Translations under genes and position numbers: made by a program
Source: Mobula hypostoma
Lineage: Eukaryota
NCBI RefSeq assembly: GCF_963921235.1
Contig: NC_086104.1
Location: forward strand, 4,464,001-4,528,000
Reading direction: 5' to 3'
DNA length: 64,000 nt
The notes under the pieces: generated by a model
Databases searched by the model: none
Told to the model about the DNA's origin: nothing
The model's input: the letters and a program-made list of their open reading frames with translations, nothing else
In this document: piece by piece, positions 1-64,000 of the stretch
How positions within the stretch are numbered: the stretch's first letter is position 1
Layout: every line of letters starts with the position of its first letter

Positions 1-3000
1 CCAACACAGACCCCTATGGAACACCACTAGTCACCAGCAGCCGACCAGCAAAGGCTCCCTTGACTCCCAGTCATTACCTCCTGCCAATCAGCCATCACTT
101 TATCCATGTTAGAATCTTTCTTGTAATACCATGGGCTCGTAGCTTGTAAAGCATCCTCATGTACGGCACCTTGTCAAAGGCCTTCTGAAGATGCAAGTAC
201 ACACATCAACCAATCTCCTTTGTTTATCCAGAATCTAGTGATCCTTGAAATATCATTACTAATTCCTCCACAATCACTTCAGCCACCTCTTTCAGAACCC
301 TGGGGTGTACACCATTTGGTCCAGGTGACTTATCTATCTTCAGACCTCTCTGATTCTGAAGAACCTTCTCCCTAGTAATGGTAACTTCACGGACTTCATG
401 ACCCCTGACACCTGGAACTTCCACTGTACCGTTAGTATCTTTCACAGTGAACACTGATGCAAAATACTTATTCAGTCCATCCACCATTTCCTCGTCCCTC
501 ATTACTACCTGTCCAGCATCTTTTTCCAGCGGTCCAATATACACTCTTGCATCTCTTTTACACTTCATGTATCCAAAGATACTTTTAGTATCCTCTTTAA
601 TATTATTGGCTGGCATACTTTCATATTCCATCTTCACCTTCTTAATGACTGTTTTAGTTGCCTTCTTTGGTATTTAAAAGCTTCCCAATCCTCTAACTGC
701 CCACTAATTTTTGCTCTGTTATATGCCCTCACTTTGGCCATTATGTTGTCAAATTTCAGGGTGAATTTGATCATTTTATAGTCACTTTCCCCTAAGGATT
801 CTTTTACCTTAAGTTGTCTCATCAATTCTGACTTATTGCACAATACCCAATCCAGAATAGCTGAATCCACATTGGGCTCAACCACGAGCTGCACTAAAAA
901 ACTACCCTGTAGGCATTTTAGCAATTCCCCCTCATGGAATCCTGCACCAAACCAGCCTGACTTTTCCAGTCTACCTGCATATTGAGGACCCCATGACTAT
1001 TGTAACATTGCCGTTCAGCATGCAGTTTATATCTGCTGTTGTAATTTGTAGGGCACGTCCTTCCTACTCTTTTGTGGTCTGTTATAAACCCCAACAGGAT
1101 CTGTTTGACCTTGCAGTTCCTTACCGCTATCCACAATGATGCAACACCTTTTGACCCTCTATCCCCTCTTTCTAATGATGTAATTTCACTTTTTACCAAC
1201 AGACCAATGCCACCCACTGTGCCTTCCTGCCTGTCCTTTTGATACAATTTGTATCCTTGGACATTAAACTCCCAGCTATAATCTTCTTTCAGCCATGATT
1301 CAGTGATGCCTACAACATCATACTTGCCAATCTGCAACTGTGCTACAAGTTTATCTACCTTATTCCGTATAAGGCGCACATGAAAATGTGACTCCTTAAG
1401 TCCTCTGTTCACCCTTTTAAATTTTGTCTGCCTTTTACGTTACAACTCATCCTGTTGACTGTAATTTTCCCCTATCATCAGCCTCTCTTCGCTAGGAGTC
1501 TCACCATACATTGCCTCTCTTTGTAAACCAACTACCTCATCTTCAGCACTGTCACTCCAGTTCCTATTACACTGCCATTAGCTTCGATCAATGCAGACAA
1601 GTCTAACCAAACTGCCCGCAAGGATAAATTGGGGAAAGGCAAATTATGAGGCTATAAGGCTAGAACTTGCGGGTGTGAATTGGGATGATGTTTTTGCAGG
1701 GAAATGTACCATGGACATGTGGTCGATGTTTAGAGATCTCTTGCGGGATGTAAGGGATAAATTTGTCCCGGTGAGGAAGATAAAGAATGGTAGGGTGAAG
1801 GAACCATGGGTGACAAGTGAGATGGAAAATCTAGTCAGGAGGAAGAAGGCACCGTACATGAGGTTTAGGAAGCAAGGATCAGATGGGTCTATTGAGGAAT
1901 ATAGGGAAGCAAGAAAGGAGCTTAAGAAGGGGCTGAGAAGAGCAAGAAGGGGGCATGAGAAGGCCTTGGCGAGTAGGGTAAAGGAAAACCCCAAGGCATT
2001 CTTCAATTATGTGAAGAAAAAAAGGATGACAGGAGTGAAGATAGGACCGATTAGAGATAAAGGTGGGAAGATGTGCCTGGAGGCTCTGGAAGTGAGCGAG
2101 GTCCTCAATGAATACTTCTCTTCGGTATTCACCAATGAAACGGAACTTGATGACGGTGAGGAGAATATGAGCGAGGTTGATGTTCTGGAGCATGCTGATA
2201 TTAAGGGAGAGGAGGTGTTGGAGTTGTTAAAATACATTAGGACAGATAAGTCCCCGGGGCCTGACGGAATATTCCCCAGGCTGCTCCACGAGGCGAGAGA
2301 AGAGATTGCTGAGCCTCTGGCTAGGATCTTTATGTCCTCGTTGTCCACGGGAATGATACCGGAGGATTGGAGGGAGGCGAATGTTGTTCCCTTGTTCAAA
2401 AAAGGTAGTAGAGATAGTCCGGGTAATTATAGACCAGTGGGCCTTACGTCTGTGGTGGGAAAGCTGTTGGAAAAGATTCTTAGAGATAGGATCTATAGGC
2501 ATTTAGAGAATCATGGTCTGATCAGGGACAGTCAGCATGGCTTTGTGAAGGGCAGATCATGTCTAACAAGCCTGATAAAGTTCTTTGAGGAGGTGACCAG
2601 GCATATAGATGAGGGTAGTTCAGTGGATGTGATCTATATGGATTTTAATAAGGCATTTGACAAGGTTCCACACGGTCGGCTTATTCAGAAAGTTAGAAGG
2701 CATGGGATCCAGGGAAGTTTGGCCAGGTGGATTCAGAATTGGCTTTCCTGCAGAAGGCAGAGGGTGGTCGTGGAGGGAGTACATTCAGATTGGAGGATTG
2801 TGACTAGTGGTGTCCCACAAGGATCTGTTCTGGGGCCTCTACTTTTCGTGATTTTTATTAACGACCTGGATGTGGGGGTAGAAGAGTGGGTTGGCAAGTT
2901 TGTAGATGACACAAAGGTTGGTGGTGTTGTAGATAGTGTAGAGGATTGTCAAAGATTGCAGAGAGACATTGATAGGATGCAGAAGTGGGCTGAGAAGTGG

Positions 3001-4870
3001 CAGATGGAGTTCAACCCAGAGAAGTGTGAGGTGATACACTTTGGAAGGACAAACTCCAAGGCAGAGTACAAAGTAAATGGCAGGATACTTGGTAGTGTGG
3101 AGGAGCAGAGGGATCTCGGGGTACATGTCCACAGATCCCTGAAAGTTGCCTCACAGGTGGATAGGGTAGTTAAGAAAGCTTATGGGGTGTTAGCTTTCAT
3201 AAGTCGAGGGATAGAGTTTAAGAGTCGCGATGTAATGATGCAGCTCTATAAAACTCTGGTTAGTCCACATTTGGAGTATTGTGTCCAGTTCTGGTCACCT
3301 CACTATAGGAAGGATGTGGAAGCATTGGAAAGGGTACAGAGGAGATTTACCAGGATGCTGCCTGGTTTAGAAAGTATGCATTATGATCAGAGATTAAGGG
3401 AGCTAGGGCGTTATTCTTTGGAGAGAAGGAGGATGAGAGGAGACATGATAGAGGTGTACAAGATAATAAGAGGAATAGATAGAGTGGATAGCCAGCGCCT
3501 CTTCCGCAGGGCACCACTGCTCAATACAAGAGGACATGGCTTTAAGGTAAGGGGTGGGAAGTTCAAGCGGGATATTAGAGGAAGGTTTTTTACTCAGAGA
3601 GTGGTTGATGCGTGGAATGCACTGCCTGAGTCAGTGGTGGAGGCAGATACACTAGTGAAGTTTAAGAGACTACTAGACAGGTATATGGAGGAATTTAAGG
3701 TAGGGGCTTATATGGGAGGCAGGGTTTGAGGGTCGGCACAACATTGTGGGCCGAAGGGCCTGTACTGTGCTGTACTATTCTATGTTCTATGTTCTATGTT
3801 CTATGATATTGGACCCCCTCGGGTTGAGTGTAAGCTGTCCCTTTTGTACAGGGAATACCTTGCCCAGAAGAGATCCCAGTAATCCATGAATCTGAAACCC
3901 TGCCCCATGCACCAGTTCCTCAGCCTTGCATTCACCTGCCAGATCATCCTATTCTTCCCTTCAGTGGCTTGTGGCACAGGTAGAAATCTAAAAGTACTGC
4001 CCTGGAGGTCCTGTTTCCCAGCTTTCTATCTAGCTCCCCAAAACCTTTCTTCAAGACCTCCTCACCTTGTCTACCTAAGTCATTGGTGCCAATATGTATC
4101 AAGACTTCTGACTGCTCACCCTCACCCTTGAGAATGCTGTGGGCATGATCCGAGCCATCCCTTATCCTGGCACCAGGGAGACAACGAACCGTCCCAGTGT
4201 CTCTATCGCGGCCACTGAACCTTGTCTCTGTTCCTCTGACTAAGGAATCTCCTATCAACACTGTAGTCCTCTTCACTCTCTGCTCTTCTGAGTCACAGCA
4301 CCAGACTCAGTGCCAGAGACCCGGTCACTGTGGCTCCCCCACCCCACCACCACGGTAGAATGCCCTGCTCAATTGTATCTAAATTTAAATACTTTTGAAC
4401 TGAACGGCCACAGGTGTACTCTGCAATGGCTGTGTATTTCCCCTCCTTCTCCTGACTGTCTCTCTGTTACCTGTCTCTTGCAAGCTAGGGGTGACTCCTG
4501 TCTGTCACCTCCTCATTCTCCCGTATCAGTGGAAGGTCACTGAGCTGCAGCTCCAGTTCCTTAATATATTCTCTCAGGAGCTGCAGCTCAGTGCACCTGG
4601 TGCAGGTGTGTTAATCCAGGTGATTGGAGACTTCCCATATTCTGCCTGCATACAAAACCCAGATCTTGGAGCCATTTTCACCATACTATGCACTAATAGA
4701 TGAGGAATAAAGAAATAAAAACAGAGAGAAAGTAATTTACAAGACAATCTACATCAGCAAAACCTGATCTCGCCTAAGCCTGATGAGCCAAGGCCACTCC
4801 AGAACAATAACCACTTCAAGAATAGCTGCTCTGCTTACATCTGGATGAATTATATTCCCACTTTCTAATG
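1..4870 (-). mobile_element. Old CR1 LINE (ORF1 with SGNH/GDSL esterase, APE endonuclease and RT fragments), split by a younger CR1
   Basis: ORF1 N-terminal Cys region about 4480-4680; esterase IGDSLVRG..HIGTNDL at 3944-4276; EN VGITESWL at 918-1412; RT-proximal KSPGPNGVHPRVLKE at 224-637; many stops and frameshifts. Confidence 0.85.
1620..3806 (+). mobile_element. Young 5'-truncated CR1 LINE (subfamily with (ctatgtt)n tail) with a 712-aa open RT frame
   Basis: ORF 1591-3729 with QHGF, GVPQGSVLGP and FVDD (FADD variant); 3' UTR and ctatgtt repeats at 3770-3806. Host CR1 reads continuously across the insertion (aaggata|ttggacc). Confidence 0.93.
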
Positions 4871-4959
4871 AAAGCTTCTTGCAGATTGGTTGCTCCTCAA
4901 CACAGAGACTCTGCCACAAAACTCTGCCTTAGAAATCTGGAACATCGGCCTGATTAAGG

Positions 4960-5740
4960 CCATAAGACATACGAGCAGAATTAGCAGCATGACTTCTGCT
5001 ACCTTATCTGCCCTTTCTTTGGCTTTTACACAGTTTAAAAAGTAGCTCTTTTCACACACCCCTTGTGTGGATTGCCTAACTCAGTGAAACCTGGCTCGAC
5101 ACTCTGCCATTTATCCGATAGTATTCAATGTGATTCCACCTCATTCTCCTAAATTCCAGCAAGTACAGGCTCAGAACCATCAAACTCTCATCATCTGATA
5201 ATCATTTCTTTTCTTTTCGTGAGCCTCCTTTGAACCCTCTCCAATGCCAGCACATCCTTTCTGACATAAGGAACACAAAACCACTCACAATACTCTGAGT
5301 GCGGCCCCAGCATAACTTCCTTGCTTTTTCATTCCAGTCCTCGCATTTGCCTTCCTCACCACAGACTCAAACTTCCTAATCTGTTAGTCCTTTTGCATAC
5401 TGTCTGCTTCCCCAGCACTCCTTAGTCCTCCACCTGTCTTTGTATTGTCCACAAAACTGGTCACAAGACCATCAATTCTATCATCCAAACCATTGCCATA
5501 CGACATACGGAAAAGTGGTCCCAATACTGACCTCTCCGGTACACAGCTAGTCACTGGCAGCTAATGCTCTATTCATGCTAATAATTATCCCACGGGCTCT
5601 TATCTTGTTAATCAGCCTCATGTGTGGCACCTTGTCAAAGGCCTTCTGAAAATCCAAGTGCACAACATCAACCGATTCTCCAATATCTATCCTGCTTGTT
5701 ATTTCTTCGAAGAATTCCAACAGACTTGTCAGGCGAGATC
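4960..5740 (-). mobile_element. Decayed CR1 RT/3' fragment
   Basis: LDFQKAFDKVPH at 5547-5807; degenerate 3' region; same host continues at 9350-10830. Confidence 0.7.
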
Positions 5741-8700
5741 CTGCCTCCAGCCCTACCAGGGACAAGTTGCTGTGGTGGTGTCTCTGGCACCGAGATGGGA
5801 CCCTCAACTCAGAAGGGAAGGAGGGAAAAGAGGAGAGCAGTAGTGATAGGGGATTCGATAGTTAGGGGGACAGATAACAGGTTCTGTGGAAGAGATCGAG
5901 AATCCCGGATGGTCTGTTGCCTCCCTGGTGCCAAGGTCCATGATATCTTGGATCGAGTACTCGGTATTCTCAAGAGGGAGGGTGAGCAGCCAGATGTTGT
6001 GGTCCATGTAGGGACCAATGACATGGGTAGGAGGAGTGAGGAGGACCTGAAAGGAGAGCTTAGGGAGTTAGAAGCCAAGTTAAAGGACAGAACCTCCGGG
6101 ATAGCAATCTCAGGATTGCTACCAGTGCCACGTGCAGGCAGGTTTAGAAATAGTAAGATAGCGCAGATTAACACGTGGCTGAAAACATGGTGCAGGAGGG
6201 AGGGCTTCAGATTTATAGATAATTGGGCAGTTTTCCAGAGAAGGTGGGACCTGTTCTGGCGGGACGATCTACATCTGAACTGGAGGGGGACAAATATCCT
6301 TGCAGGTAGATTTGCTAGAAAGGCTCCGGTGGATTTCAACTAGATACGAGAGTGGAGGGGAACCAGAGTGTGGGAACAGATGTAGGGAAGAAGGAAGAAA
6401 AAGAAAATAGAAAAGTTGTTTTCACCATTAGTGATAAACAGAGCGTAAGATGGAAAATTTCTTAAATGTATTTATTTTAATGCTAGGAGCATTATAAGAA
6501 AGGTGGATGACCTTAAATCATGGATTTATACGTGGAAGTATGATGTGGTAGCTATTAGTGAAACATGGTAACAGGAGGGGTGTGATTGGCAACTAAATAT
6601 TCCTGAATTTAATTACTTCAGGTGTGATAGAATCGGAGGAACAAGAGGGGGTGGTGTTGCATTGCTTGTCAGACAAAATTTTACAGCGGAGCTCTGGCAG
6701 GATAGGTTAGTGGGCTCGTCTAGGGAAGCTATCTGGGTGGAATTAAGGAATGGGAAAGGTGTCGTAACTCTTAAGGGGGTGTATTATAGACCACCAAATG
6801 GGGAGTGAGAATTGGAGGAGCAAATTTGTAAGAAGATAGCAGATATTTGTAGTAAGCACAAGGTTGTGATTGTGGGAGATTTTAATTTTCCACACATAGA
6901 CTGGGAAGCTCATACTGTAAAAGGGCTAGATGGTTTGGAGTTTGTAAAATGTGTGCAGGATAGTTTTTTGCAGCAATACATAGAGGTGCCAACTAGAGAA
7001 GGGGCAATGTTGGATCTCCTGTTAGGGAATGAGATAGGTCAGGTTACGGAGGTTTGTGTTGGGGAGCACTTCGGGTCCAGTGATCACAATGCTATTAGTT
7101 TCAATATAACTATGGAGAAGGATAGGTCTGGACCCAGGGTTGAGATTTTTGATTGGAGAAAGACTAACTTTGAGGAGATGCAAAAGAATTTAGAAGGAGT
7201 GGATTGGGACAATTTGTTTGATGGGAAGAATGTAACAGAGAAATGGAGGCCATTTGAAGGAGAAATTTTGAGAGTACAGAATCTTTATGTTCCTGTTAGG
7301 TTGAAAGGAAAGGTTATAAGTTTGAGAGAGCCATGGTTTTCAAGGGATATTGGAAACTTGGTTCGGAAAAAGAGAGATATCTACAATAAGTATAGGCAGC
7401 ATGGAGAATATGAGGTGCTCGAGGAATATAAAGAATGTAAAAAGAATCTTAAGAAAGAAATCAGAAAAGCTAAAAGAAGGAATGAGTTTGCTTTGGCAGG
7501 TAAGGTGTAAATAAATCCAAAGGGTTTCTACAGTTATATTAATAGCAAAAGGATGGTGAGGTGAGGGATAAAATTGGTCCCTTAGAGAATCAGAGTGGAC
7601 AGCTATGTGTGGAACCAAAAGAGATGGGGGAGATTCTGAACAATTTCTTTTCTTCGGTATTCACCAAGGAGAAGGATATTGAATTGAGTAAGGTAAGAGA
7701 AACATTAGGGAAGTTATGGAAACTATGATGATTAAAGAAGAGGAAATACTGGAGCTTTTAAGGAATATAAAAGTGGATAAGTCTCCGGGTCCTGTCAGGA
7801 TATTCCCTAGGACCTTGAGGGAAGTTAGTGTGGAAATAGCAGCGGCTCTGACAGAAATATTTCAAATGTCATTAGAAACGGGCATGGTGCCGGAGGATTG
7901 GCGTATTGCTCATGCTGTTCCATAGTTTAAAAAGGGTTCTAAGAGTAAACCTAGCAATTATCGGCCTGTGAGTTTGGCGTCAGTGGTGGGTAAATTGATG
8001 GAAAGTATTCTTAGTGATGGTATATATAATCATCTGGATAGACAGTGTCTGATTACGAACAGTCAACATGGATTTGTGCATGGAAGGTCATGTTTGACAA
8101 ATCTTATTGAATTTTTTGAAGAGGTTACTAGGAAAGTTGACGAGGGTAAAGCAGTGGATGTTGTCTATATGGACTTCAGTAAGGTCTTTGACAAGGTCCC
8201 ACATGGAAGGTTGGTTAGGAAGGTTCAATCGTTAGATATTAATATTGAAGTAGTAAAATTGATTCAGCAGTGGCTGGATGGGAGATGCCAGAGAGTGGTG
8301 GTGGATAACTGTTTGTCAGATTGGAGGTCGGTGACTAGTGGTGTGCCTCAGGGGTCTGTACTGGGTACAATGTTATTTGTCATATACATTAATGATCTGG
8401 ATGATGGGGTGGTAAATTGGATGAGTAAGTATGCAGATGATACTAAGCTAGGTGGAGTTGTGGATAGTGAAGTCGATTTTCAAAGCTTGCAGAGCGATTT
8501 AGGCTGGTTAGAAGAGTGGGTGGAAAGATGGCAGATGGAGTTTAATGCTGATAAATGTGAGGTGTTAGGTTTTGGTAGGACTAATCAAAATAGGACATAC
8601 ATGGTAAATGGTAGGGCATTGAAGAATGCAGTAAAGCAGAGGGATCTAGGAATAATCGTGCATAGTTTCCTGAAGGTGGAATCTCATGTGGATAGGGTGG

Positions 8701-9347
8701 TGAAGAAAGCTTTTGGTATGCTGGCCTTTATAAATCAGAGCATTGAGTATAGGAGTTGGGATGTAATGTTAAAATTGTACAAGGTGTTGGTGAGGCCAAA
8801 TTTGGAGTATTGTGTACAGCTTTGGTCACCAAATTCTAGGAAAGATGTCAACAAAATAGGGAGAGTGCAGAGAAGATTTACTAGAATGTTACCTGGGTTT
8901 CATCACCTAAGTTACAGAGAATGGTTGAACAAGTTGGGTCTTTATTCTTTGGAATGTAGAAGGTTGAGGGGGTACTTGATAGAGGTATTTAAAATTATGA
9001 GGGGGATAGATAGAGTTGACGTGGATAGGCTTTTTCCATTGAGAGTGGGGGAGATTCAAATAAGAGGGCATAAGTTGAAACTTAAAGGGCAAAAGTCTAG
9101 GGGTAACATGAGGGGGAACTTCTTTACTCTGAGAGTGGTAGCTGTGTGGAACGAGCTTCCAGTAGAAGTGGTTGAGGCAGGTTTGATGTTGTCGTTCAAA
9201 GTTAAATTGGATAGATATATGGACAGGAAAGGAAGGGAGGGTTATGGGCTGAGTGCAGGTCAGTGGGACTAGGTGAGAGTAAGAGTTCGGCACGGACTAG
9301 AAGGGCTGAGATGGCCCGTTTATGTGCTGTAATTGTTATATGGTTAT
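5740..9347 (+). mobile_element. CR1 LINE (subfamily with ttatatgg tail), ORF1 esterase through RT, multiple lesions
   Basis: VIGDSIVRG/HVGTNDM esterase at 5800-6343; EN at 6460-7510; RT 7968-9272 with YADD; tail ctgtaattgttatatggttata ending about 9347. Confidence 0.92.
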
Positions 9348-9349
9348 AG

Positions 9350-10830
9350 GATGGAGTGACATTGCAATTCTCCAATCCTTCAGAACCAAGGCAGAATTTA
9401 GTGATTTGTGAAAGATCATTGCTAATTCCCCACAATCTCTGTCGCTGCCTCTTTCATAATCCTGGGGTGTACTCCATCTGGTCCAGGTGACTTATCTACA
9501 TTCAGACCTTTCAGCTTCCCAAACTCCTTCTCCCTAGTAATAGCAATTGCACCCACTTCTGCCCTCCGACACTCTGAAATGTCTGGCTTACTTCTCATGT
9601 CTTCCACAATGCAGAGAAATATAACATCATAAGCTGGTCTCTCACTCTTCTTGTTGTAGGAGCGACCTCTCTCTCCCTCGCGAGCGAGAGAGAGCCTGCC
9701 TAAGATACTGAAATGCTGGGATGGACTCAAGATCAAGGTCTTTTTGGGGGACTTTTGCTATTGCTTGCGTGGGGTGGGGGGAGAGGACTGGTGCAAGTGT
9801 GTTGATGCTTTTTGCTTGGAGGGGGAGTGGGGCCTTCAGGGTTCTGATGTTTCTTTCATTCATTCTTTGGGTTTTTTTCCTGTTTTGTGGATGTTTGTGA
9901 AGAGTAAGCAATTCAGGTTATACACATTCACTGATATTAAAATGAATGTTGAACCATTGATATGATTGATGATCTGAACTTCATGTTTCATCCTTGTCTT
10001 CCTTATAGCAACTTAGTTGCCTTCGGTTGGTTTTCGAATGCTTCCCAATTCCCTAACTTCCCACCTACATCTGTTCTATTATATGCCCTCTATTTTGCTT
10101 TTATGTTGGCTTTGACTTCCCTTGTCAGCCATGGTTGTGCCATCCGGCCTTTAGAATACTACCTCTTAGGGATGTATCAATCCTGTGCCTTCTGAATTGC
10201 TCCCAGAAACTCCAGCAATTGCTGTCTTACCTGACAATCAACTTTGGCCAGCTCCTCCTTCATACCTCTGTAATCCCCTTTCCTGATACATCTGACTTTA
10301 TCTTCACCCTCTCACGCTGCAGGATGAATTTTATCATATTAGGATCACTGCCTCCTAAGGCCCCCTTTACCTTAAGCTCCCTAATCGAAGCAGGTTCATT
10401 ACTCAACACCCAATGCAGAACAGTCTTTTCCCTCGTGTGCTCAACCACAAGCTGTTCAAAAAGCCATTTCATAGGCATTCTACAAATTGACTATCTTGGT
10501 ATCCAGCACCAACTTGATTTTCCCAGTCTACCTGCATATTGAACTCTGCCTTCACCATTGTAACATTGCCCCTTTTATATGCCTTTTCTGTCTCCCATAA
10601 CTTGTATCCCACATCCTGGCTGCTGTTCGGAGGCCTGTATCAGGTCCATCAGTGTCTTTTCACTCTTGGGGTTTCTTAACTTTTCTCACAAGGAATCTAT
10701 GTCTTCTGATCCTATTTTCTAAGGATTTGATTTCAATTTTTTACAAATAGAGCCACCCTGCTCCTCTGCCTACCTGCTGTCCTTTCAATACACTGTGTAC
10801 ATGTGTACCCCGATTTAGACCATTCAGCCT
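9350..10830 (-). mobile_element. Decayed CR1 EN/linker fragments with an unassigned LINE 3' tail inserted at about 9650-9960
   Basis: KSPGPDGVHPRI at 9422-9736; LHWVLSNEP..SDPNMI at 10260-10478. Confidence 0.7.
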
Positions 10831-11004
10831 GAACTGTAAATCCTTAGAGTTCGGAGATTGAGCTCCAAACTCCGACGCCCTGAGCTGTGATAACTTTGTG
10901 ATAAGATTACACTACCTGACACAATTGATCCCTGGGATTCAGTTTTGATCTCCGACACTACGCACTGTGATAACGCTGTGCTGATGTCTACACTAAACAA
11001 TGTA

Positions 11005-11755
11005 ATTGAACCAAAAAGTTCTATTTTAACTTCTTCAGTCCACAGGACTTGTTTCCAAAATGCATCAGGCTTGTTTGGACGTCCCTTTGAACCCTTTGAA
11101 TAGAACTTTTTGGCCGCAATGAGCAAAGGTATGTTTGGAGAAAAAAGCCTGCATAATTTCATGTAAAGATCACCTCTCCAACTGTTAAGCACGGGGGTAG
11201 ATCGATCATGCTTTGGGCTTGTGTTGCAGCCAGTGGCACAGGGAACATTTACTGGTAGAGGGAAAAATGAATTCAATTAAATACCAGCAAATTCTGGAAG
11301 CAAACATCACACCATCTGTAAAAAAGCCAAAGATGAAAAAAGGATGGCTTCTACAACAAGATAATCATCCTAAACACACCTCAAAATCCACAATAGACTA
11401 CCTCAAGAGGCGCAAGCTGAAGGTTTTGCCATGGCCCTCATAGACCCTGAAACTGTGGATAGACCACAAAAAGAGCAGTGCATGCAAGACGGCCCAAGAA
11501 TCTCACAGAACAAGAAACCTTTTGCAAGGAAGAATGGGCGAAAATCCCCCAAACAAGAATTGAAAGACTCTTAGCTGGCCACAGAAAGAGTTTACAAGCT
11601 GTGATACTTGCCAAAGGGGGTATTACTAAGTACTGACTATGCAGGGTGCCCAAACTTTTGCTTTGGGCCCTTTTCCTTTTTTGTTATTTTGAAACTGTAA
11701 AAGATGGAAATAAAGAAGTTTTCTTGCTTAAACTATTAAAGAAATGTGTCAAGTG
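11005..11755 (+). mobile_element. Tc1-family transposase pseudogene, 3' part, with a short inverted 5' piece
   Basis: Plus strand IELFG..QQDNHPKH..LPWPS..EEWAKIP..AKGGITKY-stop; minus strand 11005-11100 FWKQVLWTEEVKIELFG. Confidence 0.85.
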
Positions 11756-11899
11756 TCTTTTAAAAGTTGTTATTGTACCTGTCTCAACCACTTTGTCTGG
11801 CAGCTCTTTCCACATAGATACCATCATATTTTGTAAGGAAGTTGCAACACAAATTTTAATCAAATCTCTCCTCCCTGCCAGTTCAAATTGCACAACTCT

Positions 11900-12490
11900 C
11901 GGAAAAAGACTGAGTGACTGAGGCTTTATAAGGCATTGGCCAGACCACACTTGGAGCATTGCAAGCAGTTCTGGGTCCCTCATCTTAGAAAGGATGTGTT
12001 GGAAATGGAAGGGTCCGGAGGAGATTCACAAGAATGATTCCGGGAGTGCTTGATGGCTGTGGGTCTATAGCCACTGGAGTTCAGAAGAATGAGCAGGGAT
12101 CTCATTGAAACTTATCGAATATTGAAAGGCCGAGATACAGTCGGCGTGGAGAGGATGTTTCCAATAATGTGCGAGTATTGGAGGAGAGAGCACAGCCTTA
12201 GAATAGTTTTATCCCTTTAGAACAAAAATGACAAGAAGTTTCTTTAGCCAATGAATGGCAAAACTGTGGAATTCATTGGCATAGATGGCTGTGACTCTAA
12301 GCCATTGGGTATATTTATAGTGGAGGTTGATAAGTTTTGATTAGTTTGGATGTTAAACATTACACAGAGAAGGGAGAAGAATAGGGCTGAATGGGATTGT
12401 AAATCAGTCGTAATGAAAAAGCATATTTGACTCAATAGGCCAAGTGGCCCAATTCTGCTCCTGTGGTTTTCTGTACCTACCCGATCCATG
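11900..12490 (+). mobile_element. CR1 3' fragment, decayed
   Basis: HLEHCKQFW-like and RRFTR motifs followed by a CR1-type 3' UTR. Confidence 0.7.
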
Positions 12491-12937
12491 CTTCTCTTTC
12501 AGATCACCCTTCAGTTTCCTGCGATTTAATGAATAAAGTCCAACTTCTCTCTATACCTCAGTCCCTCAAGTATTGTCAGCCGTCTCTCATGGTTCCAATG
12601 TGACAAAAATGCCTGAAGAATGTGCTCCCAGATTTTGATGAGAGCAGAGCTCAGGAGATTAATCTTAATTTCCCCAAGAATTCTGCAACATCCAGACTTT
12701 GTTACGCTGCTCAAAAAGTTGCAGGTTCTTGCTACTCTCTCTCTCACTCATTTCTAGGTGCATGGCACACTTTGCACTGAGTACCTAGTAGACCTGGAAT
12801 TTCTAGACCACACCCTGGAGAAGTTCAAAGTTCAAAGTTCTCTGTTCAGATGGAGAGTAGCAGGTGTCCCAAAACTGCTGCACATTCCATTTTCCCAATT
12901 TCACCTGATTTTTCCCCATTCTCCTCCACCACTACAT

Positions 12938-13076
12938 GTCAAAGAAGATTGGAAGTACGTTGCCATGGTGATTGACCGGATCTTTCTCTGGATATTCGTC
13001 ATTGCTTGCCTGTTGTTAGCCATTGGACTCTTCCTGTGGACTCTTCCTGCCCCCGTGGCTGGCTGGAATTATCTGA
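12938..13076 (+). pseudogene. CHRNA4: Last exon (TM4) of a neuronal nicotinic acetylcholine receptor alpha2/alpha4-type gene, disrupted
   Basis: Reads [33 protein letters not shown]. Removing one copy of the 13-bp tandem duplication tggactcttcctg (13024-13036/13037-13049) restores [12 protein letters not shown]-stop (TGA 13074-13076), matching the CHRNA4/CHRNA2 C-terminus. The pyrimidine tract ends in CAT rather than CAG. Symbol is tentative (alpha4 vs alpha2). Confidence 0.8.
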
Positions 13077-13240
13077 AGGTGGGAGGACAGTGGAGCCAGG
13101 ATCACACACTGCAACTGACCCTGACTACCGTGACCCAGTTCTCCGAGGCAGGGGGTACCTGTGCTCCCACGCACTGAACACCAGGACCACTCTCTACACC
13201 CAGCTGTTACCAATGCTGCATTTTAATGAAAATAGATATT

Positions 13241-13246
13241 AATAAA
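13241..13246 (+). promoter_or_regulatory. Polyadenylation signal downstream of the CHRNA-like exon
   Basis: AATAAA about 165 nt after the restored stop, in AT-rich unique sequence. Confidence 0.45.
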
Positions 13247-13329
13247 AATATTATTTAATATTTTGGATTTATGGTGGCTCGGTAAAATTTTCATCATTGG
13301 GTTGATGTTTCTTCAATGAAATGGAATAT

Positions 13330-15980
13330 TCCAGAAGATACTTGCATCTATTGGTCTTCATTAGTCAGAGGATTGAGTTCAAAGATGCAAGATGATATGG
13401 CAGCTCTATAAAACTCTGGTTGGACCACACTTGGAGTATCGTGTTCAGTTGGTCACACCATTACAGGAAGGTTGTGGAAGCTTTCGAGAGGGGCAGAGGA
13501 GATTTACCGGGATGCTGCCTGGATTAGAGAAAATGTCTTATAAGGATAGATTGAGTGAACCTGGGCTTTTCCCTCTGGAGAGAAGGAGGATGAGAGGTGT
13601 CTTGATAGAGGTGTAAAAGGTGATAGGTCATATATCCAGTAGATGGCCAGAGACTTCTTCCCAGGGTGCAAATGGCTAATACAAAGGGCATAATTTCAGG
13701 TTGATTGGTGGAATGTATTGGGGGGTGGTGTGTCAGAGGTAGGTTTTTACTCAGGGAGTAGTAGGTGTGTGTAACGCTTTGCCGGGGTGGTGTTAGAGGC
13801 AGAAACATTAGGGATCTTTAAGAGGCACATATATGATAGAACAATGGAGGGTAACATGAGGGAAAAGGTTCAGATTGATCTTCATGTATTTAGAGATACA
13901 GAGTGGCTTTCTGTTGCCATCCCCCTCAACAACAGGTTACCACTCTGCCTGCTGTTGGAGAGAGCGACGCAGCAGAGGAAAATCACACTGCGTCTGGCTC
14001 TGTGACTCAAAAGAGAAGTGATGGGAAGAGACAAGCTGTGGCGAAAGGAGAATGGAAAGGATGTTCCGTGGGTGAGAATGAGATTCCCGGATGATAGGTT
14101 TCCTCCCGGGTACCAGGGTCCAGCACACCTCGGATTGAGTCCTCAGCATTCTGAGGTGGCAGGGCGAATGGTCAGAGGTCATGGTCCATATAGATATCAA
14201 TGAGATGGGAAGGACGAGAGATGAGCTTCTGCGAAGGGAGTTCAGGGAGTTAGGTGCTAAATTAAAGGGCAGAGCCTCCCGGGTTGTGATCTCAGGATTG
14301 TTACCTGTGCTGAGTGCAAGTGGGCCAGAACTAGGAAGATTATACAGTTTAACACGTGGCCAAGGAGTTGATGTAGGAGAGAGGGCATAAGATTTTTGGA
14401 TCACTGGGTTCTCCTGCAGGGAAGGGGCGTCCTGTACAGAAGAGACGATTGCACCTGAACTGAATGGGACTAATAGCCTAGCGGGAAGGTTTGCTAATGC
14501 TGCACGGTGAGGTTTAGCTAGAATTGCATGGGTAACAGACGGCCAGAAGAGTTAGTGGAGAGTTTGTGGAGACAGATATAAGGAAGACCTCAGTCAAAGT
14601 CAGGAATCAAAAGGTTTAGCATGGTGAGACTAGTGTCCTGAGCTGCGTATATTTCAAAGTGAGAAGTATTGTATGGAAGGTCGATCATGGATGAACACCT
14701 GGAATTATGACATTGTAGCCATTAGTGAGACTTGGTTGCAGGAGGGGCAGGACTGGCAGTTCAATATTCTGGGACTCCGTAGTTTTAGACGTGACAGAAT
14801 GGGAGGGACTGAAGGACGGGTGGCGTTACTAGCCAGGGAAAACGTTTCAGCAGTGCACAGTCAGGACAGATGGGAGAACTCATCTAGTGAGGCATTATGG
14901 CTAGAACTGAGAAATAAAAGAGCTATGACATCATTAATGGGGCTATATTATAGACCACCCAACAGTCAGCGGGATTTACAGGAACAAATTTGTAGAGATT
15001 GCAGACTGTTTCAAAAAACATAACTTTGTTATAGTAGGTGATTTTAACATTCCTCATATTGACTGGGACTCCCATGCTGTAAAAGAATCAGATGCTGTAG
15101 AGTTTGTCAAGTGTGTTCAGGAAAGTTTCCTGAATCAGCACGTAGGGAGAAGGGGTTGTGATGCATACTGACTCAATGACGGGCAGAAAAAGGGAAGAAG
15201 ACCAACACAGTGAGTATACAGAGCTGGGAAGAGGCTGAAGACAAGGACCTCCGAGGTTGTAATCTCTGGATTACTCCCTGTGCCACGGGCTAGTGCGGGT
15301 AGGAATGGGATGGTAGCACAGATGATCGAGTGGCTGCGGAGATGGTGCAGGGGACAGAGTTTCAAGTTTTTGGATCATTGGAATCCTTTCGGGGGAAGGG
15401 GTGACCTGTACAAAAGGAATGGGTTTCACCTGAACTGGAGCGGAACAAATATCCTGACTGCGAAGTTTGCTAATGCTACCCTGTCAAGTCGTACAGTCCG
15501 TTCAAAAGCTCAACTCCGGCAGGGAAGTGACTGTCTATTGTTTGTCGTAATCACTTACCAGAAAAAGTGTGATTTATAAAGTATTTTGTTGCATTTGTTT
15601 GGTTTTATTTGCCAGCAGCAAGTCATCACTGAGCTGCACCCGTGCTATCCTAAACCAGAAAATAAACCTTGAATAAACTTTCGCATCTGTATCTAGACAG
15701 GAGCCGGACGCAGCCTCTATGGAAGTGAGGCAAAGCGGCATCAACTTCATGGACCCTTACAGATTACAGAGGAGATGGTGTTTCCTAGCCTGAGCCAAAA
15801 AGGTGGTAATTTCTGGTTTATTAGCTGAGCCACGTGCAAATTGGCACAGGGTGAAGAAGATTAGAGAGTTAAATACGTGCCTCTGGGAATAGTGTAGGAA
15901 AGAGGGTTTGAATTCATGGAGAACTGGCACCAGTACTGGGGAAGGAGGGAGCTGTTCTATTGGGACGGGCTCCACCTGAA
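13330..15980 (+). mobile_element. Cluster of decayed CR1 fragments (3' RT, ORF1 esterase twice, EN)
   Basis: PHLEYRVQ at 13392; esterase VVISGLLPV at 14181-14390 and 15250-15480; EN VAISETWL..YYRPP at 14673-15023. Confidence 0.75.
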
Positions 15981-16008
15981 CCATAAAACAGTGAAAACCT
16001 GCAGATGC

Positions 16009-16409
16009 TGTCACCCGGTTCGGACATGGCCCAAGTGCGGAGTGAGAGACACTGAAGCAGGTCGATACTTCACAGACTTTATTGCGAACAGTGTTAAAGG
16101 GAAAGGAAACAGTCAACACTAGGCCAAACCGAGCCGTTAACTAAAACTCTCAAATGGAAAACGAAGTCTACACTGTGGTTGAAAAGAACAACAAAGAGTT
16201 AAAGGAATATCGCTGGTCTTCAGAGACAGTTGACTCGACAGTCCAATTTCTCAGGCAAGGCGGAATGCAGATAGCGAAGCGTAACTATGTTCAAATCTCG
16301 ACAAAAACTGCGATGGAATGAATGGAGTTAAATACTATCACAATGAAATGATAACAAGCTGACACGCAATTGCTGAATCTGCTGCGCTGCCGAATCCGTG
16401 GTTGTGACA
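16009..16409. mobile_element. Solo LTR with 5-bp TSD
   Basis: TGTCAC...GTGACA termini; GATGC direct repeats at 16004-16008 and 16410-16414; inserted in a Penelope-type terminal sequence (acctgcagatgctggaaatcc). Confidence 0.8.
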
Positions 16410-16559
16410 GATGCTGGAAATCCGAGCCCGAAACATTGACTGTGTTTTTATTCACAGATGCTGCCTGGCCTGCTGAGTTCCTCCACCTGACCCGTGATGG
16501 GACCTGGATCTGGTGAATTGCATATCTCGGGTTTGTTAGAAGTTTGTTTGTTTGTTTAC

Positions 16560-16820
16560 AGGTAGAGTGTGGCGTCGGCCCTTCCGGCCCATTGACCCGT
16601 GTAGACCAGCAACCACCAACAGACCTGATTTAACCCGAACCCAATCACCAATTAAACTCTGTGATAGGTCTTTGGACTGTGGGAGGAAACCGAGGCACCC
16701 AGAGAAAACCCACACATTCCACAGGGTGGACGTACAAAATCCTCAGAGAGGATGCTGGGATTGAACTCTGAACTCCAACGTCACAAACTGAAATAGCATC
16801 GCGCTGACCGCTACCCAACC
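16560..16820 (-). mobile_element. tRNA-derived V-SINE (HE1-like)
   Basis: Minus-strand A/B-box-like head (..GAGTTCAATCC) followed by the V-domain core gggttttctctgggtgcctcggtttcctcccacagtccaaagac. Confidence 0.75.
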
Positions 16821-17564
16821 ATGGTGCCCAAATATATTAATATAGATAATATTATGTGGGGCACAGATAGATACCAGTGTCTTTTCCCCACCGGTGAAAT
16901 GTCTCGTCCCAGAGGACAGGCATTGGAAGTGAGAGAGGGTAATTTCAAAGGAGATACGAGGGGCAAGTTTCTGAAACAGAGAGGGGGAGAGTCTGGAATT
17001 CACTGCCGGGGTGGTGGTGCAGACAAATATGATAGAGACGTTCAAGTGGTCCTTGGATAGAGACATGAATTGGCAGGAAGTGGAGGGATATGGACATTGT
17101 GTGGGCAGAAATGATTAGTTTCACTGGACATTTGATAGTGAATTTTAATTATTTCGACACATCAAGTCCAAAGGGTCTGTTCCAGTGCAATATTGTTCTG
17201 TGTCCGATGTTTGAAATGACATTGAAGGGAACGGAGGGAAATGGATGATACACAGGAGGAGGACATTTAGTACACATTGTCACCAAGATCAGCACAGTAT
17301 TGTGGGCGGAATGGCCAGTCCAGTGCTGTACTGTTCTATGTTCCAACAACTGGGCTCTGATCACATTCACCCTCTCGATCTCAACCACCGACCAGGGTCA
17401 GAAACATCGCAAATGTTGTCTCTGGTGAAATTCTTGTCTCGCACGTCAAATGAGTAGAATGTCTGGCCTTTGAACTTTTCCATGTCTGATGAGCGTGTCT
17501 GTGCAGAAATCCATCCAGGGTTCCTCCCCCAGCCGAGGTCACACAGACCGATTCCCGCTGTGGT

Positions 17565-17593
17565 TCAGCTGCGAGACGGTGGTTTATTGTCGG
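17565..17593 (-). CDS. Candidate terminal coding exon of the VJ receptor
   Basis: cattgtttgtgtttcag|CC GAC AAT AAA CCA CCG TCT CGC AGC TGA; phase 1, gives ADNKPPSRS-stop. Chosen for its strong acceptor and compatible phase; other nearer acceptors or read-through of exon 3 are possible. Confidence 0.45.
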
Positions 17594-18379
17594 CTGAAAC
17601 ACAAACAATGAGTTGTGTGAGGTGAGCCGGTGAAGAATGGGAGAGTTAAACTATGTGGCAGGCACTGTCTGAGTGGTTTTCCCGAGTCTCTGACCTTCGG
17701 GGTTTTGGGACTCAGGAATAAGTCACCTCTGCTGGTCCTGAGAATGGACCTGTGGCCAGGGAAAAATGAACTGGACAACATGGATGTTTCTCACTACCAT
17801 GCCAGGTTACTGCTGGATGCAGGGTGCTGAGGGCAGAAGCACCCATGGGTGGGGGACTCTATCAGCAACACAATGCTGCTGTCCTGATGCTGGACTCATA
17901 TCAGGGGCCCTGAACAGACTATGCAAAATGAATGTGGAGAAAAGACAACTCAGTCCCTCCAATCCGTTCTGTCACTTGATCAGATAGTGGCCGATGTGTT
18001 TTAGCTCTGACCAACCTTCACGGTCCAAAACCAGCAAATTCCAGCCGGTTCCAACCGGGAATTCCCACCTGTGTTGGAGAGGCTTGTACATCTCCATGGC
18101 AACACCAGTGTTTCCAGAGCAGCTAGGCTACGGTGACGTTGTACAACTGCCCCACGTTCTGTATTCCCCACGAGAACAAATGGTTTCTCTACATCCATCA
18201 GAATGGACTACCTTAACATTGGCAGCTCCTCTCATATCATGTTCTGGTGTGGGATCTCCAGCACACAGGAACATAAGGGAATCAGTCAGATCACACCTAG
18301 TTGTACCATGTTCTGGTGTGGATCTTCAGTGTTCAGGAACACAAGAGGCTACAGAGAGTCCAGGACTGAACCAGTTCAT

Positions 18380-18600
18380 CATGAAATTCTCTTCCCACCA
18401 TTGAGAACATTTACAAGGGATGATGTCTCAGGAAGGTGCCATCCATCAGAGAACCCCACCAGCTGGGCCGTATCCGCTACTTAATGCCATCTTCAGGCAG
18501 CAGGTACAGGAGCCTGAAGTTACATACATCGAGGTGCAACAACAGCTTCTTCCCCATTGCCATCAAGGTCTTGAACACACCTGGTTGTGGTTCCTCTCCA
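18380..18600 (+). mobile_element. Rex1/Babar LINE 3' fragment
   Basis: PSSGSRYRSLKLHTSRCNNSFFPIAIKVLN, the typical Rex1 ORF end. Confidence 0.75.
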
Positions 18601-18986
18601 TGCCTTGTGGTGCATTGGGTGGCAATCTAGCCATTTTGTTAACATTTAACTGTTTTCATGAGGTTGAGTTGACAGCTCAATACTCCACTGATCACCGATG
18701 GGAAGTGTGCAAGGTACCGGACAGATTCAAACCTGGGACCAATTGTGCAAATGGCTGGGAACATTGAACCCTGCCTCATCTCGCCAGTAGATCTGGTTCA
18801 GATGACACAGTGAACTTGCTCAGGGATGGATGTCCTTTCCCTGAAGTCATCGTGAGGAGTTACTGATGGATCCAGAAGAGGACGGGGACTGTGAGTGGGA
18901 CTTCAAGGAAAGGACTTCTCCAGTCTCACCACTTCCACAGCAGTTGATATGGTTTAGCGGGCCTGTCCAAAGATGTTGCAACGTAC

Positions 18987-19029
18987 CTTGGAGATGACCG
19001 TAGATGGACTGAGTGGGACGTTGCAGAGC
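18987..19029 (-). CDS. Cytoplasmic exon 3 (completes the ITAM)
   Basis: catttctgtgttctctactag|GCT ... CAA G|GTACGT; 43 nt, phase 0-1. Reads ALQRPTQSIYGHLQ and, joined to exon 2, gives YMAL-QRPTQSI-YGHL. Confidence 0.82.
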
Positions 19030-19116
19030 CTAGTAGAGAACACAGAAATGGTGTGAACAGCTTGACAGCTCATGCTGTGGGAAAAGCTTCAATGTTCCAG
19101 AGGTGACCTTCCTTAC

Positions 19117-19158
19117 CATGTAGGTGTTGTTTGAATCGACCTGGTGACCTCCTGAACC
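19117..19158 (-). CDS. Cytoplasmic exon 2 (first ITAM tyrosine)
   Basis: gttgtgttctcttgtag|GGT ... TAC ATG|GTAAGG; 42 nt, phase 0-0. Reads GSGGHQVDSNNTYM. Confidence 0.82.
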
Positions 19159-19189
19159 CTACAAGAGAACACAACTGCATCATTACAAA

Positions 19190-20060
19190 CAAGAGAAAAA
19201 TCTGCAAATGCTGGAAATCCAAGTAACAGACACAAAATGCTGGAGGAATTCAACAGGCCAGGCAGCATCTATAGAAAAAAAGTACAGTTGACATTTTGAG
19301 CTGAGACCCTTCATCAGGCCTGAGGAAAAAAAGATGAGGAATAGTGGAGGGGAGAGGATAAAGACACACACTGGGTGATAGAAGAAACCAGGAGGAGTGG
19401 TGGGGTGAAAGAGCTACAGGTCTGGAGAAGGGGGAATCTGTGGAAAAGACATTCCCATTCCGACATGTTAGTCCGAAGTCTCCTCTACTGTCAAGATGAG
19501 ACCACACTCAGGTTGGAGGATCAACACCTTATATTCCATTTGGGTAGCCTCCAACCTGGTGGCATGAAAATTGATTTCTTGAAGTTACTGTAAGGACCCA
19601 CTCATTCTCCATTCCCCATTCCTATTTCCCATCTTACCTCCTTACCTGCCCATCACCTCCCTCTGGTGCTTCCTTCCTTCCATGGCCTTCTGTCCTCTCG
19701 TCTTTGATTCCAATCCCCATTCCAATTCCAACATGTTGATCCATGGCCGTCTTTACTAAAATGATGAGGCTACTCTCAGGTTGAAGGAGAAACACCTCAT
19801 ATTCCATCTGGGCAGACTCCGAACTGATAGCTAGAACAGTGATTTCTCTATATTCCAGTAAATTCTCACATCCCCCTTTCCTTTTCTTCCATTCCCCACG
19901 CTGGCTCTCTTCTTACCTCCTTATTTGACTATCACCTTTTCCTGTGTGTCTTCAGTCTTTTAGCTTTTCCACTGACACCACTCAGCTACTCACTGCATCC
20001 TCCTCCCCCACTCACTTGTCTTCACCTATCATCTTCTAGCTTATGCCTCATCCCCTCCTG
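19190..20060 (+). mobile_element. Penelope-like element remnants (two GIY-YIG C-terminal fragments, degenerate hammerhead end) in a receptor intron
   Basis: HSHSDMLVRSLLYCQDETTLRLEDQHLIFHLGSLQPGGMKIDF at 19450-19590 and a second copy at 19730-19860; hammerhead-like core at 19285-19320. Confidence 0.75.
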
Positions 20061-20084
20061 CCATGATGGGCAGAAGGGCCTGTT

Positions 20085-20398
20085 CATAGAAACATTGAAA
20101 CATAGAAAATAGGTGCAGGAGTAGGCCATTCTGCCCTTCCAGCCTGCACCGCCATTCAGTACGATCATGGCTGATCATCCAACTCAGAACCCTGTACCAG
20201 TCTTCCCTCCATACCCGCTGATCCCTTTAGCCACAAGGGCCATATGTAACTCCCTCTCAAATATAGCCAATGAACTGGCCTCAACTGTTTCCTGTGGCAG
20301 AGAATTCCACAGATTCACCACTCTCTGCGTGAAGAAGTTTTTCCTAATCTCGGTCCTAAAAGGCTTCCCCTTTATCCTCAAACTGTGACCCCTTGTTC
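20085..20398 (-). mobile_element. CR1 3' end (subfamily with (tttctatg)n tail)
   Basis: RIKGKPFRTEIRKNFFTQRVVNLWNSLP; tail atagaaac repeats at about 20085-20110. Confidence 0.9.
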
Positions 20399-20597
20399 CT
20401 GTGCTGTACAGCTGTACGGTCTGTGGTCAATATCCAGGAACAGTTACACCACATACATTTGCAAATCATTCAGACATTGCAGAAATATTCAATGAACCAC
20501 AATGTCACTGGGGAATATCCCTGATGTAAGAAGCCAAGAACATACCAGAACGATCCCCACACAATTCTACTTATCTGAGAAAAGCATCAGAACTCAC

Positions 20598-20671
20598 CGG
20601 GACATCCCTGGCCAAGGAAACATTTTCATAATCTGCCCCTGAGCTCCGGTGATCAGTTTCTGTGGGTGGGT
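20598..20671 (-). CDS. Cytoplasmic exon 1 (YENV motif)
   Basis: tttatactctatttcacag|AC ... CCG|GTGAGT; 74 nt, phase 1-0, in frame with the TM exon. Reads HPPTETDHRSSGADYENVSLARDVP. Confidence 0.85.
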
Positions 20672-20837
20672 CTGTGAAATAGAGTATAAATTATCAGTAA
20701 CAGCCGTCTCCAAGCTGTGAGTCCCACATTGCTGTCACAACACAACGACGGGCTCTTTCACAATCAGTCCCCGACCTTCACATTTTAATAACCCCACACA
20801 ACAATCGGATCAGAATGAACCATTTAGTCACACGTAC

Positions 20838-20957
20838 GGGACGGGTGGTTTCTAAACGCTCTGCGTCTGATGAGGAAAATGCCTCCAGTGACAGCGAGAA
20901 CCCCCAGCACGACAGCCAGAATGAGCCAGGCCAGGTACGATGGGGCTCGGGACATCT
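20838..20957 (-). CDS. Transmembrane exon of the VJ receptor
   Basis: tttcctttccattcctcaaacag|AG ... TCC C|GTACGT; 120 nt, phase 1-1. Reads MSRAPSYLAWLILAVVLGVLAVTGGIFLIRRRAFRNHPS: 23-aa uncharged hydrophobic span followed by an RRR stop-transfer. Lies 178 nt downstream of the psi-VJ-C donor. Confidence 0.88.
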
Positions 20958-21135
20958 CTGTTTGAGGAATGGAAAGGAAATCACATCAGTGGGTAAACAT
21001 CTGGGAAGCTCACTGTCAGTGTAGAAAGAATCCATTCAGCCCATCCTCCTGTGCCAGCTCTTTGAAAAAGGTGTTTACTATATCTAATAAATCCATTCAG
21101 GGACACACTGCTGAATAAATAGAACTTGTACTCAC

Positions 21136-22304
21136 TGGTTACGATGAGCTGGGTGCCGTTCCCGTCGATGTCTCCCCACACTCTGCAGTAATAGACAGCA
21201 GAATCACTGTGCACCACGTCTGTGACTGTCAGGGTGAAGCTGCTGTTGGACGTGTCTCTGTAGGACTGGAACCTCTCAGTGAAACCCCGTCCCCACTCTG
21301 GGCTGCCTCCTGCCCTGTGTGTTAAAACCCACTGCATGTCCTGCCCAGCAACACATAAAAGTTGCTGGTGAACGCAGCAGGCCAGGCAGCATCTCTAGGA
21401 AGAGGTACAGTCGACGTTTCAGGCCGAGACCCTTTGTCAGGACTAACTGAAAGAAGAGATAGTAAGAGATTTGAAAGTGGGAGGGGGAGGGAGAGACCCG
21501 AAATAATAGGAGAAGACAGGAGGGGGAGCGATGGAGCCAAGAGCTGGACAGGTGATTGGCAAAAGGGATATGAGAGGATCATGGGACAGGAGGCCCAGGG
21601 AGAAGGAAAAAGGGGGAGGGGGGTAAAAGCCCAGAGGATGGGCAAGGGGTATAGTGAGAGTGACAGAGGGAGAAAAAGGAGAGAGAGATAAAGAATGTAT
21701 GTATATAAATAAATAACAGATGGGGTACGAGGGGAAGGTGGGGCATTAGCAGAAGTTTGAGAAGTCAATGTTCATGCCATCAGGTTGGAGGCTACCCAGA
21801 CGGAATATAATGTGTTGTTCCTCCAACCTGAGTGTGGCTTCATCTTTACAGTAGAGGAGGCCGTGGATAGACATATCAGAATAGGAGTGAGATCCTCTCA
21901 TAGCCCTTTTGCCAAACAACTGTCCAGCTCCTGGCTCCATCCCTCCCCCTCCTGTCTTCTCCTATCATTTTGGGTCTCCCCCTCCCCCTCCCACTTTCAA
22001 ATCTCTTACTAGCTCTTCTTTCAGTTAGTCCTGACGAAGGGTCTCAGCCCAAACCGTCGACTGTACCTCTTCCTAGGGATGCTGCCTGGCCTGCTACGTT
22101 CACCAGCAAATTTCATGTGTTGCTTGAAATTCCAGCATCTGCAGATTTCCTCGTGTTTGCATGTCTTGCCCAGGTAGCTTCCGTACCAGCGGACGTCATT
22201 GTCTTCCAGTCTGTCTTTGCTCATGGTACACCATAACCATACTGTGTGACCTTCAGAGACACACTGTATGCTCGGGAATTGGATAAGTACAGGAACATCT
22301 GCAC
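21136..22304 (-). pseudogene. Disrupted VJ exon (psi-VJ-C), paralogue of VJ-A
   Basis: 5' half at 22174-22304 (ADVPVLIQFP..WLWC..VRWY) and 3' half at 21136-21348 (MQWVLTH..YYCRVWGDIDGNGTQLIVT, donor A|GTGAGT) are separated by an 809-bp insertion with a 16-bp TSD. Also a 1-nt deletion after the WY codons and a 17-nt deletion of the acceptor polypyrimidine tract relative to VJ-A. Confidence 0.9.
21349..22157. mobile_element. Penelope-like insertion with inverted terminal arms inside psi-VJ-C
   Basis: 16-bp TSD tgcatgtc[c/t]tgcccag at 21333-21348 and 22158-22173; inverted arms at about 21349-21500 and 21970-22125, each with a hammerhead-like core; GIY-YIG C-terminus HSYSDMSIHGLLYCKDEATLRLEEQHIIFRLGSLQPDGMNIDF on the minus strand at 21746-21890. 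Confidence 0.85.
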
Positions 22305-22574
22305 CTCACTTCAACTCCAGCTTGAGGGGTGGCTGGGACAGAGTTGCTGAGTGGGGAACGTGGTTTTGAAAAGTGTTCCTGAGACACAGAGGTGCAGAGA
22401 ACAAGCTCTGTCTACAGAATTCCACTGAAAGCCGAGGGTAGGAGACAAATCTCCACAGTGTGTAATATATGTTTTGAAGGTGCACTGTGGTCTGGAGGAA
22501 CATTGTGTCATGTGGTTGTATACAGAATATGTTTACAGTCAAATCACAATAAACTTGAACGATTACGAAGGCAA

Positions 22575-23155
22575 AGGTGCTTGCGACACTGAAAGGTATG
22601 AAAGTAGGTAAGTCACCTGGGCCACACGGTCAACACCCGAGGGTTCTGAACATTGTGGCTGAAGAGATTGCAGAGCCATTAGTAATGATCTTTCAAGAAT
22701 CTCTAGATTCTGAAATGGTTCTGGAAGACTGTAAAATTGTAAATGTCACTCCATTTATTCCCACTCTTTGCCTCGTGCCAATCAGTCAATTCTCACTCTA
22801 TGCTAGTATCTTTCCTGTAATACCATGGACTCTTATCTTGTTAAGCAGCCTCACGTGGACCTTGTCAAAGGTCTTCTGAAAATCTGAGGGCTCGATATAG
22901 ACCGATTCTCCTTTCTCTACCCTGCCTGTTATTTCCTTAAATAATTCCTCAGATCTGTCAAGCAGGACATCCCCTCAAGGAAACCGTGCACACTTTGGCC
23001 TATTTTATCATGTGTCTCCAAGTACCCTGAAACCTCGTCCTTAATAATGGACTCCAACATCTTCCCAACCACTGAAGTCAGGCTCACTGGCCTATAATTT
23101 CCTTTCTTTTGCTTCCCTCCCTTCTTAAATAGTGGAGTGACATTGGAGAGGGTCG
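22575..23155. mobile_element. Rearranged CR1 fragments in both orientations
   Basis: Plus KSPGPHGQHPRVL at 22577-22760; minus NYRPVSLTSVVGK..HGF at 22930-23150. Confidence 0.75.
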
Positions 23156-23401
23156 AGAGGAGATTCCTATGATGAGTCGCACACAGATCATTAAATAAAC
23201 TACAGTGCACAGTATGAGAGGTAATATACTAATGTGGACTGTGGATTGGTTATGAACAGAAAACAGTCTGTTCACAACCAGTTTCTGAAACGGAAATGGC
23301 CACTTTAGGATTGTGTGACTGTGAGTGTTGGGGTATCACTGTGAATTGATCGGTGATATCAGTGAGGGGAATGTGTGACGGTTAATGTTACTGATTGGCA
23401 G

Positions 23402-23820
23402 TGTGGAAACGTAAATTTGCCGGATCAAATAACCACAGCACAAAAAAAATTGTTACTTATCTTTTCACCAGTTTATTTCTTCGATCTCAGTCGGCAAGTG
23501 AACTTGGTCCCGACATCAGGGGAGAAGCGTTCTCATCCCTCCAGTGGTTCAACAAGTTCACTGACTGATGTCAGAATTGTTACAAGGTATAAGACCACCG
23601 AAAAAGACACTCAGGTTGATACAAAAGAACAGTCAGTTCGATAGACATCCCAGCTACTCAAATAGGGCAAAACTTAATAACCTAGAAAAACGACTCTACT
23701 GAAATTTAAATTTTAATTGATAAAAGAACGTCCTATCTTAAGCTCCATCAGCAACCACCTTTTGTCGAAACCAAAAGGTGTGAAAAGTCAGGAGACGTCT
23801 TTTGTGGAGAACTTATATCA
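23402..23820 (-). mobile_element. 3' LTR of an endogenous retrovirus
   Basis: Begins TGA immediately after the polypurine tract ataaaaaggagggaa (23821-23835, minus); contains AATAAA; ends ..TTCCACA. The distal boundary is approximate. Confidence 0.65.
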
Positions 23821-23899
23821 TTCCCTCCTTTTTATCATTTAATGATAAATCTTGAAGGAATCCATCATGTTTACAACAACCTATAAGAAGGGGACTAAC

Positions 23900-24355
23900 C
23901 TATTTTATAAGAATTACTATGGTTATAATTAAAACTTTTATCAGAGCTACATGCAGAAGCATTCCCCAGAAGTCTCCAAAAATGTTAAAAGGCCATGGCC
24001 AGGTTTCCTTACCATCGGTAAACACATGCATCTTTTCTCCAATTCCCTTAATTTTCTAGATTTCCTGAGTGATATGCTGAGATAGATCTGTAATATTAGA
24101 GGCTTCATCTGGAATATAAATACAGTATTCCTTTCCTATGACAGCACATGTCCCTCCTTTCTCTGCTAGCAATAAATCTAATGCCATCCTATTCTGTAAA
24201 ACTACCATCCTCAGAGCTACTATTTCAGTAGTTAAATCCGTAATCTGGGTCTGGACATCAGTTAAAACCTTAGCAGTACTATTCGCCAACTCTAGTGCAG
24301 CTGTCAACTTGATTACTTCTCATGAATTTCGGGCTGTCCCATAGAAAGCAGATCC
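23900..24355 (-). pseudogene. env: Retroviral env TM-subunit remnant (gamma-type immunosuppressive domain)
   Basis: FYGTARNS*EVIKLTAALE..LQNRMALDLLLAEKGGTCAVIGKEYC..ITQEI*..WGMLLHVALIKVLIITIVILIK; ISD present, CX6CC decayed to CX6YC, in-frame stops. Confidence 0.9.
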
Positions 24356-24356
24356 C

Positions 24357-25060
24357 AGCAGGAGAATATCAGGATAGAGTATGTACAGTGGGTGAAATGT
24401 GGATAAAACCGGAGGAGATGAGCAATGATCAGATGGTGCAGCAAGTTATTGCACAGAACTCGCGGGCATCTGCAAGGCACAAGCATAACTGTGGAAAGAT
24501 GTCTGGCAGTGTGTGCATACAAGGTCCAGGCCCCAAACCCCAAAAGCAATATAGGTTTCCAAAAAAAAAAGCAGAGAAAGATGTCGGTAAGGTAATACAG
24601 TGTCTGGTACAACAAGGGGTACTGAGGCCAGTAGCCTCCACTAACAACTCACCCATGTGGCCAGTGAGGAAACCAGATGGTAGTTAGAGACTGACAATAG
24701 ACTATTGAGAGCTGAATGAAGTAAGTCCGTTAACAGCCCCAACTGTAGTAACTTGCCGGGAGACGGTGGTCAAACAGAATGAAAGAGCACAATGGTTCAC
24801 AGTTTTAGATGTAAATAATGGACTTTGGTCTATCCCACTAGAACGACAGTGTCAATACAAATTTGCATTTAACTTTCTGGATCAGCAGTATACATGGACT
24901 GCCCTACAACGGGGTCCCATATTTCCCCATCTATATTTCACCAACGCTTAGGTAAAGGGTTTTCAAAACCCGAGTGCTTGGTACAATATGCAGACTGAAA
25001 CCAAGCAGGAACACTATCAGCTATTGACAGAACTGCTGCAATCATTGGAAGTTGTCACAG
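24357..25060 (+). pseudogene. pol: Retroviral pol (RT N-terminal) remnant, class III/spuma-related appearance
   Basis: KQYRFP..QQGVLRP..NSPMWPVRKPDGS*RLTIDY*ELN..LDVNNGLWSIPL..FAFNFLDQQYTWT; stops and frameshifts. Confidence 0.85.
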
Positions 25061-25190
25061 GTAGATAGGGTCAGAAAGAAAACTTTTGGCTCATTGGTAT
25101 TCATAAATCAAAGTACTGAGTACAGGAGATGGAATGTTATGTTGAAGTTGTATACAATGTCGCTGAACGTAATTTGGAGTATTGTACATT

Positions 25191-25406
25191 CGAGGGGTGA
25201 TTGATAAGTTCGTGGCCTAAGGTAGAAGGAGACCATTTTAGAAAACCTATCAATTTTCAATGATCTGAAACAGAAATACCACAAAAGTTATTAACTTCAA
25301 ACTTTCTGCATAATCACTCAAAGAGTTGAATTGCACATGTATGTAACGAGAGCTGTATAACAGAACTCCTTCTACCGCAGGCCACAAACTTATCAATCAC
25401 CCCTCG
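25191..25406. mobile_element. Mariner-type MITE
   Basis: About 40-bp TIRs cgaggggtgattgataagtt(c/t)gtggcct..ggtagaaggag at both ends; TA at 25407-25408; inserted in a CR1 3' fragment. Confidence 0.85.
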
Positions 25407-25409
25407 TAG

Positions 25410-25900
25410 TTTTGGAAAGACGTAAATAAGGTTGAAAGAGTACAGAGAAGATTTTCAAGGATGACATCAGAACTAGAGGATTTGAGCTCTAAGGAAAGAT
25501 TTAAGAGGTTACATCTTCATTCCTTAGAATGTAGAAAATTGAGGGGAGATTTGATGGAGAGATACAAAATTGTGGGGGGGGGGTTAGATAGGGTAAATGT
25601 AAACAGGCTTCTTCCACTGAGGTTGGGTAGAAATACCACTGGATGACATGGATTGAGGGTGAAGGTGAAAAGTTTAAGTGGAACGTGAAGGAAATCTTCT
25701 TCACTCAGAAGGTGGTGAGAGTGTGGAACGAGCTGCCAGCACAAGTGGTGCATGCAAGCTTGATCCGAAAGTTTACGAGAAGTTTGGATAGGTACGTGGA
25801 TGATCAGGGTATGGAAGTCTCAGTGCCGGTCAATGGGAATAAGCAGCTTAAATCGTTCAACACAGACTCGATGGACTGAAGGGACTACTGTACTTTACTG
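25410..25900 (+). mobile_element. CR1 3' fragment
   Basis: SLECRKLRGDLME..FFTQKVVRVWNELP. Confidence 0.8.
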
Positions 25901-26364
25901 TGACTCGATGACTCTAATAGTGTCCTTTCTACCATTAATTATATTCTCTTACTTACTTTGAATTTAATGGCCAGTCTATTTCTTTTACACACATCATTTT
26001 ATCCTCTTCTCCCGTCCACGTGTTCTGACTGTTTTTCTGATTGGTAACATCGTCCAGTTCTGACAACTCACACCCACAGGGTGAGCTCTTAGTAAATTGG
26101 TTTATTATTGTCACATGTACTGAGATATAGAGAAAAACCTGTTCATCCACAAAATGACTTGCCAAGATTTTCTATATTATTCCAGAGTACTTGTCCTTTT
26201 CCTCTTTTCCACTTCCCAACTGTTCCCAGTTTACACTCCAGGGAAAACCATCCGACTCTCTGTTCTACTGGGGACATTACAGAACCCCCTGTGTCTGACA
26301 GTCATCGTGTGAAGGTTGAATACTGAGATGCTGTTATTGTCGGTGTGAACTGACGTTGACTTAC

Positions 26365-26712
26365 CAGTTACATTGAGCTGTGTTCCTCCTCCGTAGATGT
26401 AACTCCACACACTGCAGTTGTACACTGCAGTGTCACTAATAGATGTGTTACTGATGGTCAGAATGTAACTGTTACTCACGACATTCCTGTAAGACTGAAA
26501 ACGGTCAGAGATACACCCAGACCTGCTCACAGAGTCATTCACAAAGTGACTCAACGCCCACTCGCTCTTGTTCCCCGGCCGCTGGTGGTACCACTGGACA
26601 TCGGTGACAGTCACACTGGCATTATACAAGGCACAGTGGAGCTGGACAGTTACACCCTCCGGCACCTTGCTGATTGGTGGATCCTGCACAAGGACGGGAT
26701 CATCCGCGGGAT
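26365..26712 (-). CDS. Germline-joined VJ-type Ig V-domain exon (VJ-B)
   Basis: Acceptor ccaacacacag|AT at 26712 and donor G|GTAAGT at 26365; 348 nt, phase 1-1, open frame. Reads PADDPVLVQDPP..VQLHC..VQWYHQRPG..RFQSYRN..DTAVYNCSVWSYIYGGGTQLNVT. Confidence 0.9.
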
Positions 26713-26844
26713 CTGTGTGTTGGATATGTAGACATTAATGTATATTTATGGAGCTCAATACAAGGCAGTGTATTTCCCCAGCATTTAACAATTTCTAATA
26801 TTTAAATAAATGTTAACCACAAGAATAATTTACAGCCCCTTTAC

Positions 26845-26901
26845 TGAAGTCAGTGATATCTGGCTGGTTCTGATGTTCTGGCTGCCCTACGGTCATGGGG
26901 T
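26845..26901 (-). CDS. Possible short linker exon between VJ-A and VJ-B
   Basis: ctgtaacag|AC...TTCA|GTAAAG; 57 nt, phase 1-1, open (PMTVGQPEHQNQPDITDF). Donor is weak and no homology is recognised. Confidence 0.25.
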
Positions 26902-26929
26902 CTGTTACAGTTTGGAGAGAGTTCTGAAG

Positions 26930-27900
26930 ATCATGTGGCATCGGTTGATAATATTTTTCCCTTTATCCCTGATCGGTCCTACCCTCAGTCTAGTCATTCT
27001 CCTGTTCTTCAGGTATGTGTAGAATGCCTTGAGGATTTCCTTATTCCTACTCCCCAAGGCTCCTTCCAGCTCTCCCAAGTCAAGTTGAGTCAAGTCAAGT
27101 CGCATTTAATTGTCATTTCAACTATAAACTGCTGGTACCGTACACAGTAAAAATGAAACAATGTTCCTCCAGGACCATGGTACTACATGGAACAACACAA
27201 AACTACACTAGACTAAGTAAACCGACACAAGGCTACACTAGATTACGTAAGACAACACAAAAACTACACTAGACTGCAGACCTACACAGGACTACATGAA
27301 GTACACAAAACAATGCAGGGTGAATAAATAATAAACACGACAAGAGGCACATGATAATAAATGATGTAGATGTCAGTCTACTCTCTGGGTATTAAGGAGT
27401 CTGATGGCATGGGGGAAGAAACTGTTGCACAGCTGTCATGAGATGCAAATGCTTCGATACCTTTTGCCAGATGGCAGGAGGGAGAAAAGTTTGTATGAGG
27501 GGTGCGTGGTGTCCCTCACAGTGCTGTTGGCTTTACGGGTGCGGCGTGTATTGTAAATGTCTGAAATGGCGGGAAGAGAGAACCTAATGATCTTCTCAGC
27601 TGACCTCACTATCCACTGCAGAGTCTTGCTATCTGAGACAGTGCAATTCCCGAACCAGGCAGTGATGCTTCTCCCAACCAAAGATTCTTCCTTATAACTC
27701 TCAAGAGCCCCGTCTGATGTTTTACTTCATAAATGTTAAGTGTACTTCCTTCTTCCTCTTCACCAGATGTTCCACTTCTCTTGTCAACCATGGTTCCTTC
27801 ACCCTCCCTTCCTTTCCCTGACTCAAGGGGACAAAGCTATCCAGAACTCCATGGAAGTGGTCCCTAAACAACTTCCACATTTCTGTTCAGTGAGTGGTAG
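26930..27900 (-). mobile_element. CR1 linker fragment interrupted by a Rex1/Babar 3' end (about 27065-27680)
   Basis: CR1 KAFYTYLKNRRMTRLRVGPIRD at 26935-27050 and EPW-like region at 27680-27900; Rex1 ITAWFGNC..LFSLLPSGKRYRS at 27436-27681. Confidence 0.75.
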
Positions 27901-28176
27901 AATTAACAATGTTTGAATGAGGAGGGAGAATTAACACAAAAACAGAAGAAAAATGAGTAGGAGTCGGCCATCTGGCCCACCGAACCCGCTCATCCATTCA
28001 ATAATATCATGGCTGATCTGGCCATGGACTCATCTCCACCTACCTGCTATTTCCCCATAACCCTTAATTCCCACTATGCAAAAATCTATCCAACCCTGTC
28101 TTAAATTAATTTGGTTCATCTAAATCCTTCACCAGTCAAGACTTTTAGTCAGGCACCTTTGTACAGTGCTGAGCTG

Positions 28177-28203
28177 TAATAATAATAATAATAATAATAA
28201 TAA
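28177..28203. repeat. (TAA)9 microsatellite
   Basis: Nine consecutive TAA units. Confidence 0.95.
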
Positions 28204-28959
28204 CTTATTCATTGAGCACTCTTCATACAGACAGTGTTTTTCAAAGTGCTTTAAAAAGAGTGAAAGGGCAAACATGAAAATAAAATGAAAAAATAGAAAT
28301 AAACATGAAAATTAAAGACAAAAAGATACACGTAGCCCAGAGAATGTCACCATGATTCTCTGACACCATCTTGCATCCAAGACCAAGTTGGTGCTGTCTT
28401 TCATTGATTCTACAATGGTGATTATTCTGTTGTGGACTTATGGAGTATGCCCGCAAGAAAATGAATCGCAGGGTTGAATATGGTGACATATATGGACTTT
28501 GAAAATAAATTTACTTTGTTTGATCTTTGAAAATATGTTAATTGTGAAATAAATAGTGGCAGTTAAAAGTGTAACTGATTCTACATCCCTTATTGTTTTA
28601 GGTTTTGAATTCCACAGTTTCGGAGCTTTTGGAAGAGATGGTTGAGATTTAAGAGAGCCTCATCTATGACTCTGGACACTGAACAGCTTCTCCCTTTCTC
28701 TCCTGTGATAACACACTCCACATTGACATTTATTTTCAAATATCCAACTGGACACACAGAGCAGACGATCAGTCACCATGTTGGTGCTCCCCACCCATGA
28801 GTTAGGGGCCACAGTGCTCTGGATCGTGTCCCAGTGATGGGGCTCCAGTATTACACTGTGTGTTCTTCAGTACAATGTGCCCAGCCACGGGAAGTGAGTG
28901 GTGGTGGAATAACTCCCAATGCAGGAACACACTGCTGAATAAATAGAACTTGTACTCAC

Positions 28960-29313
28960 TGGTTACGATGAGTTGGGCGCCGTTCCCGTTGATGTCTCCC
29001 CACACTCTGCAGTAATAGACGGCAGAATCATTGTGCACCACGTCTGTGACTGTCAGGGTGAAGCTGCTGTTGGACGTGTCTCTGTAGGACTGGAACCTCT
29101 CACTCAAACGGTATTCCTTCTCTGTGCTGCTTCTTGCCCTGAGCATAGAAACCAACTCCATGGTCTTCATGTTCTGCCCAGGTAGTTTCCGATACCAGTG
29201 GAGGTCAGTGTCTTCTGGTCTGATATTGCTGATGGTACAGCAAAACCACGCCTTGTGACCCTCAGTGACACGCTGTATGCTCGGGGACTGGATAAGGACA
29301 GGTTTGTCTGCAC
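28960..29313 (-). CDS. Germline-joined VJ-type Ig V-domain exon (VJ-A) of a non-rearranging antigen-receptor-like membrane protein
   Basis: Acceptor tattctcccttacag|GT at 29313 and donor A|GTGAGT at 28960; 354 nt, phase 1-1, open frame. Reads ADKPVLIQSP..WFCC..LHWYRKLPG..RFQSYRDTSNSSFTLTV..DSAVYYCRVWGDINGNGAQLIVT, with B-strand Cys, C-strand Trp, D-x-A-x-YYC and a J-like G-x-G-x-x-L-x-V in one exon. Confidence 0.9.
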
Positions 29314-29741
29314 CTGTAAGGGAGAATATCGTCACTTCAACCCCAGCTTGAAGCAGACATCTTCTGTTACATGACCTCTAGTGAAAGTACAAACACTTTA
29401 TTGCTTCTGATATTAATATTATGTTGCAGCTGTTCCCGAGTTTACAGAGTTCAGGCCAGACCAATGTTGGGTGATAAATATGTGCTTCAGGTAATCACCA
29501 CCCACTTCGAATTGAACGTGGAACAGTACGGAACTGGACAGGACATCTGGCCTTGATGTTGTGATGACCTTGATGCTTATTTATGTTAAATATCCTCCTC
29601 CACTCATATCGTTATATTATCATATCACCATATCATTCATATCGCTCCATTCCCTTTTTTATTCACGTGTCTATCTAAAATCCTCTTAAAGTCAAACAAA
29701 CTACCTGCTTCACTACTACCCAGTAATCTATTCCAGGCAGA

Positions 29742-30075
29742 TAGAGTAGATTCTGGTTAATTGGGCCATCAGTTAATCAGGGAACTGCTCATTTGGGACA
29801 TCTGATGAATAACAAAAACGAGTTGAGAAAATAGCCAGGATTCACTTTGTTTATTTGGGACACTATGTCTCTTAATTGGGACAGGAGGCTGTTACTGCAC
29901 AGTTTCTAACGAGTGTCTGTAGTGTGCACATGTAAGGCTGTTACACAACTCTGCTTTGAGTGAATAGTTTTTAAATACCATCAAAGCACATGCTCTTGTT
30001 CAAAAAGCAGTGATTTTGTCATTGATAGTTGATGAAAAATAAGCAGTAAGACAATTCAGAAATGTTTTGCTCATT
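29742..30075 (+). mobile_element. Possible Tigger/pogo-like non-autonomous element, left part
   Basis: ta|gagtagattctggttaattggg resembles a Tigger-type terminus; no matching right TIR found. Confidence 0.3.
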
Positions 30076-31394
30076 GCCTATGTACACTACATATAAACTC
30101 GCCCCTCACTTGAGCTTTAAACTGTCCCCTGCTCTAAACCTATAATCATGTCTGGTGCTTGACATTTCTATCATGAGGAAGAACAACCCGAGATTGACCA
30201 AGCTGTCCTTGTATTTCATTCCCTCTAATCCAGGCAGTATCCCAGTGAACCTCGTCTGCAGTCTTTCCACAGTCTTCGCATCCTCTCTACACCAGGGTAA
30301 TGGGAACTGTATGCAATACTCCAGGTGGATCCGTCTAAAGATTTATACATCTGCAACATGACTTGGAGTCATGGAGCACAACAGCACCGGAGCCGCCAGC
30401 CTATTCAACCTTTCCCTATACTTCAGTCCTCGTGTCCTGGCAACATGCGTGTAAATTTTTTCTGCACCTTTCAGCCTTATTATCTTTCCTGTGGAGAGGT
30501 GACCAGAACTGCACACAATATTCAGTCAAAGGATGCAATACTGAGGCTGTATAGGACATTGGTCAAACTGCTCTCACACCTTACTTCAGTGGTTGTTCTG
30601 TTTATGGAGAAGATCCTGAGAGGCAGGATTTATGTACGTTTGGAGAGGTATAATATGATTAGGAACAGTCAACATGGCTTTGTCAAGGGCAGGTTGTGCC
30701 TTACGAGCCTGATTGAATTTTTTGAGGATGTGACTAAACACATTGATGAAGGAAGAGCAGTAGATGTAGTGCATATGGATTTCAGCAAGGCATTTGATAA
30801 GGTAGCCCATGCAAGGCTTATTGAGAAATTAAGGAGGCATGGGATCCAAGGGGACATTGCTTTGTGGATCCAGAACTGGCTTGCCCACAGAAGGCAACGA
30901 GCGGTTGTAGATGGGTCATATTCTGCATGGAAGTCGGTGACCAGTGGAGTGCCTCAGGGATCTGTTCTGGGACCTTTACTCTTCGTGATTTTTACAATTG
31001 ACCTGGATGAGGAAGTGGAGGGATGGGTTAGTAAGTTTGCTGATGACATAAAGGTTGGGGGTGTTATGGATGGTATGGAGGGCTGTCAGAGGTTACAGCG
31101 GGACATTGATAGGATGCAAAACTCGGCTGAGAAGTGGCAGATGGAGGTCAACCCAGATAACTGTGAGGTAGTTCATTTTGGTAAGTCAAATTTGATGGCA
31201 AAATATAGAATTAATGGTAAGACTCTTGGCAGTGTGGAGGATCAGAGGGAATCTTGGGGTCTGAGTCTATAGGATGCTCAAAGCAGCTGCGCAGGTTGAC
31301 TCTGTGGTTAAGAAGGCATACGGTGTATAGGCCTTCATCAATCATGAAATTCAATTTAGGAGCCAAAATGTAATGTTGCAGCTACTGTATATAA

Positions 31395-32580
31395 ACACAG
31401 AAACATAGAAAATAGGTGCAGGAGTAGGCCATTCGGCCCTTCGAGCCTACACCGCCATTCAGTACGATCATGGCTGATCATCTAACTCAGAACCCCGTAC
31501 CTGCCTTCTCTCCATATCCCCTGATCACTTTAGCCACAAGGGCCATATCTAACTCCCTCTTAAATATAGCCGATGAACTGGCCTCAACTGTTTCCTGTGG
31601 CAGAAAATTCCACAGATTCACCACTCTCTGTGTGAAGAAGTTTTTCCTCATCTCGGTCCTAAAAGGCTTCCCCTTTAACCTAAAACTGTGACCCCTCGTT
31701 CTGGACTTCCCCAACATCGGGAACAATCTTCCTGCATCTAGCCTGTCCAATCCCTTTAGGATTTTCTACGTTTCAATCAGATCCCTCCTCAATCTTCTAA
31801 ATTCCAGGGAGTATAAGCCCAGTCGATCCAGTCTTTCATCATATGAAAGTCCTGCCATCCCAAGAATTAATCTGGTGAACCTTCTTTGTACTCCCTCTAT
31901 GGTAAGAATGTCTTTCCTCAGATTAGGGGACCAAAACTGCACACAATACTCCAGGTGTGGTCTCACCAAGGCCTTGTACAACTGCAGTAGTACCGCCTTG
32001 CTCCTGTACTCGAATCCCCTTGCTACGAATGCCAGCATACCATTCGCCTTTTTCACCGCCTGCTGTACCTGCATGCCCACTTTCAATGACTGGTGTATAA
32101 TGACACCCAGGTCTTGTTGCACCTCCCCTTTTCCTAATCAACCACCATTCAGATAATAATCTGTTTTCCTGTTTTTGCCACCAAAGTGGATAACCTCACA
32201 TTTATCCACATTAAATTGCATCTGCCATGAATTTTCCCACTCACCTAACTTATCCAAGTCACCCTGCATCCTCTTAGCATCCTCCTCACAGCTAACACTG
32301 CCGCCCAGCTTTGTGTCATCCGCAAACTTGGAGATGCTGCATTTAATTCCCTCATCTAAGTCATTAATATATATTGTAAACAACTGGGGTCCCAGCACTG
32401 AGCCTTGCGGTACCCCACTAGTCACTGCCTGCCATTCTGAAAACGTCCCATTTATTCCCACTCTTTGCTTCCTGTCTGCCAACCAATTCTCTATCCACAT
32501 CAATACTATACCCCCAATACCATGTGCTTTAAGTTTGCACACTGATCTCCTGTGTGGGACCATGTCGAAAACCATTTGAA
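31395..32580 (-). mobile_element. CR1 (tttctatg-tail subfamily), 5'-truncated, nested
   Basis: ORFs 32138-32575, 31766-32122 and 31487-31750; tail at 31395-31415. Confidence 0.9.
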
Positions 32581-32861
32581 ATAGGACCCTGGTCAGACCC
32601 CACTTGGGGTACTGTGCTCAGTCCTGGTCGCCTCACTACAGGAAGGATGTGGAAACCATAGAAAGGGCGAAGGGTGCAGAGGAGATTTTCAAGGATGTTG
32701 CCTGGATTGGGGAGAATGCCCTATGAAAACAGATTGATTGAACTCGGCTCTTTCTCCTTGGAGTGACAGAGGATGAGAGGTGACCTGATAGAGGTGTGTA
32801 AGATGATGAGAGGCATTGATCGTGTGGATATACAGAGGCTTTATACCAGGGCTGAAATATA

Positions 32862-33777
32862 TAAACATAGAAACATAGAAAATAGGTGCAGGAGTAGGCC
32901 ATTCGGCCCTTCGAGCCTGCACCGCCATTTATTATGATCATGGCTGATCATCCAACTCAGAACCCCGCCCCAGCCTTCCCTCCATACCCCCTGACCCCTG
33001 CAGCCACAAGGGCCATATCTAACTCCCTCTTAAACATAGCCAATGAACTGGCCTCAACTGTTTCCTGTGGCAGAGAATTCCACAGATTCACCACTCTCTG
33101 TGCCAAGAAGTTTTTCCTAATCTCGGTCCTAAAAGGCTTCCCCTCTATCCTCAAACTGTGACCCCTCGTTCTGGACTTCCCCAACATCAGGAACAATCTT
33201 CCTGCATCTAGCCTGTCCAATCCCTTTAGGATCTTATACATTTCAATCAGATCCCCCCTCAATCTTCTAAATTCCAACGAGTACAAGCCCAGTTCATCCA
33301 GTCTTTCTTCATATGAAAGTCCTGCCATCCCAGGAATCAATCTGGTGAACCTTCTTTGTACTCCCTCTATGGCAAAGATGTCTTTCCTCAGATTAGGGGA
33401 CCAAAACTGCACACAATACTCCAGGTGTGGTCTCACCAAGGCCTTGTACAACTGCAGTAGTACCTCCCTGCTCCTGTACTCGAATCCTCTCGCTAGAAAT
33501 GCCAGCATACCATTCATCTTTTTCACCGCCTGCTGTACCTGCATGCCCACTTTCAATGACTGGTGTATAATGACACCCAGGTCTCGTTGCACCTCCCCTT
33601 TTCCTAATCGGCCACCATTCAGATAATAATCTGTTTTCCTATTTTTGCCACCAAAGTGGATAACTTCACATTTATCCACATTAAATTGCATCTGCCATGA
33701 GTTTGCCCACTCACCCAACCTATCCAAGTCACCCTGCATCCTCTTAGCATCCTCCTCACTGCTAACACTGCCACCCA
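32862..33777 (-). mobile_element. CR1 (tttctatg-tail subfamily), 5'-truncated, nested
   Basis: Open 279-aa frame 32957-33796; tail at 32862-32885. Confidence 0.9.
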
Positions 33778-36700
33778 GGCTGCCACAAGAAGGCACAGGT
33801 TTAAGGTGTTCGGGAGTAGGTACAGAGAAGATGTCAGCAGTAAGTTTTGAGATCCTATTGGCCGTTGATGGGGTAGCAGCGCTTTTGTAGGTGCTCCTGC
33901 TCTTTTTAATTTACTGTTTCCAACTTGTTTTGAAATCTTACTTTTAAATGCAATATTGCTTTATGATGAGTCATGCTAAAGCTACTGAAAAAGAAGAGGA
34001 CCCTCCTGTAACTTTGGAATCTATTATGGAGACACTTCGGAAGCAAAAAAGTGAACTTTCAGAGGAGTTCCAGCAACTCAGCACTGAATTTAAATGAATG
34101 GATTTAAAATTGGATTCTATTAAAAAAACTTTAATTGAATACGATAAACGGATAAAAGAGAATGAAGACAATTTGACGATGTTCAATGCGAAGATTGACG
34201 ACAGGAAGAGATCTGTGAAACATTAAGACAGAAGATTATCGACTTAGAAAATAGAAACAGAAGAAATAATTTACGTATTCTGGGTTTTAAAGAGCGATTG
34301 GAAGGTAATCAGCCTTCAGAATTTTTTGCAAACCTTTTGACTAATTTTTTTCTGAATATTTTAAAATCTCCACCTAAAATAGTCCAAGCTCACAGATCGC
34401 CTGTACCAAGACTTCCTCCAGGAGGACGACCACGTTCAGTAATAATTTCTCTCCACAACTTTCAAACAAAGGAACTTTTAATTCATGAATATCTTCGGAA
34501 AGTTATGATTGATTATCAAGACCAGAATTTCAGAATTGTGGAAGATTTTTTACCTGAGGCATTGAATGAACGCTTCAGGTTTTAAAAAGTAATGTTGGAG
34601 CTCTATAATAAAGGTTTTAAACCCTCTCTTCGGTACCCAGCTCGTCTTAAAATCATGTTGAAAAATGGCTCTCAGAAATGGTTTCGTTCGACTCAAGAGG
34701 TGCAGGATTTCTTGAGTGCCGAATCAATTTCAGAAGTTTAACTGTTCATTAACTCTTTACACAAATTTATGTTGCGTCTGCCTGATGGATCCTTTTTTTT
34801 AGAATCCGCAGTATAACTGTTCATTACTTTCTTTTATGAACAATTGCTTTTTTCTCTTTTGATATACTTTCGTGTTGAATTTTTTTTGTACTTCTATTTT
34901 CCTGTTTAGAAAATTAAGGATTTAATAGTAGTAAGTTTTCTTTGAGTTAATACTTTCTAAGTTAATATGTTTTGAACTTTCATATTTCTTTCTAAAATTT
35001 TTATACTACGATTTTTTATGAGGATTTTCTAATATGTTTAATTTTGCTCTATTTTTGTTGTGTCTTGTTGGAATGTAGTTCTGCCTTGAAATTTGTTTTT
35101 GGAGCTCAGGTAGTAGATTGTTTTGGGAGGGAAATGGTAGCTTTAGCTGTTGACTGCCCTTTAGTCGACTTTCTCCCTTTGGGCAGAGGGTGTGGGGGAC
35201 ATTTTCTTTTTTTCTATCAGCTATTTGGTTCTCTTATCTTCATTTGTTGCTTGGTTACTTTATCTTAAAGCTCATTGTTTGGATCTAATATATATCCCAG
35301 CAGTTTTTATTCAAACATCTCCTTTAAGCAATATTTAATATGGACCATATTTTTAATTTACTTAGTTTTAATGTGAAAGCATTAAACCATCCTGTGAAAC
35401 GTAATAAGATATTCAGTAATGGTAAGAAATTGAATGCCTCAATTATTTTTTACAAGAAACTCATGTTTGTAAATGTGATAATTTACGTATTTTCAGCCAT
35501 TGGAAGGATTTATCTTTCCATTCCTCCTTTCAGGCTAAGGCAAGAGGAGTTTCTATTCTTATAGATAATTCAGTTTCTTTCATTCAGCATAATGTAGTGT
35601 CTGATACAAATGGACACTTTATTATTGTGTCAGGGAAATTAGATAATAAATTAATGGTTTTTACTAATTTTTATGCCCCGAATATAGATAATTCAGGCTT
35701 TTTTGAACTTTTTTTTCGCTTTTACCAGATTTAAGTTTATATTCTTTGGTTTTAGGAGGAGACTTTAACTGTTGTCTAGATCCTGTTTTAGATCGTTCTT
35801 CTTCTAAATGATTGACTTGTTGTAGATCTGCCTCCTTTATCCAATCTTTTCTAATGAAATGCAATATTGTTGATGTTTGGCATTTTTTCATCCAACAGGT
35901 AAAGAGTACTCATTTTTTTCTCATGTTCATCATATGTATTCCAGGATTGATTATATTTTTGTTAAGAGCCAATTGATTCCATTGCTTTGATCCTGTGAAT
36001 ATAAAAGAAATTGCTGCTTCAGATCATGCTCCTGTACTTTTATCTTTAAATCTTCCGGGTGTCTCCCAAATAAACAGGTTCTGGCATTTTAATCCAATGT
36101 TGTTATCAGATAAAGATTTTTTAAAAGTTTTGGAGAGATAAATTTTTTTTTTTGATGAGAATATGCTGGACGAGAATTCTAGTCTTATTTTATGGGATGC
36201 TTTTAAGGCTTATATTAGAGGTCAAATTATTTCTTTTACCACAAGTGTTAACATAAAAGCTAATAAGGAGAGAATTGAATTAGCCAATCAGTTCAAACAA
36301 TTAGACCAAAAATATGCTTTGGGTCCAGATCCTGTTTTATATAAAAGACGTGTTGAAATTAAAACTAAATATGATCTGCTCTTAACTTATCCAATTGAAA
36401 TACAACTTTTAAAAGATAAAAGCCAGTTTTATGTTCATGGAGATAAAATGGGTAAAGTATTAGCTAAACAATTAAAGACCGTTACATTTAAAAGTCAATT
36501 TAAAGAAATTTGTAAAGCTAATGGTGATAAAACATCTGATCACTTAGAAATAAATGATGCTTTTAGAGAATTCTACTCTATAGTTCTGATCCTCCTAAAG
36601 ATAATACTCTAATGTGTATTTTTAGATCAATTAAACATTCCTACATTTTCTGACGATATTCGAAAATTGTTGGATCAACCTATTTCTTATGTGGAAATTG

Positions 36701-38669
36701 CCGAGGTTGTTCACTCTTTGCACTCAGGGAAGGCTCCAGGTCCGGATGGATTTTCTGGAGAGTTTTATAAGGTTCTTTTCCTCTTTGTTTACCTTTCAGT
36801 CCTTTCAGACTCTTTTAAATTAAGAAAGTTGCCACAATCTTTTTATGAAGCCTCTATTTCGCTTATGCTTAAAAAAGATTAAGGACCCAATTGAATACTC
36901 TTCTTATAGACCTATTACCTTACTTAATGTTGATACTAAAATTTTATCTAAACTTCTGGCTCGTAGGATTGAAAATATTTTGCCATCTATTATCTCTGAT
37001 GATCAGACTGGATTTATCAAAAATCGATACTCCCACTTTAATATTTGTCATTTATTGAATGCTATTTCCTACCCTTTTAAAGAGATTTTGGAATGTGTAA
37101 TAGCTTTAGATGCTGAGAAAGCCTTTGATCAGGTTGAATGGAATTACTTATTTAAAACTTTTGAAAAATTTAACTTTGGGCCCAATTTTATTCAATGGAT
37201 TAAATTACTTTATTTATCTCCCTCCACTCAGGTTCTTACTAACTCTCAGTACTGTAAACCATTTTCACTTTATCCTGGAACTAGACAAGGTTGTCCTTTG
37301 AGTCTTTTACTTTTTGATTTGGTCTAGAACCTTCAGCTATTGCTTTCCGGGAATCTAATGATATCACTGGTATTTTAAGGAGAGGTATTACCCACAAAGT
37401 TTCACTTTATGCTGATGACCTTTTGCTCTACATTTCTATTGTGGAGTCTTCTTTACCTTCTCTACTTTCTTTACGCTCCTGCTTTAGTCAGTTTTCAGGA
37501 TATAAACTTAACCTTCATAAGAGTGAACTTTTTCCTTTGAATAATTTGTTATTAGTTAATACTAACCTTCCTTTTAAAATTGTAAGAAATCAATTTACTT
37601 ATTTGGGCGTAACTATTACTAGGAATTATAAATTCCTTTTTAAAGAATTTTATTTACACTTCTGAATTATGTTAAGAAGGCACTTTCAAATCGGTCAATC
37701 CTCTCTTTATCGTTGCTTGGCCGAATAAATTCTATTAAAATTAATATTTTGCCTAAATTTTTATACTTATTTCAGGCCATACCCATTTTTATTCCTAAAT
37801 CCTTTTTTGATTCTTTGGATTCTATTATATCTTCTTTTACATGGAAAAATAAAATTTCTCAATTGAATAAATTTCATCTTCAAAAAACTAAAAAGAATGG
37901 AGGTTTAGCCTTACCAAATTTTAGGTTTTATTACTGGGCAGTCAATACCCGGAATCTTACGTTTTGGTTATATTATATTAATCGAGAGGACTGTCCGGTC
38001 TGGGTTTCTTTAGAAGCTAACTCTGTTAATAAATTTTCCATCATTTCTCTTCTCGGATCCTCAATTCCTTTATCTTTAAGTAATTTAACAGATAATTTTG
38101 TAGTTAAACACACTTTGAGGATTTGGGAACAATTTAGAAATTATTTTGGTTTATTGAGTTTTTTAAACTACTTTTTTAAACCTTCTATGTCTAATGTAGT
38201 TTTTAAAGAGTGGAATAGATTGGGTATTAAATGTTTTCATGATTTGTTTGTGGGAGAAACCCTCTCTTCATTTGAACAACTGTCAGTTAAGTATAGCCTA
38301 CCGAGAATTCACTTTTATCGATATTTACAAATTAGAGACTGTTTGCATTCTCAAGTGTGACAAGGTCCTGAATTACCCCTATAAACTGTGCTTCTGAAAA
38401 GAGAGAGAAACATTTGTTGTTTAACACAGACATCTTGTTGAAAAGAGAGAGAGAGGCGAAGACTGCTCACTGTTTATACTTTCTACAATGACACTGGCAG
38501 CTTCCAAGTTCTTACAGAGAGAGAAAGAAGAAGAGAGAGAGGCTAAGACTGCTCATAGTTTGTTTATACTTTCTGCAAGGCCACTGGTGGCTTTCAAGTT
38601 CTTACAGAGAGAAGAACAAGGAGCTGCTTGATGGACAGCTAGTATTCAGCGCGGTGAGAAAAATAGGTC

Positions 38670-41600
38670 TGTTGCCTCCCTGGTGCAAAGGTCCGCGATA
38701 TCTCAGATAGAGTTCTCAGTATTCTCAAGATGGAGGGTGAGCATCCGGGTGTCGTGGTCCATGTACGGACCAATGACATGGGTAGGAAGAGTGAGGAGGT
38801 CCTGAAAGGTGAGTTCAGGGAGTTAGATGCCAAGTTAAAGGACAGGACCTCCAGGATAGCAATCTCAGGATTGCTACCAGTGCCACGTGCAGGTGGGTTT
38901 AGAAATAGTAAGATAGCGCAGATCAACACGTGGCTGAAGACATGGTGCAGGAGGGAGGGCTTCAGATTTATAGATAATTGGGCAGTTTTCCAGGGAAGGT
39001 GGGACCTGTTCCGGCGGGACGGTCTACATCTGAACTGGAGGGGGACAAATATTCTTGCAGGTAGGTTTGCTAGAGAGGCTTCAGTGAATTTAAACTAGAT
39101 ACAAGGGGGGATGGGAACCAGAGTGTAGGAACAGATGTAGGGGAGACGGAAGAAAAAGAAGATAATAAAGTTGTTTGTATTGTTAGTGATAAACAGAGAG
39201 TAAGAGGTGGAAAATTTCTTAAATGCATTTATTTTAATGCTAGGAGCATTATAAGAAAGGTGGATGAGCTCAGAGCATAGATTGATACCTGGAAGTATGA
39301 TGTGGTAGCTATTAGTGAAACATTGTTGCAGGAGGGATGTGATTGGCAGCTAAATATTCCTGGATTTCATTGCTTCAGGTGCCATAGAATCGGAGGGACA
39401 AGAGGGGGAGGTGTTGCATTGCTTGTCAGAGTAAATATTACAGTGGTACTCTGGCAGGATTGATTAGAGGGCTCGTCTAGGGAGGGTATTTGGGTGGAAT
39501 TGAGGAATGGGAAAGGTGTAGTAACATTTTAGGGGTGTATTATAGACCACCTAATGGGGAGTGACAATTGGAGCAGCAAATTTGTAAGGAGACAGCAGAT
39601 ATTTGTAGTAAGCACAAGGAGTGATTGTGGGAGATTTTAATTTTCCACACATAGACTGGGAAGCCCATATTGTAAAAGGGCTGGATAGTTTGGAGTTTGT
39701 AAAATGTGTGCAGGATAGTTTTTTGCGGCAATAAATAGAGGTACCAACTAGAGAAGGGGCAGTGTTGAATCTCTTGTTAGGGAATGAGATAGGTCAGGTG
39801 ATGGAGGTATGTGTTGTGGAACACCTCGGGTCCAGTGATCACAATGCCATTAGTTTCAATGTAATTATGGAGAAGATTAGGTCTGGACCAAGGGTTGAGA
39901 TTTTTGATTGGAGAAAGGCTAACTTTGAGGAGATGCGAAAGGATTTAGAAGGAGTGGATTGGGACAATTTGTTTTATGGGAAGGATGTAATAGAGAAATA
40001 GTGGTCATTTGAAGGTGAAATTTTGAGGGTGCAGAATCTTCATGTTCCTGTTAGGTTGAAAAGATAGGTTAAAAGTTTGAGAGAGCCATGGTTTTCAAAG
40101 GATATTGGAAACTTGGTTCGGAAAAAGAGAGATAACTACAATAAATATAGGCAACATGGAGTAAATGAGGTGCTCGAGGAATATAAAGAATGTAAAAAGA
40201 ATCTTAAAGAAATTAGAGAAGTTAAAAGAAGATGCGAGGTTGCTTCGGCAAGTAAGACGAAAATAAATCCAAAGGGTTTCTACAGTTATAGTAATAGCAA
40301 AAGGATAGTGAGGGATAAAACTGGTCCCTTTGAGAATCAGAGTGGACGGCTATGCGCGGAGCCAAAAGAGATGGGGGAGATTTTGAACAATTTCTTTTCT
40401 TCGGTATTCATTAAGGAGAAGGATATTGAATTGTGTAAGGTAAGGGAAGCAGGTAGGGAAGTTATGGAAACTATGATGATTAAAAAGAGGATGTACTGGT
40501 ACTTTTAAGTAATATAAAAGTGGATAAGTCTCCAGGTCCTGACAGGAAATTCCCTAGGACCTTGAGGGAAGTTAATGTGGAAATAGCAGGGCTCTGACAG
40601 AAATATTTCAAATGTCATTAGAAACAGGGATGGTGCCAGAGGTTTGGCATATTGTTCATGTTGTTCCATTGTTTAAAAAGGGTTCTAAGAGTAAACCTAG
40701 CAATTATCAGCCTGTGAGTTTGACGTTAGTGGTGGGTAAATTGATGGAAGTATTCTTAGGGATGGTATATATAATTATCTGGATAGACGGGGTCTGATTA
40801 GGAACAGTCAACATGAATTTGTGCATGGAAGGTCATGTTTGACAAATCTTACTAAATTTTTTGAAGAGGTTACAAGGAAAGCTGACGAGGGTAAAGTGGT
40901 GGGTGTTGTCTATATGGACTTCAGTAAGGCCTTTGACAAGGTTCCACATGGAAGGTTAGTTAGGAAAATTCAATCGTTATGTATTAATATTGAAGTAGTA
41001 AAATGGATTCAGCAGTGGCTAGATGGTAGACGCCAGAGAGTAGTGGTGGTTAACTGTTTGTCAGATTGGAGGCCGGTGACTATTGATGTCCCTCAAGGAT
41101 CTGTCCTGGGTTCAGTGTTGTTTGTCATATACATTACTGATCTGGATGATAGGTGGGGTGGTAAATTGGATTAGAAAGTATGCAGATGATACTAAGATAG
41201 GTGGTATTGGATAATGAAGTAGGTTTTCAAAACTTGCAGAGAGATTTAGGCCAGTTAGAAGAGTGGGCTGAAAGAAGGCAGATGGAGTTTAATGCTGATA
41301 AATGTGAGGTGCTTTATTTTGGTAGGACTAATCAAAATGGGACATACATGGTAAATGGTAGGGCATTGAAGAATGCAGTAGAAAAGAGGGATCTAGGAAT
41401 AATAGAAACATAGAAACATAGAAAATAGGTGCAGGAGTAGGCCATTCGGCCCTTCGAGCCTGCACCGCCATTTATTATGATCATGGCTGATCATCCAACT
41501 CAGAACCCAGCCTTCCCTCCATACCCCGTGACCCCTGTAGCCACAAGGGCCATATCTAACTTCCTTTTAAACATAGCTAATGAACTGGCCTCAACAGTTT

Positions 41601-42645
41601 GCTGTGGCAGAGAATTCCACAGATTCACCACTCTCTGTGTGAAGAAGTTTTTCCTAACCTCGGTCCTAAAAGGCTTCCCCTCTATCCTCAAACTGTGACC
41701 CCTCGTTCTAGACCTCCCCAACATCGGGAACAATCTTCCCGCATCTAGCCTGTCCAATCCCTTTAGGATCTTATACGTTTCAATCAGATCCCCCCTCAAT
41801 CTTCTAAATTCCAACGAGTACAAGCCCAGTTCATCCAGTCTTTCTTCATATGAAAGACCTGCCATCCCAGGAATCAATCTGGTGAACCTTCTTTGTACTC
41901 CCTCTATGGCAAGGATGTCTTTCCTCAGATTAGGGGACCAAAACTGCAAATGGTGCATAGTTCCCTGAAGGTGGAATCTCATGTGGATAGGATGGTGAAG
42001 AAAGCTTTTGGTACGCTCACCATTACAAATCAGAGCATTGAGTATAGGAGTTGGGATGTAATGTTAGAATTGTACAAGGCATTGGTAAGGCCAAATTTGG
42101 AGTATTGTGTACAGTTCTGGTCACCGAATTATAGGAAAGATGTCAACACAAAATAGAGAGTGTACAGAGAAGATTTACTAGAATGTTACCTGGGATTCAG
42201 AGCTAAGTTACAGAGAAAGTTTGAACAAGTTGGGTCTTTATTCTTTGGAGTGTAGAAGGTTGAGGAGGGACTTGATAGAGGTATTTAAAATTATGAGGGG
42301 GATAGATAGAGTTGATGTAGATAAGTTTTTTTCCATTGAGAGTAAGGGAGAATCAAACAAGAAGACATGAGTTGAGAGTTAGGGGGCAAAAGTTTAGGGG
42401 TAACATGAGGGGGAACTTCTTTACTCAGAGAGTGGTAGCTGTGTGGAATGAGCTTCCAGCGGAAGTGGTAGAGGCAGGTTCGATATTGTCATTTAAAGTA
42501 AAATTGGATAGCTATATGGGCAGGAAAGGGATGGAGGGTTATGGGGTGAGTGCAGGTCGGTGGGACAAGGTGAGAGTAAGCGTTCGGCAAGGACTAGAAG
42601 GGCCGAGATGGCCTGTTTCCATGCTGTAATTGTTATATGGTTATA
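38670..42645 (+). mobile_element. CR1 (ttatatgg-tail subfamily), esterase to 3' tail, inside the solo LTR
   Basis: AGGTC repeated at 38665-38669 and 42646-42650; closely similar to the 5740-9347 copy. Confidence 0.9.
41404..41948 (-). mobile_element. CR1 3' end (tttctatg-tail subfamily) nested in CR1
   Basis: ORF 41500-41982; host reads ggaataat|ggtgcatag across it. Confidence 0.9.
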
Positions 42646-43060
42646 AGGTCAGATGATAGATCTACAGACACATAGTTTTGGACACTGCATGAGCTTTGTT
42701 GTGCCCACAGGAAAGGTGTGTTTTGGTGGATTGATCACGCGGATCGATCAGTGGTTCTTGTAGTATGAAAAGGGTGTGACTGGTGGGGAGTTGTTCATGT
42801 GCCCGACCCTCGCCTGGGTTGATAATTCCACCACAGAAGAACGGTCCCCTTTGTTGTTGTCCCAGTCGGTGACTTCTATAGGATTTCAGAGGACAACGGG
42901 AAGATCAATGGCATCAGCTCACCTGAAGACTCAAATCTCTCCCTCTCTCTCTCTCCATCACTACTCAAGTCAATACCATGAACTAAACTGAACTGTACTC
43001 ATCTTCATAAGACTATTTGTTTACCCCTAGACTTGAAGAAGCTAGGTTTTCATATATTTT

Positions 43061-43075
43061 CACACACACACAGTC

Positions 43076-43108
<33 letters not shown>

Positions 43109-43124
43109 TATATATATATATATA
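43061..43124. repeat. Compound (CA)/(TA) microsatellite within the LTR
   Basis: Alternating ca and ta runs. Confidence 0.9.
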
Positions 43125-43669
43125 AAATCATTGCTAACCTGTTTGATATATATGCATTTATATTACTGTATTGCGTAGTTACTAATAAATACCATTAGTT
43201 AATAGCAATACTGCACTCTAAAGTGCTTTCCATTTCTGCTGGTTCTTTAACCCGTCACGGGGTACGTCACACGAGTACATACATTTCCTAAAAGTCCAGA
43301 TAAAAATTTATTTGATGTGATTTTTAATTTTAAACCTTTCCATAGGGCATCTATATCTAATATTTATGGTATGTTGTTGGGAATGAGAAATATTCCTTTA
43401 GATAAAATTAAAAATCTTTGGGAACAAGTTTTACAGATTTCAATTTCTGAGGACACTTGGAATGAAATTTTTAAATTGGATAATTCCTCATCGTTATGTG
43501 CCCGTCATTCCCTTCTACAAGTTAAAGTGGTTCATAGGTTCTAAAGATAAACTGTCTCATTATTATTCGGATATATCTCCCTATTGTGATAGATGTAATA
43601 ATGGAGGAGCTTCACTAATCCATATGTTTTGGACTTGTCCGAGTCTTGAAAAATATTGGAATCACATTG

Positions 43670-46000
43670 TAACCCATCAAATATATGAGGCCCTTGTAGA
43701 GCTATTTGCTTTATTGTTAGCTACTGGTGAATTTCCATAAGACTGGAGAGTGGCTGGTGTTGTTCCAATGTTCAAGAAGGCTGGTAAGGTAGGCCAGGGA
43801 ACTGCAGGCCGGTGAGCCTGCATTCTGTGATAGGGAAGTTACTGGAGGGAATTCTGAGGGTCAACACACTCAGTGGTGGAGGAACTCAACAGATCAGGGG
43901 ACATCCACAGAGAGGATTAAACAGTCAACATTTCAGGATGAGACCCTTCAGCGAGACTGGGAAAGAAGGGGGAAGAAGTCAGAATAGGAAGGTGGAAGGG
44001 GAAGGAATACAAGCTGACAGGTGATACGTGAGACCAGGTGAGAGGGAATTTGGGGGTGATATGAGAATCTGGGAGGTGACGGGAGGAAGATCTAGAGATC
44101 CGAGGAAGAAGGGCTCTGATTGAAAAGGAGTGTAAGGCACACCATCACTTGGACAGTTGAGGCCGGATCAGGAAATGGATCATCTATGAGAAGACTTGAT
44201 GGGCTGAGTGGCCTAATTCTGCTACAATGTTTCACGGTCTTATGGTCTGATCAGAAATAGTCAGCATAGTTTTTGTGCATGTGTGGTCATGCTTTTGGTG
44301 TTTCCCAAAGAAGTAACTAAAGGGCTAGATGAAGGTAGGGCAGTATATGTTGTCCGTATGGATTTTAGTAAGAACTTTGACAAACTCCTGCAAATTAGGA
44401 TGGCCTGCAAGGTAGGGTTGCATGGGATTCAGGGGGAGCTAGAGAGGTGGATCCAGAATTGGTGCAATGATAGGAAGCAGAGGGTGATAGTTGCAGGTCG
44501 ATTCTCCGACTGAATTCTGATTAACAAAGTTACTGATGATACTAAATTAAGGGAATTTGTTGATGGTGAAGCAGATTACAAGTTACTGGTAGAGAGTTTA
44601 GTACTGATCAAACACAAAGAACTCAAAACTAGTCATTGCCTACAATTCATAAATTTAAAGGGAGCCGTTCCTTACAACGTCTCCACCAACGTAAGGTTAC
44701 AATTCAAATTTATACAGTAAATCTAATCACACTTGGCCAGCCGGTCTCCAGACTCTGTTTCTGTAATATACACAACATTAGCACCTATACAATCGGTTCC
44801 TCATTGATTGCAAGGGGATCTGGATCATCAGCGATGGGATGAGGAATGGTGATAAACCCGATGTTTTTAAAGCACTGGGCTGAATCAGAAAGGTTGTGTA
44901 CAGGCCGAATCAAGATGTTGTGGTCCAAGTACTGGAGCATACAGAAATGACTGAAACTGATGTTTGGATGATGATTTCGGTGCTCACCACATTGAAAGGG
45001 TCAGGCTGTCGGTGCCCGAGGTGAGGGTTGGGCAGGTTCAGTTCGTTGCCCTGCTCTGTGCTGTACCAAGGGTCCATGAACAAACTCTCTCTGTGGACCA
45101 TCAGCACACTGTTTGTTTGCATTTATTGTTTGCATGATATCTTTTGTTTTCTCTGCACACTGGGTGTTTGACGGTCTTTTTTTAAATTGTTTCTTTTGGG
45201 TTTCTTTGTTTCGTGGTTGCCTGTTAGGAGACGAATCTCAAGGTTGTATAATGTATACATACTTTGATAATAAATGTACTTGAATTTAAACCTATGATTT
45301 CAGCTTAGATAAGAGTGAAGTGATGTAATTTGGGAAGCGAGAGGATTGTACTATGAATGGTAGAGCACCAGCTAGAGTAATGGAACAGAGGGATCTCGGA
45401 GTACAAGTGTATAGTTTGTTGAAAGTGGCGTCACAGGTAGACAGCTTGGTGAAGAAAGCATTTAACCGTCAGCCAGGACATTGAGAGTAAGATTTGACAG
45501 AGTATGGTCCATTTGTGTAAATTATTGGTGAGACTTGGAGTACTGTGTACAGTTTTGGTCACTCTGTTAGCAGAATGACATTGTCAAGCTGGAAACAGTG
45601 CTGAAGAGATTTATGGAGATGCTGCCTGGATGAGAGGGCCTGAGTTATAGGGAGAGATTGGTCACACTTGATCTTTATTCCCCGGAAAACTGGAGAACGA
45701 GAGGTGACCTCAGAGCAGTTAGTAAAATCAGGAGGAGTATGGATAATGTGGACAGTCACAGTCCTTTCCCCAGAGTTGGAAAGTCCAAACCTTGAAGAGA
45801 CAGGTACAAGATAAGAGGCATTAAAAGAGACCTGAGGGGTAACTTCTTTACAGTGGGGGTACTTAGTATCTGGAATGAGATGTCAGAGGAAGAGGTCAAG
45901 CTGGATCCAATTGCAACCTCTGAGTCATTTCAATAGGTGCTTGGAGGTTTATGTTCCAAACACAGGTAACTAGGACCAGCAGGGAGGATGCTGTAGTCAG
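43670..46000 (+). mobile_element. Old CR1 fragments with a Penelope-type end (43860-44130) and an unassigned LINE tail (about 45100-45290)
   Basis: MDFSKNFDK..WIQNW at 44283-44513; degenerate hammerhead-like core at 43920-43960. Confidence 0.6.
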
Positions 46001-46269
46001 CAATGTCCAGTCAGGCTGAAGGGCCTTTGTTTGTGCTGTAATACTCTGTGACTAACACCACAGACCCTAGTGAAAGAAACCTTGCTTTTCAAGAGGTATT
46101 GAGGCCCTGGTTCAGAGAAAAAGGGTGTATAGCAGGCATAAGAAAATGAGGTGTTTATGGAGTATAAGGAATGCAAGAGAACACTTAAGAAAGAAATCAG
46201 GAAGGCTAAACGAAAGTGTGAAGTTGCAGACAAGGTGAAGGAGAATCGTAAAGGATTCTACAGGTATAC

Positions 46270-47175
46270 ATAGAACATAGAACATAGAATAGTACAGCAC
46301 AGTACAGGCCCTTTGGCCCACAATGTTGTGCCGACCCTCAAACACTGCCTCCCATATAAGCCCCCACCTTAAATTCCTCCATATACCTGTCTGGTAGTCT
46401 CTTAAACTTCACGAGTGTATCTGCCTCCACCACTGACTCAGGCAGTGCATTCCATGCACCAACCACTCTCTGAGTAAAAAACCTTCCCCTAATATCCCCC
46501 TTGAACTTCCCACCCCTTACCTTAAAGCCATGTCCTCTTGTATTCAGCAGTGGTGCCCTGGGGAAGAGGTGCTGGCTATCCACTCTTATCTATTCCGCTT
46601 ATTATCTTGTACACCTCTATCATGTCTCCTCTCATCCTCCTTCTCTCCAAAGAGTAAAGCCCTAGCTCCCTTAATCTCTGATCATAATGCATACTCTCTT
46701 CCACATCCTTCCTATAGTGAGGCGACCAGAACTGGACACAGTACTCCAAGTGTGGCCTAACCAGAGTTATTACATCGCAACTCTTAAACTCTATCCCTCG
46801 ACTTATGAAAGCTAATACCCCATAAGCTTTCTTAACTACCCTATCCACCTGTGAGGCAACTTTCAGGGATCTGTGGATATGTACTGCCAGATCCCTCTGT
46901 TCCTCCACACTACCAAGTATCCTGCCATTTACTTTGTACTCTGTCTTGGAGTTTGTCCTTCCAAAGTGTACCACCTCACAGTTCTCTGGGTTGAACTCCA
47001 TCTGCCACTTCTCAGCCCACTTCTGCATCCTATCAATGTCTCTCTGCAATCTTTGACAATCCTCTACACTATCCACAACACCACCAACCTTTGTGTCGTC
47101 TGCAAACTTGCCAACCCACCCTTCTACCCCCACATCCAGGTCGTTAATGAAAATCACGAAAAGTATTGGTCCCAG
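46270..47175 (-). mobile_element. CR1 3' part (ctatgtt-tail subfamily) with internal deletions
   Basis: FINDLD..FADD at 46576-47157; tail atagaac repeats at 46270-46290. Confidence 0.9.
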
Positions 47176-47639
47176 AACAGAAGTCCCAGTATGTTAAGAG
47201 AAAAATGGATTCCAAGTGACAAAATTGGTCCTTTGGAAGTCCAGAATGTTAATCCATATGGGAGATCTTAAATGCATTTTTGGCATTTGTAGTTACTTGG
47301 GAGACAGACACAGAGAAGTGAAGCAAAGCAGCATCAACTTCATGGAACCCAGAGGAGGAGGTGCTTGCTACCCTTAAGAAAATGAGGGTGGATAAATCCC
47401 CAGGGCCTGATGAGCAGTTTCCTTGGACCCTACGGGAGGCAACTGCAGAAATTGCAGGGGCCCGAGTAGAGATATTTAAAACATCCTTAGTGACAGAAGA
47501 GCTACTGGAGGATTGGAGGACAGCAAATGTTGTTCTGCTGGTTAAAAAAGGCTCTAAACAGAAGCAGGAAATTATTGGCTGGTGAATCTGACGTCAGTGA
47601 GGGAAAGTTATTGGAAGGTATTCTCAGGGACCGGATATA

Positions 47640-47865
47640 CAGTGCCTATAAAAATTATTTGCCCCCTGCCCTGCCTTGGAACTTTTCATGTTTTAAACAT
47701 TAAATCACAGAGGATTTAATTTGGCTCCTTTGACGCTGATCAACAGAAGGCTTTTTTAATGTCGAAATGTGAACAAATTTCTGCAAATTGGTCTAAACTT
47801 ATTACAGTTATAAAACACAAAAGAAATGATTACATAATTACTCATCCTTTCAAGCTAGTATTTAG
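47640..47865 (+). mobile_element. Tc1-family left end
   Basis: TA|CAGTGCCTATAAAAA terminus typical of Tc1-like TIRs. Confidence 0.7.
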
Positions 47866-48234
47866 AAAATTGTGAGTGGACATCTCCTTTCCTTAACCTT
47901 CAGGGTGTTCTGCACAAGGACATCCAAGTCCCTCTGCATCTTAGATTGTAATATCTTAGGTTTTTAAAAGAACATTTCCATTTCGCCACCAGAATCACTA
48001 ACACTACCTCTTTCTGAACCCTGGGGTGCAGCTCATCTGGCCCGGGTGACTTATGTACCTTCATGTCTTTCAGCTTTTTGAGGACCTTCTCTCTTGTAAC
48101 AGTAGCCGAATCCACTTCTCTTCCCTCACACCCTTCAACATCTGGCACGCTGCTAGCATCTTCCACAGTGCAGACTGAGGCAAAATACCCATTTAGTGTG
48201 TGTTGTTCTGCATTTCCATTACCTGCAGAATCTC

Positions 48235-51200
48235 TTGTGTTTATGATTGCAGACCACTTTTCAACATAATTGTATAAGGGCTAAGAGAGTTGTAAAAGAG
48301 CGCCTGAAGGCTTTGTGTGTCAATGCAAGGAGCATTCGTAACAAGGTGGATGAATTGAAAGTGCGGATTGTTATTAATGATTATGATATAGTTGGGTTCA
48401 CAGAGACATGGCTCCAGGGTGACCAAGGATGGGAGCTCAACGTTCAGGGATATTCAATATTCAGGAGGGATAGACATGAAAGAAAAGGAGGTGGGGTGGC
48501 GTTGCTGGTTAAAGATGAGATTAACGCAATAGAAAGGAAGGACATAAGCCGGGAAGATGTGGAATCGATATGGGTAGAGCTGCGTAACACTAAGGGGCAG
48601 AAAACGCTGGTAGGAGTTGTGTACAGGCCACCTAACAGTAGTAGTAAGGTTGGGGATGGTATTAAACAGGAAATTAGAAATGTGTGCAATAAAGGAACAG
48701 CAGTTATAATGGGTGACTTCAATCTACATGTAGATTGGGTGAACCAAATTGGTAAAGGTGCTGAGGAAGAGGATTTCTTGGAATGTATGCGGGATGGTTT
48801 TTTGAACCAACATGTCGAGGAACCAACTAGAGAGCAGGCTATTCGAGACTGGGTTTTGAGCAATGAGGAAGGGTTAATTAGCAATCTTGTCATGAGAGGC
48901 CCCTTGGGTAAGAGTGACCATAATATGGTGGAATTCTTCATTAAGATTCAGAGTGACATAGTTAATTCAGAAACAAAGGTTCTGAACTTAAGGAGGGGTA
49001 ACTTTCAAGGTATGAGACATGAATTAGCTAAGATAGACTGGCAAATGACACTTAAAGGATTGACGGTGGATATGCAATGGCAAGCATTTAAAGATTGCAT
49101 GGATGAACTACAACAATTGTTCATCCCAGTTTGGCAAAAGAACAAATCAAGGAAGGTAGTGCACCTGTGGCTGACAAGAGAAATTAGGGATAGTATCAAT
49201 TCCAAAGAAGAAGCATACAAATTAGCCAGAAAAAGTGGCTCACCTGAGGACTGGGAGAAATTCAGAGTTCAGCCGAGGAGGACAAAGGGCTTAATTAGGA
49301 AGGGGAAAAAAAGATTATGAGAGAAAACTGGCAGGGAACATAAAAACTGACTGTGAAAGCTTTCATAGGTATGTAAAAAGGAAAAGACTGGTAAAGACAA
49401 ATGTAGGTCCCCTACAGACAGAAACAGGTGAATTGATTATGGGGAGAAAGGACATGGCAGATCAATTGAATAACTACTTTGGTTCTGTCTTCACGAAGGA
49501 GGACATAAATAATCTTCCAGAAATAGTAGGGGACAGAGGGTCCAATGAGATGGAGGAACTGAGCAAAATACATGTTAGTAGGGAAGTGGTGTTAGGTAAA
49601 TTGAAGGGATTAAAGGCAGATAAATCCTCAGGGCCAGATGGTCTGCATCCCAGAGTGCTTAAGGAAGTAGCCCAAGAAATAGTGGATGCATTAGTGATAA
49701 TTTTTCAAAACTCGTCAGATTCTGGACTAGTTCCTGAGGATTGGAGGGTGGCTAATGTAACCCCACTTTTTAAAAAAGGAGGGAGAGAGAAACCGGGGAA
49801 TTATAGACCGGTTAGCCTAACGTCGGTGGTGGGGAAACTGCTGGAGTCAGTTATCAAAGATGTGATAACAGCACATTTGGAAAGCGGTGAAATCATCGGT
49901 CAAAGTCAGCATGGATTTGTGAAAGGAAAATCATGTCTGACGAATCTCATAGAATTTTTTGAGGATGTAACTAGTAGAGTGGATAGGGGAGAACCAGTGG
50001 ATGTGGTATATTTGGATTTTCAAAAGGCTTTTGACAAGGTCCCACACAGGAGATTAGTGTGCAAACTTAAAGCACACGGTATTGGGGGTAAGGTATTGAT
50101 GTGGATAGAGAATTGGTTGGCAGACAGGAAGCAAAGAGTGGGAATAAATGGGACCTTTTCAGAATGGCAGGCAGTGACTCGTGGGGTACCGCAAGGCTCA
50201 GTGCTGGGACCCCAGATGTTTACAATATATATTAATGACTTGGATGAGGGAATTAAATGCAGCATCTCCAAGTTTGCGGATGACACGAAGCTGGGCGGCA
50301 GTGTTAGCTGTGAGGAGGATGCTAAGAGGATGCAGGGTGACTTGGATAGGTTGGGTAAGTGGGCAAATTCATGGCAGATGCAATTTAATGTGGATAAATG
50401 TGAGGTTATTCACTTTGGTGGCAAAAATAGGAAAACAGATTATTATCTGAATGGTGGCCGATTAGGAAAAGGGGAGGTGCAACGAGACCTGGGTGTCATT
50501 ATACACCAGTCATTGAAAGTGGGCATGCAGGTACAGCAGGCGGTGAAAAAGGCAAATGGTATGCTGGCATTTATAGCGAGAGGATTCGAGTACAGGGGCA
50601 GGGAGGTACTACTGCAGTTGTACAGGGCCTTGGTGACACCACACCTGGAGTATTATGTGCAGTTTTGGTCCCCTAATCTGAGGAAAGACATCCTTGCCAT
50701 AGAGGGAGTACAAAGAAGGTTCACCAGATTGAAGGGTCTCGGCCTGAAACGTCGACTGCGCCTCTTCCTATAGATGCTGCTTGGCCTGCTGCGTTCACCA
50801 GCAACTTTGATGTGTGTTGCTTGAATTTCCAGCATCTGCAGAATTCCTGTTGTTCACCAGATTGATTCCTGGGATGGCAGGACTTTCATATGAAGAAAGA
50901 CTGGATGAACTAGGCTTGTACTCGTTGGAATTTAGAAGATTGAGGGGGGATCTGATTGAAAGGTATAAAATCCTAAAGGGATTGGACAGGCTAGAAGCAG
51001 GAAGATTGTTCCTGATGTTGGGGAAGTCCAGAACGAGGGGTCACAGTTTGAGGATTAAGGGGAAGCCTTTTAGGACTGAGATTAGGAAAAGCTTCTTCAC
51101 ACAGAGAGTGGTGAATCTGTGGAATTCTCTGCCACAGGAAACAGTTGAGGCCAGTTCATCGGCTATATTTAAGAGGGAGTTAGATATGGCCCTTGCGGCT

Positions 51201-51337
51201 ACGGGGATCAGGGGGTATGGAGGGAAGGCTGGTGCAGGTTTCTGAGTTGGATGATCAGCCATGATCATAATAAATGGCAGTGCAGGCTCAAAGGGCCGAA
51301 TGGCCTACTCCTGCACCTATTTTCTATGTTTCTATGT
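48235..51337 (+). mobile_element. Young CR1 (tttctatg-tail subfamily) with nearly complete ORF2 (EN+RT)
   Basis: EN 48247-49320 (ETWL, GDFN, SDH), RT with FADD; only a +1 in an A7 run (49306-49312) and a 119-bp insertion at 50733-50851 break the frame; tail ends at 51337. Confidence 0.93.
50733..50851 (+). mobile_element. 119-bp Penelope-type terminal fragment inserted in CR1
   Basis: 14-bp TSD gttcaccagattga at 50719-50732 and 50852-50865; same 3' end as the psi-VJ-C insertion. Confidence 0.85.
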
Positions 51338-51619
51338 AGAGAATGTATATGCACAAGGAGTCATGCAGCAGCTGTGTGAAGTTCTGCTTGGGGGACATTT
51401 CCTGTGCAGTTCTGGTTACCCCGTTACAGGAAGGTTGTGGAGACTTTGGAGAGGATGCAGAAGAGGTTCACCAGGATGTGGCCTGGATTGCAGACCTTTA
51501 GTTAGAAGGGGAGTTTGGACAAACTTGGTTTGTTTTCTCCAGAAAATCGGCAGCTGAGCTGCGACCCTAAAGTCAGATAAAACATAGAAGTAATCGATAG
51601 GGAAACACAAGGAAATCTG

Positions 51620-51900
51620 CAGACCAAAAACACGAGTAAGTCTGCAGATGCTGGAAATTTAGAGTAACATACAAAATGCTGAAGGAACTCAGCAGGTCTG
51701 GCAGCATCTATGGAAATGATTAAACAGTTGATGTTTCGGGCGGACACCCTTCATCAGGACTGCAAGGAAGGAGGAAGATGCCAGAATAAAAATGTTGGGG
51801 GAGGGAAAGGAAAATGTAAAATGTGAGAGGTGAAGCCAGGTGGGTGTGAAAGATAAAGGTCTGGTGAACAAAGAATCTGATATGAGAGGAGAGTGGACCA
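51620..51900 (+). mobile_element. Penelope-type terminal repeat fragment
   Basis: gcagatgctggaaat..ggaactcagcagg; minus-strand CTGATGA..GAAAC at about 51713-51750 with a degenerate cleavage site. Confidence 0.65.
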
Positions 51901-52873
51901 TAGAGTGTAATTCAGAAGACTGAGCGGTGACTTCATTGAACCCTGTTGGATATTGAAAAGCCTCAAAAGAGTAGATGTGGAGAGGATGTTTCGTATAGTG
52001 GGAGAGTCTAAGATCAGAATAGAGTTGGAATGGAGGCGTGGAGGAATTTCTTTAGTCAGAGAAAGGTGAATCTGTGGAATTCGTTGCCACTAGCTGTCAT
52101 AGGGCTGTGGCTGGGAATGGACCCAAGTGCAAGACACAGACACTGAAGTACTAGGGACAGGACTAGGATACAGGGCGATGGTAAGGACATGGACAGGAAA
52201 ACCGGGAACCTGGAACAGGACTGGACAAAAGAGCCAGGAGCCCGGGCTTGGACTCTGAGCCGGAGACTGGACAAGGACCCAGTTCCTGGGTCTTGCCTCT
52301 GGCTCGGACCCCAGAACTAGGCAATGATGAGGCTTGGCTGGCAGGCAGGACGAGGCTGGAGTCTTAGAGACTTGAGGCGAGGCAGGAAATCAGATGGCAG
52401 AGGGGAAGAAGCAGTTCCTCAATCACTGAGTGTGTGCGTTCAGGCTCCTGTACCCATCCTTGATGGTAGCAATGAGAAGAGGGCTTGTCTTAGGAGACGA
52501 GGGACCTTCATGATGGATTCCACCTTGTTGTGACATCGCTCACTGAAGATATCCTGGATGCCACAGAGGCTAGTGCCCAGCATCCAGGACAAAGCTTTGC
52601 TCTGCATATCTTCCAGAGAGATCTTTCCAAACACGAGCACATCAAGAAAATGCAACAACTGATTGCAGAAAGTAGCATCAAAGTTACAGAGAAAGTTCAA
52701 GTTTCAAAGTTCAAATTGAGGTTTATTATCAGCGTGCATAGACGTCAGCACATACAACCCTGAGATTCTTCTTCTGTGGACATACTTAGCAAATCTATAG
52801 AACATTTACTGTACCACACATCAAAGTTGCCGGTGAACGCAGCAGGCCAGGCAGCATCTCTAGGAAGAGGTAC

Positions 52874-52909
52874 AGTCGACGTTTCAGGCCGAGACCCTTC
52901 GTCAGGACT
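52874..52909 (-). ncRNA. Minimal type I hammerhead ribozyme motif, core intact
   Basis: AGUC-CUGACGA-AGGGUCUCGGCCU-GAAAC-GUC^GACU: stem I AGUC/GACU, stem II AGG/CCU, palindromic ACGU in place of stem III. Confidence 0.75.
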
Positions 52910-53129
52910 AACTGAAGGAAGAGTGAGTAAGGGATTTGAAAGTGGGAGGGGGAGATCCAAAATGATAGGAGAAGACAGGAGCGGGAGGGATAGAGCCAAG
53001 ACAAAATGATAGGAGAAGACAGGCATTTACTGTAAACAGGATCAACGGATAGCAAACAGTGCAGATGCAAATATAAACAAATAGCAATAAATAATGAGGA
53101 TGAAATAACAAATAAAGAGTCCTTAAATG

Positions 53130-53702
53130 TGTCACTCTTGCTTCGGCTAGCGGCTTAATATAGCGGGTGATAGCCCCCGGTCTGGCTAAACTTAAGAAAT
53201 CTCATTTGGGTGGATGCTGCACGATGTGTACCCTGTTAGTAATCAATACCCCGAAATTACAAACAATACACAATATACGGTTAAATGATTAAGCTTTATA
53301 ATTCTTACTTTGACTATTTGGTTAGTAAAGAAACAAAAAAAGAAAAAAGGAAAAAAAGGGCCTTATCTTATTAAACAGTCTGTTGCACAATGTTGGAGCT
53401 CACAGATATGGCCATTCGTCCACCATCGACCCCCTCCGATCATCGCAGCCCTTCGGACCCTCGCTCCAAGTCCACCCCCTCCGGTGTTCTACCAACTCTC
53501 CCCATTCACGTCTTCTCTCCTCATCTCGCCCCAGCAAAAGACCACAAAAATCTCTCTTCCAGCTCACAAGAAAGAACAACAGCATTCCTAACCCCGTTAT
53601 CTCTAGTCATAACCCAAACATTGCTACTAGAGAGAAACTATTCCATTATCAGTGAAACCTTACAGCATGTTACACAGCAGTCATACCCTACAGCATGTTA
53701 CA
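53130..53702. mobile_element. Solo LTR with perfect 4-bp TSD
   Basis: TGTCAC...TGTTACA termini; AATG at 53126-53129 and 53703-53706. Confidence 0.85.
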
Positions 53703-54111
53703 AATGTTTGTGGTTATCCCCTGAGGAAGTAGAGATGCTGGTGTGCTTTCTTCACAATTATATTTATATGATGGGTCCAGACAGGTCCTTTGAGATAGTG
53801 ACACCCAGGGGTTTAAATTTACTGACACACACCACCTCTGATCCTCCACTGACTACTGGCTTATGGACCTGTAGCTTCCCTGGCCTGAAGTCTACAATCA
53901 GTTCCTTGGTGTTATTGACATTGAGTGAGAAGTGCAGGGTAGGTAGACATTAATGTGACATTATAGTGAGAGATCAAGGGTTCAACTTTATTACACAAGA
54001 AGTCCATTCAAGAATTTTATCATAGAATAGAAATTGTGCTGCATATTTTTATCCCTAATATCTTTTTTCCCATTGGAATTGGGGAGAACATAAGTACATC
54101 CAGGGTATGAA

Positions 54112-54582
54112 TGTCATGGTCCCGATCATTAATCTCCTATCTTGCTCCTAATCTCCTTTGATTATGCCTTGACTCTGATAGTTAATTTCCCATTTACTGC
54201 TAATTCACTTTGATGACAGCACACCTGGTCTCCAACACGAACTGCAGTATAAGAACCCCGGCGTCACAACCACTAGTCGCCAGTTTGTTGTTTTTTTTCC
54301 CTGTGAGATAACTATGTTCCTCGACTGCTTAGAACCATTTGTTCGAAGTCTAGCTCTTGTTTCAAGGTTTACCCGTGGGATTTAGTTTCTCTGAGTCAAG
54401 GCTCCGCATCAAGACTTTGTGTCAAGGCTCTAAGTCAAGGCTCTGTGTCAAGGTTCCATATCAGAGCTCTGTGTCAAGATTCCTCCTGTTTGCTGTTCCG
54501 CGTTTACACCCGTGTAAGCATCTGGACTCAATCTCCATGCCAGTGTCCTGCACTTGAGTTCACTTCCTACGCTCTTGTAACA
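54112..54582. mobile_element. Probable solo LTR with internal gtcaaggctc-type short repeats
   Basis: TGTCATGG...GTAACA termini and about 13-nt periodic repeats at 54395-54485; no TSD match. Confidence 0.5.
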
Positions 54583-54599
54583 AGGAGGGGTTTTTGATT

Positions 54600-57190
54600 A
54601 TAGAACATAGAACGTAGATAGTACAGCACATTACAGGCCCTTCGGCCCACAATGTTGTGCCCACCCTCAAACCCTGCCTCCCATATAACGCCCCACCTTA
54701 AATTCCTCCATGTACGTGTCCAGCAGTCTCTTAAACTTCACGATGCATCTGCCTCCACCACTGACTCAGGCAGTACATTCCATGCACCAACCACTCTCTG
54801 ATTAAAAAACTTTTCTCTAATATCCCCCTTGAACTTCCCACCCCTTACCTTAAAGCCATGTCCTCTTGTATTGAGCAGTGGTGGCCTGGGGAAGAGACAG
54901 ACAATCCTCTACACTATCTATAACACCACCAAACTTTGTGTCTTCTGCAAACTTGCCAACCCACCTTTCTACCCCCACATCCAGGTCGAAATCACAAGAA
55001 GTAGAGGTCCCAGAACAGATCCTTGTGGGACACCACTAGTCACAATCCTCTAATCTGAATTTACTCCCTCCACCACAACCCTCTGCCTTCTGCAGGCAAG
55101 CCAATTCTGAATCTACCTGGCCAAACTTCCCTGGATCCCACACCTTCTGACTTTCTGAATAAGCCTACCGTGTGGAACCTTGTCAAATGCCTTACTAAAT
55201 TCCATATAGATCACATCCACTGCACTACCCTCATCTATATGCCTGGTCACCTCCTCAAAGAACTCTATCAGGCTCGTTAGACACGATCTGCCCTTCACAA
55301 AACCACGCTGACTGTCCCTGATCAGACCATGATTCTCTAAATGCCCAAAGATCCTATCTCTAAGAATCTTTTCCAACAGCTTTCCCACCACAGACGTAAG
55401 GCTCACTGGTCTATATATAATTACCCGGACTATCCCTGCTAACTTTTTTGAACAAGGGGACAACATTCGCCTCCCTCCAATCCTGCGGTACCATTCCCGT
55501 GGACAACGAGGACATAAAGATCCTAGCCAGAGGCTCAGCAATCTCTTCCCTTGCCCCATGGAGCAGCCTGAGGAATATTCCATCAGGCCCTGGGGACTTA
55601 GCCATCCTAATGTATTTTAACAATTCCAACACCTCCTCTCCCTTGATATCAACATGCTCCAGAACATCAACCTCACTCATATTGTCCTCACCATTATCAA
55701 GTTCCCTCTCATCAGTGAATACCGAAGAGAAGTATTCATTCAGGACCTCGCTCACTTCCACAGCCTCCAGCTACATCTTCCCACCTTTATCTCTAATCAG
55801 TCCTGCCTTCACTCCTATCATCCTTTTTTTCTTCACATAATTGAAGAATGCCTTGGGGTTTTCCTTTCCCCTACTCGCCAAGGCCTTCTCATGCCCCCTT
55901 CTTGCTCTTCTCAGCCCCTTCTTAAGCTCCTTTCTTGCTTCCCTATATTCCTCAATAGACCCATCTGATCCTTGCTTCCTAAACCTCATGTATGGTGCCT
56001 TCTTCCTCCTGACTAGATTTTCCACCTCACTTGTCACTCATGGTTCCTTCACCCTACCATTCTTTATCTTCCTCACCAGGACAAATTCATCCCTAACATT
56101 CTGCAAGAGATCTCTAAACATCGACCACATGTCCATAGTACATTTCCCTTCAAAAACATCATCCCAATTCACACCTGCATTCTCGCCTTAGAGTCTCATA
56201 ATTTGCCTTTCCCCAATTAAAAATTTTCCTGTCCTCTCTGATTCTATCCTTTTCCATGATAATGCTAAAGGCCAGGGATCGGTGGTCACTGTCCCCCAGA
56301 TGCTCACCCACTGAGAGATCTGTGACCTGACCCGGTTCATTAGTACTAGATCTAGTATGGCCTTCCCCCTAGTTGGCCTGTCCACATACTGTGACAGGAA
56401 TCCATCCTGGCCACACATAGCAAACTCTGCTCCATCTAAACCCCTGGAATTAATCAGGTGCCAATCAATATTAGGGAAGTTAAAGTCACCCATGATAACA
56501 ACCCTGTTATTTTTGCACCTTTCCAAAATCTGCCTCCCAATCAGCTCCTCTGTATCTCTGCTACCAGGGGGCCTATAGAATACCCCCAACAGAGTAACTG
56601 CTCCCTTCCTGTTCCTGACTTCCACCCATATTGACTCAAAAGAGGATCCTGCTACATTACCCACCCTTTCTGTAGCTGTAATAGTATCCCTGACCAGTAA
56701 TGCCACCCCTCCTCCCCTTTCCCCACCTCTCTATCCCTTTTAAAGCACTGAAATCCAGGAATATTGAGAATCCATTCCTGCCCTGGTGCCAGCCAAGTCT
56801 CTGTAATGGCCACTACATCATAATTCCATGTATGTATCCAAGCTCTCAGTTCATAACTTTTGTTCCTGATTCTTCTTGCATTGAGGTACACACACTTCAG
56901 CCCTTCTGCCTTACTAACTTTACACCGATTATTCTGCTTCTCTTTCCTCAAAGCATCTCTATATGTTAGATCTGGCTTTACTCCATGCACTTCTTTCACT
57001 GCTCCATCGCTCTGGGTCCCATCCCCCTTGCAAATTATTTTAAACCCTCCCGAACCATGCTAGAAAACCTACCTGCAAGGATATTGCTCCCCCTCAAGTT
57101 CAGGTGCAACCCATCCAATCTGTACAGGTCCCACCTTCCCCAGAAAAGATCCCAATGATCCAAAAATCTAAAACCCTGCTCCCTGCACCA
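54600..57190 (-). mobile_element. CR1 (ctatgtt-tail subfamily), ORF1 end through 3' tail, with internal deletions
   Basis: EN 56188-56999, linker/RT 55113-56037, tail at about 54600-54625; very similar to 1620-3806. Confidence 0.9.
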
Positions 57191-57194
57191 ACTT

Positions 57195-57420
57195 CTCAGC
57201 CATTATGTTGTCTGCTTTCCCAAGGCATTGAGAATTGTATGGAGGGAGGGTGGATCTTGCTATGGACTGCAATTTTAATGCAGTCTTGGGCAGAGCAGTT
57301 GCCATATGAATCTGTGATGCATCGAGATGGACTGCTCTCTGTATAAAAGTTAGTGATGGTCTTTGGGAATATGCCAGATTTCCTTAGCCTTCCTGAGGAA
57401 GAAGACATGATGGTGTACCT
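57195..57420 (-). mobile_element. Rex1/Babar RT fragment
   Basis: RLRKSGIFPKTITNFYTES..CITDSYGNCSAQD. Confidence 0.65.
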
Positions 57421-57779
57421 TGTTCAACATAACATCGACATGGTTGGTTCAGGCAGGCCTCTCGGAACTTGGAGCCAACCACCATCTTCACCTCGGCATC
57501 ATTGATTCATGTGGGGACGTGCACTCCTCCTGCTTCCTCGATCACCAGCTCTTTTGTTTTACTGACACTGAGTAAAGTTTCAGTGTTCAGTATATTTTTA
57601 AATTTTCCAGGTTGGCTTCAGACCAAGATATTATGTCAAAGGAATACATTAATATGCATATAATGAAAGTATTTATTGCCTATGTTATATTTTTACTGTT
57701 GAGCTCTGTTCGGCAGATTTTCTTAAACCTTGAAGTTAATTTTGTCGAAATTTTTTTCCTTTAACAGAGTTTGCTCTTT

Positions 57780-58400
57780 AGTTACATAAAGAGAGCTTTC
57801 AGCACATTGTCTTTCATAAATCAGAGTATAGGGTACAATAGTTGGGATATTATGTTGAAATTTTGCTAAGAGATTGTGGAGGCTGAATTTGGAGAATTGG
57901 GTGCAGTGCCTACCTACTCTGGTTACCTACCTGCAGGAAAGATATCAATAAGATTGTAAGGCTGCAGGGAAAATTTATAAGGATACTTGAGGATCTGAGT
58001 TATAGTGAAAGATCATTTCAGACACTTTTTCACTGGAGTGTAGGAGAATGAGGGGAGATTGGATAGAGGTATACAGACTTATGAGGGGTTTAGCTAGGGT
58101 GAATGCATACAGGCCTTTTCACTTCAGGTTGACTGTGTCTGGAACTCGAGGTCACAGATTCAGAGTGAAAGGTGAAATATTCAAGGGGAACTTGAGGGGG
58201 AAGTTTTTCACTCAGAGGGTGGTGACTGTGTGGAAGTGGTGGATATGGGTTCAATTGTAATATTTAAGGGAAGTTTGAATATGTACATGGATGACAGGGT
58301 TATGGAGGGATATGGTCCAGGTGCAGGTAAATGGGACTAGGTAGAAGATTAGTTTGGCATAGACTAGATGGGCAGAACAGCCTGTTTCTCTGCTATAGTC
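57780..58400 (+). mobile_element. Old CR1 3' fragment
   Basis: MRGDWIEVYR..KFFTQRVVTVW. Confidence 0.75.
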
Positions 58401-59241
58401 TCTGTGATTCTATGACCCTTGAACATGAAATGCATGAAGAAGATTTGGTTATTTGACTTTATTAGATATATTGATATTTTCCTTCACCCATTTCTATCTT
58501 CCATAGTTTGGCTACTTGATTCAGCATTGTAACTTGCACTGCCAATGCTCCCTCCTTACTCAGTAGTATCTGCAAACCTGCGTGTGTATCTTCAGGTTTT
58601 CTGTGTGAACCATGAACCCGGTTTCTCTCTGCTCTGTTGCTCTCTGACCTGCTGAATACTTGGAGCGTTTTGGCTTTCTTTCACGTTTGCAGCAGCTGCA
58701 GTATTTTACTTTTATATGCAACTCCTCATTCCTGCATTTGGTGTCTAACATACATGTGAGAAGTTGAGGCCCCTGAGGTTTACCTCCTGACACACATTTC
58801 TGATATCAAACCCCCTCTCTCTCTCTTGTTTCTTTACCCACCTTTCAAATTTACCTCAGGTTTTGTATGCTCACATCTGTGGAACCTGGTGAAATCTTTC
58901 CAAAGTTCAAAGTTCAAAGTAAAATTTATTACGCGAGTGCAAACATATCACCACATACAACCCTAAGATTCTTTTCCCTGTATATACTCAGCAAATCTAT
59001 AGAAAAGTAACTGTGAACAGGATCAATGAAAGAGCAAGGGTACAGAAGACAATAATGTGTGCAAATGCAAATATAAATAAATAGCAATAAATACCAAGGT
59101 AAAGAGTCATGAAAGTGAGATCATTGGTTGTGAGATCACTGGAAATAGAATGAGTGTAGTAATCCTGAGTGTTCAAGAGCCTGATGGTAGAGGAATAAGA
59201 GCTGTTCTGGACCCTGTTGGTGTGAGTTCTGAGACACTTGT

Positions 59242-61222
59242 ACCTTCTGCCAGAAAAAGTGGCTCACCTGAGGACTGGGAGGAATTCAGAGTTCAGCAGA
59301 GGAGGACAAAGGGCTTAATTAGGAAGGGGAAAAAAGATTATGAGAGAAAACTGGCGGGGAACATAAAAACTGACTGTAAAAGCTTCTATAGACATGTGAA
59401 AAGAAAAAGATTGGTTAAGACAAAAGTAGGTCCCCTACAGACAAAAACAGGTGAATTGATTATGGGGAGCAAGGACATGGCAGACCAATTGAATAATTAC
59501 TTTGGTTCTGTCTTCACTAAGGAGGACATAAATAATCTTCCAGAAATAGTAGGGGACAGAGGGTCCAGTGAGATGGAGGAACTGAGCGAAATACATGTTA
59601 GTAGGGAAGTGGTGTTAGGTAAATTGAAGGGATTAAAGGCAGATAAATCCCCAGGGCCAGATGGTCTGCATCCCAGAGTGCTTAAGGAAGTAGCCCAAGA
59701 AATAGTGGATGCATTCGTGATAATTTTTCAAAACTCTTTAGATTCTGGACTAGTTCCTGAGATTTGGAGGGTGGCTAATGTAACCCCACTTTTTAAAAAA
59801 GCAGGGAGAGAGAAACCGGGGAATTATAGACCAGTTAGCCTAACGTCGGTGGTGGGGAAACTGCTGGAGTCAGTTATCAAGGATGTGATAACAGCACATT
59901 TGGAAAGCAGTGAAATGATCGGACAAAGTCAGCATGGATTTGTGAAAGGAAAATCATGTCTGACGAATCTCATAGAATTTTTTGAGGATGTAACTAGTAG
60001 AGTGGATAGGGGAGAACCAGTGGATGTGGTATATTTGGATTTTCAAAAAGCTTTTGACAAGGTCCCACACAGGAGATTAGTGTGCAAACTTAAAGCACAC
60101 GGTATTGGGGGTAAGGTATTGATGTGGATAGAGAATTGGTTGGCAGACAGGAAGCAAAGAGTGGGAATAAACGGGACCTTTTCAGAATGGCAGGCGGTGA
60201 CTCGTGGGGTACTGCAAGGCTTAGTGCTGGGACCCAGTTGTTTACAATATATATTAATGACTTGGATGAGGGAATTAAATGCAGCATCTCCAAGTTTGCG
60301 GATGACACGAAGCTGGGTGGCAGTGTTAGCAGTGAGGAGGATGCTAAGAGGATGCAGGGTGACTTGGATAGGTTAGGTGAGTGGGCAAACTCATGGTAGA
60401 TGCAATTTAATGTGGATAAATGTGAAGTTATCCACTTTGGTGGCAAAAATAGGAAAACAGATTATTATCTGAATGGTGGCCGATTAGGAAAAGGGGAGGT
60501 GCAACGAGACCTGGGTGTCATTATACACCAGTCATTGAAAGTGGGCATGCAGGTACAGCAGGCGGTGAAAAAGGCGAATGGTATGCTGGCATTTATAGCG
60601 AGAGGATTCGAGTACAGGAGCAGGGAGGTACTACTGCAGTTGTACAAGGCCTTGGTGAGACCACACCTGGAGTATTGTGTGCAGTTTTGGTCCCCTAATC
60701 TGAGGAAAGACATCCTTGCCATAGAGGGAGTACAAAGAAGGTTCACCAGATTGATTCCTGGGATGGCAGGACTTTCATATGATGAATGACTGGACTAACT
60801 AGGCTTATACTCGTTGGAATTTAGAAAATTGAGGGGGGATCTGATTGAAACGTATAAAATCCTAAAGGGATTGGACAGGCTAGATGCAGGAAGATTGTTC
60901 CCGATGTTGGGGAGGTCCAGAACCAGGGGTCACAGTTTGAGGATAAAGGGGAAGCCTTTTAGGACCGAGATTAGGAAAAACTTCTTCACACAGAGAGTGG
61001 TGAATCTGTGGAATTCTCTGCCACAGGAAACAGTTGAGGCCAGTTCATTGGCTATATTTAAGCGGGAGTAAGATATGGCCCTTGTGGCTAGAGGGATCAG
61101 GGGGTATGGAGGGAAGGCTGGTACAGGGTTCTGAGTTGGATGATCAGCCATGATCATACTGAATGGCGGTGCAGGCTCGAAGGGCCGAATGGCCTACTCC
61201 TGCACCTATTTTCTATGTTTCT
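59242..61222 (+). mobile_element. CR1 (tttctatg-tail subfamily), 5'-truncated, inside a Rex1-type tail (58910-61380)
   Basis: RT motifs with a frameshift at about 60233 and stops at 60397 and 60787; host reads gtaccttctgcc|tgatggcagc. Confidence 0.9.
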
Positions 61223-61473
61223 ACCTGATGGCAGCAGCGTGAAAAGAGCATGGCCTGGGTGGTGAGTATCTTTGATGGATGCTGCTTTTCTACGCCAACA
61301 TTTCATGTAGATGTTCTCAATGGTTGGTAGGGTTTTACACCTGTTGTACTGGGTCATATCCACTACCTTCTGTAGGATCGTAAACATAAAATACTCTGCA
61401 GATGCTGGAGTCAAAGCAACACTCACAACACGCTGGAGCAACTCAGCAGGTCGGGCAGCATCCGTGGAAATGA

Positions 61474-61513
61474 TCAGTCAACGTTTCAGGCCTGAACCCT
61501 TCATCAGGACTGA
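61474..61513 (-). ncRNA. Minimal type I hammerhead ribozyme motif, core intact, within a Penelope-type end (61380-61720)
   Basis: UCAGUC-CUGAUGA-AGGGUUCAGGCCU-GAAAC-GUU^GACUGA: 6-bp stem I, GUU triplet. Confidence 0.72.
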
Positions 61514-61719
61514 AGAGGGAAGGAGCAGAGGCCCTATAAAGAAGGTGGGGGAGGGTGGGAAGGAGAAGGCTGGTAGGTTCCAGGTGAAAAACCAGTAAGG
61601 GGAAAGATAAAGGGGTCGGGGGGGGAAGCAGGGGGGGGATAGGCAGGAAAGGTGAAGAAGGAATAGGGGAAACACAATGGGTAGTAGAAGGAGGCAGAAC
61701 GATGAGGGATGTAGTAAGT

Positions 61720-63520
61720 AGATGGGGGAGGTGGCAGAGTGAAATAGGGATGTTACCATTTAATTCCACGATTGATGAAGGCCAATACACCGTATGCTTT
61801 CTTAACCACAGAGTCAACCTGCGCAGCTGCTTTGAGCATCCTATGGACTCGGAACCCAAGATCCCGCTGATCCTCCACACGGCCAAGAGTCTTACCACTA
61901 ATACTATATTCTGCCATCATATTTGTCCTACCAAAATGAACCACTTCACGCTTACCTGGGTTGAACTCCATCTGCCACTTCTCAGCCCAGTTTTGCATCC
62001 TTTCAATGTCCCGCTGTAACCTCTGACAGCCCTCCACACTATCCACAACACCCCCAACCTTTGTGTCAACAGCAAACTTACTAACCCATCCCTCCACTTC
62101 CTCATCCAGGTCATTTATAAAAGTCACAAAGAGTAAGGGTTCCAGAACAGATCCCTGAGGCACTCCACTGGTCACCGACCTCCATGCAGAATATGACCTG
62201 TCTACAACCACTCTTTGCCTTCTGTGGGCAAGCCAGTTCTGGATCCACAAAGCAATGTCCCTTTGGATCCCATGTCTCCTTACTTTCTCAATAAGACTTG
62301 CATAGGGTACCTTATCAAATGCATTGCTGAAATCCATATACACTACATCTACTGCTCTTCCTTCATCAATGTGTTTAGACACATCCTCAAAAAATTCAAT
62401 CAGGCTCGTAAGGCACAATCTGACCTTGACAAAGCAATGCTGGCTATTCCTAATCATATTACCCCTCTCCAAATGTTCATAAATCCTGCCTCTCAGGATC
62501 TTCTCCAACAATTTCCCAACCACTGAGGTAAGACTCACCGGTCTATAATTTGCTGGGTTATCTCTACTCCCTCTCATGAATAAGAGAACAACATCCGCAA
62601 CCCTTCAATCCTTTGGAACCTCTCCTGTTCCCATTGATGATGCAAAGATGTTGCCAGAGGCTCCTCCCTTGCATCTCACAGTAGCCTGAGGTACACCTCA
62701 TCCGGTCCCGGCGAATTATCCAACCTGATGCTTTCCAAAAGCACCAGCACATCCTCTTTCTTAATATTTACATGCTCAAGCTTTTCAGTCTGCTGCAAGT
62801 CATCACTACAATCACCAAGATCCTTTTCCATAGTGAACACTGAAGTAAAGTTTTCATTAAATACCCCTGCTATTTCCTCCGGTTCCATACACACTTTCAC
62901 ACTGTCACACTTGATAGGTCCTTTCACATCTTTCCTCTTGCTGTTCACATAGTTGTAGAATGCCTTGGGGTTTTCCTTAATCATGCCTGCCAAGGCCTTC
63001 TCATGGCCCATTCTGGCTCTCCTAATTTCTTTCTTAAGCTCCTTCCTGTTAGCCTTCTAGATCGCTAACATTTCCTAGCTCTTTGAACCTTTTGTAAGCT
63101 TCTCTTTTCTTCTTGACTAGATTTAGACAATATACAATAGACAATAAGTGCAGGAGTAGGCCATTCGGCCCTTCGAGCCAACACTGCCATTCACTTTGAT
63201 CATGGCTGATCATCCACAATCAGTACCCCGTTCCTGCCTTCTCCCCATATCCCTTGACTCTGCTGTCATTAAGAGCTCTATCTAACTCTTTCTTGAAAGC
63301 ATCTAGAGAACTGGCCTCAACTGCCTTCTGAGGCAGAGCATTCCACAGATCCACAACTCTCTGGGTGAAAAAGGTTTTCCTCAACTCCATTCTAAATGGC
63401 CAACCCCTTATACTCAAATTGTGGCCTCTGGTTTGGACTGCCCCAAAATCGGGAACATGTTTCCTGCCTCTAGCGTGTCCAATCCCTTAATAATCTTATA
63501 TGTTTCAATCTAGAGCCTTT
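61720..63520 (-). mobile_element. CR1 RT fragment plus a separate CR1 3' end
   Basis: ORFs 61753-62577 and 62676-63011; 3' end 63130-63510. Confidence 0.88.
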
Positions 63521-63611
63521 GTACACCACGGTTCCTGTACCCTACCATAACTTCCCTGACTGATTGCAACATACCTATGCAGAACTCCACACAGATGTTT
63601 TTTTTAATATA

Positions 63612-63916
63612 TAGGTATCCGTTAGTCTCATGAGACGATGGATTTGCGCATTGAAAAGTTTCCAGGGTGCAGGCCTGGGCAAGGTTGTATGGAAGACCAG
63701 CAGTTGCCCATGCTGCAAGTCTCCCCTCTCTACGCCACCGATGTTGTCCAAGGGAAGGGCATTAGGACCCATACAGCTTGGCACCGGTGTCATTGCAGAG
63801 CAATGTGTGGTTAAATGCCTTGTTCAAGGACACACACGCTGCCTCAGCCAAGGCTCAAACTAGCGACCTTCAGATCACTAGACAAACACCTTAACCACTT
63901 GGCCACGTGCCAACAC
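63612..63916 (-). mobile_element. tRNA-derived SINE
   Basis: Head gtgttggcacgTGGCCAAGTGGttaagg..GGTCGCTAGTTTGAGCC (A and B boxes), then gtgtccttgaacaaggcatttaaccac. Confidence 0.75.
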
Positions 63917-64000
63917 ACCCACACAAATATCCCCTGAATGTTCGCCACATTTCTTCCGTCCATTTCCCTGAGAACATCTGTTCCCAATTTAAGCTTCCAA

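Follow-up and report, generated by a model that had tools for sequence, protein, structure and literature searches.

The window, a stretch of 64,000 nucleotides from Mobula hypostoma, carries on its minus strand two very short exons that could be joined to give a tyrosine motif of the ITAM type. The preliminary description of this DNA proposed that the motif is split by a phase-0 intron at the position known from classical ITAM genes, and that it is a real ITAM from the common ITAM exon module. We asked whether the two mini-exons encode a real ITAM or a chance reading, to which gene they belong, and how the motif compares with those of known ITAM-bearing receptors. All positions given below are those of the window.

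The split motif and its chance expectation

The exon coordinates, the 87-nt phase-0 intron, the peptide and the upstream Asp named in the preliminary description were re-read from the sequence and found exactly as claimed:

19117-19158, minus strand: ITAM-A mini-exon, 42 nt, phase 0 to 0, ag|GGT TCA...TAC ATG|gtaagg
19030-19116, minus strand: ITAM-splitting intron, 87 nt, phase 0, between Y-M and A-L
18987-19029, minus strand: ITAM-B mini-exon, 43 nt, phase 0 to 1, GCT CTG...CTC CAA G|gtacgt

The ITAM-A exon translates to GSGGHQVDSNNTYM and carries the first Tyr and the residue after it, while the ITAM-B exon translates to ALQRPTQSIYGHLQ plus one base (G) and supplies the rest of the first YxxL, a 7-residue spacer and the second YxxL. 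Joined, the two read DSNNT-YMAL-QRPTQSI-YGHL-Q, that is YxxL-x7-YxxL, and the junction TAC ATG|gt...ag|GCT CTG is a phase-0 cut between residues 2 and 3 of the first YxxL. The intron has a pyrimidine-rich 3' end (ttctgtgttctctactag, then ag) and, if retained, reads VRKVTSGTLKLFPQHELSSCSHHFCVLY followed by a stop. Upstream of the first ITAM Tyr, Asp is found at -5 and Asn at -3; the Asn fits the D/E/N-x-x-Y form of the ITAM given in PMC4536121 but does not fit the strict D/E-x-x-Y form used in PMC2832619.

Motifs of this kind were also counted over the whole window. The unsplit form YxxL/I-x6-8-YxxL/I occurred approximately 10 times in the six frames, with one simple repeat excluded. The split form was counted as Y-x|GT followed by AG|x-L/I-x6-8-YxxL/I, with eight open codons upstream and no stop, and gave 59 chance pairs with introns of up to 3 kb and 3 with introns of up to 200 nt. 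Because of these 59 pairs, the motif together with GT/AG is by itself no evidence, and the reality of the ITAM rests on its gene context. The reading frame of the mini-exons is unbroken from the transmembrane (TM) exon across four canonical splice junctions, and the ITAM lies on the cytoplasmic side, in frame and downstream of a hydrophobic span of 23 residues with its RRR stop-transfer sequence.

Gene model and RNA-like contigs

Seven exons on the minus strand (29313-28960, 26712-26365, 20957-20838, 20671-20598, 19158-19117, 19029-18987 and 17593-17565), all joined by canonical GT-AG junctions, translate to residues 18-352 of XP_062911019.1 (P0018) with zero differences, stop included. This M. 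hypostoma protein, annotated as "uncharacterized protein LOC134350038 isoform X2", was reached by a tail-restricted protein search; a search with the V-A exon had first given uncharacterised ray and skate proteins, and two of these already showed the tail ...DSNNTYMALQ[RH]PTQSIYGHLQADNKPPS[TR]S. The gene is not hidden: a RefSeq prediction exists for it, under the name of an uncharacterised protein. The residue-for-residue agreement of the exon chain with this protein bears out the earlier claim that the motif is a real ITAM and not a chance reading. Besides the two mini-exons, the locus contains the following exons:

28960-29313, minus strand: V-A exon, encoding a V-set Ig domain whose J-like motif is GNGAQLIVT and whose best solved-structure matches are antibody variable domains
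26365-26712, minus strand: V-B exon, encoding a V-set Ig domain whose J-like motif is GGGTQLNVT, with Pfam V-set matches on relatives
21137-22305, minus strand: V-C, a third V-J exon, broken by a repeat insertion of approximately 830 nt (22182-21350)
20838-20957, minus strand: TM exon, 120 nt, phase 1 to 1, encoding (E/K)MSRAPSYLAWLILAVVLGVLAVTGGIFLIRRRAFRNHPS
20598-20671, minus strand: first exon of the cytoplasmic tail, 74 nt, phase 1 to 0, encoding HPPTETDHRSSGADYENVSLARDVP and holding YENV
17565-17593, minus strand: coding part of the last exon, ADNKPPSRS then stop, with the 3' UTR continuing below 17565

Both V domains have a Cys...YYC/YNC pair and a J-like strand, and the membrane span YLAWLILAVVLGVLAVTGGIFLI contains zero charged residues. 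The YENV motif is of the YxN, Grb2-SH2 type, and its Y-E-N is invariant in 9 aligned tails. The phases of the small exons follow on from one another, with the YENV exon handing phase 0 to ITAM-A and ITAM-B leaving phase 1 for the last exon.

The third V-J exon is skipped by the chain that equals XP_062911019.1. It is split between ...VRWY and AGQDMQWV..., and the inserted repeat is very high-copy, with extreme depth in all sequencing runs. One contig (X2 record 21) joins the two halves of V-C with 11 letters between them and has 17 differences in 121 nt; it is probably the intact exon of a paralogue. The leader (residues 1-17, MFAAIITTLTLSVCAVG) was not encoded in the 64-kb window, even at E 1000. 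Its absence across 29314-64000 means either that the first intron is longer than 34 kb or that the model borrows the leader of a neighbouring family member. Since the leader lies outside the window and one V exon is broken, this copy could be less than fully functional.

In the intron between V-B and V-C, an open stretch at 24059-24319 (minus strand) matches Pfam TLV_coat (E 1.5e-10), the TM subunit of retroviral envelopes, and represents an endogenous-retrovirus fragment; the same intron holds a reverse-transcriptase fragment at 22932-23228 (minus strand; Pfam RVT_1, E 1.3e-4, below the curated cut-off). The small exons are flanked by two repeat copies, at 19190-19400 and 20070-20400, whose depth is in the tens of thousands in every run, and one flanking copy ends only approximately 30 nt before the ITAM-A acceptor.

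Sequencing contigs were mapped to 17400-22400, and the RNA nature of runs X1, X2 and X5 was guessed from their behaviour. These three runs had zero depth in the long-intron bins 17901-18234, while the large DNA-like run X17 covered every bin. A 253-nt contig (X2 record 17) occupies 17464-17593, where its 130 nt show 0 differences, and breaks off precisely at the predicted acceptor of the last exon; the 123 letters that it leaves upstream equal 43 + 42 + 38. A contig from another organism with approximately 8% differences (X5 record 24) also stops at 17593, with 124 letters left. In the bin 18903-19069, the depth of X2 equals the contig depth times approximately 42 bases, i.e. the ITAM-B exon alone. 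Further upstream, the aligned part of X5 record 27 coincides with the TM exon (20838-20957), leaving 29 letters upstream, and 20957 is also the end of X2 record 20. The intron from the TM exon to the YENV exon is read through unspliced in other contigs, and some contigs are approximately 2% different from the window and may stem from a paralogue or a sister species. The joint from 19117 to 19029 was absent from the listed joints, a listing swamped by repeat-derived joints, and splicing of the mini-exons was deduced indirectly, from contig ends, left-over lengths and bin depths. Overall, the RefSeq exon chain, the occurrence of the same junction in ten other predicted proteins and the RNA-like contig ends at acceptors agree with the proposal that the mini-exons are spliced to each other.

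For two RNA-like contigs (X1 record 1, X5 record 25) the end point is 18900, where the minus strand reads ag|TCCCACTC, which suggests an alternative 3' exon. Used after ITAM-B, such an alternative last exon (18750-18900, minus strand) would read VPLTVPVLFWIHQ and then stop, keeping the ITAM and changing the C-terminus.

Relatives, isoforms and conservation

The TM segment and tail are common to 11 predicted proteins (10 distinct tails), that of the present gene included, from four species: M. hypostoma, M. birostris, Hypanus sabinus and Hemitrygon akajei. The preliminary description had named conservation in orthologues as a check, and in the alignment of these ray proteins both Tyr, both Leu and the x7 spacing were unchanged in 11/11. 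The variable ITAM positions (M/T, R/H, T/A, S/P and H/N) are all x positions, for which the chance probability is approximately 0.15. Tail identity to that of the window was 85-96%, whereas the V-A domain of the window reached only 55-74% with its best counterpart. Conservation was nevertheless rejected as proof of selection, because the intron is conserved as much as the exons: the retained-intron translation is approximately 93% conserved between Mobula and Hemitrygon, on par with the tail. Private variants of the present copy include HRSSGADYENVSL.

An exhaustive HMMER search with the TM segment and tail against 1.84 billion representatives returned three clusters, all from Mobula or Hemitrygon, and one weak match to a protein of 1582 aa (E 4e-4). 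In the databases searched, only stingrays and mantas were thus seen to have the ITAM tail. The V-domain homologues P0001 and P0008 of skates had no TM segment or tail in their gene models.

The intron position in relatives was deduced from pairs of protein isoforms. P0020 and P0024 are isoforms of a paralogue in the same genome (LOC134350340) and are identical up to ...NNTYT, after which P0020 continues with ALQRPTQSIYGHLQ... and P0024 with VRKVTSGTLKLFPQHELSSCCSHHFCVLY and then a stop; the P0024 extension is an in-frame reading of the intron of the window (VRKVTSGTLKLFPQHELSSCSHHFCVLY). A pair from Hemitrygon (P0013 and P0016) shows the same divergence after T-Y-x, with P0016 retaining the intron. 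At least one paralogue and one other genus thus share the position of the Yx-splitting intron. Other isoforms differ further downstream. In M. birostris, comparison of P0014 with P0017 revealed skipping of the 43-nt exon, which leads to a frameshift, and P0025 differs from P0021 by a donor 57 nt further on, which matches gt at 18929-18928 in the window and adds 19 residues (GTLQHLWTGRLNHINCCGN) between the ITAM and the C-terminus. The window itself has this second donor, G|gtgaga, 57 nt past the ITAM-B donor (18930-18986, minus strand). A DNA-like contig from another organism (X17 record 13) runs unbroken over 18921-19187, with 8 differences and a 3-nt insertion at 19055 within the intron.

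The family also has inhibitory-type members. While the ITAM tail occurs in P0006, P0007, P0012, P0018 and others, the relatives P0005, P0010, P0011 and P0003 join these V types to a different TM segment and to tails with TVYANV, MFYADI and TEYAII (ITSM/ITIM-like). Similar ectodomains are therefore combined with differing TM/tail modules in activating and inhibitory members, which is the mark of a paired family. Within the 64-kb window, no inhibitory-type TM segment or tail was found.

Comparison with known ITAM receptors and proposed signalling

In CD3, CD79, FcR-gamma and DAP12 the first YxxL is cut in the register Yx|xL, and the preliminary description had placed the intron of the window at this same position. 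A phase-0 intron splitting the first YxxL has been called "typical" or "characteristic" of ITAMs (PMC2110893, PMC2832619, PMC5112662; see also PMC4536121), and in shark CD79a the last two introns are in phase 0 (PMC4034164). Profile searches did not link the ray tail to these chains: the Pfam ITAM profile, a very short model for which HMMER filters drop weak matches, gave no family for the tail at E up to 10, and phmmer with one tail as well as a 9-sequence tail profile searched against all PDB chains returned no ITAM-bearing chain at E up to 10. The PDB searches yielded at most chance matches to an antibody light chain and an epimerase. A subunit of the CD3, CD79, FcR-gamma, DAP12 or zeta type was ruled out, given a TM segment that lacks the acidic residue by which such subunits pair with a ligand-binding chain, and an ectodomain of two large V domains. 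The ray receptor shares the classical consensus with x7 spacing with the ITAM subunits (CD3 gamma/delta/epsilon, CD3 zeta, CD79a/b, FcR gamma and DAP12). However, these are adaptors with none or one small Ig domain, whereas the ray receptor has two large antibody-like V-J domains and is a predicted ligand-binding chain with its own ITAM. CD3 gamma/delta was considered as a source of the cassette: the ray YGHLQ would resemble YSHLQ in CD3 gamma/delta, and the 43-nt ray exon compares with an exon that is presumably 44 nt long.

The activating CEACAM1-related receptors (human CEACAM3, dog CEACAM28 and the ITAM-CEACAMs of marsupials and Xenopus) are likewise receptors that bear the motif themselves. 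Their CEACAM-type N-terminal IgV-like domain is not known to have the canonical disulfide. Membership of the ray protein in the CEACAM family was rejected, as both of its V domains have the Cys...YYC/YNC pair and the J-like strand; in contrast to CEACAMs, they combine the canonical Cys pair with a J-like GxGTxLxV strand and have antibody variable domains as best matches, and the layout is likened by description. What is alike is the receptor-borne ITAM or ITAM-like motif with its first YxxL split by a phase-0 intron, and the pairing of activating members with ITIM/ITSM relatives of similar ligand-binding domains, as in rays (PMC2110893, PMC2832619, PMC5112662). In marsupial and Xenopus CEACAMs the ITAM is, in addition, preceded by a Grb2-type YxN motif, and the cytoplasmic domain comes from four small exons (PMC2110893, PMC2832619, PMC5112662); the ray tail is laid out alike.

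Teleost NILT and NITR form multigene clusters of V-type Ig receptors with an ITIM or, in few members, an ITAM in their own tail, and in this they are like the ray family. They are confined to bony fish, whereas the ray family is cartilaginous, and the likeness is one of description. NITR V domains also carry J-like motifs, and most activating NITRs have a charged TM segment and an adaptor. Among the NILT there are members with their own ITAM, and the gene structure shows phase-1 Ig exons with a phase-0 last cytoplasmic intron (PMC3022915).

We consider it highly probable that the mini-exons are the ITAM-coding exons of an expressed gene, LOC134350038, which encodes a type-I V-J receptor with its own split ITAM. 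The predicted receptor would consist of two antibody-like V-J domains, an uncharged TM helix and a tail of approximately 70 residues, the latter made from four small exons (YENV, ITAM-A, ITAM-B and C-terminal). Splicing over the 87-nt phase-0 intron would create NNTYMAL-QRPTQSI-YGHL. Upon ligand-driven clustering, as the motif would predict, Src-family kinases may phosphorylate the Tyr of YMAL and YGHL, and the doubly phosphorylated motif may then dock the tandem SH2 domains of Syk/ZAP-70, while phospho-YENV could provide an additional Grb2 site. The receptor thus probably signals through its own ITAM and the Grb2-type YENV, and because its membrane span is uncharged, it would do so alone, without a partner of the CD3-zeta, FcR-gamma or DAP12 type. 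LOC134350038 would represent the activating arm of the paired family, which the ITSM/ITIM-like relatives with similar V domains would oppose. Non-signalling forms would be expected from intron retention or from skipping of the 43-nt exon, both of which destroy the motif's second half. The intron position would mark the motif as built like all classical ITAMs, and it fits a two-exon ITAM cassette that already existed when the tail acquired it. From the intron position only, we infer a descent from one shared exon module, as put forward in the preliminary description.

An alternative explanation for the intron position is that it is coincidental and that the ITAM arose de novo in the tail rather than from a common two-exon cassette. 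The sequence of the tail indeed shows no detectable resemblance to CD3, CD79 or other solved ITAM chains, convergent evolution does occur in short tyrosine motifs, and chance split motifs are frequent in raw DNA. However, with four introns over approximately 210 possible tail positions, we estimate a chance of approximately 2% for the exact site and phase, and the same layout of YxN exon, split ITAM and four cytoplasmic exons recurs in the activating CEACAMs of marsupials and Xenopus (PMC2832619, PMC5112662), and we regard a coincidence as unlikely. The function of the spliced motif could also be a different one: its main role may be in sorting or endocytosis, through two YxxPhi signals, or it may be an inhibitory "ITAMi", rather than an activation motif that recruits Syk/ZAP-70. 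YMAL and YGHL both fit YxxPhi, similar split motifs have been classed as "endocytic or ITAM-like" in work on CEACAMs (PMC2832619, PMC5112662), and the -3 position is occupied by Asn instead of an acidic residue, the Asp being at -5. This explanation appears improbable given the exact x7 spacing and the Leu at the end of each module, which make up the full classical consensus with the N-x-x-Y variant included (PMC4536121), and given the existence of separate inhibitory family members, which fits an activating role here.

It could further be argued that this copy is a decaying member of the cluster, with the ITAM exons as intact relics and the matching transcripts coming from paralogues. The insertion of approximately 830 nt in V-C, a leader exon that is not in the window and several RNA-like contigs approximately 2% off the window would agree with such a decay, and since the intron is as conserved as the exons, an open frame could persist for a time without selection. 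Yet the seven exons of the RefSeq model are open, have canonical splice sites and make up a complete TM receptor, X2 record 17 is identical to the last exon and UTR over 130 nt, and the broken V-C is not part of the matched RefSeq product. A decaying copy is, in our view, very improbable. The preferred reading therefore remains that of an expressed V-J receptor with a split ITAM of its own.

The established view is unchanged by these results, as the intron position is a textbook hallmark and the gene was already predicted in RefSeq. They do demonstrate that reading of the raw sequence recovered 14-codon exons correctly, and they document a canonical ITAM, split by an intron, in an uncharacterised family of paired V-J receptors from stingrays and mantas; a small literature search found no paper describing such a ray family. 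This cartilaginous-fish case joins the short list of receptors with their own classical ITAM (activating CEACAMs and some NILT/NITR) and supports the idea of the ITAM travelling as a two-exon cassette. That the ray tail is the very same mobile "activating tail cassette" as in marsupial and Xenopus CEACAMs, grafted onto non-rearranging antibody-like V-J domains, is a speculative and on balance unlikely extension of this idea. If true, receptor families would have exchanged a ready-made ITAM cassette of two exons by shuffling for as long as jawed vertebrates have existed, and the ray protein would be a living antigen-receptor-like chain that signals without CD3/CD79 partners.
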